Shown here in pieces: positions 1-53,706 of a stretch of DNA of 53,706 bases. The position numbers and the translations under genes were made by a program. The DNA lies in IMG/VR virus record IMGVR_UViG_3300012971_000006, positions 1 to 53,706 of that record. One strand, written 5' to 3'. The notes beneath the pieces are model-generated. The model did no database searches and was not told the DNA's origin. It worked only from the letters and a program-made list of their open reading frames with translations. Position 1 is the first letter of the stretch. Every line of letters starts with the position of its first letter. The DNA comes from a virus (Duplodnaviria; Caudoviricetes).

Positions 1-123
1 AATCCTGCCGCGCGCGGATAGGTCGGAATACCGGCGGCGTCATTGCTGGCCGCTCGACCGGCGCGGGCGTCGCCTCGCGTCGCGGCGCGGGTGCGCCACT
101 CGTTAGCGCGGCTTCCATCTCAT
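1..123. repeat. 123-bp terminal overlap, copy 1 (circular assembly)
   Basis: Bases 1-123 are identical to 53584-53706; the overlap lies inside the terL reading frame, which continues in frame across the join. Confidence 0.97.
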
Positions 124-1918
124 CCCAGCGGCTGTCTCGCCACGCCTCGAAGCGCATCGCGCCCGCCGCCGCGCGCGCGTAGATCCGACAGTCGAGCGCT
201 TCGTTGCGGTCGCGCATTTTTTCCCACGCGCTCACGCGCCGACTGCCGACTAGCTTAGTCACCAGATGCTCGCTGCACAGCTGCTCGAAATACTCTTTGC
301 TGTACTCGGGGAAGTGACAGAAGCCCGTCGGCCACTTTTCGCCCCGGCTCACGTCGGGCACGCTGCTGCGCAGCCATCGATATAGCTCTTCCTTTGCGAT
401 GGAGGAATTGACGGGCCACAGCCGGATACCGTACTTGAGCCGCTGCCCTTGCGGGCCCGTTTCGAGCAGGCGCGGCGCGCTGATCACCGTCGGCACGTGC
501 GGCACGCCCTTAACCGCGATGGCCCGGCCCGGCGCGAGCTTGCGCACAAAGTCGTAAACGGCCATGGTCGCGAATCCGCTGTCGACGGCCATGCGTTTGA
601 TGCGCGTCGGCTTGCCGTACTCGGTCGGAAAATCTTCATCGAGCAGCGCGGCCAGCTCGTTTTGCACGTGCGGCTGCGCTATCTCGCCTTCATACACGCG
701 ATAGTCGACCGACCAGCTTTGTTTATTGCGGCCCCAAGCAACTATCTCGACCTCGACGCGCCGGGCCTGCACGTCGACGCCAGCGGTTAGCAGCAGCCCG
801 CCGCGCGGCACGACGCCGATTTGGTAAGACTCGCGACGCTCATAGAGCCGCTCCGTGTCGGGCACTTCGGCGGCGTCGACCCACGGCTCGCCCAGCACGG
901 TATTGCGAAACGTCTGCAACTTTTCGGGGTCGGTTCCGGCCTGCTCATACTTGCGCGCAATTTCCTGCCAGCTCTGCCAGCCGACCGGCGAATAGAGACT
1001 CGACAGGTGATAGCCGCGCGTGCGCGGGTCGGCTCCACGGGCCCGAGCCCGCCATTCGCCACGCGGCAGCATGTACTCTTTGTGGTGATTCTCAATCGCG
1101 CGCGAGCAGCCCTCGCAGTAATAGCGCGTCGAGCTATAGTCGCCCGGCTTCCAGCGCAGCTGCGCGAATTTAAACACCTGCATGAAGTCGCAATGCGGGC
1201 ACGGTACGAAGTAGCCGCGCTGGTCCGTCTCACCGTAAAACCGCTCGATGCGCGACCGGCCCGACACCGTCGGCGTCGACACGATCAGGATTTTCCGGCG
1301 CGCGAAATTGGCCGTGCGGGCAATCGCTAGCGCGCACGGCTCGCCCTCGCCGTCGACGTCGCCCGGGTAGCCGTCGACCTCGTCGAGGAAGAGATAGCGC
1401 GCCGACATCGAGCGTAAGCCCTTCGCCGAATTCGCGCCGACCAGCACCAGAATGCCGCCCGGGAATTCCTTGCTCAAAAGCGTGTTGCCGCTGTCGCGCT
1501 GGCGAGGGTCGCGCACCAGCTCGCGCAGCTCGGGGTTGTCCTCAATCAGCGGCGTGATGCGCTGTTTCGAGTTGCGCTTGGCCATCTCGACCGTCGGCTG
1601 CACAGCCATCATCGGCCCGGGCGCGAATTGGATGTTATAGGCAATCCAGTTATTGCCGCACTCGGTGCCGCCGACCTGCGCACCTTTCTCGAATACGACC
1701 GTCTCGACGCGCGAGCTGGGCGAAAGGTCGTCCATGATGTCGCGCAGGAACGGCACGCGCGACGTGCGCCACGGGCCCGGCTCGGGCGAGCTGCGCGCGC
1801 TGAGCACGCGAAACCGGTCGGCCCACTCGCTGATCTTGAGCGCTGGGTCGGGCCGGGCGCCCGCGCGCGCGGCGGCGTCATAGATCGCAGCGGCGTCGGG
1901 CGTGGTCGTGGGCGTCAT
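1..1918 (-). CDS. terL: Terminase large subunit, lambda gpA family (642 aa; continues across the origin to stop at 53573)
   Basis: Hand translation from ATG 1918 (ATGA overlap with terS): ...PGPWRTSRVPFLRDIMD...VFEKGAQVGGTE (Walker A variant)...YLFLDEVDGY (Walker B)...IVSTPT...PCPHC...CEGC...LTAGVDVQ...MAVDSG...RNEALDC. Not in the ORF track because its stop is beyond base 1. Confidence 0.96.
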   Translation of the reverse strand, partial: MTPTTTPDAAAIYDAAARAGARPDPALKISEWADRFRVLSARSSPEPGPWRTSRVPFLRDIMDDLSPSSRVETVVFEKGAQVGGTECGNNWIAYNIQFAPGPMMAVQPTVEMAKRNSKQRITPLIEDNPELRELVRDPRQRDSGNTLLSKEFPGGILVLVGANSAKGLRSMSARYLFLDEVDGYPGDVDGEGEPCALAIARTANFARRKILIVSTPTVSGRSRIERFYGETDQRGYFVPCPHCDFMQVFKFAQLRWKPGDYSSTRYYCEGCSRAIENHHKEYMLPRGEWRARARGADPRTRGYHLSSLYSPVGWQSWQEIARKYEQAGTDPEKLQTFRNTVLGEPWVDAAEVPDTERLYERRESYQIGVVPRGGLLLTAGVDVQARRVEVEIVAWGRNKQSWSVDYRVYEGEIAQPHVQNELAALLDEDFPTEYGKPTRIKRMAVDSGFATMAVYDFVRKLAPGRAIAVKGVPHVPTVISAPRLLETGPQGQRLKYGIRLWPVNSSIAKEELYRWLRSSVPDVSRGEKWPTGFCHFPEYSKEYFEQLCSEHLVTKLVGSRRVSAWEKMRDRNEALDCRIYARAAAGAMRFEAWRDSRWDEMEAALTSGAPAPRREATPAPVERPAMTPPVFRPIRARQD

Positions 1919-2391
1919 AGCTTGGCGTCGGCAAAATCCTCGAAGATTCGCCGCAGCTCCCCTTCGAGCAGCGCGTACACGTTGGCCTCATCTTTCTCGG
2001 CGGCGAGCAGCGCCGACAGTCGCGCCGGAATGTTGAAGCAAGCGTCGCGAATGTTGCGAAAGCGCGTAAACGCCGCGCGCTCGACGTCGGCGCGTTTGAC
2101 CAGCTCGCCGCTGCGCTGCTGCAATTCGAGCCGCCGCCGCTGCGCTTCATAAACTTCCTTCAATGCGCGCGCATCGCTGTACAGCATGCCGGGCAGAGGT
2201 TCGGTCGCGCCCGTCGGCTGCGTGCGCGGCTTGCTGCTCAGATGTTCTCTAGTGGTTTCGGCCCATTGCCGGTCGGCGATTGCGGGGTCGATGCTCCCGT
2301 CTGCATTGCGCAGAATGCGACCTGCCAGAATGGCATTGCGCACCGTTTCAGGATTGCAGCCACGATACGCGGCATATTCGGTGATGCTCAT
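1915..2391 (-). CDS. terS: Terminase small subunit (Nu1-like)
   Basis: N-terminal wHTH-like MSITEYAAYRGCNPETVRNAI, coiled coil and GELV..ADV motif; directly upstream of and coupled to terL. Confidence 0.88.
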   Translation of the reverse strand: MSITEYAAYRGCNPETVRNAILAGRILRNADGSIDPAIADRQWAETTREHLSSKPRTQPTGATEPLPGMLYSDARALKEVYEAQRRRLELQQRSGELVKRADVERAAFTRFRNIRDACFNIPARLSALLAAEKDEANVYALLEGELRRIFEDFADAKL

Positions 2392-2467
2392 GGAACGATT
2401 GCCCTATCAGCGGAAAGTGCTGTACACTTCAGCTGGAAAGCCTGAGTTAGTTCGATGAGCTGTAAGT

Positions 2468-2502
2468 GACCCGCCGGTTTTCGGACCCCGGCGGGTCTTT
2501 TT
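2468..2502 (+). terminator. GC-rich hairpin with T-tract on the plus strand (possibly bidirectional)
   Basis: GACCCGCCGG-loop-CCGGCGGGTC followed by TTTTT, between the Pro-rich gene and terS. Confidence 0.5.
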
Positions 2503-2506
2503 ACGT

Positions 2507-3442
2507 TTAGGCTTTGACGGTGCCCGGTGCGGGCGGATAACCCACGGTCGACACCGGGGTCGGCTTCGGCGCGCCAGCGCTTGGCGGGCCCCCGGGCGGC
2601 ACATCAGTCGGCGGATTCGGCGGCACGCCCCCGGTCGGCGGCATTGCAATCGGGTGCTCGGGATGCGGCGCATTCGGGTCGGGCGGCGTACTGCCGCCAG
2701 AGCCCGAGTTGCCGTAAGGAACAAACACCCAGCCATAAATCGGGCTCCACGCCCAGTAACCACCTCCGACGGGCGGCGGCGGGCCGGGCCAGACACCCGG
2801 CGGCGGCGGCTTCAAAGTTGGCGGCTGCGGGTCGGGCAGCGGATGACCGGCGACGGGCGGATAGCCGGGCCCCGGCGGCAGCGTTATTCCCGGCGGGCCC
2901 CAGATAGGAAACGTCGGCGAGCCCGGCGGCGGCGGTATAACTATCGGGTGTGTCGGCACGCCCGGCGGCGTCGGCAGCGGATGACCCGCGACCGGCGGAT
3001 AACCGGGCTTGTCGGGGAAGTTGCTTCCCGGCGGGCCCCAAATGGGGAATGTCGGCACGCCGGGTTGCCCTGGCGGCTGCGGGTAAATCGGCCCGCCGCC
3101 AATTCCCGGCGGCATGCCAGCACCGGGCGGCACGAAGCCCGGCGGGCCCCAGATTGGGTGCTCGGGATGCGGCGGGCCCCCAGGCCCCCAGTTGGGCGGC
3201 TGCGGCGGTATCGGTAGTGGATGACCCGCGACCGGCGGATAACCGGGCTTGTCGGGGAAGTTGCTTCCCGGCGGGCCCCAAATGGGGAATGTCGGCGAGC
3301 CCGGCGGGCCCGGCGGTATCACAATCGGGTGCTCGGGGTGCCCTGGCTGCACGCCCCAGCCGGGCATGCCGGGCAGCATAATTGGGTTGCTTGGGTGCGG
3401 GCCGCTCCAGCCCTCACCTAGTGGAATGATTAAAGCTAACAT
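2507..3442 (-). CDS. Proline/glycine-rich repeat protein (311 aa), function unknown
   Basis: Three PTFPIWGPPG...PGYPPVAGHPLP units, several HPEHPI/THPI units, C-terminal aromatic motif GGYWAWSPIYGWVFVP; GAGGTG upstream. Confidence 0.85.
   Translation of the reverse strand: MLALIIPLGEGWSGPHPSNPIMLPGMPGWGVQPGHPEHPIVIPPGPPGSPTFPIWGPPGSNFPDKPGYPPVAGHPLPIPPQPPNWGPGGPPHPEHPIWGPPGFVPPGAGMPPGIGGGPIYPQPPGQPGVPTFPIWGPPGSNFPDKPGYPPVAGHPLPTPPGVPTHPIVIPPPPGSPTFPIWGPPGITLPPGPGYPPVAGHPLPDPQPPTLKPPPPGVWPGPPPPVGGGYWAWSPIYGWVFVPYGNSGSGGSTPPDPNAPHPEHPIAMPPTGGVPPNPPTDVPPGGPPSAGAPKPTPVSTVGYPPAPGTVKA
2841..3296. repeat. Intragenic direct repeats: identical 78-bp copies at 2979-3056 and 3219-3296, diverged copy ~2841-2918
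   Basis: Direct base comparison; identical copies are 240 bp apart. Confidence 0.92.
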
Positions 3443-3469
3443 TCGAGTTTCCGCTCACCTCTTAGTTGC

Positions 3470-3498
3470 ATTTATCATCGTTGCGCCGCTTAGGTCAA
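3470..3498 (-). promoter_or_regulatory. Possible sigma70 promoter of the Pro-rich gene
   Basis: TTGACC-17 nt-ATAAAT; weak -10. Confidence 0.3.
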
Positions 3499-3528
3499 CG
3501 TATTTCTCGATTTACCAGACTGAAACAC

Positions 3529-3693
3529 TAAGTGCACTTATTAAGTGGCCTCACAGCCACTTTTACGGCGCTTTAACGGCAGTTTCAAAAGTGGCCCGCA
3601 CGCAGCGTCGACCCAAGCTATTTTTCGGTGCTGAAATGTGAGCATAGGTGCGGGTTCGGACCCCCCGGGCCGTGGCCCTCCCTGAAAGGACCC
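3529..3693 (-). other. Lambda-type cos region (cosQ-like GGGTCCT, cosN-like GGGTCCGAACCC, AT-rich cosB-like segment)
   Basis: Minus strand CGGGTCCTTTC (GGGTCCT at 3687-3693) matches lambda cosQ context; 22-23 nt later GGGGTCCGAACCCGC resembles lambda cosN; AAGTGGC elements follow; upstream of terS/gpA. Confidence 0.7.
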
Positions 3694-3774
3694 GCGCGTG
3701 TAGTCCCTACCAGCCGCGCTCAGCTGCCCGTGGCTGCGTCGCCGGGCAGGTCGCCGACGTCTTGATCCTGCCGG

Positions 3775-3817
3775 AAAAACGAAGAGCCCGGCGTCGCTAT
3801 TGCAGCGGGCCGGGCTC
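3775..3817 (-). terminator. Rho-independent terminator ending the accessory region before cos
   Basis: GAGCCCGGC...GCCGGGCTC stem followed by TTCGTTTTT on the minus strand. Confidence 0.7.
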
Positions 3818-3839
3818 ATGGGGGAATACCGGGTTGGGT

Positions 3840-4149
3840 TCAGTCGATACGCGCCGGGCACTCGGTGAGCCGGGCCTGCCGCTCGCGATAGTAATCGGGC
3901 GTCAGATAGAAGTCGCGACCGGCTTCGCTGCACAAGCAGTCGCGGCCCTCGGGGTCCATGGCCAGCGCGTCGGCTGTGATCATCGAGGTCGGGTCGCCGG
4001 GCACGCGAATCTTGATGGCGACATGGTCGCCTTGAATGTACGGGTATGAAATGAATTCCCAGAGGGTCGCCTCGGAGGTCTTTGGCGAGCCGGTGCGGTT
4101 TGTGCGTATTTTTCAGCGCGAGCATTGCGAGTTGTAGATCCATTTCCAT
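3840..4149 (-). pseudogene. Small gene apparently split by a frameshift near 4060-4068
   Basis: Coupled start (TAATG at 4149) gives MEMDLQLAMLALKNTHKPHRLAKDLRGD, then GC3-rich codons move to another frame (LWEFISYPYIQGDHVAIKIRVPGDP...CPARID*) that has no start of its own. Confidence 0.5.
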
Positions 4150-4349
4150 TAAGCCGACTCCTTTGTAGTTGCCTTGCGGCGGGTGCGCAGCGCGTCTTTG
4201 CAGGCGACGCACTCGCAGGTCTTGCCGATGAACAGCTGCTGCCGCAAGATGGTCACGCCCGGCGCGTCGAATGAATGGCCGCACGACAGCTTGACGGCCC
4301 ACTTCGAGCCGAAGCGCAGCATACGGGTAATCTCGACCTGCGCCATCAT
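4149..4349 (-). CDS. Small Cys-containing protein (LSCGH...CxCxxC)
   Basis: ORF track; coupled to neighbours. Confidence 0.75.
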   Translation of the reverse strand: MMAQVEITRMLRFGSKWAVKLSCGHSFDAPGVTILRQQLFIGKTCECVACKDALRTRRKATTKESA

Positions 4350-4579
4350 TTGCGCCGCCCTTCGCGCTGCTGGTATTCGCGCAGCTGCTGCTCGGCGTCG
4401 TGCATTTGATCGAACGTGTAATACGTCAGAAAAGCCGCCGTCGCCATGGTGAGCAGCGCGGCGCAGATGACGACGGTATGGGCCACGTGCCCGCGAAAGC
4501 TGCTAGTCGGCTGCGCGATGGTGACGACGCAGCGAAAGCACACGTACACGGTCATGATGACCATGAGGTCGGCGAGCAT
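4346..4579 (-). CDS. Small membrane protein, two predicted TM segments
   Basis: Two hydrophobic stretches, charged C-terminus; AGGAGG RBS. Confidence 0.75.
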   Translation of the reverse strand: MLADLMVIMTVYVCFRCVVTIAQPTSSFRGHVAHTVVICAALLTMATAAFLTYYTFDQMHDAEQQLREYQQREGRRK

Positions 4580-4863
4580 TAGCGTGCCCTCCTGCGTGCG
4601 GTACGCGACGGCGCATGCCGACGGTTGAGTGTGAGCCAGTCGTAATGCGCGCGGGCTGCGTCGGGCGGCGAGGCGACGACGTTGCTGTTCATGACGGTGA
4701 TGGTTTTGAGCACACCGTGCGGTGCAGCGATGAAGCTGAACGGGCGGCGACCATTCGCTCTGTACAGCTCCATCGCATCGGCGTAGCTGATTGCGATCAG
4801 GTTGGTCGTTTCGGGTGCGTTCACTTGGAACCCCCGGGTACTGCGTAATAAAAATGCATACAC
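4579..4863 (-). CDS. Hypothetical protein (start uncertain)
   Basis: ORF track; follows TAGGAC-box promoter. Confidence 0.55.
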   Translation of the reverse strand: MYAFLLRSTRGFQVNAPETTNLIAISYADAMELYRANGRRPFSFIAAPHGVLKTITVMNSNVVASPPDAARAHYDWLTLNRRHAPSRTARRRAR

Positions 4864-4865
4864 CT

Positions 4866-4887
4866 TAAGTATATCAAGTCCTACTTA
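4866..4887 (-). promoter_or_regulatory. TAGGAC-box promoter, copy 1
   Basis: Minus strand TAAGTAGGACTTGATATACTTA; 20/22 identical to 16536-16557; TATACT -10. Confidence 0.7.
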
Positions 4888-4941
4888 ACGTAAAACGGGC
4901 GCGTCTACTGTGGCTGATGCCGGGCCGGTCGAGCTGGGCGG

Positions 4942-4971
4942 AATAAAAAAAGGGCCGCTGCGCGCGGCCCC
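4942..4971 (-). terminator. Rho-independent terminator
   Basis: GGGCCGC-GCGCA-GCGGCCC followed by TTTTTTTATT. Confidence 0.85.
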
Positions 4972-5019
4972 TGTGGAGTTTTTGGAACGTCCTAAAAAGC
5001 GTAATACCCGGCCCTCAGT

Positions 5020-5247
5020 TTACACCGGCGCGGCTGGGTTGCGACCGATACCTTTCGACCCCCAGTGCTCAATCACCCACTGGCGACCGATGTCGACGAC
5101 GGTGCGCTGGCAGCAGGTGCACAGGATGCGGCTCACGCCCTCGGTTGAGTCCATGATGACGGGCAGACCGCAGCAGTACGGCACGTGATGCCCTTCGGGC
5201 GTCGTGCGCAGTTCCTCGAATTCGAGCAGAGCTTCAGCGAGATTCAT
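5020..5247 (-). CDS. Small Cys-rich hypothetical protein
   Basis: YCCG...CTCC motifs; overlaps upstream gene. Confidence 0.7.
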   Translation of the reverse strand: MNLAEALLEFEELRTTPEGHHVPYCCGLPVIMDSTEGVSRILCTCCQRTVVDIGRQWVIEHWGSKGIGRNPAAPV

Positions 5248-5683
5248 CGGCGCAATTTACCATGCGCGTAGCCTTTAGCCAATCGCAACCATCGGGCATG
5301 GTGTAAATATAGCCGCCCTCGGTCTGCCGCCGGGTATTCAGTTGCAGGTCGCGCTGCGAATAACCGTGGGCGTGCATCACGTGTTCCTGCGTCTCGACCA
5401 GATCACTGCTTTTCCAGCCGTCGCAAAGCAGACAGTTGAGCGACCATGTCGGAGTCCATGAAGGCTCGGTCGCATTATCGCGGCATTCGGTGCACAGCGC
5501 GACGCCGCCGGTGCGCGAGAGGTCGCCGAAGCTCATGACCTCGTGCCCGCATTCGAGCACCAGCATGTGCCCGCTGCGAGTGTGCGGTATTCTCCGCACG
5601 CGTTTTATCTGCTTGTGAAAAACGGTGTTGCGCGGCCCTTCATCGGGTTCAATGAAGCAGCCGCCGCCGACCGGGATTTTCAC
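5234..5683 (-). CDS. Hypothetical protein with two putative zinc-binding motifs
   Basis: LECGH...CTEC and CLLC...HVMHAH (C2H2-like). Confidence 0.75.
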   Translation of the reverse strand: MKIPVGGGCFIEPDEGPRNTVFHKQIKRVRRIPHTRSGHMLVLECGHEVMSFGDLSRTGGVALCTECRDNATEPSWTPTWSLNCLLCDGWKSSDLVETQEHVMHAHGYSQRDLQLNTRRQTEGGYIYTMPDGCDWLKATRMVNCADESR

Positions 5684-5877
5684 GTTAGCCGCCCGCTGCC
5701 GTGTGGGGTTCCGGCCTCGGGCCGGGCGCCGTGAGCGATGGCCGCGTCGGCGTAAGCGTTCATCAACTCGCGCAGCTGATCGATAAACAAAGCGCGCGCC
5801 GTCTTATCGCGTGGCGCATGATCGCGAACGAAATTTTCGATTCGCCGCTGTAAGTGCAGTTCCCTGATAGTGGCCAT
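5680..5877 (-). CDS. Hypothetical protein
   Basis: ORF track; tightly packed in operon. Confidence 0.7.
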   Translation of the reverse strand: MATIRELHLQRRIENFVRDHAPRDKTARALFIDQLRELMNAYADAAIAHGARPEAGTPHGSGRLT

Positions 5878-6153
5878 TTAAAGCGCCTCAATCTCGAAAT
5901 GCCCGCCCGCCATTTCTTCGACCCATGGGCCCCACGGCTTGCCGTCCAACTCCGCGCGCGCTGCCATCATCACTATCTTGCACAGCTCGCGATGTATGGT
6001 CATACCCCTCGGATCAATTACGAATGGCGGCTTGTCATCAAACGCGACCGCGATAGCGCGTTTGTTGGTCGAGATGATCAGCACGGTCGCCTCGGCCCAT
6101 TTATCGGGCGCGCCGTGCGGATACACTTTGACGCGGTCGCCCTTAGTTAGCAT
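5878..6153 (-). CDS. Hypothetical protein
   Basis: ORF track; beta-rich sequence; GGAG RBS. Confidence 0.75.
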   Translation of the reverse strand: MLTKGDRVKVYPHGAPDKWAEATVLIISTNKRAIAVAFDDKPPFVIDPRGMTIHRELCKIVMMAARAELDGKPWGPWVEEMAGGHFEIEAL

Positions 6154-6433
6154 GCTCGGTTGCCCGCTGGCAGGCCATCAGGTGCGCGACCCAGCTCGGG
6201 TCACCGGCGAGCCGGTCGACCCGCTGCTCGGCTTTAAGCAGCGCGGCCTCGGGTACGCTCGCTTGCAGCGCGGCCAAGCGAGCCGTTGCGAGCGCGCGCT
6301 CGTCGGCCTCGATTTCGTTGAGCACTTCGGACATCATGCGGGCCATGGCGTGTACGCAGCAGCCCAGATGCTCTGCCACGACGCCGCAGATCACGCCGAC
6401 GCGAAAGACGATCAGCGTTTGCTCGCGCGTCAT
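6143..6433 (-). CDS. Hypothetical protein (start moved to TGATG overlap)
   Basis: MTREQTLIVFRVG...; coupled to upstream stop. Confidence 0.65.
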   Translation of the reverse strand: MTREQTLIVFRVGVICGVVAEHLGCCVHAMARMMSEVLNEIEADERALATARLAALQASVPEAALLKAEQRVDRLAGDPSWVAHLMACQRATEHAN

Positions 6434-6624
6434 CAAAGTTTTTCGACTCTGCATGCGCCAATCCTCCGACACCATCGAACCAAATTATCGAGCGGCTGGC
6501 CGACAAAACGTCTCACAATCGGAGCCGCCCAGATGATTATGCCGCGCCGGTCGGTGTCGACCTGCACGGTAAACGCCATGCAAGTTATCCAGTACTTTAC
6601 TCTGCCAGCTTCGGCAGGTTCCAA
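6433..6624 (-). CDS. Small hypothetical phage protein (AAPIVRRFVGQPLDNLVRW motif; start uncertain)
   Basis: ORF track; fills operon gap. Confidence 0.65.
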   Translation of the reverse strand: MEPAEAGRVKYWITCMAFTVQVDTDRRGIIIWAAPIVRRFVGQPLDNLVRWCRRIGACRVEKL

Positions 6625-7205
6625 GTGTCACCCAGAGCCCGGCGCAGCAGCGGCAGCGCTTGCTCTTCAGTCAGCCGCACGCCTTGCTGCCAAAATTCCT
6701 GCGCGAGGTATGGCCGCGCCGGTCGCACATACGGCTGCTTCAAATACCGCTCCATGAAAACCTCGGCCTCGCCGATTTCGACTAACTGGCTGGCGACCGC
6801 GACAAACAATTCGGGCCGGTCGGGAAGCTGCGTATGGTCGACCAGCATCGCATGCCCGGTCGGCATTTTGCTCGCTTCGGCCTCGACGTGCAGCTCGCGC
6901 AGGTAATGGCGCGCGGCCAAGTACGGGCAGGTGCTGAGCGAATATTCGCAGCAGTCGTGATGCATCGGCAGATCGTAATACCAGCCGTTCGGATCATACG
7001 CCGATCTGGGCCCGCCGGTAAACCATTTCCACTTACCCAGCCGCTCGCCGCAAATCGGGCAGAGGGCCTGCTGCAATGCCTTGAGCCGTTTGCGGTCGTC
7101 GTTGACCCTAAACAGCGGCGCGCCGTCTTTGCCGATCACCACATTCCACGGGATTGGAAAGCCCCGGTGTGTCGGCAGCTGGGCGACGCGCGGCGGCATG
7201 GTCAT
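6597..7205 (-). CDS. Hypothetical protein, putative zinc-binding
   Basis: RGFPIPW, CPICGERLG, PMHHDC...TCPYL motifs. Confidence 0.85.
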   Translation of the reverse strand: MTMPPRVAQLPTHRGFPIPWNVVIGKDGAPLFRVNDDRKRLKALQQALCPICGERLGKWKWFTGGPRSAYDPNGWYYDLPMHHDCCEYSLSTCPYLAARHYLRELHVEAEASKMPTGHAMLVDHTQLPDRPELFVAVASQLVEIGEAEVFMERYLKQPYVRPARPYLAQEFWQQGVRLTEEQALPLLRRALGDTWNLPKLAE

Positions 7206-7532
7206 CTAACCGGCCCTCGCTTGTTTGTCGCGCTTGAAAGCCTCGGTCATCATCTGCACCAGCGCGAGGGCCACATCGCGACAGGAATAGACGCGACTCA
7301 TCGCGAGGTCGAGCACCGTCAGCCCGTGCGGCGAGTGCATCACGTTTATAGTCGTGATGAAAACCAGAATATCGATGTCGGTCGTGCTCAAAAGCTCGAT
7401 GGCTTTCTGCTTGGAAAGCTCGGCCTTGCGGTCGGCGGTCGACGACTGCAAGCTCACGAGATACGTCTCAATCCAATCGACCAGCAGCGCGCGAGCCCGT
7501 TCCGATAACGGTCGCGAGTAAGGTTCGTTCAT
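7206..7532 (-). CDS. Hypothetical protein (start moved to ATGA overlap)
   Basis: MNEPYSRPLSERAR...; coupled to upstream stop. Confidence 0.7.
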   Translation of the reverse strand: MNEPYSRPLSERARALLVDWIETYLVSLQSSTADRKAELSKQKAIELLSTTDIDILVFITTINVMHSPHGLTVLDLAMSRVYSCRDVALALVQMMTEAFKRDKQARAG

Positions 7533-8092
7533 TTCTTCAGCTCCCGAATGATTGCGCCCACAATGCGACGCCGCCGGTCGGCAAAGCGCCAGTCGGGCCC
7601 GGCCCGATAGCCCAGATCCTCGACCCGCTGATACTCGACGCGCGTGCCCTCGCTGTTTTCCGCGCTCCACATTTCTTTGCCGCTATACGGCCCGATCACG
7701 CCCGGCCCCACGATGATGCTGTACTGTGGCCGCTCGGCCTGCCACAAAGAAAAGTCGCCGAACATGCCGCCCGCGACTGCGATCAAGTGACCGTTCCATT
7801 TCCCGTCTTTCGACTGGCCCGGCGTGTACCCGTAGCCGATGCCGACCGACCAGCTGCCGTCGACCGGCGAGTAAGCCTTCACGTCGATTTCGCCACGGTC
7901 GACGTGCGCCGCGAATGCGCGGTTATAGAGCATTACGCGCGTCGCGACCGGCTCGACCTCGACGCCGAAGTATTGGCCGACGTCGATAGCGATGCGCGTC
8001 GCAAAGACACAGAGGTCGCGCCGTTTAAAACCAGCTTCGAGGGCCGGGCCCACTAATGGCGCGAGCCGCCGGAATAACTCCGCAGCGGTCAT
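7529..8092 (-). CDS. Putative transglutaminase/papain-fold protein (Cys-His-Asp)
   Basis: DLCVFATRIA...WNGHLIAV...FGDFSLWQ spacing resembles transglutaminase-like triads. Confidence 0.55.
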   Translation of the reverse strand: MTAAELFRRLAPLVGPALEAGFKRRDLCVFATRIAIDVGQYFGVEVEPVATRVMLYNRAFAAHVDRGEIDVKAYSPVDGSWSVGIGYGYTPGQSKDGKWNGHLIAVAGGMFGDFSLWQAERPQYSIIVGPGVIGPYSGKEMWSAENSEGTRVEYQRVEDLGYRAGPDWRFADRRRRIVGAIIRELKK

Positions 8093-8307
8093 GAGGTCCG
8101 AAAATCTCTCACCGTTGGCTCGCCGGGCGCGGCTGCGGCTTTACCGATGCAATCGTGCGAGCACGCATGCCCGGTCGCGCGCGGCAGATAGGTCGGTCGC
8201 GTCATGTGGAGCAGCACCAGCCAGCCGTCGAGGTCGGGCACGAAAACGGCATAGATGTCGGCTGGCTCCAGCTGGCGTTTACACCCGTCGCAAAGAATTA
8301 CGTGCAT
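8089..8307 (-). CDS. Small zinc-finger-like protein
   Basis: CDGC...HACSHDC. Confidence 0.7.
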   Translation of the reverse strand: MHVILCDGCKRQLEPADIYAVFVPDLDGWLVLLHMTRPTYLPRATGHACSHDCIGKAAAAPGEPTVRDFRTS

Positions 8308-8309
8308 AG

Positions 8310-8513
8310 TCAGTACGTCCTGTGGTGATTACTCTGATACTTGGTCGCTTCGGCGCAGGTTTCATAGTGGCCGTCGGTGAAGTACTCGTCGCATTGGCGG
8401 CAGTAATTTTTCCAGAGCTGCGCGGTGCATTTGTCGCAGAGCTTATGGTCGAGCGCGTCTTGGGCCTGCTCGGCGCGGAGGTAAGCGACCATGTCGTCGT
8501 CGAGTAGCGGCAT
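8310..8513 (-). CDS. Small Cys/His-rich protein
   Basis: CDKC...YCRQCD...GH..TC. Confidence 0.7.
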   Translation of the reverse strand: MPLLDDDMVAYLRAEQAQDALDHKLCDKCTAQLWKNYCRQCDEYFTDGHYETCAEATKYQSNHHRTY

Positions 8514-8795
8514 TCACACTTTCCCCAGGTATTCAAAGATCTTCATTGGGATGCGATCATCATCGGTGATCCGCTCCAGATCTGGCCCGGTGCGAATCAC
8601 CATGAGTTCCATATTGATCTTGCCAGCGCGGAAGAAAACATATTTCTGCGTCACTTGTTTTACCCACACGGTTGCCATCGCGTCGCGTCCCTCTTTGAAA
8701 AGCCAGACCACCTGCGCGGCTTCAGCTCGCTTACTCTTAACTCGCGACCGACCTCGGGAATCATCGCTTCGACCTCTCCTGAAAATCGGCCTCAT
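8514..8795 (-). CDS. Hypothetical protein (true start may be 8678)
   Basis: ORF track; C-terminal half has genome-typical codons. Confidence 0.55.
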   Translation of the reverse strand: MRPIFRRGRSDDSRGRSRVKSKRAEAAQVVWLFKEGRDAMATVWVKQVTQKYVFFRAGKINMELMVIRTGPDLERITDDDRIPMKIFEYLGKV

Positions 8796-8946
8796 CCTCC
8801 AGCGTCTCGACGGCTTTGGTCAGATTGCCTATTGCGTCGCGCAGGTGACCCAGCGACGCTCGCCGGTCGTTGGCCTCGATGGCCCGCAGGTCGACGACGG
8901 CCATGTCGATAAAACGTTGCCAGTCCATTTCTTTAATTCCTTTCAT
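8761..8946 (-). CDS. Small helical hypothetical protein
   Basis: ORF track. Confidence 0.65.
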   Translation of the reverse strand: MKGIKEMDWQRFIDMAVVDLRAIEANDRRASLGHLRDAIGNLTKAVETLEDEADFQERSKR

Positions 8947-9211
8947 AGAGCCGCAGGTGCCGCCAGTCGCACAGCCGGTAAAACATGGCCTTGCGGTAAG
9001 CGTGCAGCGACGCGCGCGCGGCCTCGCGTTTGGTCATGCCCGGCGGGTCTAGTTCGGTCGCGCCGGGCACGTAGCACGAGCACCGGCCCTCGATGTGCGC
9101 CAGCGAGCCAGCGGCGAGCCGAAAGCCGCACTCGACGTGCATCGGCTGGCTCTGGAAGCATTCGTTTTGCTCGCCGGGCTCGACCGGCTCTTCGCAGTAC
9201 GTGCAGTTCAA
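8933..9211 (-). CDS. Small Cys-rich protein
   Basis: CTYC...HVEC...H...CSC. Confidence 0.75.
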   Translation of the reverse strand: MNCTYCEEPVEPGEQNECFQSQPMHVECGFRLAAGSLAHIEGRCSCYVPGATELDPPGMTKREAARASLHAYRKAMFYRLCDWRHLRLYERN

Positions 9212-9549
9212 TTGATCACCGCTTGTCTTACCGCAGCCACAAAATACCGGTGCCCGGCGACCGCGTCGTCATAGCTCGCATAACGCCGCTGAGCCAGCCC
9301 GCCGAATTTGCCGTCGCCCTCATCGCCGAAAATCATGGTTTCCCAGAGCACCGGCGGGCCCGTGCCGCGCCAGTTGTGATTAGTGCCGAGAAACACTGTC
9401 GATATCTCATAAGGCCCGGCGGCGTCGCGCGCCACAGAGCATTGCTCGTGATGCGCTTCGAGCCACTCGACGTACTTGATCAAATCGGGCTCTTCAATCG
9501 GCGTCTTGCCGTCGGCGTCGAGGATGTAATGCCATTTGCGGCGGCTCAT
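9208..9549 (-). CDS. Hypothetical phage protein (ISTVFLG...PPVLWETMIFG...RYAS..DAVAGH)
   Basis: ORF track; coupled ATGA start. Confidence 0.82.
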   Translation of the reverse strand: MSRRKWHYILDADGKTPIEEPDLIKYVEWLEAHHEQCSVARDAAGPYEISTVFLGTNHNWRGTGPPVLWETMIFGDEGDGKFGGLAQRRYASYDDAVAGHRYFVAAVRQAVIN

Positions 9550-10478
9550 AACTTCAACTTCACTTCGACGTCGCGGTCGCGCACGGCCTTGCCTTTGTTG
9601 CCGCGCACGGTCATCGGCGACCAGACCAGCTGGTGATATTTGCCGAACAAGCCCGGGCCGGTTCTGTAGTCGCGGAAATGCCCACGGCAGATATGCATGG
9701 CCCGCGCGAGGCCGACTCTGTCGGCGTTGCCCTCGCGTTTGAGAATCTGTTTCAGCGGGTCGATGATCAGCGTTTTATACGGGCTCGGCGTCTGTCCGCC
9801 GTGCCGCTCGCGATAGCGCTTGGCCAGTTTCGCGTCGACCTGATTGTCGACAATTCTCACGTTGCGGCAATGCATGAAACACACGGCCAGAAACGTCGGG
9901 TTTACGGACGTCATCAGATTACACATGATGTCGGCGTGCTGCCCGCCGGTGAGAGTTTGCATCCATGGCCGTTCCAATACCGCGCCGTTTTTGTCGACCA
10001 TCAGAAAGATGGAGCCGTGCGGCCCGTCGGCAGCGATGCCGCGCCGGGCATAGTCGATAAACAGCTCGCACCATAAAATCCAGTGACAGTCATCATGCGG
10101 CTTGCCCTCGGCGATGACGATGCCCTCTTTGGGGTCAAGCGCGGTCACGAGCACGCCGGTGCGCCCGCCCGCAAAGTGATCGCTGATATCCGTCGTGCCC
10201 TTTTCTTTCGAGTAGATCTTATTCGGCAGCGGGTGCTCGGAAAAAAACTGCGTGTACGGCGGCGCGAGGTTCGGAAAGTCGCGCCGCAGGTCCCAGAATT
10301 CCTGATCCGACTGAAAGAAATATTCGGCGACGTTGGGGATGTGAATCACGGGCATGTCGGCCCGCAGCAGGTCGACGATCTTGCGCGCGTCGGCTTCCCA
10401 TTTGTCCTCTTTGTCGGGCGGAATAAACCATGGCATGTTCAGCGGCCCGCGCCGCAGGTCATCGATAAAGCGCGGCAT
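9546..10478 (-). CDS. Hypothetical protein (310 aa) with C-terminal HICRGHFR motif
   Basis: Long ORF with genome-typical codons; coupled start. Confidence 0.88.
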   Translation of the reverse strand: MPRFIDDLRRGPLNMPWFIPPDKEDKWEADARKIVDLLRADMPVIHIPNVAEYFFQSDQEFWDLRRDFPNLAPPYTQFFSEHPLPNKIYSKEKGTTDISDHFAGGRTGVLVTALDPKEGIVIAEGKPHDDCHWILWCELFIDYARRGIAADGPHGSIFLMVDKNGAVLERPWMQTLTGGQHADIMCNLMTSVNPTFLAVCFMHCRNVRIVDNQVDAKLAKRYRERHGGQTPSPYKTLIIDPLKQILKREGNADRVGLARAMHICRGHFRDYRTGPGLFGKYHQLVWSPMTVRGNKGKAVRDRDVEVKLKL

Positions 10479-10696
10479 CAGTCCTCACACCGGACCCGCT
10501 TGACGTTCTGACATTGGCGCCAGTCGACCGGCAGGCCCTGCACCTCCATGTAGCATGGTGCGAACACGCTGAAGAGCAGCGCGCATTGGTTGCCCTGCGT
10601 GTCGAGCATGATGTATGCGCGCGGCCCGGTGAAGTGCGTCGAGTGACCGTAGAACGGGCAGTTATTGAGCTTCGGCGGCTCTGGCGTCATCGGCAT
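10478..10696 (-). CDS. Small Cys-rich protein
   Basis: CPFYG...NQCAL...PC...WRQC. Confidence 0.72.
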   Translation of the reverse strand: MPMTPEPPKLNNCPFYGHSTHFTGPRAYIMLDTQGNQCALLFSVFAPCYMEVQGLPVDWRQCQNVKRVRCED

Positions 10697-10994
10697 TCTC
10701 GATTAGCTCTTGCACGACCAGCAGCCACGGCTCGCGATTCTCGACGACCGTGTTGCGGATAACCAGATTCCAGATTTTGATCGGAAACAGGCCCTTTTCG
10801 ATTGCGCGCGGCAGGATCTGCATGCTGGTGCGGGCGCCCAGTTTCCCTCGGATGTTTCGGAGATGGCACGCGGCGGTTTTGTAGCTGATATTGAGGGTCG
10901 CCGCAATTTCCTTAAACGACTCGCCCTTCCAGATGAGGTCGAGTACTTCGCGCTCGCGCGGCGTTAGCTCAAAATCTCTCGTGAAATTTCTCAT
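10662..10994 (-). CDS. LuxR-family HTH regulator (stand-alone, 110 aa)
   Basis: LTPREREVLDLIWKGESFKEIAATLNISYKTAACHLRNIRGKLG is a canonical LuxR/GerE HTH; start at ATGA overlap 10994. Confidence 0.9.
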   Translation of the reverse strand: MRNFTRDFELTPREREVLDLIWKGESFKEIAATLNISYKTAACHLRNIRGKLGARTSMQILPRAIEKGLFPIKIWNLVIRNTVVENREPWLLVVQELIENADDARAAEAQ

Positions 10995-11314
10995 GCCGCC
11001 GCCCTCCGCTTGAATTCGCGCACGCTGCCGTGCGGCTTGACGCCGTAAGCCGTCGGGTCGAAAAACGCGGTCAATGGCAGCGTTGGATTTTTCCGCCAAA
11101 TTTCCGTCTGCTCGAATTCGCGCCACGCGGTCAAGCCGTCGCGCGTGATATGAAAGCCGCGCCCGGGCCGGTAAGCGACCCACTTCTGAATAAGCATCGA
11201 GCGAAAAGGCCGCTGGTCGAAGCGCTGGGCCTCTTCAATGTTCATGTACCATTTGCCGGAATTTTGAGCGAACAATTTCAGCAGCGGGTGTTGGCGATTA
11301 CTAAGACGGATCAT
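10991..11314 (-). CDS. Putative winged-helix protein
   Basis: LSNRQ..LL...FRSML..KWV......FHITRDG pattern resembles wHTH. Confidence 0.65.
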   Translation of the reverse strand: MIRLSNRQHPLLKLFAQNSGKWYMNIEEAQRFDQRPFRSMLIQKWVAYRPGRGFHITRDGLTAWREFEQTEIWRKNPTLPLTAFFDPTAYGVKPHGSVREFKRRAAA

Positions 11315-11625
11315 ACGCGGCCCTCCTCTGCAAGTTTGATGCGGGCAGGCGTGACGACGTACTGGTCGCAGTATGCGCAGCAGCGGCCACCGTTGACGGG
11401 CTCGGCGTTGTTAGAGAATTCGGGAAATTCCTCGCCGCAGATAGAGCACGTCTCCCACGGCTTGGGTTTGCTGTGGGTCGGCCTGTTGCCGGTGATCGTC
11501 CAGTGCCCATGGGTAGTCGGGACGATCATCGCTTTAATTTTCGACGGCTGTTTTGCCGCCTTGCTGGCGGCTTTATCGATCAGCGTCAGGAAGTCGCGGG
11601 CCTCGCCCTCGGTCTTGAATATCAT
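11311..11625 (-). CDS. Hypothetical protein with C-terminal zinc-finger-like domain
   Basis: CSICG...NNAEPVNGGRCCAYCD; start at ATGA overlap. Confidence 0.75.
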   Translation of the reverse strand: MIFKTEGEARDFLTLIDKAASKAAKQPSKIKAMIVPTTHGHWTITGNRPTHSKPKPWETCSICGEEFPEFSNNAEPVNGGRCCAYCDQYVVTPARIKLAEEGRV

Positions 11626-12086
11626 ACGTGTTCCTCCATGGCCCCATTCGCGCGCTTGGTCCTGCCGCCCATCTTGGAAATGAGCTTTTTCTGTTCCTGC
11701 GGCGACATTGCGTCCCAAGCCTCATTCGACTTGGCCAGCTTGACCGTGGGTTTTTTCTTTCGCGGTTTTTTCCTCGCCGACGTGGCCTCGCCACGCGCGA
11801 CGGCCTGCCGCCGCCGCATCTCTGCCGACCGCTCTGCCGGGTCGTCGGGCCAGCCGCTCGACTTTTTAGTCGGTCGGCCTCGACGGCCTCGCACGGTCGC
11901 CGGTTTGGCGAGCAGGTCGCCGGTGACCCGCTCGACGGTTTCATAACTGCGCAGTGATGCTTCAATGCTTGCCGCCATGGCGTCGAGCATCTTGATCACG
12001 CGCCGGATACTTTGCAGTTGGGTTTCGAGCCCCACGCGATTCATTTCCGCATGAAGCGATGAGAATGGCTGTGTGTCGTTTGGCAT
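11622..12086 (-). CDS. Basic coiled-coil protein, possible nucleoid-associated/DNA-binding
   Basis: N-terminal coiled coil, RGRRGRP AT-hook-like motif, Lys/Arg-rich tail. Confidence 0.7.
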   Translation of the reverse strand: MPNDTQPFSSLHAEMNRVGLETQLQSIRRVIKMLDAMAASIEASLRSYETVERVTGDLLAKPATVRGRRGRPTKKSSGWPDDPAERSAEMRRRQAVARGEATSARKKPRKKKPTVKLAKSNEAWDAMSPQEQKKLISKMGGRTKRANGAMEEHV

Positions 12087-12151
12087 TCGCTTTTCTGTAC
12101 CGTCCCAAAAGTGGTTTACACGTGGTCTAGTCGCCACGTTTTTTGGTAATG

Positions 12152-12181
12152 ATTCTATATCTAATAGGCGCAAGGATACAA
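12152..12181 (-). promoter_or_regulatory. Putative sigma70 promoter for accessory operon
   Basis: TTGTAT-18 nt-TAGAAT in an AT-rich intergenic gap. Confidence 0.5.
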
Positions 12182-12256
12182 ACAAATTTTATAGTCGAGA
12201 TGTGCTTTAAAATCCGATGACATATAGCCCCGGAAGCTGCCAGCGTATCACTAAAT

Positions 12257-12631
12257 CTATGTAGATACTGCGGCCCTCAGACACTGGCATTTCTTAGCGC
12301 CGCTCGACCCGTTGCGCTCGACGATCAGCCAGCCGCTGCCGCCGCAGATCGGGCACCCGGTGTTTCTCGGAGCGCCGAGGTATTCGCCGGTCGAGGGCTT
12401 GGGCTTGAAATGGTCGCAGATGTCGCCGGGCTTCGGGCACTCGCGGTTTCTGAGCGTAAGAGTCCAGTGCTCGACAAACGCCTCGCCCGCCGCGACGCTG
12501 GGTGCATTCTGCATAGCTTTGATCAGCAGCGCGACGGCTTCATCGTCGGGCGGATAGTAATTCAGGCCCGACAGCCGCCGCACCAGCAGGAAAGCGTCAT
12601 CGGCCCCGATCCTCGATTCTTTTGAGCGCAT
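12257..12631 (-). CDS. Replication-associated protein with C-terminal zinc finger
   Basis: Follows the initiator; CPKPGDI and CPICGGSGW...AKKCQC motifs. Confidence 0.7.
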   Translation of the reverse strand: MRSKESRIGADDAFLLVRRLSGLNYYPPDDEAVALLIKAMQNAPSVAAGEAFVEHWTLTLRNRECPKPGDICDHFKPKPSTGEYLGAPRNTGCPICGGSGWLIVERNGSSGAKKCQCLRAAVST

Positions 12632-13724
12632 TCATCACCCCCTCATATCGCCGCTCGGCTTTCGACATCGGCTTTCTCGCGACCGGCGGCATGCGCCATT
12701 CCTGATCCCTCACCCAACGCCAGAGCTGCGGTATAAACTTCCCGGCGGGCAGCTGCCGCCAGTACTCGCACCATGCCGCATGGTTGGCCCGCATCTGGTC
12801 TGCCGCGCCGGGATGACCGGCGAGGGCCTGCTCTATCTCGCCGACCGCGCGCATCGGCAGGCCGGGCTGCGGGTGCGCCGCTGAAAGCTCATAGGCCAGC
12901 TGCTCGGCCTCGGTCGCCTCGGGCTGGCTCACCGGGCGAGCCCGCTCTGTAAATTCCTCCCGCATCTTTAGCCCGCATCCCGCATTGACGGGCCGCATAG
13001 CGGGCGTGCCGAGGGCGGATGCCCGGGGGGTCGGGCCCGTTTGGTGCTGCCCCATGCGGTTGGTACGTCCCGACCCGGCGGGCTTCAGCCCTTCGTTACA
13101 CTGAATCGGGCCGTCTAGCTCGACGGAGCGAAAATCGGGGGAGCCTGCCCCGACCGACGGCCCGCTGTTCACCCGTTCGCTGTGTTCAATTTTATTACTC
13201 GCATCGCTCGCCGCCGCCGACGACGACTGGGCCCGCTGGCCCGCCCTATGTAGATCAGTGGAGTCGGCGGCGTCGGAGCGTATAGGTTCAAAATTAAATG
13301 TCTCTTGTTCAATAAGGATGCGGGCGTTTAGACTGGGCCATTCTGCGGTCGCAGATGTGCGGTCGCACAATGGCTCTGCGACCGCCGCGCCGGTCGCCGG
13401 GTGAGCGTTTGCCGGTCGCCGCAGCTGCCGGAAAGACGGGTGATGCCACTGGTCGGGCGTGGTTATTTCGTAGCTGCTCGACCGGCGGCATTTACTCGCG
13501 ATGACGATGCCACAATCCCGCAGCTTGGCCATGAGCCGCTGGGCCTTGCTGTAAGACCAGCCGTGGTACTTGGCCAGCGTGATCAGCTTCGGGTTGAGCT
13601 GTTTTGTTTTCGCGTTACAGTGCCAAAACAGATCAGCTAATAGTGCGATTGCATCGCCTTGCAGCAAACGTACTACGGGATGATCGGGAATTGTGCGATA
13701 GTATGAAGTCGTCGGCGTCGTCAT
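12597..13724 (-). CDS. Putative replication initiator (N-terminal HTH)
   Basis: NPKLITLAKYHGWSYSKAQRLMAKLRDCGIV...SSSYEI wHTH, low-complexity linker, C-terminal KFIPQLWRWVRDQEW motif typical of phage replisome organisers. Confidence 0.75.
   Translation of the reverse strand: MTTPTTSYYRTIPDHPVVRLLQGDAIALLADLFWHCNAKTKQLNPKLITLAKYHGWSYSKAQRLMAKLRDCGIVIASKCRRSSSYEITTPDQWHHPSFRQLRRPANAHPATGAAVAEPLCDRTSATAEWPSLNARILIEQETFNFEPIRSDAADSTDLHRAGQRAQSSSAAASDASNKIEHSERVNSGPSVGAGSPDFRSVELDGPIQCNEGLKPAGSGRTNRMGQHQTGPTPRASALGTPAMRPVNAGCGLKMREEFTERARPVSQPEATEAEQLAYELSAAHPQPGLPMRAVGEIEQALAGHPGAADQMRANHAAWCEYWRQLPAGKFIPQLWRWVRDQEWRMPPVARKPMSKAERRYEGVMNALKRIEDRGR
13281..13421. other. Candidate replication origin inside the initiator gene
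   Basis: TGCGGTCGCA at 13344-13353 and 13358-13367, inverted TGCGACCGC 13377-13385, GCCGGTCGCCG x2, next to AT-rich 13281-13320. Confidence 0.55.
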
Positions 13725-13855
13725 AAACGGCCTTCGGAAAGCAACTTATGATCATCGTCGGCAGGGTAAGTCGGGTAGCATCGACTTACTTCGATGAGAG
13801 GAAAAAGTCTCGCGGGTAGCACCAGCTGCCCGCATTTTCTTTTTCGGGCGCGACC

Positions 13856-14212
13856 TTAAGGCGACCGCTCAAACCGTTCAAGCCACTCGCGCAGCTCGGC
13901 GGGTGTTTCGACGACGACGACCTCGAAGCCGCAGCCCATTCGCAGCTCGGCATGCCGCCGCAGTTGAATCTCTGAAGGCTCTTCGCCCGGCGCTTTCGTT
14001 TCGAGAAAAAACGAGGGCCGCGCGACCGCGAGCCAGTCTGGGTCGCCGGGTGTGCCCATAGTCACCCAGTTCCCGTTAGGAGTTCTGAACCGTCCCACGT
14101 GCTGCCGCACTGGGAAATAGCCGCAGCGCCGCAGCTCGGCGAGGCACGCGCGCTCGACGTCGTTTTCACTAATGTGCGGTCGCTCGGGCCGCAGCTTAAA
14201 GCGCTGGCTCAC
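13856..14212 (-). CDS. VRR-NUC-type nuclease (Holliday junction resolvase-like)
   Basis: SENDVE...GTPGDPDW...FLETKAPGEEPSEIQ; GTG start coupled to upstream TGA. Confidence 0.85.
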   Translation of the reverse strand: MSQRFKLRPERPHISENDVERACLAELRRCGYFPVRQHVGRFRTPNGNWVTMGTPGDPDWLAVARPSFFLETKAPGEEPSEIQLRRHAELRMGCGFEVVVVETPAELREWLERFERSP

Positions 14213-14424
14213 GCGACGGCCCCATTGGCCCTTTCCGGGCACGGCTCGCACACCATGTCGACGCCCGCGCGCATCATGGTGCCCGCGAAGTGCATCCACT
14301 CGGCGCGCGCGCCGGTCACGACGCCCATGGCGACCCATGCTTCGCCCGGGCGCGCTATTTCGATGCGCCCGTGGTAATGGCCCGGGTCGGTCGCGTTGGG
14401 GTGCCAGCATACGCGCAGCTTCAT
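14209..14424 (-). CDS. Hypothetical protein
   Basis: MKLRVCWHPNATD...; ATGA-coupled start. Confidence 0.65.
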   Translation of the reverse strand: MKLRVCWHPNATDPGHYHGRIEIARPGEAWVAMGVVTGARAEWMHFAGTMMRAGVDMVCEPCPERANGAVA

Positions 14425-14882
14425 GCCGTCGCCCGCTGCTCTGCCTCGGCGACCGCATCTTGAGCCGCCCGGCGCACGGCGATTCTGCACCCGGCGCAGA
14501 GGTCGCGCTGCTTGTCCAGTTGATCCCACATCAGCGTGCCGCGCCGGTGCGAGCCAATCTGAATGCGGCACCAGCTCACGTGCGTGTCAAACATCACGAT
14601 GTGCCAGTCGTGGCCGACTTTGGCCGTCTTGAGCGCGGCGCGGCCCTGAAAGACCAGCGGCAGACATTGCAGCTGCCGGGCGAGTACGGCCTCATCGTTG
14701 CGTTTCCAGAGACACGCCTCGCACTCGGTCATCACGACGTTGCCCGCTATCGGCTTCTGGCAGGTTTTGCAAGTCAATCCGGTTTTCCCCCTAAACGAAA
14801 AAAAGCCCGGGGATTGCTCCCCGGGCCTCCATGGCTTCCAGTCCTTACACAGCGGGTCACTGCACGACCCCAGAAATTTCAA
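14421..14882 (-). CDS. Cys-rich hypothetical protein (start uncertain)
   Basis: Several CxxC motifs; overlaps integrase 3' end. Confidence 0.65.
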   Translation of the reverse strand: MKFLGSCSDPLCKDWKPWRPGEQSPGFFSFRGKTGLTCKTCQKPIAGNVVMTECEACLWKRNDEAVLARQLQCLPLVFQGRAALKTAKVGHDWHIVMFDTHVSWCRIQIGSHRRGTLMWDQLDKQRDLCAGCRIAVRRAAQDAVAEAEQRATA

Positions 14883-16530
14883 TAGGTTGGGCGAAGGTAA
14901 TGGTCAGATCGGGCGTGGCGCAAAAGTCTAACTGCGATTTTAGTGGCAGCGCCGCTTTTGCGCCAGCGCTGAGCTTAGCCAGATAACCGCCGTTGAGCTT
15001 CACAGACACGATAGTGGACCCGCTTAGCGTAATCTCTTTGACCCCGCCGCGCAATGCCTCGCGCTGCTCTTTGAAGCCCAGAAACGCGAACTGCCCGAAA
15101 GCCGTGACCAACGCCTCGGCGACCTGCTCGGGCTGAATGCCCTTTACCTGCTGCGGCAGCGTAGCGAGCACGGCCTTGGTCTTGTTTTCGAGCGCGGCCA
15201 TGGCGACCTTGAATTCGGCGTGCGACAGGTCGCCCGACCCCATGGCCGCAATGAGCGACTGCCGACCGCTGGCCAGCTTGGCGGCGGCTTTCTCGCGCGC
15301 GCCCCGGTTCGGGTCGGCCTTGCGGGTCGAGGCCAGAACCACATTGCAGACCTCGACGATAAAAGCCGCGTTGAGCAGCTGCGAGGTCACCATCTCGATG
15401 ATGGCTGCGTCGAGGCCGGTGCGGCGGATAGAGGGCATGCCGCAGCCGATGCCGCCCTTGTGGCGCGTCTTGCAGCGGTACATATCGTTCTCATTAGTGC
15501 GCGAGCCGTAGACGCCGTACAGCAGCTCGCCGCATGAGCACCGCACCATGCTGTTACCGATGAAGCGCGGGCGACCGGCGTTTTTGTCTTTGCCGCGCCG
15601 CCATGCCGCCCGGCGGGTCGCGAGGATCTCTTGCACGCGGTAAAAAACGGCCTCGCTCACGATTGGCGCGAGGTCGATGTCGACGAGCAGCGGCTGCTCG
15701 CGCTTGGCGGTTTTTTTGCGGATCTTGGGCTCGGGATTTTTCGCGCTCGGCTCGGGCAGGTACTCTTCGCCGACCGTCCACCGATAGATGCGCTTGCCGA
15801 TCCAGATCGGGTTTTGCAGGGAGTCGTGCAGGCCCTTGCCGGTGATGCCGCCGATTTTCTCTGCGGCCAGCTCGCAGCTGTCGCCGTGCAGGATGTGCTC
15901 GAATGCTTGCGCAATGTTCTGGGCAAAGTCGGTGTGCGCCCAGTGAGCGCTGGTCGTCTTGCCGGTTTGCGGGTCGCGCTGCCGCGTGTAAACGACGCCC
16001 TTCGGCAGCATGTGATTGCCGCCCGCATGCTTGCCAGCGAGCCGCTTGACCTGCTTGCCATCGTTCATGCGCTGGCGGATGAGCCGCAGCTCTTCGCCCG
16101 ACATGTAGCCGCCGAAGAGCAGCAACATTTTGCCCTCGCTGGTGTTCGGGTCGATGCGTTTGTCGGGCGTGTAGATCAGTTTTTTGTTGGCGGCGAAGTG
16201 CTCGAAAACCGCATAGTCGCCGTATGCCTCGGGCCGGATGACGCGCGATTGCTCGGCGGCGAGCAGGCCCTTGAGCGTCGGGTCGCCGGACGCCATTTCA
16301 GAGAAAATTTTCTTAAATTGCGGGTCGTGCATCACGTGCCGACCGGAGACGTCGACAACCGTGATCGTGCGGCGAATCCGCACCCGGTGCCGCTCGGCGG
16401 CGGCGACGTTGGCCAAGTGCTGCCGCTCGACGCCGCCCTTGTCGCCAGCCGCTTGCTCGGCGGTCGACACACGGATCAGCTCAAGTACATCACCTTCGTA
16501 TCCATTGGGTAACGCTAATGAAGAGTTCAT
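14857..16530 (-). CDS. int: Large serine recombinase (integrase), ~557 aa
   Basis: IRVSTAEQ catalytic motif, DVSG, recombinase domain (LQNPIWIG...APIVSEAVFYRVQEIL), zinc ribbon (RCSCG...YRC...GC) and coiled coil; start 16530 chosen from promoter position. Confidence 0.95.
   Translation of the reverse strand: MNSSLALPNGYEGDVLELIRVSTAEQAAGDKGGVERQHLANVAAAERHRVRIRRTITVVDVSGRHVMHDPQFKKIFSEMASGDPTLKGLLAAEQSRVIRPEAYGDYAVFEHFAANKKLIYTPDKRIDPNTSEGKMLLLFGGYMSGEELRLIRQRMNDGKQVKRLAGKHAGGNHMLPKGVVYTRQRDPQTGKTTSAHWAHTDFAQNIAQAFEHILHGDSCELAAEKIGGITGKGLHDSLQNPIWIGKRIYRWTVGEEYLPEPSAKNPEPKIRKKTAKREQPLLVDIDLAPIVSEAVFYRVQEILATRRAAWRRGKDKNAGRPRFIGNSMVRCSCGELLYGVYGSRTNENDMYRCKTRHKGGIGCGMPSIRRTGLDAAIIEMVTSQLLNAAFIVEVCNVVLASTRKADPNRGAREKAAAKLASGRQSLIAAMGSGDLSHAEFKVAMAALENKTKAVLATLPQQVKGIQPEQVAEALVTAFGQFAFLGFKEQREALRGGVKEITLSGSTIVSVKLNGGYLAKLSAGAKAALPLKSQLDFCATPDLTITFAQPIEISGVVQ
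14916..14965. other. Candidate attP (50-bp imperfect inverted repeat, central TT/AA)
   Basis: TGGCGCAAAAG-tctaa-CTGC-gattTTagtg-GCAG-cgccg-CTTTTGCGCCA; size and symmetry match serine integrase attP sites. Confidence 0.7.
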
Positions 16531-16535
16531 GTCCA

Positions 16536-16557
16536 TAAGTATATCATGTCCTACGTA
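16536..16557 (-). promoter_or_regulatory. TAGGAC-box promoter, copy 2 (integrase promoter)
   Basis: TACGTAGGACATGATATACTTA; ATG 16530 is 8 nt after the -10. Confidence 0.7.
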
Positions 16558-16733
16558 GTTAACGGCGGTCGCCCGGCGGCGCGGTTTTTGCGCCGGTTCC
16601 GCCGGTTTCGGGCGTTGGTCGTCTGGTACTTGCACGCGCGGCATTCGCGCGCGCCGTCGGCCTTGTGGATGGCGTTAAAGCCGCTCAGCTCGTGCAGCCC
16701 GCGTTTGCAGCGGGCCAGCTTGCGCATGCCCAT
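16551..16733 (-). CDS. Small basic zinc-finger protein (CKRGLH...RECRAC)
   Basis: Motif like the Cys/His module attached to phage HNH proteins; TAATG-coupled start. Confidence 0.7.
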   Translation of the reverse strand: MGMRKLARCKRGLHELSGFNAIHKADGARECRACKYQTTNARNRRNRRKNRAAGRPPLTT

Positions 16734-16921
16734 TAGTGCGCGGTTTCCTCGGCGGGCAGACCGCAGACCTCGCGGGCGAGCCGCAGCGCGGCCAGCGTGT
16801 CGCCGATTTCGAGGGCCTTGCGCATGCGTCCAATCAGCTCCATGCGGGCGCGACCGATAGCGACCCATTTGAGTGCTTGCGCTTCGGTGAGCTGATCCTC
16901 GGGCCCGGGCTCTTCCTTCAC
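16733..16921 (-). CDS. Small helical hypothetical protein
   Basis: ORF track. Confidence 0.65.
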   Translation of the reverse strand: MKEEPGPEDQLTEAQALKWVAIGRARMELIGRMRKALEIGDTLAALRLAREVCGLPAEETAH

Positions 16922-16925
16922 AGCT

Positions 16926-17093
16926 TTACCCCTTGCGGGCAGCTCGCCGTGCGCGTTTGATCTTGCGCACGCGCGGCTGGTTCCAATACTTGGTCTTGCA
17001 CTTCGGGCACTGCACCGGGTCGGTGATGGTGCGCCGCAGCCAGCGGTGCCCGCAGCGGTTGCACTGGAGCATCAAGTCGGATAAAACACTCAT
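16926..17093 (-). CDS. 55-aa C4 zinc-ribbon protein with basic tail (below ORF-track cut-off)
   Basis: Hand translation: MSVLSDLMLQCNRCGHRWLRRTITDPVQCPKCKTKYWNQPRVRKIKRARRAARKG*. Confidence 0.85.
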   Translation of the reverse strand: MSVLSDLMLQCNRCGHRWLRRTITDPVQCPKCKTKYWNQPRVRKIKRARRAARKG

Positions 17094-17098
17094 GCTTC

Positions 17099-17114
17099 AT
17101 TTTACGATGTCCTA
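17099..17114 (-). promoter_or_regulatory. TAGGAC-box promoter, copy 3
   Basis: TAGGACATCG-TAAAAT with the same box-to--10 spacing; ATG 17093 is 6 nt after the -10. Confidence 0.6.
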
Positions 17115-17131
17115 TTCAAGCGACGGCGATG

Positions 17132-17392
17132 TCAGCTGTCGCCCATGCCCAGCTCGCGCCGCACCTCGGGCAGGTCGCGAAACCAATAACGCCGCCCGGC
17201 GCAGTCCATGAACAAAAAGTGATCGCGCAGCACCTGATTAGGCTTGCCGCCGAAGCGCTGGCGCAGCCACTCGACGCCAGCCATCAAATGCCCGTGCGGC
17301 GACTTGGGGTCGACCTGCGCGGGCGTCATAGCGTGCTCGTGCGCCGCCGTCGCTTGCATGCCAGCCCATGGGTCGGGCAGGTCGGTGATCAT
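17132..17392 (-). CDS. Hypothetical protein
   Basis: ORF track; coupled start. Confidence 0.7.
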   Translation of the reverse strand: MITDLPDPWAGMQATAAHEHAMTPAQVDPKSPHGHLMAGVEWLRQRFGGKPNQVLRDHFLFMDCAGRRYWFRDLPEVRRELGMGDS

Positions 17393-17637
17393 AGCGCGCG
17401 CGCCTCATCGCAGAATTCGTTCAGCTCGCGGTTGATAGCCGCGATGCGGGCCGCTTCAGCCGCCGGGTCGCGTAGCTCGGCGATGGCGTCCAACTCGACG
17501 AGTAGGCTTACCGCACCGGCGTAAAACGCGAGGTACGTTTCGCGCACCTGCACCGGCCCGGCGTCGCGCGGCACAACTCTTTTCTGATAATCGAGCCACT
17601 GCTCGCGAATGGAGCCCTTCGCGACCAACCGAGTCAC
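17389..17637 (-). CDS. Hypothetical phage protein (QVRETYLAFYAGA motif)
   Basis: GTGA-coupled start with GGAGG RBS. Confidence 0.75.
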   Translation of the reverse strand: MTRLVAKGSIREQWLDYQKRVVPRDAGPVQVRETYLAFYAGAVSLLVELDAIAELRDPAAEAARIAAINRELNEFCDEARAL

Positions 17638-17843
17638 CGGCGCGACCTCCGAAACAAGTCGGCATTCGGGCAGGTCCCGAAGTGCGTCGAGCCGTCGGCA
17701 TTGTACGGATGAAACTCGCCGTTCATGTGCCGCACCATGAAAATCGGCTGGCCGCAGTCGGGCCCTCGGCACAGCTGCGACTTGCCAACTTTCATCAGCA
17801 GCGCGTGCGCGAGCTTCTGGTCGCGGTCGACTTCAGTGCTCAT
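17634..17843 (-). CDS. Small zinc-binding-like protein (C...CGQPI...HFGTCP)
   Basis: ATGA-coupled start. Confidence 0.75.
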   Translation of the reverse strand: MSTEVDRDQKLAHALLMKVGKSQLCRGPDCGQPIFMVRHMNGEFHPYNADGSTHFGTCPNADLFRRSRR

Positions 17844-17950
17844 CGGTGACACCCGCAGCTTTCGCAGAAATAGCAGCTGTCGGTGCCGCGATTGCGATGC
17901 CCGCACCAGCGGCAGACCCACTCCCAGCCAGTCTCAAATAGCGGCCTCAT
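17840..17950 (-). CDS. 36-aa zinc-ribbon microprotein (WVCRWCGH...CESCG)
   Basis: ATGA-coupled at both ends. Confidence 0.6.
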   Translation of the reverse strand: MRPLFETGWEWVCRWCGHRNRGTDSCYFCESCGCHR

Positions 17951-18168
17951 TCCAAACACTCCGTTCCTTCGGCGGTAATTTCGAGCGAGTGCACCAGCTC
18001 GCGCGTTTTTGGGTTGCGCCACTCGATGCATATGCCGCCGATGAGATTCGCCCGCACCTCGGGCGTCGCGTTCAGCACCTGCTCGGCGAACCAGATAGCC
18101 GATTCAGTCGGCGGCGGGTCGCCGCACCCCGGGTCGACGTTGCGCAGGTGGTCGAGCTTGACGGTCAT
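17947..18168 (-). CDS. Hypothetical protein
   Basis: ORF track; GAGGAG RBS. Confidence 0.7.
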   Translation of the reverse strand: MTVKLDHLRNVDPGCGDPPPTESAIWFAEQVLNATPEVRANLIGGICIEWRNPKTRELVHSLEITAEGTECLE

Positions 18169-18665
18169 AGCAGTATCAACTCCTCAATTGGCCGCAGCGC
18201 GCTTTGTGGCACCTTGAAAACCGGCGGTCGGTCTGGCGTCAGTGGCGCGTAATACTCGACGAGCTTGCAGTCTTTGCCCAGAAGCCAGCCGCGAATCGAA
18301 TATTCTGGCAGCGCGCCGGTCACGAGCACATATCGGCAGTCGTCGAGGTCTTCATCGTAGATCAGCAGGTGCCCGTTGGCGTACTTGGTAAAACGCACTT
18401 CAATATCGGGCGCGATGTCGACCGTCTTTTTCTTGCTGCTGAAGTCGGCGAGCCAGTGACGGTGCGTCTTGAATGACACCGAGTACTCAGCGCACGCCGA
18501 TTCAACTTCATTCCATGGGTCGATATCCGGGCCGCTGCGCTGCTCGTTGTCGTTTGGTTTTTTCTGGCCCTCATAAGCAGCCAGCCGGTGCAGCGCTTTG
18601 CGCATGGCTCCGACCATGCAGGGATACAGAAGCTGCGCTCGGTTTAATACGACCGGTTCACTCAT
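18165..18665 (-). CDS. Hypothetical protein, possible PD-(D/E)xK-like fold
   Basis: AE...DI...IEVR pattern. Confidence 0.7.
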   Translation of the reverse strand: MSEPVVLNRAQLLYPCMVGAMRKALHRLAAYEGQKKPNDNEQRSGPDIDPWNEVESACAEYSVSFKTHRHWLADFSSKKKTVDIAPDIEVRFTKYANGHLLIYDEDLDDCRYVLVTGALPEYSIRGWLLGKDCKLVEYYAPLTPDRPPVFKVPQSALRPIEELILL

Positions 18666-18724
18666 GCGTTGCTCTCAATGGAGTTGCGGAGGGCGAGCCA
18701 CGCCCCCCGCGTTGCTCTGGCTAA

Positions 18725-19528
18725 CTATTTGCGCCGTCGTCGGGCGGCGCCAACCACGATCAATCCAAGCCCCGACAGCAAGAGGGCCAGCGAGCCGGGC
18801 TCGGGTGTAGCTGTGGCCTCGAAGGTTCCAGACACCGACGTCGTGATAGCGGTCTGCCGCTGGAAGTCGGCGGCTGTGCACGTTCCCGACGGGCAGAAAA
18901 TGCGCTGAATATCGCCGGGCGTTTCGCCCGGGAAAGTGACCGAGAAAGAGCCGACCCACGTCGACGCGGGCCCGACGCCGTCGGTCACCGTGCCCGACAG
19001 GCCCAGCGATGCGATGGTATTGGAGCCCAGCAGCGTCAGCACGACCGGCGACCCGGCGTAAACAGAGCACGACTGAAACTGCGCCAGCGCGCCGCAGTTG
19101 CTATTGAGCGAGCCCGGCCCGACCAGCGACAGCACATAATCGAGGTCGGCGTGCGTGAGCCCGTCGCCCCCGAACCGAAAGAACTGATCCTCGGGCAGCG
19201 TCGTCGCCGCTGATAACGCGATGTCCTGATTAATTTCGACGGCCTCGGCGGGCAGCGGGCCGCTGTTAAGGCAACCAGCCGAACCGAGGGCCCCAGCGCA
19301 CCCGGCGAAGTGCAGCGCGGTCGGCGTCGCGACCTGCGCATCCCATGGCGCGGCGGGCGTGCCGAGGCCGACCGGCGTCGACGTCGGATCTGGCCCGAAA
19401 CGAATCGATGTAAGGGTCGCGGTCACCGACCCGCCCGACCCCAGAGCCAGCAGGCCCACGACCGACGCATGAATCGGTGGAATAAATGACAGCGCGCATA
19501 GCGCCGTCAGCAAACATCGTTTGGTCAT
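18725..19528 (-). CDS. PEP-CTERM sorting-domain surface protein
   Basis: Signal peptide MTKRCLLTALCALSFIPPIHA; Thr/Ser/Gly-rich body with paired Cys; C-terminus TPEPGSLALLLSGLGLIVVGAARRRRK (PEP, TM helix, basic cluster); GAGGAGG RBS. Confidence 0.93.
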   Translation of the reverse strand: MTKRCLLTALCALSFIPPIHASVVGLLALGSGGSVTATLTSIRFGPDPTSTPVGLGTPAAPWDAQVATPTALHFAGCAGALGSAGCLNSGPLPAEAVEINQDIALSAATTLPEDQFFRFGGDGLTHADLDYVLSLVGPGSLNSNCGALAQFQSCSVYAGSPVVLTLLGSNTIASLGLSGTVTDGVGPASTWVGSFSVTFPGETPGDIQRIFCPSGTCTAADFQRQTAITTSVSGTFEATATPEPGSLALLLSGLGLIVVGAARRRRK

Positions 19529-19579
19529 CTGCTAAAATCCTCCTCACCCGTTACATCGATACGGCGGCGGCGTCGGGCG

Positions 19580-20014
19580 TCAGCTGCTCGCGCCGCCGTT
19601 CGGCTCCAGATAATCGACCGGCTTGCCCAGCGACTCCGCATAAACAATTTCCCCAGCCGTCGAGCTGCCAATGTAGCCGTTGACGTTGAGCACGAGCACG
19701 CGGTCGGCGAGGTCGATTTTTCGCAGGTGCAGCCGGTCGAGCGCGGCTTTTTCCTCGGTTGTGAGTTTCTCCATCATCTCGGGATAGAGCGGCCCGTCGA
19801 CCGGCGCATGAAGCATGAAGCCGACCGTCAGCACGATATTGCCGCCGCGCGTCAGGTCGCGGTTGGCCTGCTGGTACGCGCGCCAGAAACGCGTCGAGCC
19901 GCACAAGCAGACTATGGTCGGCCTGCTCATGGCGACAATGTGCTGCGCGAGCTGCGGGTCGCGCGTCGTAACTTCGCCGCCCGGCGTCGACACCGGGGTC
20001 GTTAACTCGTCCAT
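19580..20014 (-). CDS. Nucleoside 2-deoxyribosyltransferase-like / DUF4406-like protein
   Basis: IVCLCGSTRF...LHLRKIDLADRVLVLNVNGYIGSST..EI.YA..LGKPV; GGAGG RBS before ATG 20014. Confidence 0.7.
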   Translation of the reverse strand: MDELTTPVSTPGGEVTTRDPQLAQHIVAMSRPTIVCLCGSTRFWRAYQQANRDLTRGGNIVLTVGFMLHAPVDGPLYPEMMEKLTTEEKAALDRLHLRKIDLADRVLVLNVNGYIGSSTAGEIVYAESLGKPVDYLEPNGGASS

Positions 20015-20040
20015 AGTTTTTCCTCCGTTTTCCCTCAGAG

Positions 20041-20196
20041 CTATTTGCCCCACCATGGCGGCGCGCCGCCGATCCGCTCGCGCAGCTGCTGCTCGCGACG
20101 GTGCCGCTTGCGGCGCGCTCGCCACTTCATCACCCAATACACGACCAGCGGCGCGGCTGCGCCGGTGATCGCGACCCCATATGCCAGACCGGTCAC
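20041..20196 (-). CDS. 51-aa single-TM protein
   Basis: GTGA-coupled start; hydrophobic N-terminus then Arg/Lys cluster. Confidence 0.6.
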   Translation of the reverse strand: MTGLAYGVAITGAAAPLVVYWVMKWRARRKRHRREQQLRERIGGAPPWWGK

Positions 20197-20552
20197 TCGC
20201 CGCTCGCGCCCGGGTCGAGCCCGTCGAATAAACTGCGCTGCTTTTCGATATGCGTCATCGGCTCGTCGCGATAGATGGTCGGGTCGTCGCGCCGCACGAT
20301 GCGTTTGAAGCCGCGCTCGGGCGTGTCGAGCAGTACGTCGACCTCGACGTCGACCATCTCGTAACCGGCGAAGATTTTTCGCTGAAGGTCGGCGCACTCG
20401 CGCAGGAGCACTTTGATCTGCCCGCCGAACACAGACGCCGCCGCTTTTTTCTGCTCTTCGAGCCGCTCGCGCTCGATGCCCTTTTCGCTCAGCTCGCGCC
20501 CCAGCTCCAGTTTTTCGGCGTCGGAAAACTTGCGCGGGTATTGTTCGATCAT
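20193..20552 (-). CDS. Coiled-coil hypothetical protein
   Basis: ORF track; coupled. Confidence 0.8.
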   Translation of the reverse strand: MIEQYPRKFSDAEKLELGRELSEKGIERERLEEQKKAAASVFGGQIKVLLRECADLQRKIFAGYEMVDVEVDVLLDTPERGFKRIVRRDDPTIYRDEPMTHIEKQRSLFDGLDPGASGE

Positions 20553-21031
20553 GCGGCCCCCCGGTTGCGCTCCATGCGCAGCCGCGCGACCTCGGCCTCG
20601 AATGCGGGCTCGCCGAAACGCAGCACGCCTTCATCACGCCAGCGGTCGCGCCGGGCTCGATTCTTTTCGACCAGATCGTCGCGCAAGATGTAATTCCACG
20701 CGTAGCCGCTCACCTTCATGCGCTTACGTTCCTGCCAGAACATCTCGCCGCTTTCGTCGGCGAATGGGATTTGGCCCCACAATTCGAGGCCGGTGTCGTC
20801 GCGGGTCTTGAGCCAGCGCTGCACCTGCCGCCGCACTCCCTCCAGCTGGAAGTACTCCAGCTGCTCGTCGGAAAATATCTTTCGCTCGATGCAGAGTTTG
20901 GCGACTGCCGACGTCATCACCGGGATAGAAGAGTGCGCGCCGACCTCGGCGGCGTACTTTAAACACAGCTCGCGCTGCGTGCGGTCGTCATGCTGTCCGA
21001 ATGTCGCTTTCGACACGGGCTTCCTCCTCAC
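20549..21031 (-). CDS. Hypothetical protein
   Basis: ORF track; overlaps ParB-like gene. Confidence 0.75.
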   Translation of the reverse strand: MRRKPVSKATFGQHDDRTQRELCLKYAAEVGAHSSIPVMTSAVAKLCIERKIFSDEQLEYFQLEGVRRQVQRWLKTRDDTGLELWGQIPFADESGEMFWQERKRMKVSGYAWNYILRDDLVEKNRARRDRWRDEGVLRFGEPAFEAEVARLRMERNRGAA

Positions 21032-21977
21032 GTTTGCGTTGCTCGTAACGCTGCTCCATGGCCTTCAGCACGGCCTTAACGCCGTCGTGCAGGCGGCGGA
21101 TGTCGTCGACCTCGGCGTCTTTGTCGTATGGCGGCTGCAATGCTTTGCGCAGCCAGCCGGTCGCCTCGCGCAGCAGCGTGATGCGCTGGTCGGGCATTGG
21201 CGGCGCCTGCACGGCCCGGGTCGACGCCAAATCGCGTTCGCGCTTATCGGCGCTTTTGGCCAGCTCGTAGATCTGCGTGCGCGCCGTAGGGGTCTTTGCC
21301 GCCATCACCTCGGCAATTGGAATTGCCTGATGCGGCTTCGGCGGCTCCATCGGGTGCTCGTGCTCGATGAAGTTGCAGAGCGTCGCCTGCTCATCTGGCG
21401 CCAGCTTGTGCAGGTGCTGCTCGAAGCGCAGCACGTCGGCCTGCTTCCAATTCTGGAGAAATGGCACCTGCTCGGAAACGGCGACCTGATGCTGAGCGTT
21501 ATTCACCGTCTGACGTGATATGCCCAGCGCTTCGGCGGCTTGGCGGGTCGATCCCGCTTGAGCCGGGCGACCGGGCCCGGGGGATTTCGTCAAGCTCTTT
21601 GACGAAATTACTTCTGCTGCCCTTTTCGCCGTCTCGACCAGATGCTTCGCGCTGGCGAATGTTCGCTCGCGCTCGCGCTGGCTGAGCGGCTTGCGGTTTT
21701 CGTTTTCCTCTAGCTCGACGTCGCGCAGCTCGTCGGGCGTCAGGTGATCGCGCAGGTTTGCCGGTATGGTGCGCCACTGGAGCATCTTGGCGGCGCGCAG
21801 CCGCCGCTCGCCCGCGACCAGCCGGTAACGGCCCCGGTCGCCGTTGGTATCCACGACGATAGGCTCTAGCAGGCCGACGCGCTTCATGCCCTGCGCCAGC
21901 GCGCCGAGGTCGCCGTACTCGATGCGCCGCCGCTCGCCGATATCGATCTGGGTAACGGGTACGTCAATGACGTTCAT
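20988..21977 (-). CDS. ParB N-terminal domain protein with HTH
   Basis: LA..MKRVGLLEPIVV...YRLVAGERRLRAAK...ELEENENRKPL; HTH STRQAAEALGISRQTV. Confidence 0.9.
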   Translation of the reverse strand: MNVIDVPVTQIDIGERRRIEYGDLGALAQGMKRVGLLEPIVVDTNGDRGRYRLVAGERRLRAAKMLQWRTIPANLRDHLTPDELRDVELEENENRKPLSQRERERTFASAKHLVETAKRAAEVISSKSLTKSPGPGRPAQAGSTRQAAEALGISRQTVNNAQHQVAVSEQVPFLQNWKQADVLRFEQHLHKLAPDEQATLCNFIEHEHPMEPPKPHQAIPIAEVMAAKTPTARTQIYELAKSADKRERDLASTRAVQAPPMPDQRITLLREATGWLRKALQPPYDKDAEVDDIRRLHDGVKAVLKAMEQRYEQRKREEEARVESDIRTA

Positions 21978-22117
21978 AGTTCCTCCACAGCTCCACAGTC
22001 CAAACACTTGAAACCTTCATAGCTGCGCCACTCTGCGCCGCCGTCGGGCGCGACGACGCCGGTCGGGCCCTCGCCCTCGAAATAGCGCAGGTTGGTCGAC
22101 CCGCAGGTGTCGCACAT
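21974..22117 (-). CDS. 47-aa zinc-ribbon protein (CDTCG...CLDCG)
   Basis: GAGGAGG RBS before ATG 22117. Confidence 0.65.
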   Translation of the reverse strand: MCDTCGSTNLRYFEGEGPTGVVAPDGGAEWRSYEGFKCLDCGAVEEL

Positions 22118-22130
22118 GCGCTCGACCTCC

Positions 22131-23051
22131 TCACTGCTGGGCGGCGGCTGGGTCATCGAATAAGCTCTTAGCCGTAGCTGCGACGTGCTCGCTGAGCGTC
22201 GGCTCGGGCCGGGCCTCGGCGGCGGGTGCGTTATCGACGACCGGCGCAATCACCTCGACGGCTCCCTCGAATGGCGGCGCGTCGAGGGCCTCAACGTACA
22301 TCGGCACGCTGCCGCGCATCACGTTGGGTGCGTAGAATTTTTTGATGCGGGCAATGCAGCGCCAGTAAAACATGTCTTTCGCCCACGACTTGTAATTAAA
22401 TTTCTGGCTGAGCTTGATGGTCTTGCCGTCCTCATAGATGTCGATGCTGTCGGCCTCGGCCTTGCCGAAGGTTTCGGAGATCTGGTTTTTGTGCCGGTCG
22501 AGCATCGGCTCATATTCGCGGGTCGTCGGGTTGTATTTCTTCAGCCAGACCGTGCAGCTCACGCACTCTTGCCCGGGCCGGTCTTGCTGCGACTTGGTTT
22601 TCACGCCGTCGGCATAGGCGAATTCGACATCCCAGCCGTAGCCCGCGTCGGCCAGCTTTTCGGCCACGACCGAATTTTCAAACGTCGGCCTGCCGCTGAT
22701 GAAAACGACGCAGCGCATCGACTGCATTTGCGACAGAGCCTGCTGCCGCCCGAATTGCAGCTTGGCCAGCGCGAGGGCGACGCCTTGGTCGGGCGTCAGT
22801 TTTTTTAGCTCGTTGAACTGGCCCGACTGGTACAGCATGCGGGCGAGCCGCAGATCCTCGGCGTAATTCAGCCGGTTGATTTGGTAGCGCCCGGCGGTCG
22901 CGATCAGGTCGCGCTTTAGGGCCGGGTCGTCGACGTGCGGCAGCATAGCGAGCAGCGTCTCGGTCGGCTGCTCCATCGGCTGCGGCGCAATCGTGTCGGC
23001 GAGCGGCTCGATGGCTGTGGTGCTTGCGGGTTCGATTGGCGTCGGTTGCAT
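22131..23051 (-). CDS. RecT-like single-strand annealing protein
   Basis: Downstream of YqaJ exonuclease; LAKLQFG..QALSQMQSM..VVFISGRP and W.KDM.YWRCIAR motifs. Confidence 0.7.
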   Translation of the reverse strand: MQPTPIEPASTTAIEPLADTIAPQPMEQPTETLLAMLPHVDDPALKRDLIATAGRYQINRLNYAEDLRLARMLYQSGQFNELKKLTPDQGVALALAKLQFGRQQALSQMQSMRCVVFISGRPTFENSVVAEKLADAGYGWDVEFAYADGVKTKSQQDRPGQECVSCTVWLKKYNPTTREYEPMLDRHKNQISETFGKAEADSIDIYEDGKTIKLSQKFNYKSWAKDMFYWRCIARIKKFYAPNVMRGSVPMYVEALDAPPFEGAVEVIAPVVDNAPAAEARPEPTLSEHVAATAKSLFDDPAAAQQ

Positions 23052-23060
23052 TCGGTTCTC

Positions 23061-24086
23061 CTATGCCGCGTCGGCGGCTTCCTCCGTCTCTTTCTTCAGA
23101 AACTTCGAGCTGAGCAGCAGCCGCCGGTGCCCGGGCCTCGCGTGCGTGTGCAGGCCCAGCAGGAAGTCGAGCACCTCGGCGCGTTTGTCGGGCGCGACGT
23201 ACTCGTTCAGCAGCCCGCGCGCTATCGACTCCCACTCGACGGTCGTGCCGTCTTTGGTCTTGCGCCACGTAACCAGACCGTCTTGCCAGCGGATGCCCTC
23301 GCGGTCTTTGATAGCCAGCTTCAGCGCGGCTTCGAGGTCGTCGCGCTCGCTCGCCTGCTGCCGCTGGTTGACGCGCAGCCAGAGGTACTCGTCGAGCAGA
23401 GCGACCTCGGCATCCTCGGCAGGCCGGATGTCTGGCCGCTTGTGCGACGGATAGGCGCGCTGCAACCAGCGGCTTGCGGTTTCGCTGGCTTCAATCGGCA
23501 CGGGCACGCCTTGGATTACGAACCGTTCCCACCATCGGCCAGCAAAGTCGACCAATTGCTGAAATAGCCCCGGGTCGCTCGGGATCACGTAATACCGGAT
23601 GTCGCCGTGATACAGCACCATGAGCACCCAAAAAGACCGGCCCGTGATGCCCATGTACCAGACGATTTGCAGATAGTAGTGCTTCGGGATTTCCCGAACC
23701 GTCTCGCCGAAGTAGAGCGGCGAGTGCGGCGAGCAGTATTTGATTTCAAGCCCGCCGTCTTCATTGGCCCAGAGCCCGTCGACGTTCGCGCCGAATGGGT
23801 GCCCCGGGTAAAAGATGGTCGGCACGTTGCGGATGAGCGGCGAGTCGCGCTCAGCTTCGGCGATGTTTTCGAGCGCGGCTTGCAGGAACTGGCCGCGCCG
23901 TTTCTGGCGATTAGCGGCGGCGTCGGGCGGCGTTTCGATTAGCTTGAGGTCGACGGTTTTGCTGAGCTGCACCTCGTACATCGTGCGGAACGGGTCGACG
24001 CGCAGCAGCGGCCCCAGGTCGGTGCCGCCGAGGTAAGATTTCCTGGTTTCCAGCCACTCTGGAATTTCCAGATCGTTCAGGCCCAT
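23061..24086 (-). CDS. YqaJ-family (lambda-exo-like) exonuclease
   Basis: EWLETRKSYLGGTD...ANVDG...LEIK...PKHYYLQIVWYMGITG. Confidence 0.93.
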   Translation of the reverse strand: MGLNDLEIPEWLETRKSYLGGTDLGPLLRVDPFRTMYEVQLSKTVDLKLIETPPDAAANRQKRRGQFLQAALENIAEAERDSPLIRNVPTIFYPGHPFGANVDGLWANEDGGLEIKYCSPHSPLYFGETVREIPKHYYLQIVWYMGITGRSFWVLMVLYHGDIRYYVIPSDPGLFQQLVDFAGRWWERFVIQGVPVPIEASETASRWLQRAYPSHKRPDIRPAEDAEVALLDEYLWLRVNQRQQASERDDLEAALKLAIKDREGIRWQDGLVTWRKTKDGTTVEWESIARGLLNEYVAPDKRAEVLDFLLGLHTHARPGHRRLLLSSKFLKKETEEAADAA

Positions 24087-24249
24087 GTTTTGCCCTCACC
24101 ACGGGCCGCGCGACCTCTAGCATCAGCTCTGTGATCTCAATCTCGCGGCACGACCAGCAGAGCCAGCGCTGTAATACCCATACGCGGCCCAGCTGGTCTT
24201 TGCAGCGATTGCAGAGCAGGCTAGCGGCATCTTCCAGAGGGTCGCCCAC
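23911..24249 (-). CDS. Possible small zinc-finger protein (CNRC...CWSC)
   Basis: Fills gap but overlaps yqaJ by 176 nt. Confidence 0.4.
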   Translation of the reverse strand: MGDPLEDAASLLCNRCKDQLGRVWVLQRWLCWSCREIEITELMLEVARPVVRAKHGPERSGNSRVAGNQEILPRRHRPGAAAARRPVPHDVRGAAQQNRRPQANRNAARRRR

Positions 24250-24252
24250 GGC

Positions 24253-24540
24253 TTACCCCTTTGGCCCGTTACCTTGCGGCGGCGTGCCGTCGACCTCTAA
24301 GCCATCGACCTCGCTCACCGCTGCGTTTTCATTTGGAACCGGCGGCAGATGCTTCATCACCAGATCCGTAATGATCGTTCCCAGCGGCACTTTCCCGGCG
24401 AGTCGCAAGTGTCTGCGATTCACGGCAGCTTTCAATCGCCGCAGCGCCACTCTGGTAACAGTCACATTGATTTTTGCGAGGGCTGCGTCTAGTTCCTCTT
24501 GAGGCAACACGGCCTCTGGTTCCTCTCGATGCGTTCTCAC
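24253..24540 (-). CDS. First early gene; possible ribbon-helix-helix regulator
   Basis: KINVTVTRVALRRLKAAV...VPLGTIITDLVMKHL fits strand-helix-helix pattern; AGGAG upstream. Confidence 0.55.
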   Translation of the reverse strand: MRTHREEPEAVLPQEELDAALAKINVTVTRVALRRLKAAVNRRHLRLAGKVPLGTIITDLVMKHLPPVPNENAAVSEVDGLEVDGTPPQGNGPKG

Positions 24541-24654
24541 AGAAACACGTCTCCTATCTGCGCCCGCGCCATTATTGATTGCGCCGCATTTACTATTTCA
24601 GCGACTAAGTAAACCCACATCAAACTGAGTCACTGAACTGATGCGGATAGGCAA

Positions 24655-24683
24655 ACTATAAGCCCGCACGTCGAGCGTGTCAA
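24655..24683 (-). promoter_or_regulatory. Near-consensus sigma70 early promoter
   Basis: TTGACA (24678-24683)-17 nt-TATAGT (24655-24660). Confidence 0.85.
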
Positions 24684-25148
24684 CCAATTTAAGTGGCTGA
24701 GCGGCCAAAACTTAACTATGTTTTGCGAACTACTTTTTTTACCGTGTCGAGGGCATTTTTAAGACAGCAGAATTCCCACTTACACGCTGGTATATATCTG
24801 TAGTTTTAAGTGGGGTCCGAGACGTTAGCGACAGCGGGCGCGGCCAGCTAAAAAAGATGTAGCCATTAGTGCCCAAGATGCTCGGACCCACGGGACAGTC
24901 AGACCCTGCATGGTGGATCTTTCGATGTATCGAAAGAGTCGAGGCAACCACCGCAAACATGGTAGGGATTATCTTATAACTACTGTAGGAAAGCTACGGT
25001 AACGCCCGCTAAAAATACACTTTTTCGCAAAGGATTAGTAACCAAAAATACACCGTGGCTTCCCGCACATTTCTATGTCAGGAAAACTCGGGGAAAACCC
25101 CCCATGTGGTCTGTAAATTTATTTTGAGTCGCTGCGCGGGTGCGCGAA

Positions 25149-25508
25149 TCAGGCATCGGAGCCCGGCGTCTTTTCTTCGAGCCGCTGCAATAACGGCTCT
25201 AGCCAATCGAGCATAGCGGCGGGCATCTCCGTACTATCACCGAGTTTGATCAGCCGCCGCACTTCGTCGCCGGTGAGTGTGACCTCGACCGGCTCGGCGC
25301 GCTCGGCGGCGGTGTCGTCGAAGATAGTCTGCCCGGTCGGCAGCTGCACGACGTACTGCCGCCGCTCTTCGGCGGGCATGCGAATTTTTTTCCTGATGTT
25401 GTGCAGCGTTCGGATATCCTCGCGCTTGCCGCGCTGCTCGCCCAAAAGATTTTCCAGTCCGATTCTTTGCAGCACCGACAGCTGCACCGTTCTGTTTCCG
25501 TTGTTCAT
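25149..25508 (-). CDS. Putative fibre assembly/partner protein
   Basis: Directly after 2360-aa fibre gene; AGGAG RBS; similar to 49932-50309. Confidence 0.75.
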   Translation of the reverse strand: MNNGNRTVQLSVLQRIGLENLLGEQRGKREDIRTLHNIRKKIRMPAEERRQYVVQLPTGQTIFDDTAAERAEPVEVTLTGDEVRRLIKLGDSTEMPAAMLDWLEPLLQRLEEKTPGSDA

Positions 25509-25525
25509 AGGTTCCGCTCAATCTC

Positions 25526-28500
25526 CTATGTACAGAGAATGCCGCCAACCAGCCGAACCGTCAAATTTCCCGCGCTGGTCGAGATGGTAAAAGGCGCGTT
25601 GCCGTTGAAGGATGCGCCGGTGTAAAGCCCGTTGATGCCGAAGTCGCCGCCGTACACATGGTTATTGGTCTGCACGCTCTGCACCCAGACGCGGTCGCTG
25701 CCGACGCACTTCGTGCCCGCGATATTGAGCTGCTGGCAGCTCACGTTGCCGTTGCCGTCGACCTGGAAGTTAAAGGGCGATGAGGTCTGAAATGCAATCG
25801 AGGCCCCCGACGCCGACGCCTGCACCGAAGCGAATGAAACAGAGTTGCTCGTGCCGACGGCCTGCCCGATGCTGATCGTGATCGCGTTGGTTCCGGCGAC
25901 GGTAACGCCGGTGCCGCCCGCCGCGCTGGTGATGACACCGGCGAAATTGATGGTCGACCAGACGGAGCCGTTGTAATACCAATAGGTCGCCGACGTGTTG
26001 TAAGCCAGCCCGCCGACGCCGAAGCCCGGGCTTGCGAGATTCGCGCTGGTCGAGGCCGCAGTCATCATGTAGGCCGCGCCGCCGTTGGCGTCAGCCGCTC
26101 GGAAATTGCCATTCGACAGCAGCACGCCGATACTCTGCGCATTCGCGAGCGTCGTGCCGGTCGTCTGGCCTTGCACTTCGAGCCCGCCGTTATTGCGGAC
26201 CCACATTTTGTCATAGCGCGTGGTCTGCCCGTTCGGCGTGACCGCAAAAACAATCTCGCTGCCCCAATTCGCGGCGCCCCACGCCTCGCTGGTTTTGAAG
26301 TTGATTGCGGCGGTAGCGGCGGTTGTCCAACCGTTCGACGTGCCCGCGCCGGTGCCCGTGGTTGTGCCGCGCCCGCCGATGCTCATAATAGTTAGCCCGC
26401 TGGTCAGATCTTTGACCGAGGCCACACCCAGATACGGGCCGGTCACGCTGCCATTATTCGAGATGCCTCGGCGACCGATGAAGCCGCACACGGTGTTAGG
26501 CGAGCTGCCGGTGTCGACGCCGTCGACGACGACCAATCCGTTAGCGTTGGCCACGATGCCGTGATATGAAACACCCTGGATGGATGAAGGCGTCGAGTAG
26601 TCCGTGCCCAAGTTGGGATACTGCGAAATGCGGCCCGCAGAAACGATGCCGCCGGTCGTTTGAATCGATGCGTAGCTGGTCGACACGTCGACATAGAGCC
26701 CGCCGTTGCTCTGAATGAAGCCGTTGGTCACCGACAGAGCCGCGACTGCGTTGCTCGACCCGTTGACGTTCAGCAGGCGCGATGCATCATTCCACGTGTA
26801 GTTTGCGCTGCCCGCGAAAGCACCGGCGTTATTGAACTGCACCTGCGTCGTCGAGCCGCCCGGTGCGCCGCCGGTCGTGGCCAAGTTGACAGCCGCCCAC
26901 GCGCTGCCGTTCCAGTAGAGATAGGTCGACCCGCCTTGATAGCTCAGCCCGCCGTAGCTGCCGGGCAGCGCTGCGAGCCCGCCGGTCGTATTGGTATGGA
27001 TCTGGATGCCCAGAAATGACGTGTAGCCGCCCGCCGTCGCGGTAAACGCACCCATGGTGCCATCGGATGAGATGATGCCCGCCGCCGCGCGAATGCCCGC
27101 ATTAGTGCATAGCGACTTTGCGGTGTTTGGCGTGGCCGTCGTGTTGCTGCCAGCGGCCCACAGCAGCACGTCGGTCGTGGCCAGCGTCGAGCTGCCGACG
27201 CCCGCAGGGTAGCCCACATTCAGCGGCACCAGATCGATGTAGCCGCCGATTGTGCCGGTGCTGGTGTTAGTGATTCCGAGGCCCGCACAGAACACGCCGC
27301 CGGTCGGGGTCTGAATGGATTGGTAGCTGGTCGACGGCGTGTTGAAGCCGCCGTCGGAATAAACGTAGCCGGTGTCGGCGTAAATAGCGACCGTGCCAGC
27401 CGTGCTCTTGACGTGCAGCGGATAGCTCGGGTTTACCGTGACGCCGATCTTTCCATTGAAAAATGACGGCGCCGCGCCGCCGCTGAAGATGGAGTAAGCG
27501 CCGGTCGGCGTAGCGGACTGGTTGAGGTAGATGCCGAAATTATTGACTGTGCCGTTTGATTGCGACTCCGCGAAAAAGCCGTATGAGTTTTGAGATGGCG
27601 CCGTGGGATTCCTGGCCATGAACCCCACATAGTTGGTAATCGCCGTGGTCGCGCCGCCGCCGTAAGCCCCGTAATGGGAAACAAACCCCATCACGAAAGT
27701 TACTGAGCCCGTCGCGCCAGCAGTGTAAATGTACGGGTCAGCCACATATGCGGCCATCGTATTGACCGTGCCCGAATTTTGAAGATACGGTCTTGAGATG
27801 ACATTGAAAAGGAAAACGGTCGAAGTGGTGCCGGTGAGGACGGTTTGAAAAAACGTGCCGTACACGCTGCTCGTGAGAGTCGTGTTAGTGACGTAATTGT
27901 CAAACCAGTACGGTATGTAGACCGAACCGGATGCGCCGGTCATCGTCGTATTGAAGTAAGCGCTAGCGGCGACGGCGTCGGTGAAGCTGGTCAGGGATGC
28001 CGCCTGATTGAATTTTTTGCACTTCACGCCGCCGCTGGGAGCTTGGATGGCATTATCCGACGTGCTGGTTGTATTGAAGCCCTGGTCGCTCAGCACATAG
28101 CCGCCGCCCACATAGAGCCCCTGCTGCCCTGGCTTGCCGGTGATATTGAGGATCTGGTTGGTATAGTCCCACTTGAAATTGCCGTCGCCGGTCATGCCCC
28201 CAGCGGCGTTTTTATACTGAATACTCTGGTCGACGCCGCCGGGCACGCCGCCAATGGGCACGCCGTTGATGCGATACACGCCGGTGATATTACAATCGCC
28301 AGCCGCATTTAATTGATAGTCGAGTGCGGCATTGTTCACTGCCAGCCTGCCGTACACGATGGTATTGCCCGGCGTCGTGCCCGACCCCGGCCCGAACGCC
28401 ATGGACATCAGCCCGTGCGCCTGATCGCGAATGTAGAGGTTGTTGTCACCGCTTCCTAAGTGGTAAATCAGCCATGAACTATCGGTCCAAGTGAGGCCCG

Positions 28501-31500
28501 CACCCAAGATGCATTGCACGCCGCCCGCATTGGTAACTGCGTACTTCTGACAATTCAGCGTGTAGCCGGTCGAGACGCCGTCGCCCAGCTGAATGCTGCC
28601 GCCCGCTGGTTGCAAGCTGAGCGTGTATACCGTCGCCGACGCGTCGACCCGCATCGATTGAATCCAGCCGACGCCACTCCCGTGCGCGCCCATCACGACA
28701 CCGTAATTCCGGTCCTGGTTGCTGACGATCATCGCAACGTTGGTTGGGTCGCCAGCAGTTGGAAAGCCCGCAACTTTGCCTGTGACCTGTAACATCGCCA
28801 GCGGCACGTTGCCGCCGATGCAGACGTAACCAAAGTCTCTTCGGATGAAAAACGTGTAACCTAGATAGCTGTTGTCATTGGCATAACGCCCGACGATGAA
28901 GTCTGAGCCGCCGTCGCCCGCATATTCCGCCGTGCCCGTCTTGCCCCAGAACCAGCGCGGGTTGACGCCTTGATAGGCGTAGTAATATGCCGTGTCGCTG
29001 CGAAGAGTCCCGCCGGTTGCGACGTACTGAGCGGCCCACATGCCGCCGCCGGGTGCTTGGATGGCGGTATTCGCAGTGTTCGAGGTATTGAATCCCCCCT
29101 GCGCTTCGACATAGGCGTTCGCGACGTACAGGCCCTGCTGGTTGGCCTTGCCGGTGATGTTCAGAATTTGCTGCGTGTAGTCCCATTTCAGATTGCCGTC
29201 GCCGGTGAAAACACCCGCCGCATTCTTGTACTGCACCGACTGGTCGACGCCGCCAGCGGTCGCGCCCGCGACCGTGTTGAGGTCGAGCGACTTCCATGCC
29301 CCGGCCCCTGCTGCGTCCCAATAGTAGTAGGTCGAGCCACTCTTATAAGCCAGCCCGCCATAGCTCGCCGGTGCGTTGCCCAGCCCGCCCGCGACGTCGC
29401 CGGTCGCGTGCCCTTTCAAATAGAGCCCCATGCCCAGCGTTGCGCCGCCAGCGTCGGTTTGAAACGCCGCGACACCCGCATTCGCGCTGATGAAACTGGC
29501 TTGCGATCTGATACCGGCGTTGCAATTGAGCGTGTATGCCGTGACCGTCGTATTAGTGCCCAGCGCGGCAGCGGCCCACAGCAGCACGTGATTTGCGCCG
29601 AAGCTGGCGGGCGGCAGACAGATAGCGGTGTTGGTCAGCGTGTTCGGCGGAATGTCGATATAGCCGCCCGCACCGGCGGCAGTAGTAATGATGCCGACGC
29701 CAGCGCAATAGACGCCCCCTTGCGGCGCCTGAATGGCTTGGTAGTTAGTGCTCGGCGTGTTGAATCCCGCGTCGCTCAGTACGTAGCCGGTGTCGGCGAA
29801 AATCGCGGCGTTGGTCGCCGCCGCCGCCTTGACGTGCAGCTGGTACGCGGGCGACGGCGTGTTGATGCCGACAAAGCCGCCCCAGACAATCCGCATGCGC
29901 TCGGCGCGTGCGTTCATGGAGCCGTTGTATGTGTAGAAAGCCAGATCCGACGCCACTCCCGGCGTAGGATGCCAAACCGCGCTCAGCCCTGGCGCCGAAT
30001 TGTAGTAATTGGGCGTGGGAAAGTTGGCGTCACCGAGATATATCGACGCACCGACCGGCGAGCTGACCGAGGTCGTTATCAACGAATATGCGCTCATGTG
30101 GCCGTACAGTGAAAGCGCCGTGAACGGCACCATTCCGACACCCACGTTTTCGTAGAACTGCGCATAAGCGCTTCTGAGTTGCAGCGCTGTCGCGTTGACA
30201 CCGCCGCTCGACCCGTCGCTCACTAACAGCGATAGCGCGCCGGTGACATAGTTGGTGCCGCTGGCCACACTGACAGCGGTCGCGAGAATTGCCGCGCCGC
30301 CCATTCCAGAGCCGTACCAGTTGACGCCGCCGAGTATGTCGCCGCCCGCGATTTGAGTCGGCGCGGCCAGCGTGCCGCGATGCCGATTGAAGCTGATGTA
30401 CGGGTAAAAGTAGCTGGTGTCGCTCGCGAGAGTGAGGTTTACTTGGTTTCCGTTGGGGCTGTAGACATTGATTACGCCCGGGATCAGGTTCAGCGCTTTG
30501 GTTGTGTAATCCCAGTTGAAGCCCGCCTCACCCGCGAATGCGCCCGCTTTGTTGTACTGAATCGCTTTGTCCGGCGGCGCGACCGTGCCGCCGCTCAACG
30601 GTATCCAAACGCGCGCGCCGCTCGACGTCGTGAGCGACTGCTCTATGTAGCCGACCGTCTTTTTGAATCGCAGCAGCGCCGTCGTGTCGGGCAGTATGTT
30701 CGCTTGCGCGTCGCCGTAGGTCGCGTCGGTGAGTGCGAGCAGACAGTCGGCATATAACTTGCCGGTGAGCATCGCGTCATCGAAAGCGCTGGTCGTGCGG
30801 TTGCCGGTCGTGATGGTCCCGTTAAAGTAGGTGTCGCCCGCGACATTGAACAGCGGGCCGGGTTTTGCGGGCGCGGTGCCGTAAGTGCCCGCGTCTTGCA
30901 TGGTCATCACCAGCGTTTCGCTGCCGCCAATCGCCACGTACCAGCGGGTCAGGTTGTTCTCACGCATCATGCGCGTTTCGCTGCGGTCAGTGAGTAGCGC
31001 GGCGTTGCTCGACAGCGTGACGCGCGTCGTCGAGCTGCTATTCGGGTCGCGCTCGAATTCGTAAGAGTTGACGCCCAGCAGCTTATTGCCCGCGACCCAG
31101 TTTTTGTCGCTCGGCACAAAGTCCTGCGGGCCGGGCAGCGCGAGGATCAGCGCACCGGCTTTTTCGGTGTCGCGCAGCAGGCCCGCGACTTCCTCGACGA
31201 TGCTCGCGCGCGGAATCGCCGGGTTCCACCAAATCTGGTTGTCGCTCACGACGTTGCCGTTTGAGCGCTGGTAGGGCCCGCTGCCGATAGGGCCCATCTG
31301 AATCGGCGGATTGAGCGGCGCAGCCGGATGGTGAATGGTATTACCGATGGCAAAGCTATTGCGCGTGGCCCACAGCCGGATAGCGCCGCCGGTGATATTG
31401 ATCATCGTATTTCCGACGACCGACACCGCCGAACACGCGACCGGCTGGTTCATGGTGTTTGAAATGTTGATGCCGTAGCTATTCGAGCCCGCGTTGCCCG

Positions 31501-32608
31501 GCCCGCAGGTCGCAATCGAATCCTCGGCGTATTCGACCTCGCCCGATTGCGGCATGATGCATGTGTTCCCTTCGATCAGCCCTTGCCCGAAGCCGTCGCC
31601 GTCGATAAAGCCGCCGTTCACGCTCATGAGCGAATTGTTGGAATAGACTCCGCCGCGCACGTAGCCCGCGCTGTCGATGGCCGTGGCATTCTTGCCGCCG
31701 CACCAGCGCGGCACGCTCGCGCTCGCGTCGTCGGTGCAGATGTAGCCGACCCGCCGCCCGGTGCAGCTGTCGACGACCGCATTGTCGACGCCGCCCATCA
31801 TCACGCAATCGAGCCCGACATCCTCGAAGTGACAATTGACGACGCGCACATTCGAGTGAAACTTGCTGAACGCGTAAACGTGAGTCCAGACGCAGTTGCC
31901 GGTGCAGCGCCGGAAAGTGCAGTTAGAGACGGTCAGATTGATGACCGAGTGCGACACGCCGTCGCCTTGCGCGTGTATGCCGCCGGTCCATGATCCATAG
32001 TTCAGGTCGGCGTTGTCGGTGCCGAAAAGATGCGGGCGGTTATTCAAAAATCGGCACTCTTCGATCACTACGTCGCGGATGTCGCCGGTGCGCGCGTCTA
32101 GCTCGATGGCATAGCCGCCGGTGTGCTGCACGGTGACCTGCCGCAGCGTAATCTGTCCGCTGCCCGAATGAAACCAGAACGTCGTGTTGGTCGATAGCTG
32201 CGGATCTTCGGGGTCGGAGAATGCGCTGTAATTGAGCCGGGTCGGCGTCGTCACGCCCGGGTCGACCATCAGATCCTCGAATTTGACGCGCAGCGCGTGC
32301 ACGTCAAACATGCCCTTACCGGCGGGCAGCGACCCGCTGCGCGTGATCACGCTCGACGTGCCGTCGCCGAAAAAGCGCGTGTCGTTATTGGCGAGGTTGA
32401 TAGGCGCGGTCGTTTTGTAGGTGCCGGTCGGCACGTAGATCGCGACCCCGTCGGTATTGGCGTCGATGGCCGCTTGAAAAGCTGGCGTGTCATCAGCGAC
32501 GCCGTCGCCGACCGCGCCGTAATCGGTGACCGACACAAAGCTGGTCGAGCCGCCGCTGCCGCCGCCGCCCCTTCCGTTCAGTTCATAGACCCACGATGCT
32601 GCTGGCAT
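25526..32608 (-). CDS. 2360-aa tail fibre/spike with N-terminal pectate-lyase-like beta-helix (putative depolymerase)
   Basis: FVSVTDYGAVGDGVADDTPAFQAAID...IYVPTGTY (Pectate_lyase_3-type start), Asn-rich beta-helix to ~aa 520, then repeated fibre modules. Confidence 0.9.
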   Translation of the reverse strand: MPAASWVYELNGRGGGGSGGSTSFVSVTDYGAVGDGVADDTPAFQAAIDANTDGVAIYVPTGTYKTTAPINLANNDTRFFGDGTSSVITRSGSLPAGKGMFDVHALRVKFEDLMVDPGVTTPTRLNYSAFSDPEDPQLSTNTTFWFHSGSGQITLRQVTVQHTGGYAIELDARTGDIRDVVIEECRFLNNRPHLFGTDNADLNYGSWTGGIHAQGDGVSHSVINLTVSNCTFRRCTGNCVWTHVYAFSKFHSNVRVVNCHFEDVGLDCVMMGGVDNAVVDSCTGRRVGYICTDDASASVPRWCGGKNATAIDSAGYVRGGVYSNNSLMSVNGGFIDGDGFGQGLIEGNTCIMPQSGEVEYAEDSIATCGPGNAGSNSYGINISNTMNQPVACSAVSVVGNTMINITGGAIRLWATRNSFAIGNTIHHPAAPLNPPIQMGPIGSGPYQRSNGNVVSDNQIWWNPAIPRASIVEEVAGLLRDTEKAGALILALPGPQDFVPSDKNWVAGNKLLGVNSYEFERDPNSSSTTRVTLSSNAALLTDRSETRMMRENNLTRWYVAIGGSETLVMTMQDAGTYGTAPAKPGPLFNVAGDTYFNGTITTGNRTTSAFDDAMLTGKLYADCLLALTDATYGDAQANILPDTTALLRFKKTVGYIEQSLTTSSGARVWIPLSGGTVAPPDKAIQYNKAGAFAGEAGFNWDYTTKALNLIPGVINVYSPNGNQVNLTLASDTSYFYPYISFNRHRGTLAAPTQIAGGDILGGVNWYGSGMGGAAILATAVSVASGTNYVTGALSLLVSDGSSGGVNATALQLRSAYAQFYENVGVGMVPFTALSLYGHMSAYSLITTSVSSPVGASIYLGDANFPTPNYYNSAPGLSAVWHPTPGVASDLAFYTYNGSMNARAERMRIVWGGFVGINTPSPAYQLHVKAAAATNAAIFADTGYVLSDAGFNTPSTNYQAIQAPQGGVYCAGVGIITTAAGAGGYIDIPPNTLTNTAICLPPASFGANHVLLWAAAALGTNTTVTAYTLNCNAGIRSQASFISANAGVAAFQTDAGGATLGMGLYLKGHATGDVAGGLGNAPASYGGLAYKSGSTYYYWDAAGAGAWKSLDLNTVAGATAGGVDQSVQYKNAAGVFTGDGNLKWDYTQQILNITGKANQQGLYVANAYVEAQGGFNTSNTANTAIQAPGGGMWAAQYVATGGTLRSDTAYYYAYQGVNPRWFWGKTGTAEYAGDGGSDFIVGRYANDNSYLGYTFFIRRDFGYVCIGGNVPLAMLQVTGKVAGFPTAGDPTNVAMIVSNQDRNYGVVMGAHGSGVGWIQSMRVDASATVYTLSLQPAGGSIQLGDGVSTGYTLNCQKYAVTNAGGVQCILGAGLTWTDSSWLIYHLGSGDNNLYIRDQAHGLMSMAFGPGSGTTPGNTIVYGRLAVNNAALDYQLNAAGDCNITGVYRINGVPIGGVPGGVDQSIQYKNAAGGMTGDGNFKWDYTNQILNITGKPGQQGLYVGGGYVLSDQGFNTTSTSDNAIQAPSGGVKCKKFNQAASLTSFTDAVAASAYFNTTMTGASGSVYIPYWFDNYVTNTTLTSSVYGTFFQTVLTGTTSTVFLFNVISRPYLQNSGTVNTMAAYVADPYIYTAGATGSVTFVMGFVSHYGAYGGGATTAITNYVGFMARNPTAPSQNSYGFFAESQSNGTVNNFGIYLNQSATPTGAYSIFSGGAAPSFFNGKIGVTVNPSYPLHVKSTAGTVAIYADTGYVYSDGGFNTPSTSYQSIQTPTGGVFCAGLGITNTSTGTIGGYIDLVPLNVGYPAGVGSSTLATTDVLLWAAGSNTTATPNTAKSLCTNAGIRAAAGIISSDGTMGAFTATAGGYTSFLGIQIHTNTTGGLAALPGSYGGLSYQGGSTYLYWNGSAWAAVNLATTGGAPGGSTTQVQFNNAGAFAGSANYTWNDASRLLNVNGSSNAVAALSVTNGFIQSNGGLYVDVSTSYASIQTTGGIVSAGRISQYPNLGTDYSTPSSIQGVSYHGIVANANGLVVVDGVDTGSSPNTVCGFIGRRGISNNGSVTGPYLGVASVKDLTSGLTIMSIGGRGTTTGTGAGTSNGWTTAATAAINFKTSEAWGAANWGSEIVFAVTPNGQTTRYDKMWVRNNGGLEVQGQTTGTTLANAQSIGVLLSNGNFRAADANGGAAYMMTAASTSANLASPGFGVGGLAYNTSATYWYYNGSVWSTINFAGVITSAAGGTGVTVAGTNAITISIGQAVGTSNSVSFASVQASASGASIAFQTSSPFNFQVDGNGNVSCQQLNIAGTKCVGSDRVWVQSVQTNNHVYGGDFGINGLYTGASFNGNAPFTISTSAGNLTVRLVGGILCT

Positions 32609-32612
32609 GGTT

Positions 32613-35600
32613 TTATCCTGTTGCCGTGATGCGCGCCGTTTTCATCGGCCCGATGGTAATCGCCGCCGAGTCATCCCAGAGGGCCTCATCGGTGTATGGC
32701 TTAACGACTACTTTGTTCGGCCCGTTCTTATTCACGACGTAAAGCGTGCGGCCCTGATAGACGTTGAGCGGCAGCAGATGCACTTCGATATCGTTTGCGC
32801 TGGTGTCGGCCTTGAGCGTCTGGTCGGTCGGAAACACGGTCCACCATGGGTTAGCGTCGGGGTCGTCGGGGTCGCCCGGCGTCGGGCCAATCTCGCGCAC
32901 GCCCGGCGGCTCGCCGAAAACGAAGATGTCGCGATAGACCGCGAATTCTTCGTCGCTCAGCCGTTCCTGGTCGTCGACCAGAAAGCCGCCCAGCAGCACG
33001 ACGAAATTAGCGATGTTGTCGACGCGCACGCGCAGCTCGAATTGGTCGCCGAGGCCCAGAACGTCGCTGTCGTTTGTCTCGGCCTGATAGCTCCAGTCGC
33101 GGGCCTCGACGATGGCGATAGACGTCGCATCGGGCACGGTGTCCCAGTCGGGCGCGACGCTCAGCCGGATGTTTGTATTCCCGGTGATCGCGCGCACCTG
33201 CCCTTGCCCTGCGCCGCGCAGGATGCGGACCTGCCGCCCGATTTCTTCGCCGGGCCTCAAACCTGTGGTGTCGAATTGCAGGTTGCTAACCGAGTTGTTC
33301 CACATCGAATCCTCGATGTAGTTGTTCCCGGCGGCGGTCGCGGTCGAGCGCACGACCATTACATCGCCGGGCTCGACCGAGTCGCCCGGGCTCGCGCGAA
33401 TCGGGTCGGGCGTCACGGTAAACGTGCCGTCTGACGGGTCGAATGAGGTAACGCGGAAATTCCATAGCGGCACGCTGCCATCGCTGGCGTCGGCGAGCGT
33501 CGACAGGATTCGCCCGTTCCAGTTGTCGGTAGAGCCGATGAAGTCGCCCGAAGTGATTTTGTTATGCGCGACGCCGGTAATCAGCACGCCCACCACGCCC
33601 GCATGCCAGACGTGTTTTGCCATCACGCGCACGCGCCGGGCTGCGGCCTCGGGCAGCTCGTGCGTCATCGGATGAATGGGCCCGTTAAAAACGTAGCTGG
33701 CGGGCAGCGCGGCGGCGGTCGACAGCTGCCACGCGATGCGCCGCCGGTCATTGCCGACGTAGAGGTCCCACGTGTCCCAGCCAGAGCCGGTCGCGGGCAC
33801 GAGGTCCAAATGCACGGCCTGCCCGGTTGCGCCCGCCGGTATCCACAGCGCGATCAGATTCGAGGGCACCGTGTAGCCGCCGCCGGTCGAGGAATGCTGG
33901 CCGACCGAGATGTACACGGTTTGCGGCCCGGCGAGCGCGCCGCCCGACGTGAGATAGGCCCCCACGATGCGCGGCTGCACCTGCTCGGTGTAACTGTTGA
34001 TGACGTTCTCACCCGACACAAAAACGGCGGTCGACCAGACGCCCTCGCGCGTAATGTTGTAATCCTGCCAAGCATCGAATGTTCGCTCGCGGGCGTCGGT
34101 GTAAACCGGGTCGAGCGAATTGCCGCTCGCGTCGGTGACGGGCCCGACCGTGTTGGGCATCCATGCGAGGCCGGTCGGCGACTGCAACGTCTCGGCGATA
34201 CCCGGCGCGGCGGGCACGTCGACCGGCTTCGGCCCGAAGGTCAGATCGTACATCGAGTCGGTCGTGCAGACGCCGCGAATGTCGATGGAGTAATCCGGGT
34301 TGAGCGTCCACGACTGCACGCGGTTTTCGATGTAGCCGCCGGGCAGGCGCGCGTTGGTCATCGAGATGATGTCGCCGACCTGTGAGGCCAGCGCGATGAT
34401 GGTCGTGCGAAAGCCCAAGTGCCGGGCCTTGATCTGCTCGTCGTGCCCGACGCCGCCCAGCTCTTCGCGCAGCCGCGTCGAGATGATGCGCGCGCATTGC
34501 GACTTATTCGAGACGCCGACAAAATTCATGCTCGACGTCAGGTACTGCGTCGAGCCGTTGGTCGCGCCCAAAAACTGCGCGTGATCGATATCGTAAATCG
34601 TGACCGAGTTCAGGTCCCAATTAAACTCCTCATCCCCGAATTGCCCGACCAGCCAGTTAAACTGCGGCGTGAGCGGCTGCGCCTGCAAGCTCTTAAACAG
34701 CGTGCTTTCGGGCCTGAACGCGTTGGTCGCGCCGGAATGGTAGCGGATGCCGACCCACAATTTGCCGTTAGTGAAAGTGAAATACCCCAAGCAGCAATTG
34801 AGGATTTCTTGCAGCCAATCTTTGAGCGGCTTGCGTTCTTTGAGCACGCCGCGAAACGGAAACTGCCGCTCGGTCTGCGTCGGCACGATCAGACTGGCGA
34901 CCGGTTTGTCGCACACCTGCGCGGCGGCGATGGCCGCATTGACGTCGAAATACTGCTCCATCACGCCCGCCGGGATGCTCGACGCCGTCGCCGGTGTGAC
35001 CCGCATGCCCAGCGCGCGCAGATAAACGTTGATGGCGACCCAAACGCAGTTAGCGAGGCCCGGGTTGGGCAGGCCGGAATTGATCAGGTCTGCCGACCAG
35101 ACGCGGTTGCCCGGCGCTTTCCAGATCCATCCACCGATGCCTTGATCGACGGTCACTTCCATTTTTCGGTCGCTGATCTTGGACAGCTGCAAGCCCTTAT
35201 CGTCGGTGCGCCGAATCTCTGCAAATGCCAGCCCGCCCGCATAGGTCGAGCCCGCTGGTACGGTATTCCATGGAAACGCCGACAGCCCGAAATAATCATT
35301 TACGCCCGCCGGGTCGTTTCCGAGGATGCCGCGCCAGCCGCCGCCGTGCTGCGGGTCGTGACACGGCTGGCCATCGAGCGTGTGAACGATCAGGTTCGGC
35401 GAATAAGCGCTGATCGGGCCCTCGCCGACGATGCCGATGGCCGAATAAAACTCGCTTTCATCACGACCGTCGGCGACGTCGCATACCACCTTCATCGACT
35501 CGTCGGTGTAGACCTCTTGCACGGGCCGTTGATAGACGGTGTCGTCGACGATGCTCACGCTGGTGATGGTCGAGCGACCGAAACCCCATACGCCGGTCGA

Positions 35601-36641
35601 GTTGTCTTTGACGCGCACTAACTGCGGGTTGGCCTGCACGCCGCCGAAGCTCTTCGGCACGCCGCGCGCCGTGCAGCTGGCGAAGTCTTTCGGGCAGTCG
35701 GGCAGCGATGAGGTCGACGGGCAAAACGGGCCCTTGTAAATCTTCCAGCAGGTGCGCGACAGCTGCCGAAACGGGTAATTCAGCGTCAGCTCGAAAACGC
35801 CGTCGCTCGCGGGCAGCTGAAATTGACCGTCGCTGGTGAGAGCCCATGGCAGCGCATAGCCGCCCCACAGGTCGATTATGTAATTGCTGTTGACGTGGAA
35901 AAGTGAGAACCAGATTTGAGCGCGGAATAAATCGATCTGGTTGCCGTACTTAGTCCAGACGTCGTCGGCGTTGCCCATGATGAATTGCGCCGAGTCGCTC
36001 GATTCGCCGAGTGTTTGCGAGATGCCCGACCAGCTCGCCAGACGCGGCAGATAGAGCTGCCCGTCGATGGTGCACCGCTGATCGCTGATGTACAGAGCCG
36101 CCGGTGCGCTCGCGCCCGCCGGTGCGCGCGGCTGAATCTTGATCATTGGCACAAAGTGCTGCACCTGCGCGAGCAGCGCGTTGGTCAGAACCGTGTCGGG
36201 GAAGCGCGACACGCGCGCAGCCGAGGTAAAGCTCTGCGTCGCGGTCGGCACTTCGATCAGCGTGAGGCCCTGCACGGTCGCCATCAGCGAAACGAGCTGG
36301 TTGAGCGTGAGGTTTGGATTTTCATAGCGGGCTGTCACCGTGATATTGCCAGCCGCCGTCGGGTGCGTGTAGGGGAATTGCGCGTATTGCCCTTGCGCCT
36401 GCTGCCAGTGAGCTTTGAGCCGGTCGTACTCGTCGCAGCTCAGATGATCCTTGGAAAAACGAAAGCGCCGGAAGCCCGGGCCCAGCAGATAGCGCTGCTC
36501 GGTCTTGAGCCCGGGTTGGTCGAAAACGTGAGTAACGATCTGGGGCTCGTAATCGAGCCCGGCCCCATAATCGGCCTTGAGCGGAAAAGCAGCGATCACG
36601 GGAGGATCGGGAATCGGTACGGGCCCCAGATTGTCGCTCAT
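32613..36641 (-). CDS. Tail tip protein, apparent M-like + L-like + J-like fusion (1342 aa)
   Basis: GGAGG RBS and ATGA-coupled start 36641; CWKIYKGPFC...CPKDFASC...FGG 4-Cys motif as in lambda gpL; central putative phage-tail hub region. Confidence 0.82.
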   Translation of the reverse strand: MSDNLGPVPIPDPPVIAAFPLKADYGAGLDYEPQIVTHVFDQPGLKTEQRYLLGPGFRRFRFSKDHLSCDEYDRLKAHWQQAQGQYAQFPYTHPTAAGNITVTARYENPNLTLNQLVSLMATVQGLTLIEVPTATQSFTSAARVSRFPDTVLTNALLAQVQHFVPMIKIQPRAPAGASAPAALYISDQRCTIDGQLYLPRLASWSGISQTLGESSDSAQFIMGNADDVWTKYGNQIDLFRAQIWFSLFHVNSNYIIDLWGGYALPWALTSDGQFQLPASDGVFELTLNYPFRQLSRTCWKIYKGPFCPSTSSLPDCPKDFASCTARGVPKSFGGVQANPQLVRVKDNSTGVWGFGRSTITSVSIVDDTVYQRPVQEVYTDESMKVVCDVADGRDESEFYSAIGIVGEGPISAYSPNLIVHTLDGQPCHDPQHGGGWRGILGNDPAGVNDYFGLSAFPWNTVPAGSTYAGGLAFAEIRRTDDKGLQLSKISDRKMEVTVDQGIGGWIWKAPGNRVWSADLINSGLPNPGLANCVWVAINVYLRALGMRVTPATASSIPAGVMEQYFDVNAAIAAAQVCDKPVASLIVPTQTERQFPFRGVLKERKPLKDWLQEILNCCLGYFTFTNGKLWVGIRYHSGATNAFRPESTLFKSLQAQPLTPQFNWLVGQFGDEEFNWDLNSVTIYDIDHAQFLGATNGSTQYLTSSMNFVGVSNKSQCARIISTRLREELGGVGHDEQIKARHLGFRTTIIALASQVGDIISMTNARLPGGYIENRVQSWTLNPDYSIDIRGVCTTDSMYDLTFGPKPVDVPAAPGIAETLQSPTGLAWMPNTVGPVTDASGNSLDPVYTDARERTFDAWQDYNITREGVWSTAVFVSGENVINSYTEQVQPRIVGAYLTSGGALAGPQTVYISVGQHSSTGGGYTVPSNLIALWIPAGATGQAVHLDLVPATGSGWDTWDLYVGNDRRRIAWQLSTAAALPASYVFNGPIHPMTHELPEAAARRVRVMAKHVWHAGVVGVLITGVAHNKITSGDFIGSTDNWNGRILSTLADASDGSVPLWNFRVTSFDPSDGTFTVTPDPIRASPGDSVEPGDVMVVRSTATAAGNNYIEDSMWNNSVSNLQFDTTGLRPGEEIGRQVRILRGAGQGQVRAITGNTNIRLSVAPDWDTVPDATSIAIVEARDWSYQAETNDSDVLGLGDQFELRVRVDNIANFVVLLGGFLVDDQERLSDEEFAVYRDIFVFGEPPGVREIGPTPGDPDDPDANPWWTVFPTDQTLKADTSANDIEVHLLPLNVYQGRTLYVVNKNGPNKVVVKPYTDEALWDDSAAITIGPMKTARITATG

Positions 36642-37030
36642 GCGACCTCCCGTAATCCTAGCGACACCTCGCTGCGCGCGACGCCGATCTGCTCGGCCCA
36701 GTTGCCGTCGAATACGACGGTATAGCGGCCCACGGTCGAGCCGCCGGTCGCATCCCAAACAAAGTTGCTTTCGCGCAGGTTGTAAAAGTAGAACGCCTGA
36801 ATCAGATGCCCTTGAAAAAAGTTGTAGAGGGCCGTGTATTGCGCTGCGGTCACGCGGCGCGTGAAGCGAAAGAAGCGCCGCGCGTTGAGGGCCAGCGCGG
36901 CGCGGTCGCTCGACCCGTCGGGATACTTGCTGTTGATGTAGCTTTCAAAGCGCAGCTCTTCCTCGAATGCAGAGCAGAGCCCTTTGGGCATCACGTCGAC
37001 CGGGTTAGCCGGTAATAGGTTTCCTGGCAT
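36638..37030 (-). CDS. Distal tail protein (gpM/DUF2460-like)
   Basis: After tape measure; DGSSDR...RRFFRF...LYNFFQGH...AFYF pattern. Confidence 0.75.
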   Translation of the reverse strand: MPGNLLPANPVDVMPKGLCSAFEEELRFESYINSKYPDGSSDRAALALNARRFFRFTRRVTAAQYTALYNFFQGHLIQAFYFYNLRESNFVWDATGGSTVGRYTVVFDGNWAEQIGVARSEVSLGLREVA

Positions 37031-37033
37031 GCA

Positions 37034-40000
37034 TCACCGCAGCACGGTCGCCGGTTCCAAAAACGCCGCCGTTTGGGCCTGCCGACCTTGACCAGATCGC
37101 GCCGCCGTCGTGTTGGCGTCGCTCACTGCTCCCGGGTTGTCGCCGATGGCCTGCACGACCTGCCCTTGGAACAAGCTCACGGCCTGCTGCGGGTTGAGCT
37201 GCACATAGGTCGCGCGATTCGATAGCGCTTGCGCGACCTGCGTCGTCGTCGTGCCGGTGTACGGGTTGGCGACCAGCTGCCCGCCGCTGTACACGGGTTG
37301 CAGCTGCATGCCGCCCGCCGCCGACTGCGCAAAGGTCGCCGAGTACATCGGTCGCGGCAGACCTCCCTGCGACTGCCCGGTCGTCATCGCATAGAGCCGG
37401 ATCATGTCTTGCACGTCGGTCGAGTAAACGGCCATGCGCAAATCGCCGCCGTACTTCTGGTTGGCGAGGTCGATAATCTGCTGCCGCAGCTTGGCGTCGG
37501 CGAGGTCGACGCCGTAAGCCTGCCGCACGAGCTTGCGCACCTGCTCGTCTTTGGTATCGATGAATAGCCGCGCGATGCCGACCCCGATGCCGACCCCAGC
37601 TCCCACGATGCCGCCGATTACCGCGCCAGCGGCGAAGCCCAGCGGCCCGCCGACGGCCATGCCGATCATGGAGCCGATACCGACGCCCGCGAGCGCGCCG
37701 CCGCCGACATCCATGAGCAGACCGCTCGCGCCGCCGCGCTTCCAGCCCGCGCTGAGCAGACCGAGGCCCGCGCCAGCCGACGCGCCGGATATGGGATTCT
37801 GGCCGAACATTTTGGCGAGGCCCCAGCCCGCCATGGCGCCGCCCAAGATCCCTTGCGCACCGGCGACAAAGCCGCGCTTTGACAGACTGCTGGTGAACAT
37901 GCCGAGGCCCACGGTCGCGGCCATCGATTGCAGAAAGCCCATTGCTTTCGGATTGCTCAGAATGCGCGATAGCCCAGTGCCGCCGGTCGCAGCCGTGGGG
38001 CTGACGCCGCCGCTGCTGCTGCCGATGCCCGACAGCACAGAGGGCAGCGAGCCGATACCCTGCCCGGCGATAGTCGACGCGGGCACGTAATTCGGCAGGC
38101 CCGCACCCAGCGGCACCGGCCCGCCGCCCGCCGCATAGTCGCCGGTCGTAATCGGAGTAATCGAGCCCGTGCCGGTCGGGCCGGGCATGAAGGTTTCCCA
38201 CGCGCCGCCGCCGCCCGACGACGACGCCGCAGAGATCGCACCCGACGCGCTCGACGTCGTGCCAGCCGCGTCATTGATCACGCGCGACGCCTCGCCGACC
38301 GCCGCCGAGGATGCGCCGCCCGCCGCCGCTGCGGATGTGAGGGCGTTGGCCGCTGCGACCAGCGCGTTAGCCGCGCCAACGTGCGCGTTGGCTGCGACGA
38401 CCAGCGGCTGCGTGTTCTTATCGATGACGCTGCCGACGATGTCGCCATAGCCAATGTTTGAGCTGGCCGCACCTTTGGTCGAGGGCAGCTGAATCGAGGG
38501 CATCGGCCCGGCTCCCGGGAACACTGGGACGCGCGTACCCAGCGGGCCAGCCGTCATCGTAACCGCGCCGTAGCCCAGTATGCCGGTGAGCGCAGCGGCC
38601 ATTTGGCTAGTGACGACGCTTTTAATGGCCGACATCATCGTGTTTTTGAAGACGTCGCCGATAGCCGCCCAAACTGATTTGGATTTCTGGGTGAACGCGT
38701 CGAAGAGCTGCCCGGCGAGGTCTTGCAATTTGCCGTAGACCTCGCGCTGCTCTTCGATCATGATCTCGTTGGTCTGGCGCCACGCATCGAGCCGGATCTG
38801 CTCGACGTGCGTCGCGTTTTCCATGGCCTGCAATTCGCGTTCATGCTGCGCCTTGCGGTCATAATCGGCGAGCCGCCCAGCGATTTGATCCTCGCTCAGC
38901 AGACCGCTCGACCGCGCCGCCAGCTCGAATTGCCGCCGCGACTCTTCGGCGTTGCTCTCCTGCTGCTTCTGGATATCCTGAAGCGCTTGAATACTGACGT
39001 CGCGCACTTCCTGAATCTGCCGCAGCCGCGCGGCCACGGTTTGCGCGCCGCCCGCTTCGATAGCCTGCACCTGTAGATCGCGCGCCGCGCTGATAGCGGC
39101 AATGTTGTACTGCGTGATCTGGTCGCGCAGCTCTTTCTCGCGCTGGTATGCCGCCGCCAAATAGACCTTATCGGCTTGGGTGCGCGCTTCGTATTTCTTG
39201 TTTTGGTAGATGCCCTCTTGGGTGTCGATTTGATCCTGATGCGCTTTTCGCCACGCGTCGATATTCGACTGCGCGGTCTGCTCCAGTTGGAGCCGCTCGG
39301 CTGGCGTCTTGGCGTATTTCTCCGCAGCCGCTGCCGCGTCTTTGATGCCCTGAATTTGCTTATCGGTGAGCACCTGATCAAGCCGTATGGCTTCGTTGGC
39401 CTCGCTGCGGAAGTCGCCGATACGCTGCTGGTATTGCGCCTCGGCGAGGTCGATGCGGCTCTGCTGGGTATCCTCGCCGGGTATGGCTTCGAGCTGCGCG
39501 TATTGCGCTTTGCGTTGCAGCGCGGCGTTATCAACGATGGATTTTTCGCGGGCCTTGCGCACATCCTCCAGATGCTTTTTCGTCTCGGCGGCGATGTCGT
39601 ATTCGAGCGCGATCAGCGTGTCGTGCGTGGCTTTCGCGCTGATCTCGACCTCGCGAAAATGATCGACATAGGCGTAAGTGAGCGCAGCGATGCTTTCCTG
39701 CCCGACTTTCAGATACCGCTCGATGGCCTCGGCGCGGAATTTCTGGGCTTTATCCTCGGCCTCTTTGATCTTGGCTTCGTTGGCGTTGTACAGCGCGACG
39801 CGTTTCGCGCCCATGTCCTGCAATTTTTGGATGTACGCGTCGAGTTCCTCGTCGCTCATGCCCATGATGGAGCGCTGCCGCGTGCCCTTGTCCGCTTGGG
39901 CCGCGTAGCCGACGCCCTTCATGCCCTTGCCCTGTAGCTCGGCTTCCATCTTCTGGGCTTCGGCAATGCGCTTTTGATGTTTCTCCATCATGAGCCGGTT

Positions 40001-41221
40001 GGTCATGATTTGCTCGTCGCTGGTATCCTCGCGTTCCTCCATGTAGCGATAGGCGATGTAAGCCGCGCCAGCCGCAGCGAGCCCGATGAGCGACTGTTTC
40101 AACGCAATGTTGAAAGCCTCGACCTCGGCGGTCGCCGTAGCCGCAGCCGTGCCGATGGTCGTAAAGCCCGCCGATGTGCCCTCGACCAGCGTTACCATGC
40201 TTTGCCACGCGCCGCGCGCAATCGGCCCCAGCTTGGTCAGAAAGTCGACGACGCCGGGCAGCGCTTTCCATAGCGCGAATGCACCCGCGACGGCCTTGAC
40301 GCCGACAGCCAGAAACACCAGCGCGGCGGCGGCGTCTTTGACCCATTCAGGTAACCGCCCAAACACGCGCACGACCTCGGTCACGCGGTCGACCATGTCG
40401 CCCAGCAGCTGCGCGGCTTTGATCAGCGTCGGGCTGAGCGCTTCCTCGACGGCCTCGGCCAGCTCAACCACTTTGACATGCAGCTGACCGAAAGCCGCGC
40501 CGGTGAGCACGCCCGGGCCCTTAGCCCCCTCGCCCGCGCTCGACGCCTTCATGGCCTCATTCATCCGCTGCATGAAAGCCGCCGGATTCATCAGCTCCAT
40601 GTCGGCTTTGATCTGCTGCGCCGTCTGGTGCGTTTTGTCTTTCAGCTTGTCCATGGAAGTGATGCCCAGCTCGGCGAAGGTCGCAAAGTCGCGCTGGCTC
40701 ACTTTGTTACTGGCGTACATCTGCTGAATTTTCTGAGTGACGGTAACGACGGTGTCGGCGCTTTTGCCGACTTTGGCGGCTTGGTCGACCAGGATTTGCA
40801 GCTGCGCACCGGCCTGCCCGGCTGTCATGCCGACCGACACCAGATTCTGCATGCCCTCGGCGAGCTTGCTCAGATCGAAGCCCGTCGAGCGCGCAATCGT
40901 GCGCAGCCGCTCGAATCCTTCGAGGCTCCCGGTCATCGCCTCGATGCCCGCTTTGACGTTGTTTAGCTCGTCGCCGACCTCTATGAGATGCTTGACCAGC
41001 TCGACCAGCCCGACGCCCGCGATGCCCTCGGCGAGCTTATCGATGGAGCTGGCGCTTTCCTCGATGCTCGCCTGAAAACCTTCAATGGCATGTTCGCTCT
41101 GCTTGCTCGCGGCCTCGCTGGCCGCGCCGATACCGAGAATCTTTTTATTGAGCGTGTCGATGGCCGCGTCTGCGCCTTGCGACTGAAAATCGACCTGTAA
41201 GTAGATCTTATTCGCGGCCAT
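37034..41221 (-). CDS. Tape measure protein (1395 aa)
   Basis: Long Ala-rich helical protein after tail chaperones; Gly-rich hydrophobic C-terminal segments. Confidence 0.92.
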   Translation of the reverse strand: MAANKIYLQVDFQSQGADAAIDTLNKKILGIGAASEAASKQSEHAIEGFQASIEESASSIDKLAEGIAGVGLVELVKHLIEVGDELNNVKAGIEAMTGSLEGFERLRTIARSTGFDLSKLAEGMQNLVSVGMTAGQAGAQLQILVDQAAKVGKSADTVVTVTQKIQQMYASNKVSQRDFATFAELGITSMDKLKDKTHQTAQQIKADMELMNPAAFMQRMNEAMKASSAGEGAKGPGVLTGAAFGQLHVKVVELAEAVEEALSPTLIKAAQLLGDMVDRVTEVVRVFGRLPEWVKDAAAALVFLAVGVKAVAGAFALWKALPGVVDFLTKLGPIARGAWQSMVTLVEGTSAGFTTIGTAAATATAEVEAFNIALKQSLIGLAAAGAAYIAYRYMEEREDTSDEQIMTNRLMMEKHQKRIAEAQKMEAELQGKGMKGVGYAAQADKGTRQRSIMGMSDEELDAYIQKLQDMGAKRVALYNANEAKIKEAEDKAQKFRAEAIERYLKVGQESIAALTYAYVDHFREVEISAKATHDTLIALEYDIAAETKKHLEDVRKAREKSIVDNAALQRKAQYAQLEAIPGEDTQQSRIDLAEAQYQQRIGDFRSEANEAIRLDQVLTDKQIQGIKDAAAAAEKYAKTPAERLQLEQTAQSNIDAWRKAHQDQIDTQEGIYQNKKYEARTQADKVYLAAAYQREKELRDQITQYNIAAISAARDLQVQAIEAGGAQTVAARLRQIQEVRDVSIQALQDIQKQQESNAEESRRQFELAARSSGLLSEDQIAGRLADYDRKAQHERELQAMENATHVEQIRLDAWRQTNEIMIEEQREVYGKLQDLAGQLFDAFTQKSKSVWAAIGDVFKNTMMSAIKSVVTSQMAAALTGILGYGAVTMTAGPLGTRVPVFPGAGPMPSIQLPSTKGAASSNIGYGDIVGSVIDKNTQPLVVAANAHVGAANALVAAANALTSAAAAGGASSAAVGEASRVINDAAGTTSSASGAISAASSSGGGGAWETFMPGPTGTGSITPITTGDYAAGGGPVPLGAGLPNYVPASTIAGQGIGSLPSVLSGIGSSSGGVSPTAATGGTGLSRILSNPKAMGFLQSMAATVGLGMFTSSLSKRGFVAGAQGILGGAMAGWGLAKMFGQNPISGASAGAGLGLLSAGWKRGGASGLLMDVGGGALAGVGIGSMIGMAVGGPLGFAAGAVIGGIVGAGVGIGVGIARLFIDTKDEQVRKLVRQAYGVDLADAKLRQQIIDLANQKYGGDLRMAVYSTDVQDMIRLYAMTTGQSQGGLPRPMYSATFAQSAAGGMQLQPVYSGGQLVANPYTGTTTTQVAQALSNRATYVQLNPQQAVSLFQGQVVQAIGDNPGAVSDANTTAARSGQGRQAQTAAFLEPATVLR

Positions 41222-41225
41222 TCGG

Positions 41226-41580
41226 TCACCGGCGTTTTTTCATTTCCTCGACCTGCGCGCGGTCGCGTTCCTCAGCGATCTGCCGCAGCAGCAGAAACTC
41301 GGTGAAGGTCACATCAGACAGGCGCAGCGTTATTCCCACTTGCAGTGCTGCGTCGAGGTCGATTACCAGTGAGATCAGCTGGCCGACGGGCGACCCCAAA
41401 TGGCGTTGTAACTGCTGCTCCGGGCATCCATCGCACGGCGATTCTAAAGGCTCGTCGGCTGATTTCTCCATCTGCGCTTGCGGGCACGTCGCCGGTCCCG
41501 GGCACAGGTCTTTTCGACGGAACATGCGGTGCAAAAGAAAGCGCGGGGAAGGTTGTTCCGGCCAATCCCCGCCGACTAAA
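41226..41580 (-). CDS. gpT-like C-terminal part of tail chaperone, reached by -1 frameshift
   Basis: Open -1 frame from GAT TTT TAG: LVGGDWPEQPSPRFLLHRMFRRKDLCPGPATC...CDGC...EMKKRR*. Confidence 0.75.
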
Positions 41581-42184
41581 AATCTTCATCATTGCGTTTG
41601 ACGCTCAGCTCTTCCTTAATCGCATCCATCACGGCCCGGGCGACGTGGTCTTTGTGCAGCGCGGGCACGCCGCTCGGGTAGTCGGCGCTTTGCCCGCCGC
41701 ACTCGTCGTATACCTGCGCGCCAGCCATCACGTTAAAGCTGATGGTGTGCTGCCCGTGCGCGAGGTTCATGCGCTTGATGCAATTGCGCGTGAACACGGT
41801 CACCTGATCCATGGTCGGGATCTTCATCCGGTGATGCGTGATGCCTTTGACGATCAGCAGCTCGACCTCGGCCTCGACGCCGGTAATCGCGACGTCGAGC
41901 GTCTTGCAGACTGACAGCCGGTCGAGCAGGTCGGCGGCTTCGGCGGGCGTGAGCACCGGCGCGCCGTTCAGCGCGATGGTCGTATACAGCTTGATGTCCA
42001 GCTCGCCCGGCTCGGCGGGCACGTGCTCGGTGCCCCGGCCCATGTCGCGCACCAGAATTTTTTTCTTTTTGAGATGCGCCGACCATTCCTCGTCGGTCGG
42101 AAAGCGAATCTCGACGTCGGTGAGCGCGCCGCCCTTCGAGGCCGGTCGGGTCGGCACGACAATTTCAGCGGTGATATCGAACAT
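41576..42184 (-). CDS. Tail assembly chaperone (gpG-like)
   Basis: Between tail tube and TMP; ends in slippery GAT TTT TAG. Confidence 0.8.
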   Translation of the reverse strand: MFDITAEIVVPTRPASKGGALTDVEIRFPTDEEWSAHLKKKKILVRDMGRGTEHVPAEPGELDIKLYTTIALNGAPVLTPAEAADLLDRLSVCKTLDVAITGVEAEVELLIVKGITHHRMKIPTMDQVTVFTRNCIKRMNLAHGQHTISFNVMAGAQVYDECGGQSADYPSGVPALHKDHVARAVMDAIKEELSVKRNDEDF

Positions 42185-42188
42185 TGGG

Positions 42189-42338
42189 TTATTTCCTCGA
42201 AACGATCCAAACCAGCGTCAGCAGCGCGAGCCCGCAGCAGGTCCAATTCGGGCGCGTCGGCGGTGTGCGCGTGTCGACCGCGCCGATCAGGAAACAGATC
42301 AGCGCGCCGATCATCAAAACGACGTTCAGAATGTCCAT
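42189..42338 (-). CDS. 49-aa two-TM membrane protein (below ORF-track cut-off)
   Basis: MDILNVVLMIGALICFLIGAVDTRTPPTRPNWTCCGLALLTLVWIVSRK*; GGGGGAG RBS; exactly fills gap. Confidence 0.78.
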   Translation of the reverse strand: MDILNVVLMIGALICFLIGAVDTRTPPTRPNWTCCGLALLTLVWIVSRK

Positions 42339-42347
42339 AGCTCCCCC

Positions 42348-43457
42348 TCACAGACCGAGGATTGCGTCTTTGGGCGTGGTCGCCGACAGCGTCACATAGT
42401 CGCCGGTCGGCGGCTTCAGCGCGCGCACGGTGCACTGCACGGTGCAGATGCCGTCGGCCTCGCCGTTGGTCACGGCGGAAAAAACCGCGCGCGGAATCGA
42501 AATAGTAAAGTTGTTTTTCTGCGGGCCCGCGCCGATGGTCGCGCCCGTGACCGTGACGGTGACCGGCCCTTCGGTTTGCGGCGACGCGATCAGCGCGAGA
42601 TATTCCGGCGACCCCTTAGCCGCGCGCGCGACGAATTCGAGCGAGCACTCGCGGTTGCCGTACTCCATGCGCCCGCGAATCGCGTAATTATTCTGCGTGC
42701 CGCTGCCCGGGTAATAGCCGCTCGGCAGGCGCACGTTGTTATTCCAGCGGAACGTGAGCGAGATGAAACTCTGCGCGAGCACATAGTCGATGCCGATTAT
42801 GTTGATGGTCGCCGAGGCCGCATTCAGAAAATGCTCGGGCGTGATGGCGGGCCATGGCGTGTAAGTCGACGGCGCGGCAATTTTGCCGGTGCCGACGCAG
42901 TTCACCGAGACGCGGCAATTGGCGCGGCCCGGGCCCGATTCCATAGTGAGCGTCCAATCGTTCACGACCATGCCGATAGCGGCGCGGTCGATAACGCTAT
43001 CGGGCGGCGTGCGGATCTGCTCGGCATAGGTGAACGCTGGCAGGTTGATGCAATTCACGACCGGGTCGCTCGGCACGGCGGCATAAGTAAAGCCCGTGCC
43101 CGCCGCCGTTTTCGACGCCTTGCCCGTCGTGAAACAAAACAGCCACGCCATAAATTCGGAGCTGCAATACTTTTCTATCGGCACCGAACAATCGATGTTT
43201 GACGGGAAAGTTTGCGTCGGGAATTCATCCCCTTTCCCGATGTCGTTGGCGTCGTCTTCATTGACCGGGTTCACGACCATGAGGGCCGGGTTGGTTTTGG
43301 TCAGGCTCCAAATTTCAGCGACTGCATTAGCCGTCGCCAAGTCGCTTTGGGTTTTGAAGCCGAATGCGATTTTGGTTTCCCTGATATTCGCCGGGCACGA
43401 CGTCGGCCCTGCCAAAGGCATCACGTTTCCCGGCGGCGGTGTCGTTTGAGTTGCCAT
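42348..43457 (-). CDS. Major tail (tube) protein
   Basis: Position; 369-aa Thr/Ala-rich beta protein; AAGGAG RBS. Confidence 0.8.
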   Translation of the reverse strand: MATQTTPPPGNVMPLAGPTSCPANIRETKIAFGFKTQSDLATANAVAEIWSLTKTNPALMVVNPVNEDDANDIGKGDEFPTQTFPSNIDCSVPIEKYCSSEFMAWLFCFTTGKASKTAAGTGFTYAAVPSDPVVNCINLPAFTYAEQIRTPPDSVIDRAAIGMVVNDWTLTMESGPGRANCRVSVNCVGTGKIAAPSTYTPWPAITPEHFLNAASATINIIGIDYVLAQSFISLTFRWNNNVRLPSGYYPGSGTQNNYAIRGRMEYGNRECSLEFVARAAKGSPEYLALIASPQTEGPVTVTVTGATIGAGPQKNNFTISIPRAVFSAVTNGEADGICTVQCTVRALKPPTGDYVTLSATTPKDAILGL

Positions 43458-43471
43458 TTAAGATTTCTCCT

Positions 43472-43933
43472 TTATTCGGGCGGCGGCGCAATTTCCTTGG
43501 TCGTGGTTTCGATCACTCCGTGGTCGATGCCCTCTTCATCCGTCTCGAAATAGGCTCGGGCGACCTGTGTCGGGTCGAGCCCGGGCAGCAGCTGGCAGCG
43601 CAGCCAACACATGCCGTCGCCCGGGTCGGGCACACCGTCGACGATGTCTTTAATGAGCGTCAGTATTGAGCTGCCGGGCCGCGCGCGCAGCTGCAATTCG
43701 ACGTGATGCTCATACCATGCCATCTCGCCCTCGGTCATCACCATTTCGCGCCAGAGCACGAGCACGGTGCCCGACTTCTGGGAATAGACGGCGTTATTCA
43801 TCGAGTTGCGCACGCTCGCGATGTCGATATAGCCGATGATCGAAGCAGGCGAGCCGCCCAGATCCTCGACGACCTCGGGGATGCGTTGGAGCGTCGACAC
43901 AAACGCGTTTACTAGTTCGATCAGGTCAACCAC
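43472..43933 (-). CDS. Tail terminator-like protein (gpU position)
   Basis: Synteny and size. Confidence 0.65.
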   Translation of the reverse strand: MVDLIELVNAFVSTLQRIPEVVEDLGGSPASIIGYIDIASVRNSMNNAVYSQKSGTVLVLWREMVMTEGEMAWYEHHVELQLRARPGSSILTLIKDIVDGVPDPGDGMCWLRCQLLPGLDPTQVARAYFETDEEGIDHGVIETTTKEIAPPPE

Positions 43934-44372
43934 TTATGGGTACCCATGCTTTGTCGAGATGCGCGCCGTACTCGGCTTGCGCGGTCTTGAACACGGCCAG
44001 CTGGTCGCTTCCAGCGAATCCGATCATTTGCTCGAAGCGCGTCGCACTGTTGGCGTGCGCGCGGGCCTCGCGCGATGTGGCCTCGGCGCGAATCGATCCA
44101 TTGTTAGCCTTGCGCAGCGAAAAGTTGCGGCTGAGCGCGCCGGTCATGTAGTTATCGCGGATAGGTTCTTTCTTCAGCACCTTGCGCTTGATGGCGGCAT
44201 ATCTGGGCGACAGCTTTTTCGCGGGCACGCCGTCGGCGTTGAGGCCCTTTGCCCAGCGATCCTTTTGCGCCGCGACCATGGCCTCGCCGATAGCCGTGAG
44301 CGCACCGTTGTCGAGATTCGGGCCCTTGATCCTGCCCGTCTGCTTTACTCGCACGCCCACGCCCGCCGCCAT
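43926..44372 (-). CDS. Tail completion / virion morphogenesis protein (gpZ position)
   Basis: DG.P.KKLSPRYA..K...TGAL motif of virion morphogenesis proteins. Confidence 0.7.
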   Translation of the reverse strand: MAAGVGVRVKQTGRIKGPNLDNGALTAIGEAMVAAQKDRWAKGLNADGVPAKKLSPRYAAIKRKVLKKEPIRDNYMTGALSRNFSLRKANNGSIRAEATSREARAHANSATRFEQMIGFAGSDQLAVFKTAQAEYGAHLDKAWVPISG

Positions 44373-44821
44373 CAGAAAGTCTCCGTGCGGTCTTGCAGCA
44401 CGAGGCCGCTATGACCGGTAATGAAAGCGTCGACACGCACGACGTCATACTGCACGCCGTTTTCGTCGACGACGATGTCGCCTTGCTGCGGCCCGCCTGA
44501 GATATCGGAATTGCGCACGCGCGCGTGCGAATACCGGCCCGGCGACCGCTCTTCGCCCTCGACGCCCTCGGACCAGAGCAGCATGAGCTGCGTGCCCTGC
44601 GACGCCTCGCCACGCGGCCAGTATTCCGCCGCGCGACCGAATTCTGCGATCTCCGCATCCCAGAGCATCGGGACGTGCACGCTGATAAACCGGCTCACGG
44701 GCGCCCCCGCTGCGCGGCTCCCGGCTCCTATGGGCGAGAGTCCAGAAGCCGCGTTGTCGCGGGTGCTCACACCGTGCCCCCTGCCGAAGGCGCGGAGGGA
44801 ATTGGCGAAAGGCCGGGTCAT
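44372..44821 (-). CDS. Head-tail joining protein (gpFII-like)
   Basis: PQQGDIVV...YDVVRVD...LVL C-terminal pattern; after MCP. Confidence 0.7.
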   Translation of the reverse strand: MTRPFANSLRAFGRGHGVSTRDNAASGLSPIGAGSRAAGAPVSRFISVHVPMLWDAEIAEFGRAAEYWPRGEASQGTQLMLLWSEGVEGEERSPGRYSHARVRNSDISGGPQQGDIVVDENGVQYDVVRVDAFITGHSGLVLQDRTETF

Positions 44822-45840
44822 AGCACTTGAGCTTTGAAGCTGGCGTTAGGACGGTAAGGAACGATCAGCGGCGCGGATTGCAGCAGCAGGAAACGCACGC
44901 TGGGATCTTCCTCGGTCCACGACTTGGAGAAATACGGCAGAGCTTGCAGCCCGGCCTGCTCGTCGCGGATTGCGCCGTATGCCTGCACGCCCTCGATGGC
45001 CGCTGAGCACAGCACGACCGACGCCGCCGGAAAGATTGGCTTTTCGCTGCCGTCTGCCGGGTCGACGTACCAGCCCGCATAAACGAAAACATTGAACGTG
45101 TCGATAACGCCCATGAACACGCCGCCCTCGACGACCTGCGCGTCTTGCGTCATCGTCGGCATGGTCTGATACACGCGTTGCAGGCCCAGCCGGTCTTTCA
45201 CGTTCTGGTGATTGCGGAATACTTTCCAGACATCCACGCCCATGATGACGTCGGTCGCCATGATGCCCGTGGCTTGCAGCATGATCTGCGCCCAGTCCTG
45301 CAAGTTGTCGAGCGGCATGGCCGTCCCGACTGACCAGAGCGGCGCAGCGACGATGGTATTGCCTGCCGCGCGGCCAAAGTCGAGAATGGCTTGCGGGTAT
45401 TTGTCGCCGACGATAGTTTCCTTGCCGGTGACCAATACTTCAGCCGCCATTACTTCGAGCCGCCGCCGCAGCATGTTGAGCTGGTCGAGCGTGTCGGCTG
45501 CGATCATCGCCGCTAGCCGCGCGCTGGGGCTGAGCGTGCCGCCGATCTGCTCGCCCGGGCTGCGTTTCAGCGGGCGATTCATATCGAAAACCCTTTTGTC
45601 TTTTATGTACGCGGGTTTGTAAGTGTTGGTCTTGAAGCCCGGCGACGCGACGATCTGGCCCTCGACCAGCGGCGACACAAAGGGCGATATGCGGCGCTTG
45701 CCATCCATCACGTCGAAGTGAATCTCTTCCGAGGTTTCGGTTTGCGTCGTGCCGAAATACCGGTCCAAGATCCATTGCGGGTTGCCCGCCAGATAAGGTA
45801 CGACCCGATTCAGCGTGTCTGTCGAAAATAGGTCTGCCAC
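44818..45840 (-). CDS. Major capsid protein, lambda gpE family (340 aa)
   Basis: GTG 45840 with AAGGAG RBS; SPFVSPLVEG...YKPAYIKDK...RRLEVMAA...DPSVRFLLLQSAPL. Confidence 0.95.
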   Translation of the reverse strand: MADLFSTDTLNRVVPYLAGNPQWILDRYFGTTQTETSEEIHFDVMDGKRRISPFVSPLVEGQIVASPGFKTNTYKPAYIKDKRVFDMNRPLKRSPGEQIGGTLSPSARLAAMIAADTLDQLNMLRRRLEVMAAEVLVTGKETIVGDKYPQAILDFGRAAGNTIVAAPLWSVGTAMPLDNLQDWAQIMLQATGIMATDVIMGVDVWKVFRNHQNVKDRLGLQRVYQTMPTMTQDAQVVEGGVFMGVIDTFNVFVYAGWYVDPADGSEKPIFPAASVVLCSAAIEGVQAYGAIRDEQAGLQALPYFSKSWTEEDPSVRFLLLQSAPLIVPYRPNASFKAQVL

Positions 45841-45936
45841 TCTCAATCTCCTTTTTGGCAGGTCGGAACTATTGACGGTTTGCCGCCCGCCGGTCGTCGC
45901 CCATAACACCCGGCGGGCAGCGTAAATTTCGCGTGC

Positions 45937-46641
45937 TTACTTGTGCGTCGGCTTGTGCGTCGGCAGCGTCGCCGGGCCGCTGTGCTGCTGCGTCGTCGCG
46001 GTCGCGCCCGTTTCCGTCGGCTTCGGCGGCGGCGTGTCGGCGGCTTCGAGCAGCGCCGGATTTTTCTCCCGTTCCTCGGCTGTCATGTATGCCCAAGCGC
46101 TGTCGCTCGGCTTCGGTTTATCGGGGTCGTCGCTCTTCCCGGCTGCGGCTTTCGCGGCTTCCTCGGCTTCGGCTTTCTGGTCGGCGCGCGCTTTGTCGAG
46201 CTTTTTCTGCGCCTCGGCGGCTTCGGCCTCGGTCGTCGCCGACCGCACCAGCGTGCCGTCGGTGAATACGACGCTTTGGAGGAAGATGCCGTAATCGCGC
46301 AGCGCGTCGGTCACCAGCCCATGATTGAGCACGCCGGGCCACAGCACAGCCGCAGCGCTGAATATGCCAGCGGTGTATACGAGGCCGGTCGCAGCTGCGG
46401 TGCAGTCGATGTCGTCGACGACGATTGCGTTCGCGTCGGTCGCCGCCGCTGGCATCGTAACGGCCTTGGTATCGGGCGCCCATTTGACGATCTGGCCGCG
46501 TTTGAGCAGGTTGCTATTGATGCCCGCCGCGACGGTGCACGGCTGCGACACGACGTCGTCGCCGGTCGCGAGCAGCGGCAGCGCGCCGGGAAATGCGACC
46601 GACGAAAAACTGGCTTTTGCTACGGGTTGATAAGTCGCCAT
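45937..46641 (-). CDS. Head decoration protein (gpD-like) with C-terminal extension
   Basis: LKRGQIV...AIVVDDID...VYTAGIF..AAVLWP...ALRDYGIFL. Confidence 0.85.
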   Translation of the reverse strand: MATYQPVAKASFSSVAFPGALPLLATGDDVVSQPCTVAAGINSNLLKRGQIVKWAPDTKAVTMPAAATDANAIVVDDIDCTAAATGLVYTAGIFSAAAVLWPGVLNHGLVTDALRDYGIFLQSVVFTDGTLVRSATTEAEAAEAQKKLDKARADQKAEAEEAAKAAAGKSDDPDKPKPSDSAWAYMTAEEREKNPALLEAADTPPPKPTETGATATTQQHSGPATLPTHKPTHK

Positions 46642-46675
46642 TGTTTATTTGCTCCCTTCCTGTTTTTGCGCCAGA

Positions 46676-47086
46676 TTAGCTGGCGACTTTCCTCCGGTTG
46701 GCCGCTGGAACGAAAGCCAGAATCTTTGCGGCTTGCGCTTGCGGCGAATCATCCTCTTCCGGGTTGCCCGCGCCGACTTTCGGATTCGGTACTTGCTCCA
46801 TGGCGGCGGCGAGCGGATTGCGCGCGGGCGGCGGCGCGGCTGTGGCCACGGGCGCGGCTGCGAGAATGTTGCGCGCGATGTCGACCGGGTTATCGGTTTC
46901 GAGCGCGAGCATACGGGCGAGGCCCTCGCGGCCCTGCGCTTCGGGCAGCGCGAGGATTGCCGCGATGCGTTGCCGCTCTGCGCCCGGTGCTGGCGTTGCC
47001 GTTACTGCGGGCGTTGCCGGTGTTGCCGTACTTGCCGCCGGTGCTGCCGTTGCCGCAGGTGCGGCGGCTGGTGTCGGATCTTGCAT
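46676..47086 (-). CDS. Nested scaffolding protein (Nu3-like, 136 aa)
   Basis: In-frame ATG 47086 with AAGGAG RBS; AERQRIAAILALPEAQGREGLARMLA motif. Confidence 0.75.
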   Translation of the reverse strand: MQDPTPAAAPAATAAPAASTATPATPAVTATPAPGAERQRIAAILALPEAQGREGLARMLALETDNPVDIARNILAAAPVATAAPPPARNPLAAAMEQVPNPKVGAGNPEEDDSPQAQAAKILAFVPAANRRKVAS

Positions 47087-47983
47087 AGTCGTCGTCTCCT
47101 TTTGTGAATTAGCGATCAAGACGCGCGGCGCATTAGCCGCCGCTAGGCGCGTCACCAGCGGCTCTTCACTCAAAATCTCATCCGCCATTCCGGCGGCGAC
47201 CGCATCGGATGCGATCAGCATTTTTCCCTGCCCGAAGTTAGCCGCGACGGTGTCGACCGTCGTCGAGCGAAACGCCGCTATCTGGTCGAGCATCACGGCT
47301 TCGAGCGAGTCGACCAACTCCTGAATCTGCGACCGCCCGGCCTCGGTCGCGACGTCGGGCCGCTTGTTCGGCGCGCGGCTCGACACAATCTCGTAGCGCT
47401 TGACCCCTTGCCGTTCCTGCGCGGCGCGGTTATCGGTCACCGACGCGACGACGCCGACCGAACCTAACCGGCTGGTGAGCGAGGCCACGATGCGCGGCGC
47501 GGCAGCGGCCAGCCAGTAAGCCGCAGAGCCCGCGTCGCCGTCGACGTAAGCCGTGACGGGCTTTTTTGTGGAGCCCTCGCGGATGATATGGGCGAGCTGC
47601 TCGACACCGTCGATTTGCCCGCCGGGCGAGTCGATGCGCAGCAGGATCTGTTCAATGGCCCGCGAGTCGAGGGCTTTCTGAAAATCCTGCGTGAGCATCT
47701 CGATGGAAGTCGCCGCCGAGATGGAGCTGAACACCGGCGCATAGCGGTAAATCGGGCCGTTGATGTCGAGGATTGCGACCGGGCCGCGCACCTCGACGCC
47801 GTTGCCCGCATTGTCGAGCGGCCTGCCGATGCGCGTCGCGACGGCTTCGAGATGCTCGGCGTCATTGCGACCGGCGAGCGCGTTCGCGACGCACTCTTCG
47901 ATGTATTCGAGCGTCTCGGCCTTGATAGCCCACGGGTGCGCGCGAATCTCGCCGATTACGCGCAGCAGGTTAGAACGCGCCAT
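46676..47983 (-). CDS. S49 capsid maturation protease (gpC-like)
   Basis: LRIDSPGG, AGSAAYWLA, GSVGV motifs. Confidence 0.93.
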   Translation of the reverse strand: MARSNLLRVIGEIRAHPWAIKAETLEYIEECVANALAGRNDAEHLEAVATRIGRPLDNAGNGVEVRGPVAILDINGPIYRYAPVFSSISAATSIEMLTQDFQKALDSRAIEQILLRIDSPGGQIDGVEQLAHIIREGSTKKPVTAYVDGDAGSAAYWLAAAAPRIVASLTSRLGSVGVVASVTDNRAAQERQGVKRYEIVSSRAPNKRPDVATEAGRSQIQELVDSLEAVMLDQIAAFRSTTVDTVAANFGQGKMLIASDAVAAGMADEILSEEPLVTRLAAANAPRVLIANSQKETTTMQDPTPAAAPAATAAPAASTATPATPAVTATPAPGAERQRIAAILALPEAQGREGLARMLALETDNPVDIARNILAAAPVATAAPPPARNPLAAAMEQVPNPKVGAGNPEEDDSPQAQAAKILAFVPAANRRKVAS

Positions 47984-47984
47984 C

Positions 47985-49685
47985 TTATGCGGCCTCCTTT
48001 TGCTGCTGTTGCTGTGAGGGCGGCGGCTCTTCGGCAGGATCTGCGCCGGGCGTCTCGCCTCGCGGCGCGGATGGCTTGAGCGGCTCGGGCGGCGTGAGCC
48101 CCAGCTCTTTCATGCGATCCATTTCGAGCTTGCGTTGGTCGAGCACGTCGTAATAGTCGAGGCCCTGCTCGGCGCACTCGATTTCGAGCGTCGATATCAT
48201 CGTGTCCATGCGGACCTGCGACGCCTCGGCTTCCTTCACCGGGTCGATGACGCCGCGCCCGGGCCCGATCCATTTGGCGTCGAGATAGAACGGCATGTTG
48301 TCGTAAAAATCCGGTGCATCGATCAGGCCCGCGTTTACCGCTTCCTCAAACCACAGCTGGTACACCGGCTGCGCCCAGTAGGTCGCGAGCCAGACCCGCC
48401 GGTTCATGAAGCCGCGCCATGCTTCATTGAGAGCAGCGCGCGCGCTGCTGTAATTGGTCTTGCTGAAGTCTTTGAGCACCAGCTCGTAGGGCAGGCCCAG
48501 AGCCGCGCCGATCTGCCGCAGCACCGTCTCACAAAACGCGCCGAATTGCGACGCGGGCCGGGTCGGCGTGAACGGCGTCAATTTGTCGCCCGGGTAAATC
48601 GGGAAAAAAGTGCCGCCCTCGACGTCGATGCGCGCTTGACTCTTGTTCTCGTAATACTTGGCCGCGCTGGCCGCGTCGCCGCCCATCATTTCGTAAATCG
48701 AGGCCGGGTCCATGGGCGTTTCAATGACGCCCGCGACTAATGAATTGGCGATTGAAGTTTGCAGCTCGGTGCGCTGGTACGCGTCGAGTAGCCGAAACTG
48801 CTCGATGACGGGCGTCAGCACCGGCTTGCCGCGCGTCTGGTCGACACGATCCTGCTGGTAGATATGCAGCACGCGCCGCCGCCCGAATGGCGTCTCGGCT
48901 GGGATGCGCTCCCACTCCGACATCAGATTGAGCGCGAGATTGCCCATCAGGCCATACGGCCCGAAAGCCAGCGGCAGCACGCCGGACGTCGTGAGCAGCC
49001 GCTGAATGTAATATGCCGTCGGCTTGCCGTAATCATCCATCTCGACGCCGCCGCGCAGCTTCAGCGACGACGGTGTAAAGTGCGGATTGCTCAGCCGGTC
49101 GGTGTCGACCAATTGCAGACACGTGCGGAACGGCGTGCCGCTGCGCTCCATCCACAGCGGCAGCGCGAGGGCCTCGCCGTTTTCGAGGCACGACCGAAAG
49201 ACCAGCTGCGTAAGCCCGTTGAAAGTGAGCTTGCCGGTCACGTCGCACGCCGTCGTGCCCGCCCACGTGCGCCATAAGCTCTCAACCTCGCGGCTCCATT
49301 CCTGCGCCCACTCGATGGTCTGGCCCAACATCTGGTAATTCGGCGAGCAGGCCAGCCGCAGCCCGACCCCGACCGTGTTGTCGATGACGGTCTGCATGCA
49401 CCCGGCGGCGACGCCGTTGTTACGGTCGAGGTCGCGCGCGCGGGCGACCAGCATCGGATAATCGGGCAGCAGGTCGACGTCGGCGGGCGACCGTTGCGGA
49501 GTCCAGTTGGCGAGCTGCTTGCGCGTGAGCGACGCCCCGGCATACGCGGAGTCGCGATACGACCCGCACCCGGCCCCATAGCGAACCCCCTCCGAACGGG
49601 GTCGGAAAGAATCCGCTATGCGAGCGCGGATGCGTCCCATGATTCCTTGCGGCTGTGGCGCGGTCGCCGGTGTTTTCATGGGCAC
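47985..49685 (-). CDS. Portal protein, lambda gpB family
   Basis: ARARDLDRNNG, GVEMDDYGKPTAYY, QTRGKP, DFSKTNYSSARAAL, IDPVKEAEA. Confidence 0.96.
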   Translation of the reverse strand: MPMKTPATAPQPQGIMGRIRARIADSFRPRSEGVRYGAGCGSYRDSAYAGASLTRKQLANWTPQRSPADVDLLPDYPMLVARARDLDRNNGVAAGCMQTVIDNTVGVGLRLACSPNYQMLGQTIEWAQEWSREVESLWRTWAGTTACDVTGKLTFNGLTQLVFRSCLENGEALALPLWMERSGTPFRTCLQLVDTDRLSNPHFTPSSLKLRGGVEMDDYGKPTAYYIQRLLTTSGVLPLAFGPYGLMGNLALNLMSEWERIPAETPFGRRRVLHIYQQDRVDQTRGKPVLTPVIEQFRLLDAYQRTELQTSIANSLVAGVIETPMDPASIYEMMGGDAASAAKYYENKSQARIDVEGGTFFPIYPGDKLTPFTPTRPASQFGAFCETVLRQIGAALGLPYELVLKDFSKTNYSSARAALNEAWRGFMNRRVWLATYWAQPVYQLWFEEAVNAGLIDAPDFYDNMPFYLDAKWIGPGRGVIDPVKEAEASQVRMDTMISTLEIECAEQGLDYYDVLDQRKLEMDRMKELGLTPPEPLKPSAPRGETPGADPAEEPPPSQQQQQKEAA

Positions 49686-49945
49686 GCCTCAATCGAGATT
49701 GGCCGACGCCGCAGCATGCTCGCGGTCGAGGTCGCGCCGCAGTCGGCGGCGCATTGCGCGGCCAGCCGGTCGATAAGTTTTTGCAGCTCTGCCGGGTCGG
49801 TCTTGGCGTATTCGACGCGGCCCAGACCGGGCGTCTCAATGGCGGCGACCATCTGGCCGCTCTGATATAGCGCGAGCTGCTGCTTGGCGAGGGCCAGCTG
49901 CTGGCAGCTGAGCGGCAGCGCGGTCGAGCTTCTATTGCAGGCCAT
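49676..49945 (-). CDS. Head completion protein (gpW-like)
   Basis: L.SG..VA.I...GRVEY...D.AELQK.I..L...RRRPI; immediately upstream of portal. Confidence 0.75.
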   Translation of the reverse strand: MACNRSSTALPLSCQQLALAKQQLALYQSGQMVAAIETPGLGRVEYAKTDPAELQKLIDRLAAQCAADCGATSTASMLRRRPISIEACP

Positions 49946-50309
49946 CTTTGCTCCCGTTGCGCGCCGCGACCGGCGCGAGCTTCAATTCGTCGACGACCTT
50001 GATCAGCCAGCCAGCGTCGAGCACGCGAATAGGCCGCGTGCCCTCGATGACTGCGACCAGCGCGGCGGCTTCCTCGTTTTCCAGCTCGACGATTTTGTCG
50101 CCGTAGCCCTTTTCGGGCAGCAGCCACTGAACGTTGCCGCCCGCCTCGCCAGCGCGAAACTCGGTGTCGATGCTTTCCTGGTCGGTAATCCGCACTTTGT
50201 CGATGACGCGCAGCAGCACCGACGCTTCCTTCAATCCCTGCGCCGGGTGCGCGCCGATCATGTTCCAAACGATGACGCGCTGATAGAAATTGAGAAAGAC
50301 GGGTTGCAT
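49932..50309 (-). CDS. Putative fibre partner protein, similar to 25149-25508
   Basis: Shared pattern V.L...QR....N..G / K.R....E / V.L...E...L / WL......L. Confidence 0.75.
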   Translation of the reverse strand: MQPVFLNFYQRVIVWNMIGAHPAQGLKEASVLLRVIDKVRITDQESIDTEFRAGEAGGNVQWLLPEKGYGDKIVELENEEAAALVAVIEGTRPIRVLDAGWLIKVVDELKLAPVAARNGSKDGLQ

Positions 50310-50310
50310 G

Positions 50311-50598
50311 TCAGATCAGCTTGTTAATTACGGCCTCGACCGCCGACTGCAAACCGGCGTCGTCGATATCCGCACCCGCCGTCTGTACTGCCGGGTCCAT
50401 TACGACGGGCGGCTGGAGCTGCACGGCGATTGCGTCGGGCTGCTGATACATGGTCTGCGCCCAGCGCATGCGCGCATTGTGTGCGGTCACGGTCGGCTCT
50501 TCGTTCATGATCGTGGTCGCAAATTTGAGGGCGGCAACTTTCACGCGACCGCGAAAAGTGACGTCCGTCATCAGTGCCGAAGATTCGGTGTAATCCAT
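50311..50598 (-). CDS. Small virion-associated hypothetical protein (95 aa)
   Basis: ATG 50598 with AGGAG RBS; follows fibre gene. Confidence 0.8.
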   Translation of the reverse strand: MDYTESSALMTDVTFRGRVKVAALKFATTIMNEEPTVTAHNARMRWAQTMYQQPDAIAVQLQPPVVMDPAVQTAGADIDDAGLQSAVEAVINKLI

Positions 50599-50605
50599 AA
50601 CTCTC

Positions 50606-53236
50606 CTATGGCGCAAATTTCACGCGGTTACCGTCGGTCGTGTCATACCAGAGCTTTTTACTTCCGGCCCCCGGGTTAGTCGAGGGCAGGCCGGGCAGGC
50701 GCACGCCCGCGCTAAAGTTGACGTCGCCGGTCACATCGAGCGGATAGTTTGGGGCTGAGTTGCCGACGCCAACGTTGCCGCCCGCCGGGTTCAGCGCGAG
50801 CAGTTTCTGCACGCTGCCGGTGCGGTCGTATGCGATGAGATAGCCGTAATTCGATGCGGCCACATAGCCCATTTCGATACCTGCGCCGCCGGTCGGCGCG
50901 CTTGAACCTATGCTGCGAATCGTGCCCGATGAATCGATCACACACTTAGGCGCATTCATGCCGACGCCGAGGCCCAAGCTGGTCACGCTGAACATTACCG
51001 TCGCGAGCGCGACGTTATAGAAATGCAAATCGGTGCCGCCGGTCGCCAGCAAATCCGCTCCCAAGATCCACATGTCGGTAGCGTTTTTGCCGCCGTACAA
51101 ACGCACGCCCACGGCATTGTGACCGGCGTCTGTGCCGCGCAGCCGCATCTGATTGCCGCCGGAACCCTGCACCTCCAGCGTCTGCACCGCAGAGGCCGCA
51201 GCCAGCGAGCCGAACATACCCGTAGTGGTGGCGCGGAACGAACCGGTAACGTCTAACTGGGTCGAAGGCCCAGAATTGTTAATGCCGACCAGCCCAGCCG
51301 ATGTAATCCACATGCGGCCCCTGGCAAAGGTATCGGCGGCGGCGCGCGTGCTGAAAATCAAAAGGCCGGTGCTTGCCGAACCGTCGCAGGCGCTGTAAAT
51401 TTTGGCCAGTACGTAGTCCGTTGATTGCGATTGACCGGTCGCGGCGAAGTTGCAAAAATCGATCTCGCCCAATTGCTGGTTAGTGAGGTTGCGGTTCGTG
51501 ACCAGACACAACGTGCCCCAAGCGGACGTTCCCGAAAAATTGAAACCGATAATTGCGCGCGGGCCGGTCCCGGGCGTCCCCAGGATTGAACAATCGTTGC
51601 CTATGCCCACATACCCGGTCGTTTTCAGATTGAAGTTGTTTGCGTCAATGGCCTGTAACCATGGCGTCTGCGCCAGCGGAATCAGCGGACTGCCATTGAC
51701 CTTGTAAGCTCCCTTGATATCGACGTTGCCGGTCGCGTCTAACTTGAACGCTTGCAGGAAAGTCGTATCTGGTCTGAACATCAGCACGCCGCCGATATCA
51801 TTCATCCACCAATGCAGCGCGGGCGCGCTTTGTCCGTCGTATAACTCAATCGCGGCGGGCTTCACTAGGGAGCTGGCATTCAGCGTCGGGACGGATATCT
51901 GACCGGAAAATGAAGCATTCGCGCCGATGACCCACGTACTGGAATTCAGCTGACTGAGGTTGATGGTTGTCACGTTGTTGATGCCGTGGCTTGCTGCGTC
52001 GATGTCCTGCAACCATGGCGACTGGTAAGAGCCAACGCTCGGCGCACCGGTGACCTTGCCCCAATCGAGCGAGGTAATCCAAGTCGGGTTCGCATAGCTC
52101 TGCGTCTTATCGACCGCGTTAGTCACTTGCGCCGCGCTGTAATCGCCCGGCTGCGCGACGACCGCGCCGCTGCGCCCGAATACGGTCGATACCGCGCCGC
52201 CGACCGACAGCGGTACACCGTTCACGAAGTAGGTTCCGGTGATATTGCAGTCGCCAGCGATGTCGAGCGTAAAGGCCGGTGAGTCGGTCAGGATGCCGAC
52301 GTTGCCCGTATTGCCGTCCATGCCAACGAAGGTCTGCCAGTCTGAATTACGCTGAAACTTCAGCACGCCGCCCGATGTGCCGATGCCCCACATGAAAGAA
52401 ATGCCGGGGTCGGTGACATATATCCAAGACGTGTCGACGTTGCCGTAATACCACTGCGCGTATACGCCAGCCGCGCCCAAAAGGTTGTGACCTGCCGCGT
52501 CGATGTCGCTCTGCCATGGGGTCTGACCCGCGCCGCCCGCCGATATCGGCACGCCGTTGATTTTGTACTGGCCGCTGATGTCGATGTTGCCGGAACCGTC
52601 AACCGAAAACAGCGTGTCCCAGGTATCGGTGCGGCGCAATGTCAGCAGGCCGCTCTGATTATTGAAAACGTAACTCATGGCTGTGGTGTCCGGGTCAGAG
52701 AGCCACAAGCCGTTGAGATTCGTAAGGTCGAAGTGACCTGCATCGATATCAGTGAGCCACGGCGATTGGTTCTGACCGGTCGCGAGCGGCGCGCCGTTGA
52801 CGCGGTACTCGCCCGTGATGTTCAGATTTCCGCTGGCGTCGAGCGTCATCACCGTGTGGTGAATGTTCGGCTCGGTGAATTCGATAGACCCGTTGACGTT
52901 CTGCGCGCACCATGGCACGGCCCCGGGATTCAGCGCGTCAGTGAAGTAATACTGCGCCAGCTCGGCGCTGCCGTAGAGCGTGCCCTTGATCGTCTGAATG
53001 TTGTTCAGACTGAAGCCCGCCGCATCGGTGTCTTGTGTCCATGGCGTTTGCGCGCCAGTCGGGCCGGGCGGGCCTGCTGGCCCTTGTGGACCCGGCGGGC
53101 CGGGCACCGGGATCATATCGGCGAGCTTGGCGTTGAGCTGCGGCATTTGGAGCGTGGCTGTAAACTGCTGCGACTGGTCGAGCGTCGCATGCAGCTCCTG
53201 GTCGGGCGAATTAGCGAGCTTTGCTGGCCGCGCCAT
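50606..53236 (-). CDS. 876-aa fibre protein with short collagen stretch and repeated modules
   Basis: GPPGPQGPAGPPGPTG; five Q[TS]PW..D.DA repeats; GN..I.G.Y..NG.P repeats; VSTVFGRSGAV motif; GNVGI...P...LDV shaft repeats. Confidence 0.88.
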   Translation of the reverse strand: MARPAKLANSPDQELHATLDQSQQFTATLQMPQLNAKLADMIPVPGPPGPQGPAGPPGPTGAQTPWTQDTDAAGFSLNNIQTIKGTLYGSAELAQYYFTDALNPGAVPWCAQNVNGSIEFTEPNIHHTVMTLDASGNLNITGEYRVNGAPLATGQNQSPWLTDIDAGHFDLTNLNGLWLSDPDTTAMSYVFNNQSGLLTLRRTDTWDTLFSVDGSGNIDISGQYKINGVPISAGGAGQTPWQSDIDAAGHNLLGAAGVYAQWYYGNVDTSWIYVTDPGISFMWGIGTSGGVLKFQRNSDWQTFVGMDGNTGNVGILTDSPAFTLDIAGDCNITGTYFVNGVPLSVGGAVSTVFGRSGAVVAQPGDYSAAQVTNAVDKTQSYANPTWITSLDWGKVTGAPSVGSYQSPWLQDIDAASHGINNVTTINLSQLNSSTWVIGANASFSGQISVPTLNASSLVKPAAIELYDGQSAPALHWWMNDIGGVLMFRPDTTFLQAFKLDATGNVDIKGAYKVNGSPLIPLAQTPWLQAIDANNFNLKTTGYVGIGNDCSILGTPGTGPRAIIGFNFSGTSAWGTLCLVTNRNLTNQQLGEIDFCNFAATGQSQSTDYVLAKIYSACDGSASTGLLIFSTRAAADTFARGRMWITSAGLVGINNSGPSTQLDVTGSFRATTTGMFGSLAAASAVQTLEVQGSGGNQMRLRGTDAGHNAVGVRLYGGKNATDMWILGADLLATGGTDLHFYNVALATVMFSVTSLGLGVGMNAPKCVIDSSGTIRSIGSSAPTGGAGIEMGYVAASNYGYLIAYDRTGSVQKLLALNPAGGNVGVGNSAPNYPLDVTGDVNFSAGVRLPGLPSTNPGAGSKKLWYDTTDGNRVKFAP

Positions 53237-53570
53237 TGGTAGTTTCCCGGGTTACTTCCTGAATCACTCGCACGTTACCGGCGAGCACCGTCGTTACAGT
53301 CCCGTCGGGCGACGTTAATTCGAGGTCCCAAACGTACTGCTGACACATGTCGACCGTGACAGCTTTGGGCACGTTCAATGTGACGTAGGGCGAGCCGACG
53401 GTCGCGAGCATCTCGATCACTTCAGTCGAGCTGTCGGCGACGTCGTCGCGAATCTGCGCTTTCGCCGCATAGCCGGTGATTACCTGATCGGGCGGCAGCG
53501 CGCCGGTCACAGTCACCCGCGCGTTGTAATCGTCGCCTTGATAGATCACTAAGTCGGCCCGGTCTGGCAT
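53211..53570 (-). CDS. Small beta-sandwich fibre-attachment-like protein (BppU/LtfC-like)
   Basis: DLVIYQGDDY...ITGY.AKAQIR...YVWDLELTSPDG.V.T.LAG.V.V..EVT pattern. Confidence 0.72.
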   Translation of the reverse strand: MPDRADLVIYQGDDYNARVTVTGALPPDQVITGYAAKAQIRDDVADSSTEVIEMLATVGSPYVTLNVPKAVTVDMCQQYVWDLELTSPDGTVTTVLAGNVRVIQEVTRETTNGAASKAR

Positions 53571-53572
53571 CG

Positions 53573-53706
53573 TTACTCCAAAAAATCCTGCCGCGCGCGG
53601 ATAGGTCGGAATACCGGCGGCGTCATTGCTGGCCGCTCGACCGGCGCGGGCGTCGCCTCGCGTCGCGGCGCGGGTGCGCCACTCGTTAGCGCGGCTTCCA
53701 TCTCAT
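53573..53706 (-). CDS. terL: 3' end of terL (overlap copy; ...ARQDFLE*)
   Basis: In-frame continuation of 1918->1; TAA at 53573-53575. Confidence 0.93.
   Translation of the reverse strand, partial: EMEAALTSGAPAPRREATPAPVERPAMTPPVFRPIRARQDFLE
53584..53706. repeat. 123-bp terminal overlap, copy 2
   Basis: Identical to 1-123. Confidence 0.97.

Follow-up and report, generated by a model that had tools for sequence, protein, structure and literature searches.

Does a phage carry the site at which it integrates inside its own integrase gene, such that integration would rewrite the end of the enzyme? This question is raised by a stretch of DNA from a virus of the Caudoviricetes (IMG/VR record IMGVR_UViG_3300012971_000006). 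The whole stretch, 53,706 nucleotides in length, was analysed and is called the window here. An initial annotation, made from sequence alone, had placed a putative attP within the 3' end of the integrase gene and proposed that integration replaces the C-terminus. The analysis indicates that positions 14916-14965 are likely to be the attP of the phage's large serine integrase (LSI), embedded in the coding sequence of that enzyme. There are no assay data, and recombination at this site is inferred.

The Integrase Gene and the Palindrome Within It

The large serine integrase gene lies on the minus strand at 14857-16644, where the longest open reading frame encodes 595 amino acids. The form reported by the gene caller (P0002) is 559 amino acids long, and its start would be M37, at about 16536. 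Three Pfam domains were identified. Resolvase (PF00239) matches residues 57-205 (E 9e-10, 39.3 bits against a cut-off of 23.3), Recombinase (PF07508) matches residues 271-344 at a marginal 21.9 bits (cut-off 21.1), and Zn_ribbon_recom (PF13408) matches residues 366-419 with 37.8 bits. In the catalytic domain, S60 and R58 are nearly invariant in alignment A1. An AlphaFold model of the integrase (mean pLDDT 83) has long helices at 408-494, after the zinc ribbon. The best Foldseek matches to the model are solved serine integrase-att complexes (9y66, 9dxh, 9rah, 9iu2, and 4kis), and the top matches are full-length complexes with E-values from 4.6e-18 to 6e-14. The protein meets the criteria for a large serine recombinase, having a resolvase-type catalytic domain together with Recombinase and zinc ribbon domains with an inserted coiled coil.

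The proposed attP, which has no strand, is a 50-bp imperfect palindrome at 14916-14965. On the plus strand it reads TGGCGCAAAAG (14916-14926), tctaa (14927-14931), CTGC (14932-14935), gattttagtg (14936-14945), GCAG (14946-14949), cgccg (14950-14954), and CTTTTGCGCCA (14955-14965). An inverted-repeat search found the outer arms (14916-14926 and 14955-14965) to be 11 nt each, 100% complementary, and 28 nt apart. They carry the motif GCGCC, of the zinc-ribbon-domain type, at half-site positions 20-24. The inner arms are at 14932-14935 and 14946-14949, and 17 of the 26 positions per half are symmetric. The centre is T|T, between 14940 and 14941. These two bases are the proposed crossover dinucleotide (14940-14941, no strand), which is TT on the plus strand, AA on the integrase coding strand, and non-palindromic. 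The centre falls between L568 and K569, 27 codons ahead of the stop, and the palindrome is downstream of all three Pfam domains. The initial annotation had described a 50-bp site centred on TT, with perfect 11-bp outer arms and 4-bp inner arms, located 27 codons from the stop and past the last domain, and that description held exactly. The layout is that of published LSI attP sites, in which a non-palindromic dinucleotide is flanked by an inner block (about 3-9) and an outer block (about 14-25). An LSI attP is expected to be an imperfect inverted repeat, some 50 bp long, with such a dinucleotide at its centre, and 14916-14965 fits this description.

The palindrome is not exceptional within the window alone. 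Inverted repeats with perfect arms of at least 11 bp and a loop of at most 40 number two in the window, against a mean of 1.59 (maximum 5) in 100 dinucleotide shuffles. Centres scoring at least 17/26 symmetric positions number six, against a mean of 3.15 in 20 shuffles. The significance of the site rests only on its conservation across homologues.

Residues 561-575, which the palindrome encodes, have a pLDDT below 50 in the model, and the sole other internal stretch below 50 is 350-353. Upstream of them are strands at 535-550 and a helix at 552-559. The model predicts that the palindrome encodes a disordered linker, G561-A576, which joins a terminal beta-strand to the last structured elements that follow the zinc-ribbon/coiled-coil region. 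The 27 codons that integration would detach, K569-Q595 (14860-14940, minus strand), include the conserved strand LTITFAQPIE (580-589). This is modelled as a strand (E580-589) in a block with a pLDDT of 87.

Just past the integrase stop, on the minus strand, the sequence and inverted repeat I5 reveal an intrinsic-terminator-like hairpin with a T-run at 14798-14826 (arms 14805-14813 and 14818-14826). This hairpin is distinct from the palindrome. A single sequencing run with the phage (X1, which may be the source sample), kept as Logan contigs, could be inspected, and the contigs break at the terminator hairpin. The initial annotation had proposed looking for split reads or joints at 14940/14941. 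With one run and contigs only, no joint or loose end was seen at 14940.

Conservation and Covariation at Homologous Loci

A palindrome occurs at the same codon position in six of six homologous phage or metagenome integrase loci (L003, L004, L005, L007, L009, and L010). The integrases share 39-48% protein identity, and in each locus the best palindrome is the one at that codon position, with 16-20 of 26 positions symmetric. Compared as 60-mers, the six sites match the window at only 28-33 of 60 bases. The centre is A|A on the coding strand in all of them, and the arm sequences differ yet stay symmetric. In a gap-free alignment of the seven sites, the crossover dinucleotide corresponds to columns A30 and A31, which are invariant (7/7 sites), and 76.2% of cells pair, against 63.6% when shuffled. 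Both sides have changed in 14 of 24 pairs. The covariation score is 0.415 against 0.148 for shuffled alignments, a value reached in none of 500 shuffles, and slid controls gave 0.05-0.12. The conservation and the covariation of the site are thus shown.

The encoded amino acids co-vary while the symmetry is kept, for example G-A with S/C-A, G-V with D-S, and C-V with D-T. The homologues alter the peptide so as to preserve the symmetry of the DNA. According to the initial annotation, homologues that kept the peptide without the DNA symmetry would have refuted its reading. The opposite was found, as the peptide changes and the symmetry is kept.

A phage collection searched with the int region gave no match. 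Relatives sought with P0001 yielded only a degraded remnant in genome contigs (L002, truncated at about residue 301) and none in viral contigs, and a search of genome contigs with alignment A2 yielded none. Patterns were not built from alignments A1 and A4, whose sequences were too diverse. A match in G006 (L052) has a different C-terminus. In G231, an integrase with an intact tail-like end (L020) lies inside a 5.5-Mb contig, with an apparent palindrome of 8-bp arms as judged by eye. Thus, not every relative need use the in-gene attP arrangement.

Junctions of a Sister Clade in comM

Prophage/host junctions could be read in a sister clade. Its integrases are 28% identical to that of the window, in a comparison that covers the full length and stops only a few residues short of the site. 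In 10 Acidobacteriota genomes, the 3' end of int crosses the junction into antisense comM. The junction lies inside the equivalent palindrome, and comM is split. Both junctions were read in three genomes (G193, G340, and G366), where the attR arm repeats the attL arm in inverted orientation (16/18 in G340). A variant in one arm of G193 is matched in the other, and the sister-clade centre is always CC. At the far junction, the int frame continues into a conserved tail, ...EVKLVLPEPY.... Integration in the sister clade therefore detaches a conserved integrase tail and gives a different C-terminus. The proposal that related prophages be checked for a boundary at this position is answered here, as those of the sister clade fall inside the equivalent palindrome. 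Samples of the order, the phylum, and the class were searched, each of 401 genomes, some of them shared, for about 1,200 distinct genomes. In these three samples, the relatives are all of the comM type.

Tail-Swapped Integrases in the Phage's Own Clade

When 1.84 billion representatives were searched with a profile, 339 hits fell below 1e-30, and 166 stored proteins were scored. The full tail is kept in 43 of these. In 38, homology is lost at profile positions 526-545, which correspond to the palindrome. These truncated-class relatives diverge at the palindrome centre, and their replacement tails are short and varied.

The tails of eight proteins (P0007, P0010, P0017, P0034, P0045, P0063, P0066, and P0077) were decoded on the antisense strand with free synonymous codon choice allowed. 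All nine of nine antisense codons decode to L-G-[IVL]-G-A-[NS]-[TS]-A-[MIVL]. One of these proteins, P0007, is 46% identical to the window's integrase. A 9/9 decoding has P = 0.0015 in random tails, and full-tail controls reached 2-6 of 9. When the scan was made free of an anchor, 9/9 decoding was found in 0/43 full-tail proteins, 7/38 truncated ones, and 2/85 others. The decoded tails are the antisense of LGIGANTA(M/I)F, an N-terminal motif of ADOP permeases. The tail-swapped proteins that were looked up (n = 10) are all JGI metagenome singletons, and P0041 and P0077, encoded on contigs of 59.7 kb and 81 kb, are absent from IMG/VR.

The possibility that these proteins have normal tails that were frameshifted was considered. 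Seven real tail DNAs, read out of frame, gave only a vague resemblance, in other registers. This idea was rejected because in-register ADOP decoding explains the tail-swapped proteins much better.

The existence of tail-swapped proteins in this clade is shown. A junction in an ADOP gene is inferred from the protein tails and from a DNA pattern in hosts, and no attL or attR DNA was obtained for the phage or its clade. No ADOP-type junction was found in the three 401-genome samples. Across all GTDB representative genomes, the junction pattern (TCA followed by the ADOP antisense) gave seven hits, all of them native permease variants, and no junctions.

Candidate attB in an ADOP Permease Gene

A DNA pattern back-translated from the swapped tails was found in 25 GTDB contigs. 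About 21 of them share one conserved sequence, nearly all from Acidobacteriota. The gene at this site encodes an ADOP permease. For example, L061:2022-4742(-) matches TIGR03434 with 899.2 bits (cut-off 622.3) and also MacB_PCD and FtsX. The conserved site encodes LALGIGANTAMFS, and about 50 bp of it, with the codons LGIGANTAIFSVV, was taken as the attB candidate. Acidobacteriota have dozens of ADOP paralogues.

The motif bound by the zinc ribbon domain (ZD) of LSIs is at positions 16-24 in attP and 5 bp nearer the centre in attB (Rutherford 2013; PMC3783163). The consensus of the ADOP site has GGCGC at half-site positions 15-19, compared with 20-24 in the window arm, a shift of 5 bp toward the centre. 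With this GCGCC/GGCGC shift, the criterion that distinguishes attB from attP is met, while the assignment of attB itself is inferred. The window's inner arm and centre (ACTGCGATTTT) together with the outer motif were found in at least 120 contigs, mostly from Acidobacteriota. The match to the left inner arm was imposed by the search pattern, and this count shows only that such sites exist. At the other half-site, in the downstream ADOP codons FSVVNAVLL, an outer motif cannot be clearly recognised, and little of the sequence is identical to the right arm of the window. By inference, the most likely place for attB is the 5' part of a permease gene of the ADOP family, with the crossover at ...GIGANTA(I/M)|FS..., antisense to int.

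The Tail That Integration Would Detach

Relatives of the full-tail class conserve the motif PDLTIRFPxPxxI in their tails. The integrase of the window ends in ...ISGVVQ, which the initial annotation had judged not to be an obvious ssrA-type tag. This held, and an ssrA-like C-terminal degron, as in the BPs system discussed below, cannot be claimed for the window; yet most relatives end in -AA/-VA or -VQ. The ends of full-tail relatives are [AVIL]A in 26 of 43 and [VIL]Q in 9 of 43, at an alanine frequency of 9.5%. There are no assay data on degron activity of these ends.

Discussion

The reading of an attP in the 3' end of the integrase gene, at which integration replaces the C-terminus, is supported by three lines of comparative evidence, each independent of the others: covarying palindromes occur at the same position, sister-clade junctions fall within the equivalent palindrome, and own-clade tails decode as the antisense of a host gene. 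No junction is available for this phage, and that it integrates here is inferred. In the proposed mechanism, integrase dimers would bind both arms, and strand exchange with attB would take place at the central TT. Integration would place the body of the integrase gene at one end of the prophage, with its reading frame running out into the host sequence, and a short peptide encoded by the host would take the place of the last 27 codons. The native tail would then be found at the opposite end, about 53 kb from the body, and the integrase gene would become whole again on excision.

Instead of serving in recombination, the palindrome could fold into a hairpin in the mRNA of the integrase and act, for example, on processing or stability, much as in lambda sib retroregulation. 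A 90-nt RNA folds at -32.3 kcal/mol (z = -3.11, 200 shuffles), and covariation of the arms would be equally expected of an RNA helix. However, G.U accounts for only 3 of about 128 paired cells, and the mismatches, as judged by eye, include A.G and C.A, which are disfavoured in an RNA helix. A dimeric DNA-binding protein fits both the spacing of the two blocks and the AA centre, which is invariant and unpaired, the sister-clade junctions and own-clade tail swaps are exactly at the centre, and a separate terminator lies beyond the stop. The hairpin reading is very unlikely. A chance palindrome, or an operator for another protein unrelated to integration, is all but excluded. In the window alone, neither the arm length nor the symmetry score exceeds what shuffling would produce, but the position is conserved with compensatory changes in 6/6 homologues, and an operator leaves unexplained why relatives switch to host-gene antisense at the centre.

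A further alternative, which remains possible, accepts the attP and considers its location neutral. The linker would tolerate the DNA constraint, the tail swap would have no regulatory role, and the prophage form would be equally good. In its favour, the encoded peptide is predicted to be disordered, and the replacement tails are host-encoded, short, and varied. It can also be inferred that the tail is not essential for catalysis, because the prophage form must still catalyse excision. Against it, the clade as a whole conserves the motif of the detached strand (D-L-x-I/L-x-F/L-P-x-P), the sister clade has a similar strand, and the extreme C-terminus is non-random. Therefore, the tail of the free phage is arguably under selection.

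The in-gene attP has a bolder reading, also no more than possible, in which an integrase that rewrites itself is a built-in state switch. In the circular genome, the terminal strand of the full-length enzyme and its conserved end (-AA/-VA or -VQ) may limit its lifetime or favour integration. The tail-swapped enzyme of the prophage, differing in stability or directionality, would have to perform excision. The site would have to bind the enzyme's own zinc-ribbon domain, and the DNA specificity would thus dictate part of its own amino acid sequence. A 'GANS' peptide mirrors the 'GANT' of the host permease. A large group of serine integrases from Acidobacteriota, with comM or ADOP genes as their targets, may have inherited the arrangement from a common ancestor. 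The directionality of serine integrases is normally credited to coiled-coil interactions and a separate directionality factor. The initial annotation had suggested that a changed C-terminus could set stability or directionality; this effect remains hypothetical.

The precedents named in that annotation were mycobacteriophage BPs and SSV1, and the closest one, IntP/IntX of Myxococcus phage Mx8, was left out. In Mx8, attP is within the integrase coding sequence, and integration yields a recombinant gene with a new 3' end, by which the enzyme is modified and not inactivated (PMC6070905, citing Tojo 1996 and Magrini 1999). The gene layout proposed for the window would be alike in both respects. 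The Mx8 Int is a tyrosine recombinase, whereas the window's enzyme is a large serine integrase with an LSI-type 50-bp symmetric site and is not a member of the Mx8 family. In addition, the arrangement proposed for the window is common to whole clades with two different host targets. In BPs, attP is inside a gene, and the prophage protein differs at its C-terminus from the viral form, which has an ssrA-like degradation tag there; the BPs integrase also has a C-terminal proteolysis signal (PMC4557955). BPs has its attP within a gene, as is proposed for the window, and the -AA/-VA-type ends of the 26 full-tail relatives can be compared with its tag. The gene cut in BPs is the repressor, whereas here it would be the integrase, and the VVQ end of the window is not ssrA-like. 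The integrase of BPs is of the tyrosine type. In SSV1-type fuselloviruses, attP lies inside the gene of the integrase, an archaeal tyrosine recombinase, and integration there splits the gene into two parts rather than removing a short tail. Canonical LSIs (LI/A118, Bxb1, and PhiC31) have the same domain set and fold as the window's integrase, and an imperfectly symmetric attP of about 50 bp with a non-palindromic dinucleotide. Their attP normally lies beside the integrase gene, not inside it. No earlier description of a serine integrase whose gene contains the attP was found in the literature searched, including Durrant 2022; supplementary tables were outside the scope, and absence is not proven. 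Thus, an attP inside its own integrase gene is an arrangement known in kind from Mx8, and what is likely to be new here is that the enzyme is a large serine integrase.

A state-dependent C-terminus of this sort is, to our knowledge, not known outside the tyrosine-type systems (Mx8, BPs, and SSV1). For a soil phage that has not been cultivated, the locus supplies an attP/attB pair that is concrete and can be tested, and the host phylum, Acidobacteriota, is predicted from the attachment site alone. It would also be a clear case of a protein whose own sequence is constrained by its DNA-binding specificity. If the reading is true, an integrase C-terminus that differs between the free and the integrated phage would be a genome-encoded memory of state, added to the control of directionality.

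Integrase Gene and Palindrome

The initial annotation had placed an attP-like site inside the 3' end of the integrase gene, so that integration would rewrite the integrase C-terminus. The palindrome was found exactly as described in location, arms, and centre. It occupies 14916-14965; the outer arms are 11 bp and perfect, the inner arms are 4 bp, and the centre falls between 14940 and 14941. This centre is the L568/K569 boundary, and the stop codon is 27 codons downstream. As a complete IMG/VR virus record of 53,706 bp that has direct terminal repeats, the window represents the free phage form.

The integrase ORF (14857..16644, minus strand) encodes 595 aa, or 559 aa in the stored gene-caller version, and contains the Pfam domains Resolvase, Recombinase, and Zn_ribbon_recom. 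The top Foldseek matches of its predicted AlphaFold model (33 sequences, mean pLDDT 83) are solved serine integrase-att complexes of the SPbeta type (9y66 and 9dxh), PhiC31 (9rah), Bxb1 (9iu2), and LI (4kis). By these domains and matches, the product is a large serine integrase. ORFs 16551-16868 and 13856-14458 (both minus) lie on either side of the gene on the same strand and have weak PHROG matches to an HNH-endonuclease and an endonuclease (E 2e-5 and 6e-10). A separate hairpin with a T-run (14798-14826, minus) is located 3' of the integrase stop codon.

Judged within the window alone, the palindrome is not beyond chance, and its support comes from relatives. The window has two inverted repeats with perfect arms of at least 11 bp and loops of up to 40, where 100 dinucleotide shuffles average 1.59. 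It has six symmetry centres with scores of at least 17/26, compared with an average of 3.15 over 20 shuffles. The only other inverted repeat with 11-bp perfect arms (13345-13385, GCGGTCGCAGA / TCTGCGACCGC, 19 nt between arms) is within ORF 12597-13724 (minus, 375 aa), which has no PHROG match.

Conservation of the Palindrome

Six independent homologous integrase genes from viral and metagenome contigs were compared (L003, the same as L006; L004; L005, the same as L008; L007; L009; and L010). The encoded proteins share 39-48% identity with the window integrase. The best local palindrome of each gene falls on the same codon position, and 16-20 of its 26 positions are symmetric. The seven 60-mers align without gaps and the central AA of the coding strand is invariant. 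Over 24 symmetric position pairs, 76.2% of cells are paired (63.6% when shuffled), and 14 pairs have changes on both sides. The arms covary with a score of 0.415, compared with 0.148 for shuffles; none of 500 shuffles scored as high, and the score falls to 0.05-0.12 when one arm is slid by 1-3 columns. The peptide varies so that the DNA symmetry stays (G-A...S-A, G-V...D-S, and C-V...D-T among the homologues). Homologues keeping the peptide and losing the symmetry would have refuted the initial annotation; the opposite was found.

The symmetry could alternatively belong to an RNA helix, and the palindrome RNA would indeed fold (z = -3.1). However, only three paired cells of the seven-site alignment are G.U, and the mismatches, read by eye, include A.G and C.A. 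DNA symmetry is therefore the better reading despite the RNA folding.

Junctions in a Sister Clade

Profile searches were made of three samples of 401 Acidobacteriota genomes, some of them common to more than one sample. They were drawn from the order, phylum, and class that include the sole GTDB genome with a remnant relative. This remnant (L002 10091-10853, G001:C19) is the closest GTDB relative of the window integrase (40% identity) and is degraded, being frameshifted and cut at about residue 301. An adjoining ORF on the opposite strand contains HPFNDGNGR, which we take to be a Fic-type motif.

These searches found a sister clade with 28% identity to the window integrase. The identity extends along the full length as far as the residues immediately preceding the site. 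In 10 genomes (G250, G193, G340, G366, G707, G465, G984, G810, G847, and G922), a comM (Mg-chelatase-type) gene is split, and the integrase 3' end runs directly into its antisense strand. Both junctions were read in G193, G340, and G366. The phage arm at the far junction is an inverted copy of the arm adjoining int (16/18 in G340), and in G193 a matching variant is present on both arms. The central dinucleotide of all attL and attR sequences read is invariably CC. In the reverse complement of the far junction, the integrase frame carries on into a conserved tail, ...EVKLVLPEPY(L/F)RTPP..., which is similar to the PDLTIRFPxP strand of the window's clade. This junction DNA shows that the sister-clade attP is inside the integrase 3' end and that integration removes the conserved tail. 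The use of comM is consistent with the enrichment of competence genes among large serine recombinase targets (Durrant 2022).

The detached native tail of the sister clade is about 95 aa and conserved (...LGIKPELFRYR..YPEF.RDGKGRLFS.EDL...; L038:1225-1522(-), L041:1223-1516(-), and L037). One of two tails tested had a weak HTH_17 match (E 0.014, 16 bits, under the cut-off of 27). An excisionase-like helix-turn-helix carried by the free-form integrase and lost at integration would be of interest, but this sub-threshold match does not establish one.

Several other arrangements were observed. In G193 (C1, ~3,526,000-3,824,500; L033/L024, L026, L017, and L038), a ~298-kb insert splits comM and contains three sister-clade integrase genes, all on one strand and spaced by ~98 kb and ~49 kb, which has the look of a tandem array of elements. 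The phage palindrome arm is absent from the internal junctions (L026 and L017) and from G250's far junction, where a left arm that is degenerate and comM-like (CATGAATGCCCCT...) takes its place, which is unexplained. In a third integrase type (L088 in G819, L092 in G906, and L094 in G911), the gene ends a few codons ahead of sense-oriented comM sequence (...TFPARFMLAAAMNPCPCG...). This position is ~20 codons upstream of the site used by the other clade. From this, at least two serine-integrase clades appear to use comM, differing in site and orientation, with the junction at the integrase 3' end each time. Locus L020 (G231:C1:5535631-5540139), within a 5.5-Mb contig, encodes an integrase whose end is tail-like (...SVVLQPEPAKVVAA). 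By eye, an apparent palindrome with 8-bp arms (GGTTGGAG ... CTCCAACC) precedes the tail. If integrated, this element uses a different site.

Swapped Tails and the Putative Host Target

When 1.84 billion representative proteins were searched with a profile, 339 matched below 1e-30, and 166 stored proteins were scored with the clade profile. The full tail is kept in 43, while 38 lose homology at profile positions 526-545, which correspond to the palindrome. The remaining 85 end earlier, 16 of them with comM-antisense endings. The 38 truncated proteins carry short tails that recur in register, such as TSPCWLRCPAPG and TSLCSHRCQGPKR, each ending at a stop, and ISRCSRRCRGRV... Their differences fall mostly at second codon positions, the pattern that reading a host gene on its opposite strand should give.

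The tails were decoded as nine antisense codons against L-G-[IVL]-G-A-[NS]-[TS]-A-[MIVL], with synonymous codons free. With hand-set anchors, 9/9 was reached by P0007 (46% identical to the window integrase), P0010, P0017, P0034, P0045, P0063, P0066, and P0077, and 8/9 by three more. The probability that a random tail reaches 9/9 is 0.0015, and the scores of full-tail controls are 2-6. When the last 60 residues were scanned without anchors, 9/9 was reached in none of the 43 full-tail proteins, 7 of the 38 truncated (one off-site), and 2 of the 85 others.

A DNA pattern back-translated from the swapped tails matched 25 GTDB contigs. About 21 of these, nearly all Acidobacteriota, have one conserved sequence in common. 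Its other strand encodes ...LALGIGANTAMF followed by SVV..., within an ADOP-family duplicated permease gene (TIGR03434, 899 bits against a cut-off of 622; MacB_PCD and FtsX domains). The proposed crossover would be at the TT of the Phe codon.

In serine integrases, the attP half-site carries the zinc-ribbon-domain motif at positions 16-24, and in attB the motif is 5 bp nearer the centre (Rutherford et al. 2013). GCGCC is at positions 20-24 of the window arms and 15-19 of the ADOP site, there as G-A-N codons. The first 7-8 bases past the centre are common to phage right arms and the host site. No clear outer motif was seen in the other attB half of the ADOP site consensus. The window's left inner arm and centre (ACTGCGATTTT) with the shifted motif were found in at least 120 contigs, mostly Acidobacteriota ADOP genes encoding ALGIGANTAIFS. 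The search pattern itself imposed the left-inner-arm identity, so the matches establish merely that suitable sites are common and give no evidence of their use.

No ADOP-type junction was found in the GTDB genome samples or in a junction-pattern scan. Integration of the window's clade into ADOP genes, antisense to int, is inferred from protein tails and host DNA. That the palindrome is attP and that integration swaps the integrase tail, as the initial annotation proposed, is supported by comparison and appears likely, without junction DNA from this phage or its clade. With the same lack, an ADOP permease gene as attB of this phage is an inference that the evidence only modestly favours.

Predicted Consequences of Integration

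The palindrome encodes G561-A576. In the predicted model, residues 561-575 have pLDDT below 50 and are the sole internal low-confidence stretch besides 350-353. Strands 535-541 and 544-550 and helix 552-559 precede residues 561-575, and a terminal strand (580-589, block pLDDT 87) follows them. The site therefore appears to occupy a linker that tolerates sequence constraint. Upon integration, the integrase would lose the terminal strand and C-terminus. The ADOP gene would be cut after ~110 codons, and its N-terminal fragment would end 12 codons into phage DNA (plus-strand reading, ADOP frame assumed to hold). Four genomes have at least 56 ADOP copies each above the cut-off (56 being the scoring cap). 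Given dozens of paralogues in each genome, the insertion probably costs the host little.

The closest known layout is that of Mx8: its attP also lies inside int, and a new 3' end arises on integration (reviewed in PMC6070905). BPs, with attP in the repressor gene, and SSV1 are related systems. Mx8, BPs, and SSV1 are tyrosine-recombinase systems. The literature searched, including Durrant 2022 without supplements, gave no description of a large serine integrase whose own gene contains attP, which does not prove absence.

In BPs, the viral form of the cut gene is degraded through ssrA-like tags, and the BPs integrase likewise carries a signal for proteolysis at its C-terminus (PMC4557955). The ends of the full-tail class (proteins P0003-P0165) are non-random at any tail length: 26 of 43 are [AVIL]A (19 are AA, recalling the BPs tags), against an overall Ala frequency of 9.5%, and nine are -VQ, -IQ, or -LQ, the group of the window's VVQ. 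By analogy, and without proteolysis data, the -AA-type or -VQ-type ends could possibly be degrons. A regulatory function for the tail swap is inferred without functional data and remains tentative, with the balance against it. The tail is inferred not to be essential for catalysis, because the prophage form must still perform excision, and it may possibly influence stability, integration efficiency, or directionality.
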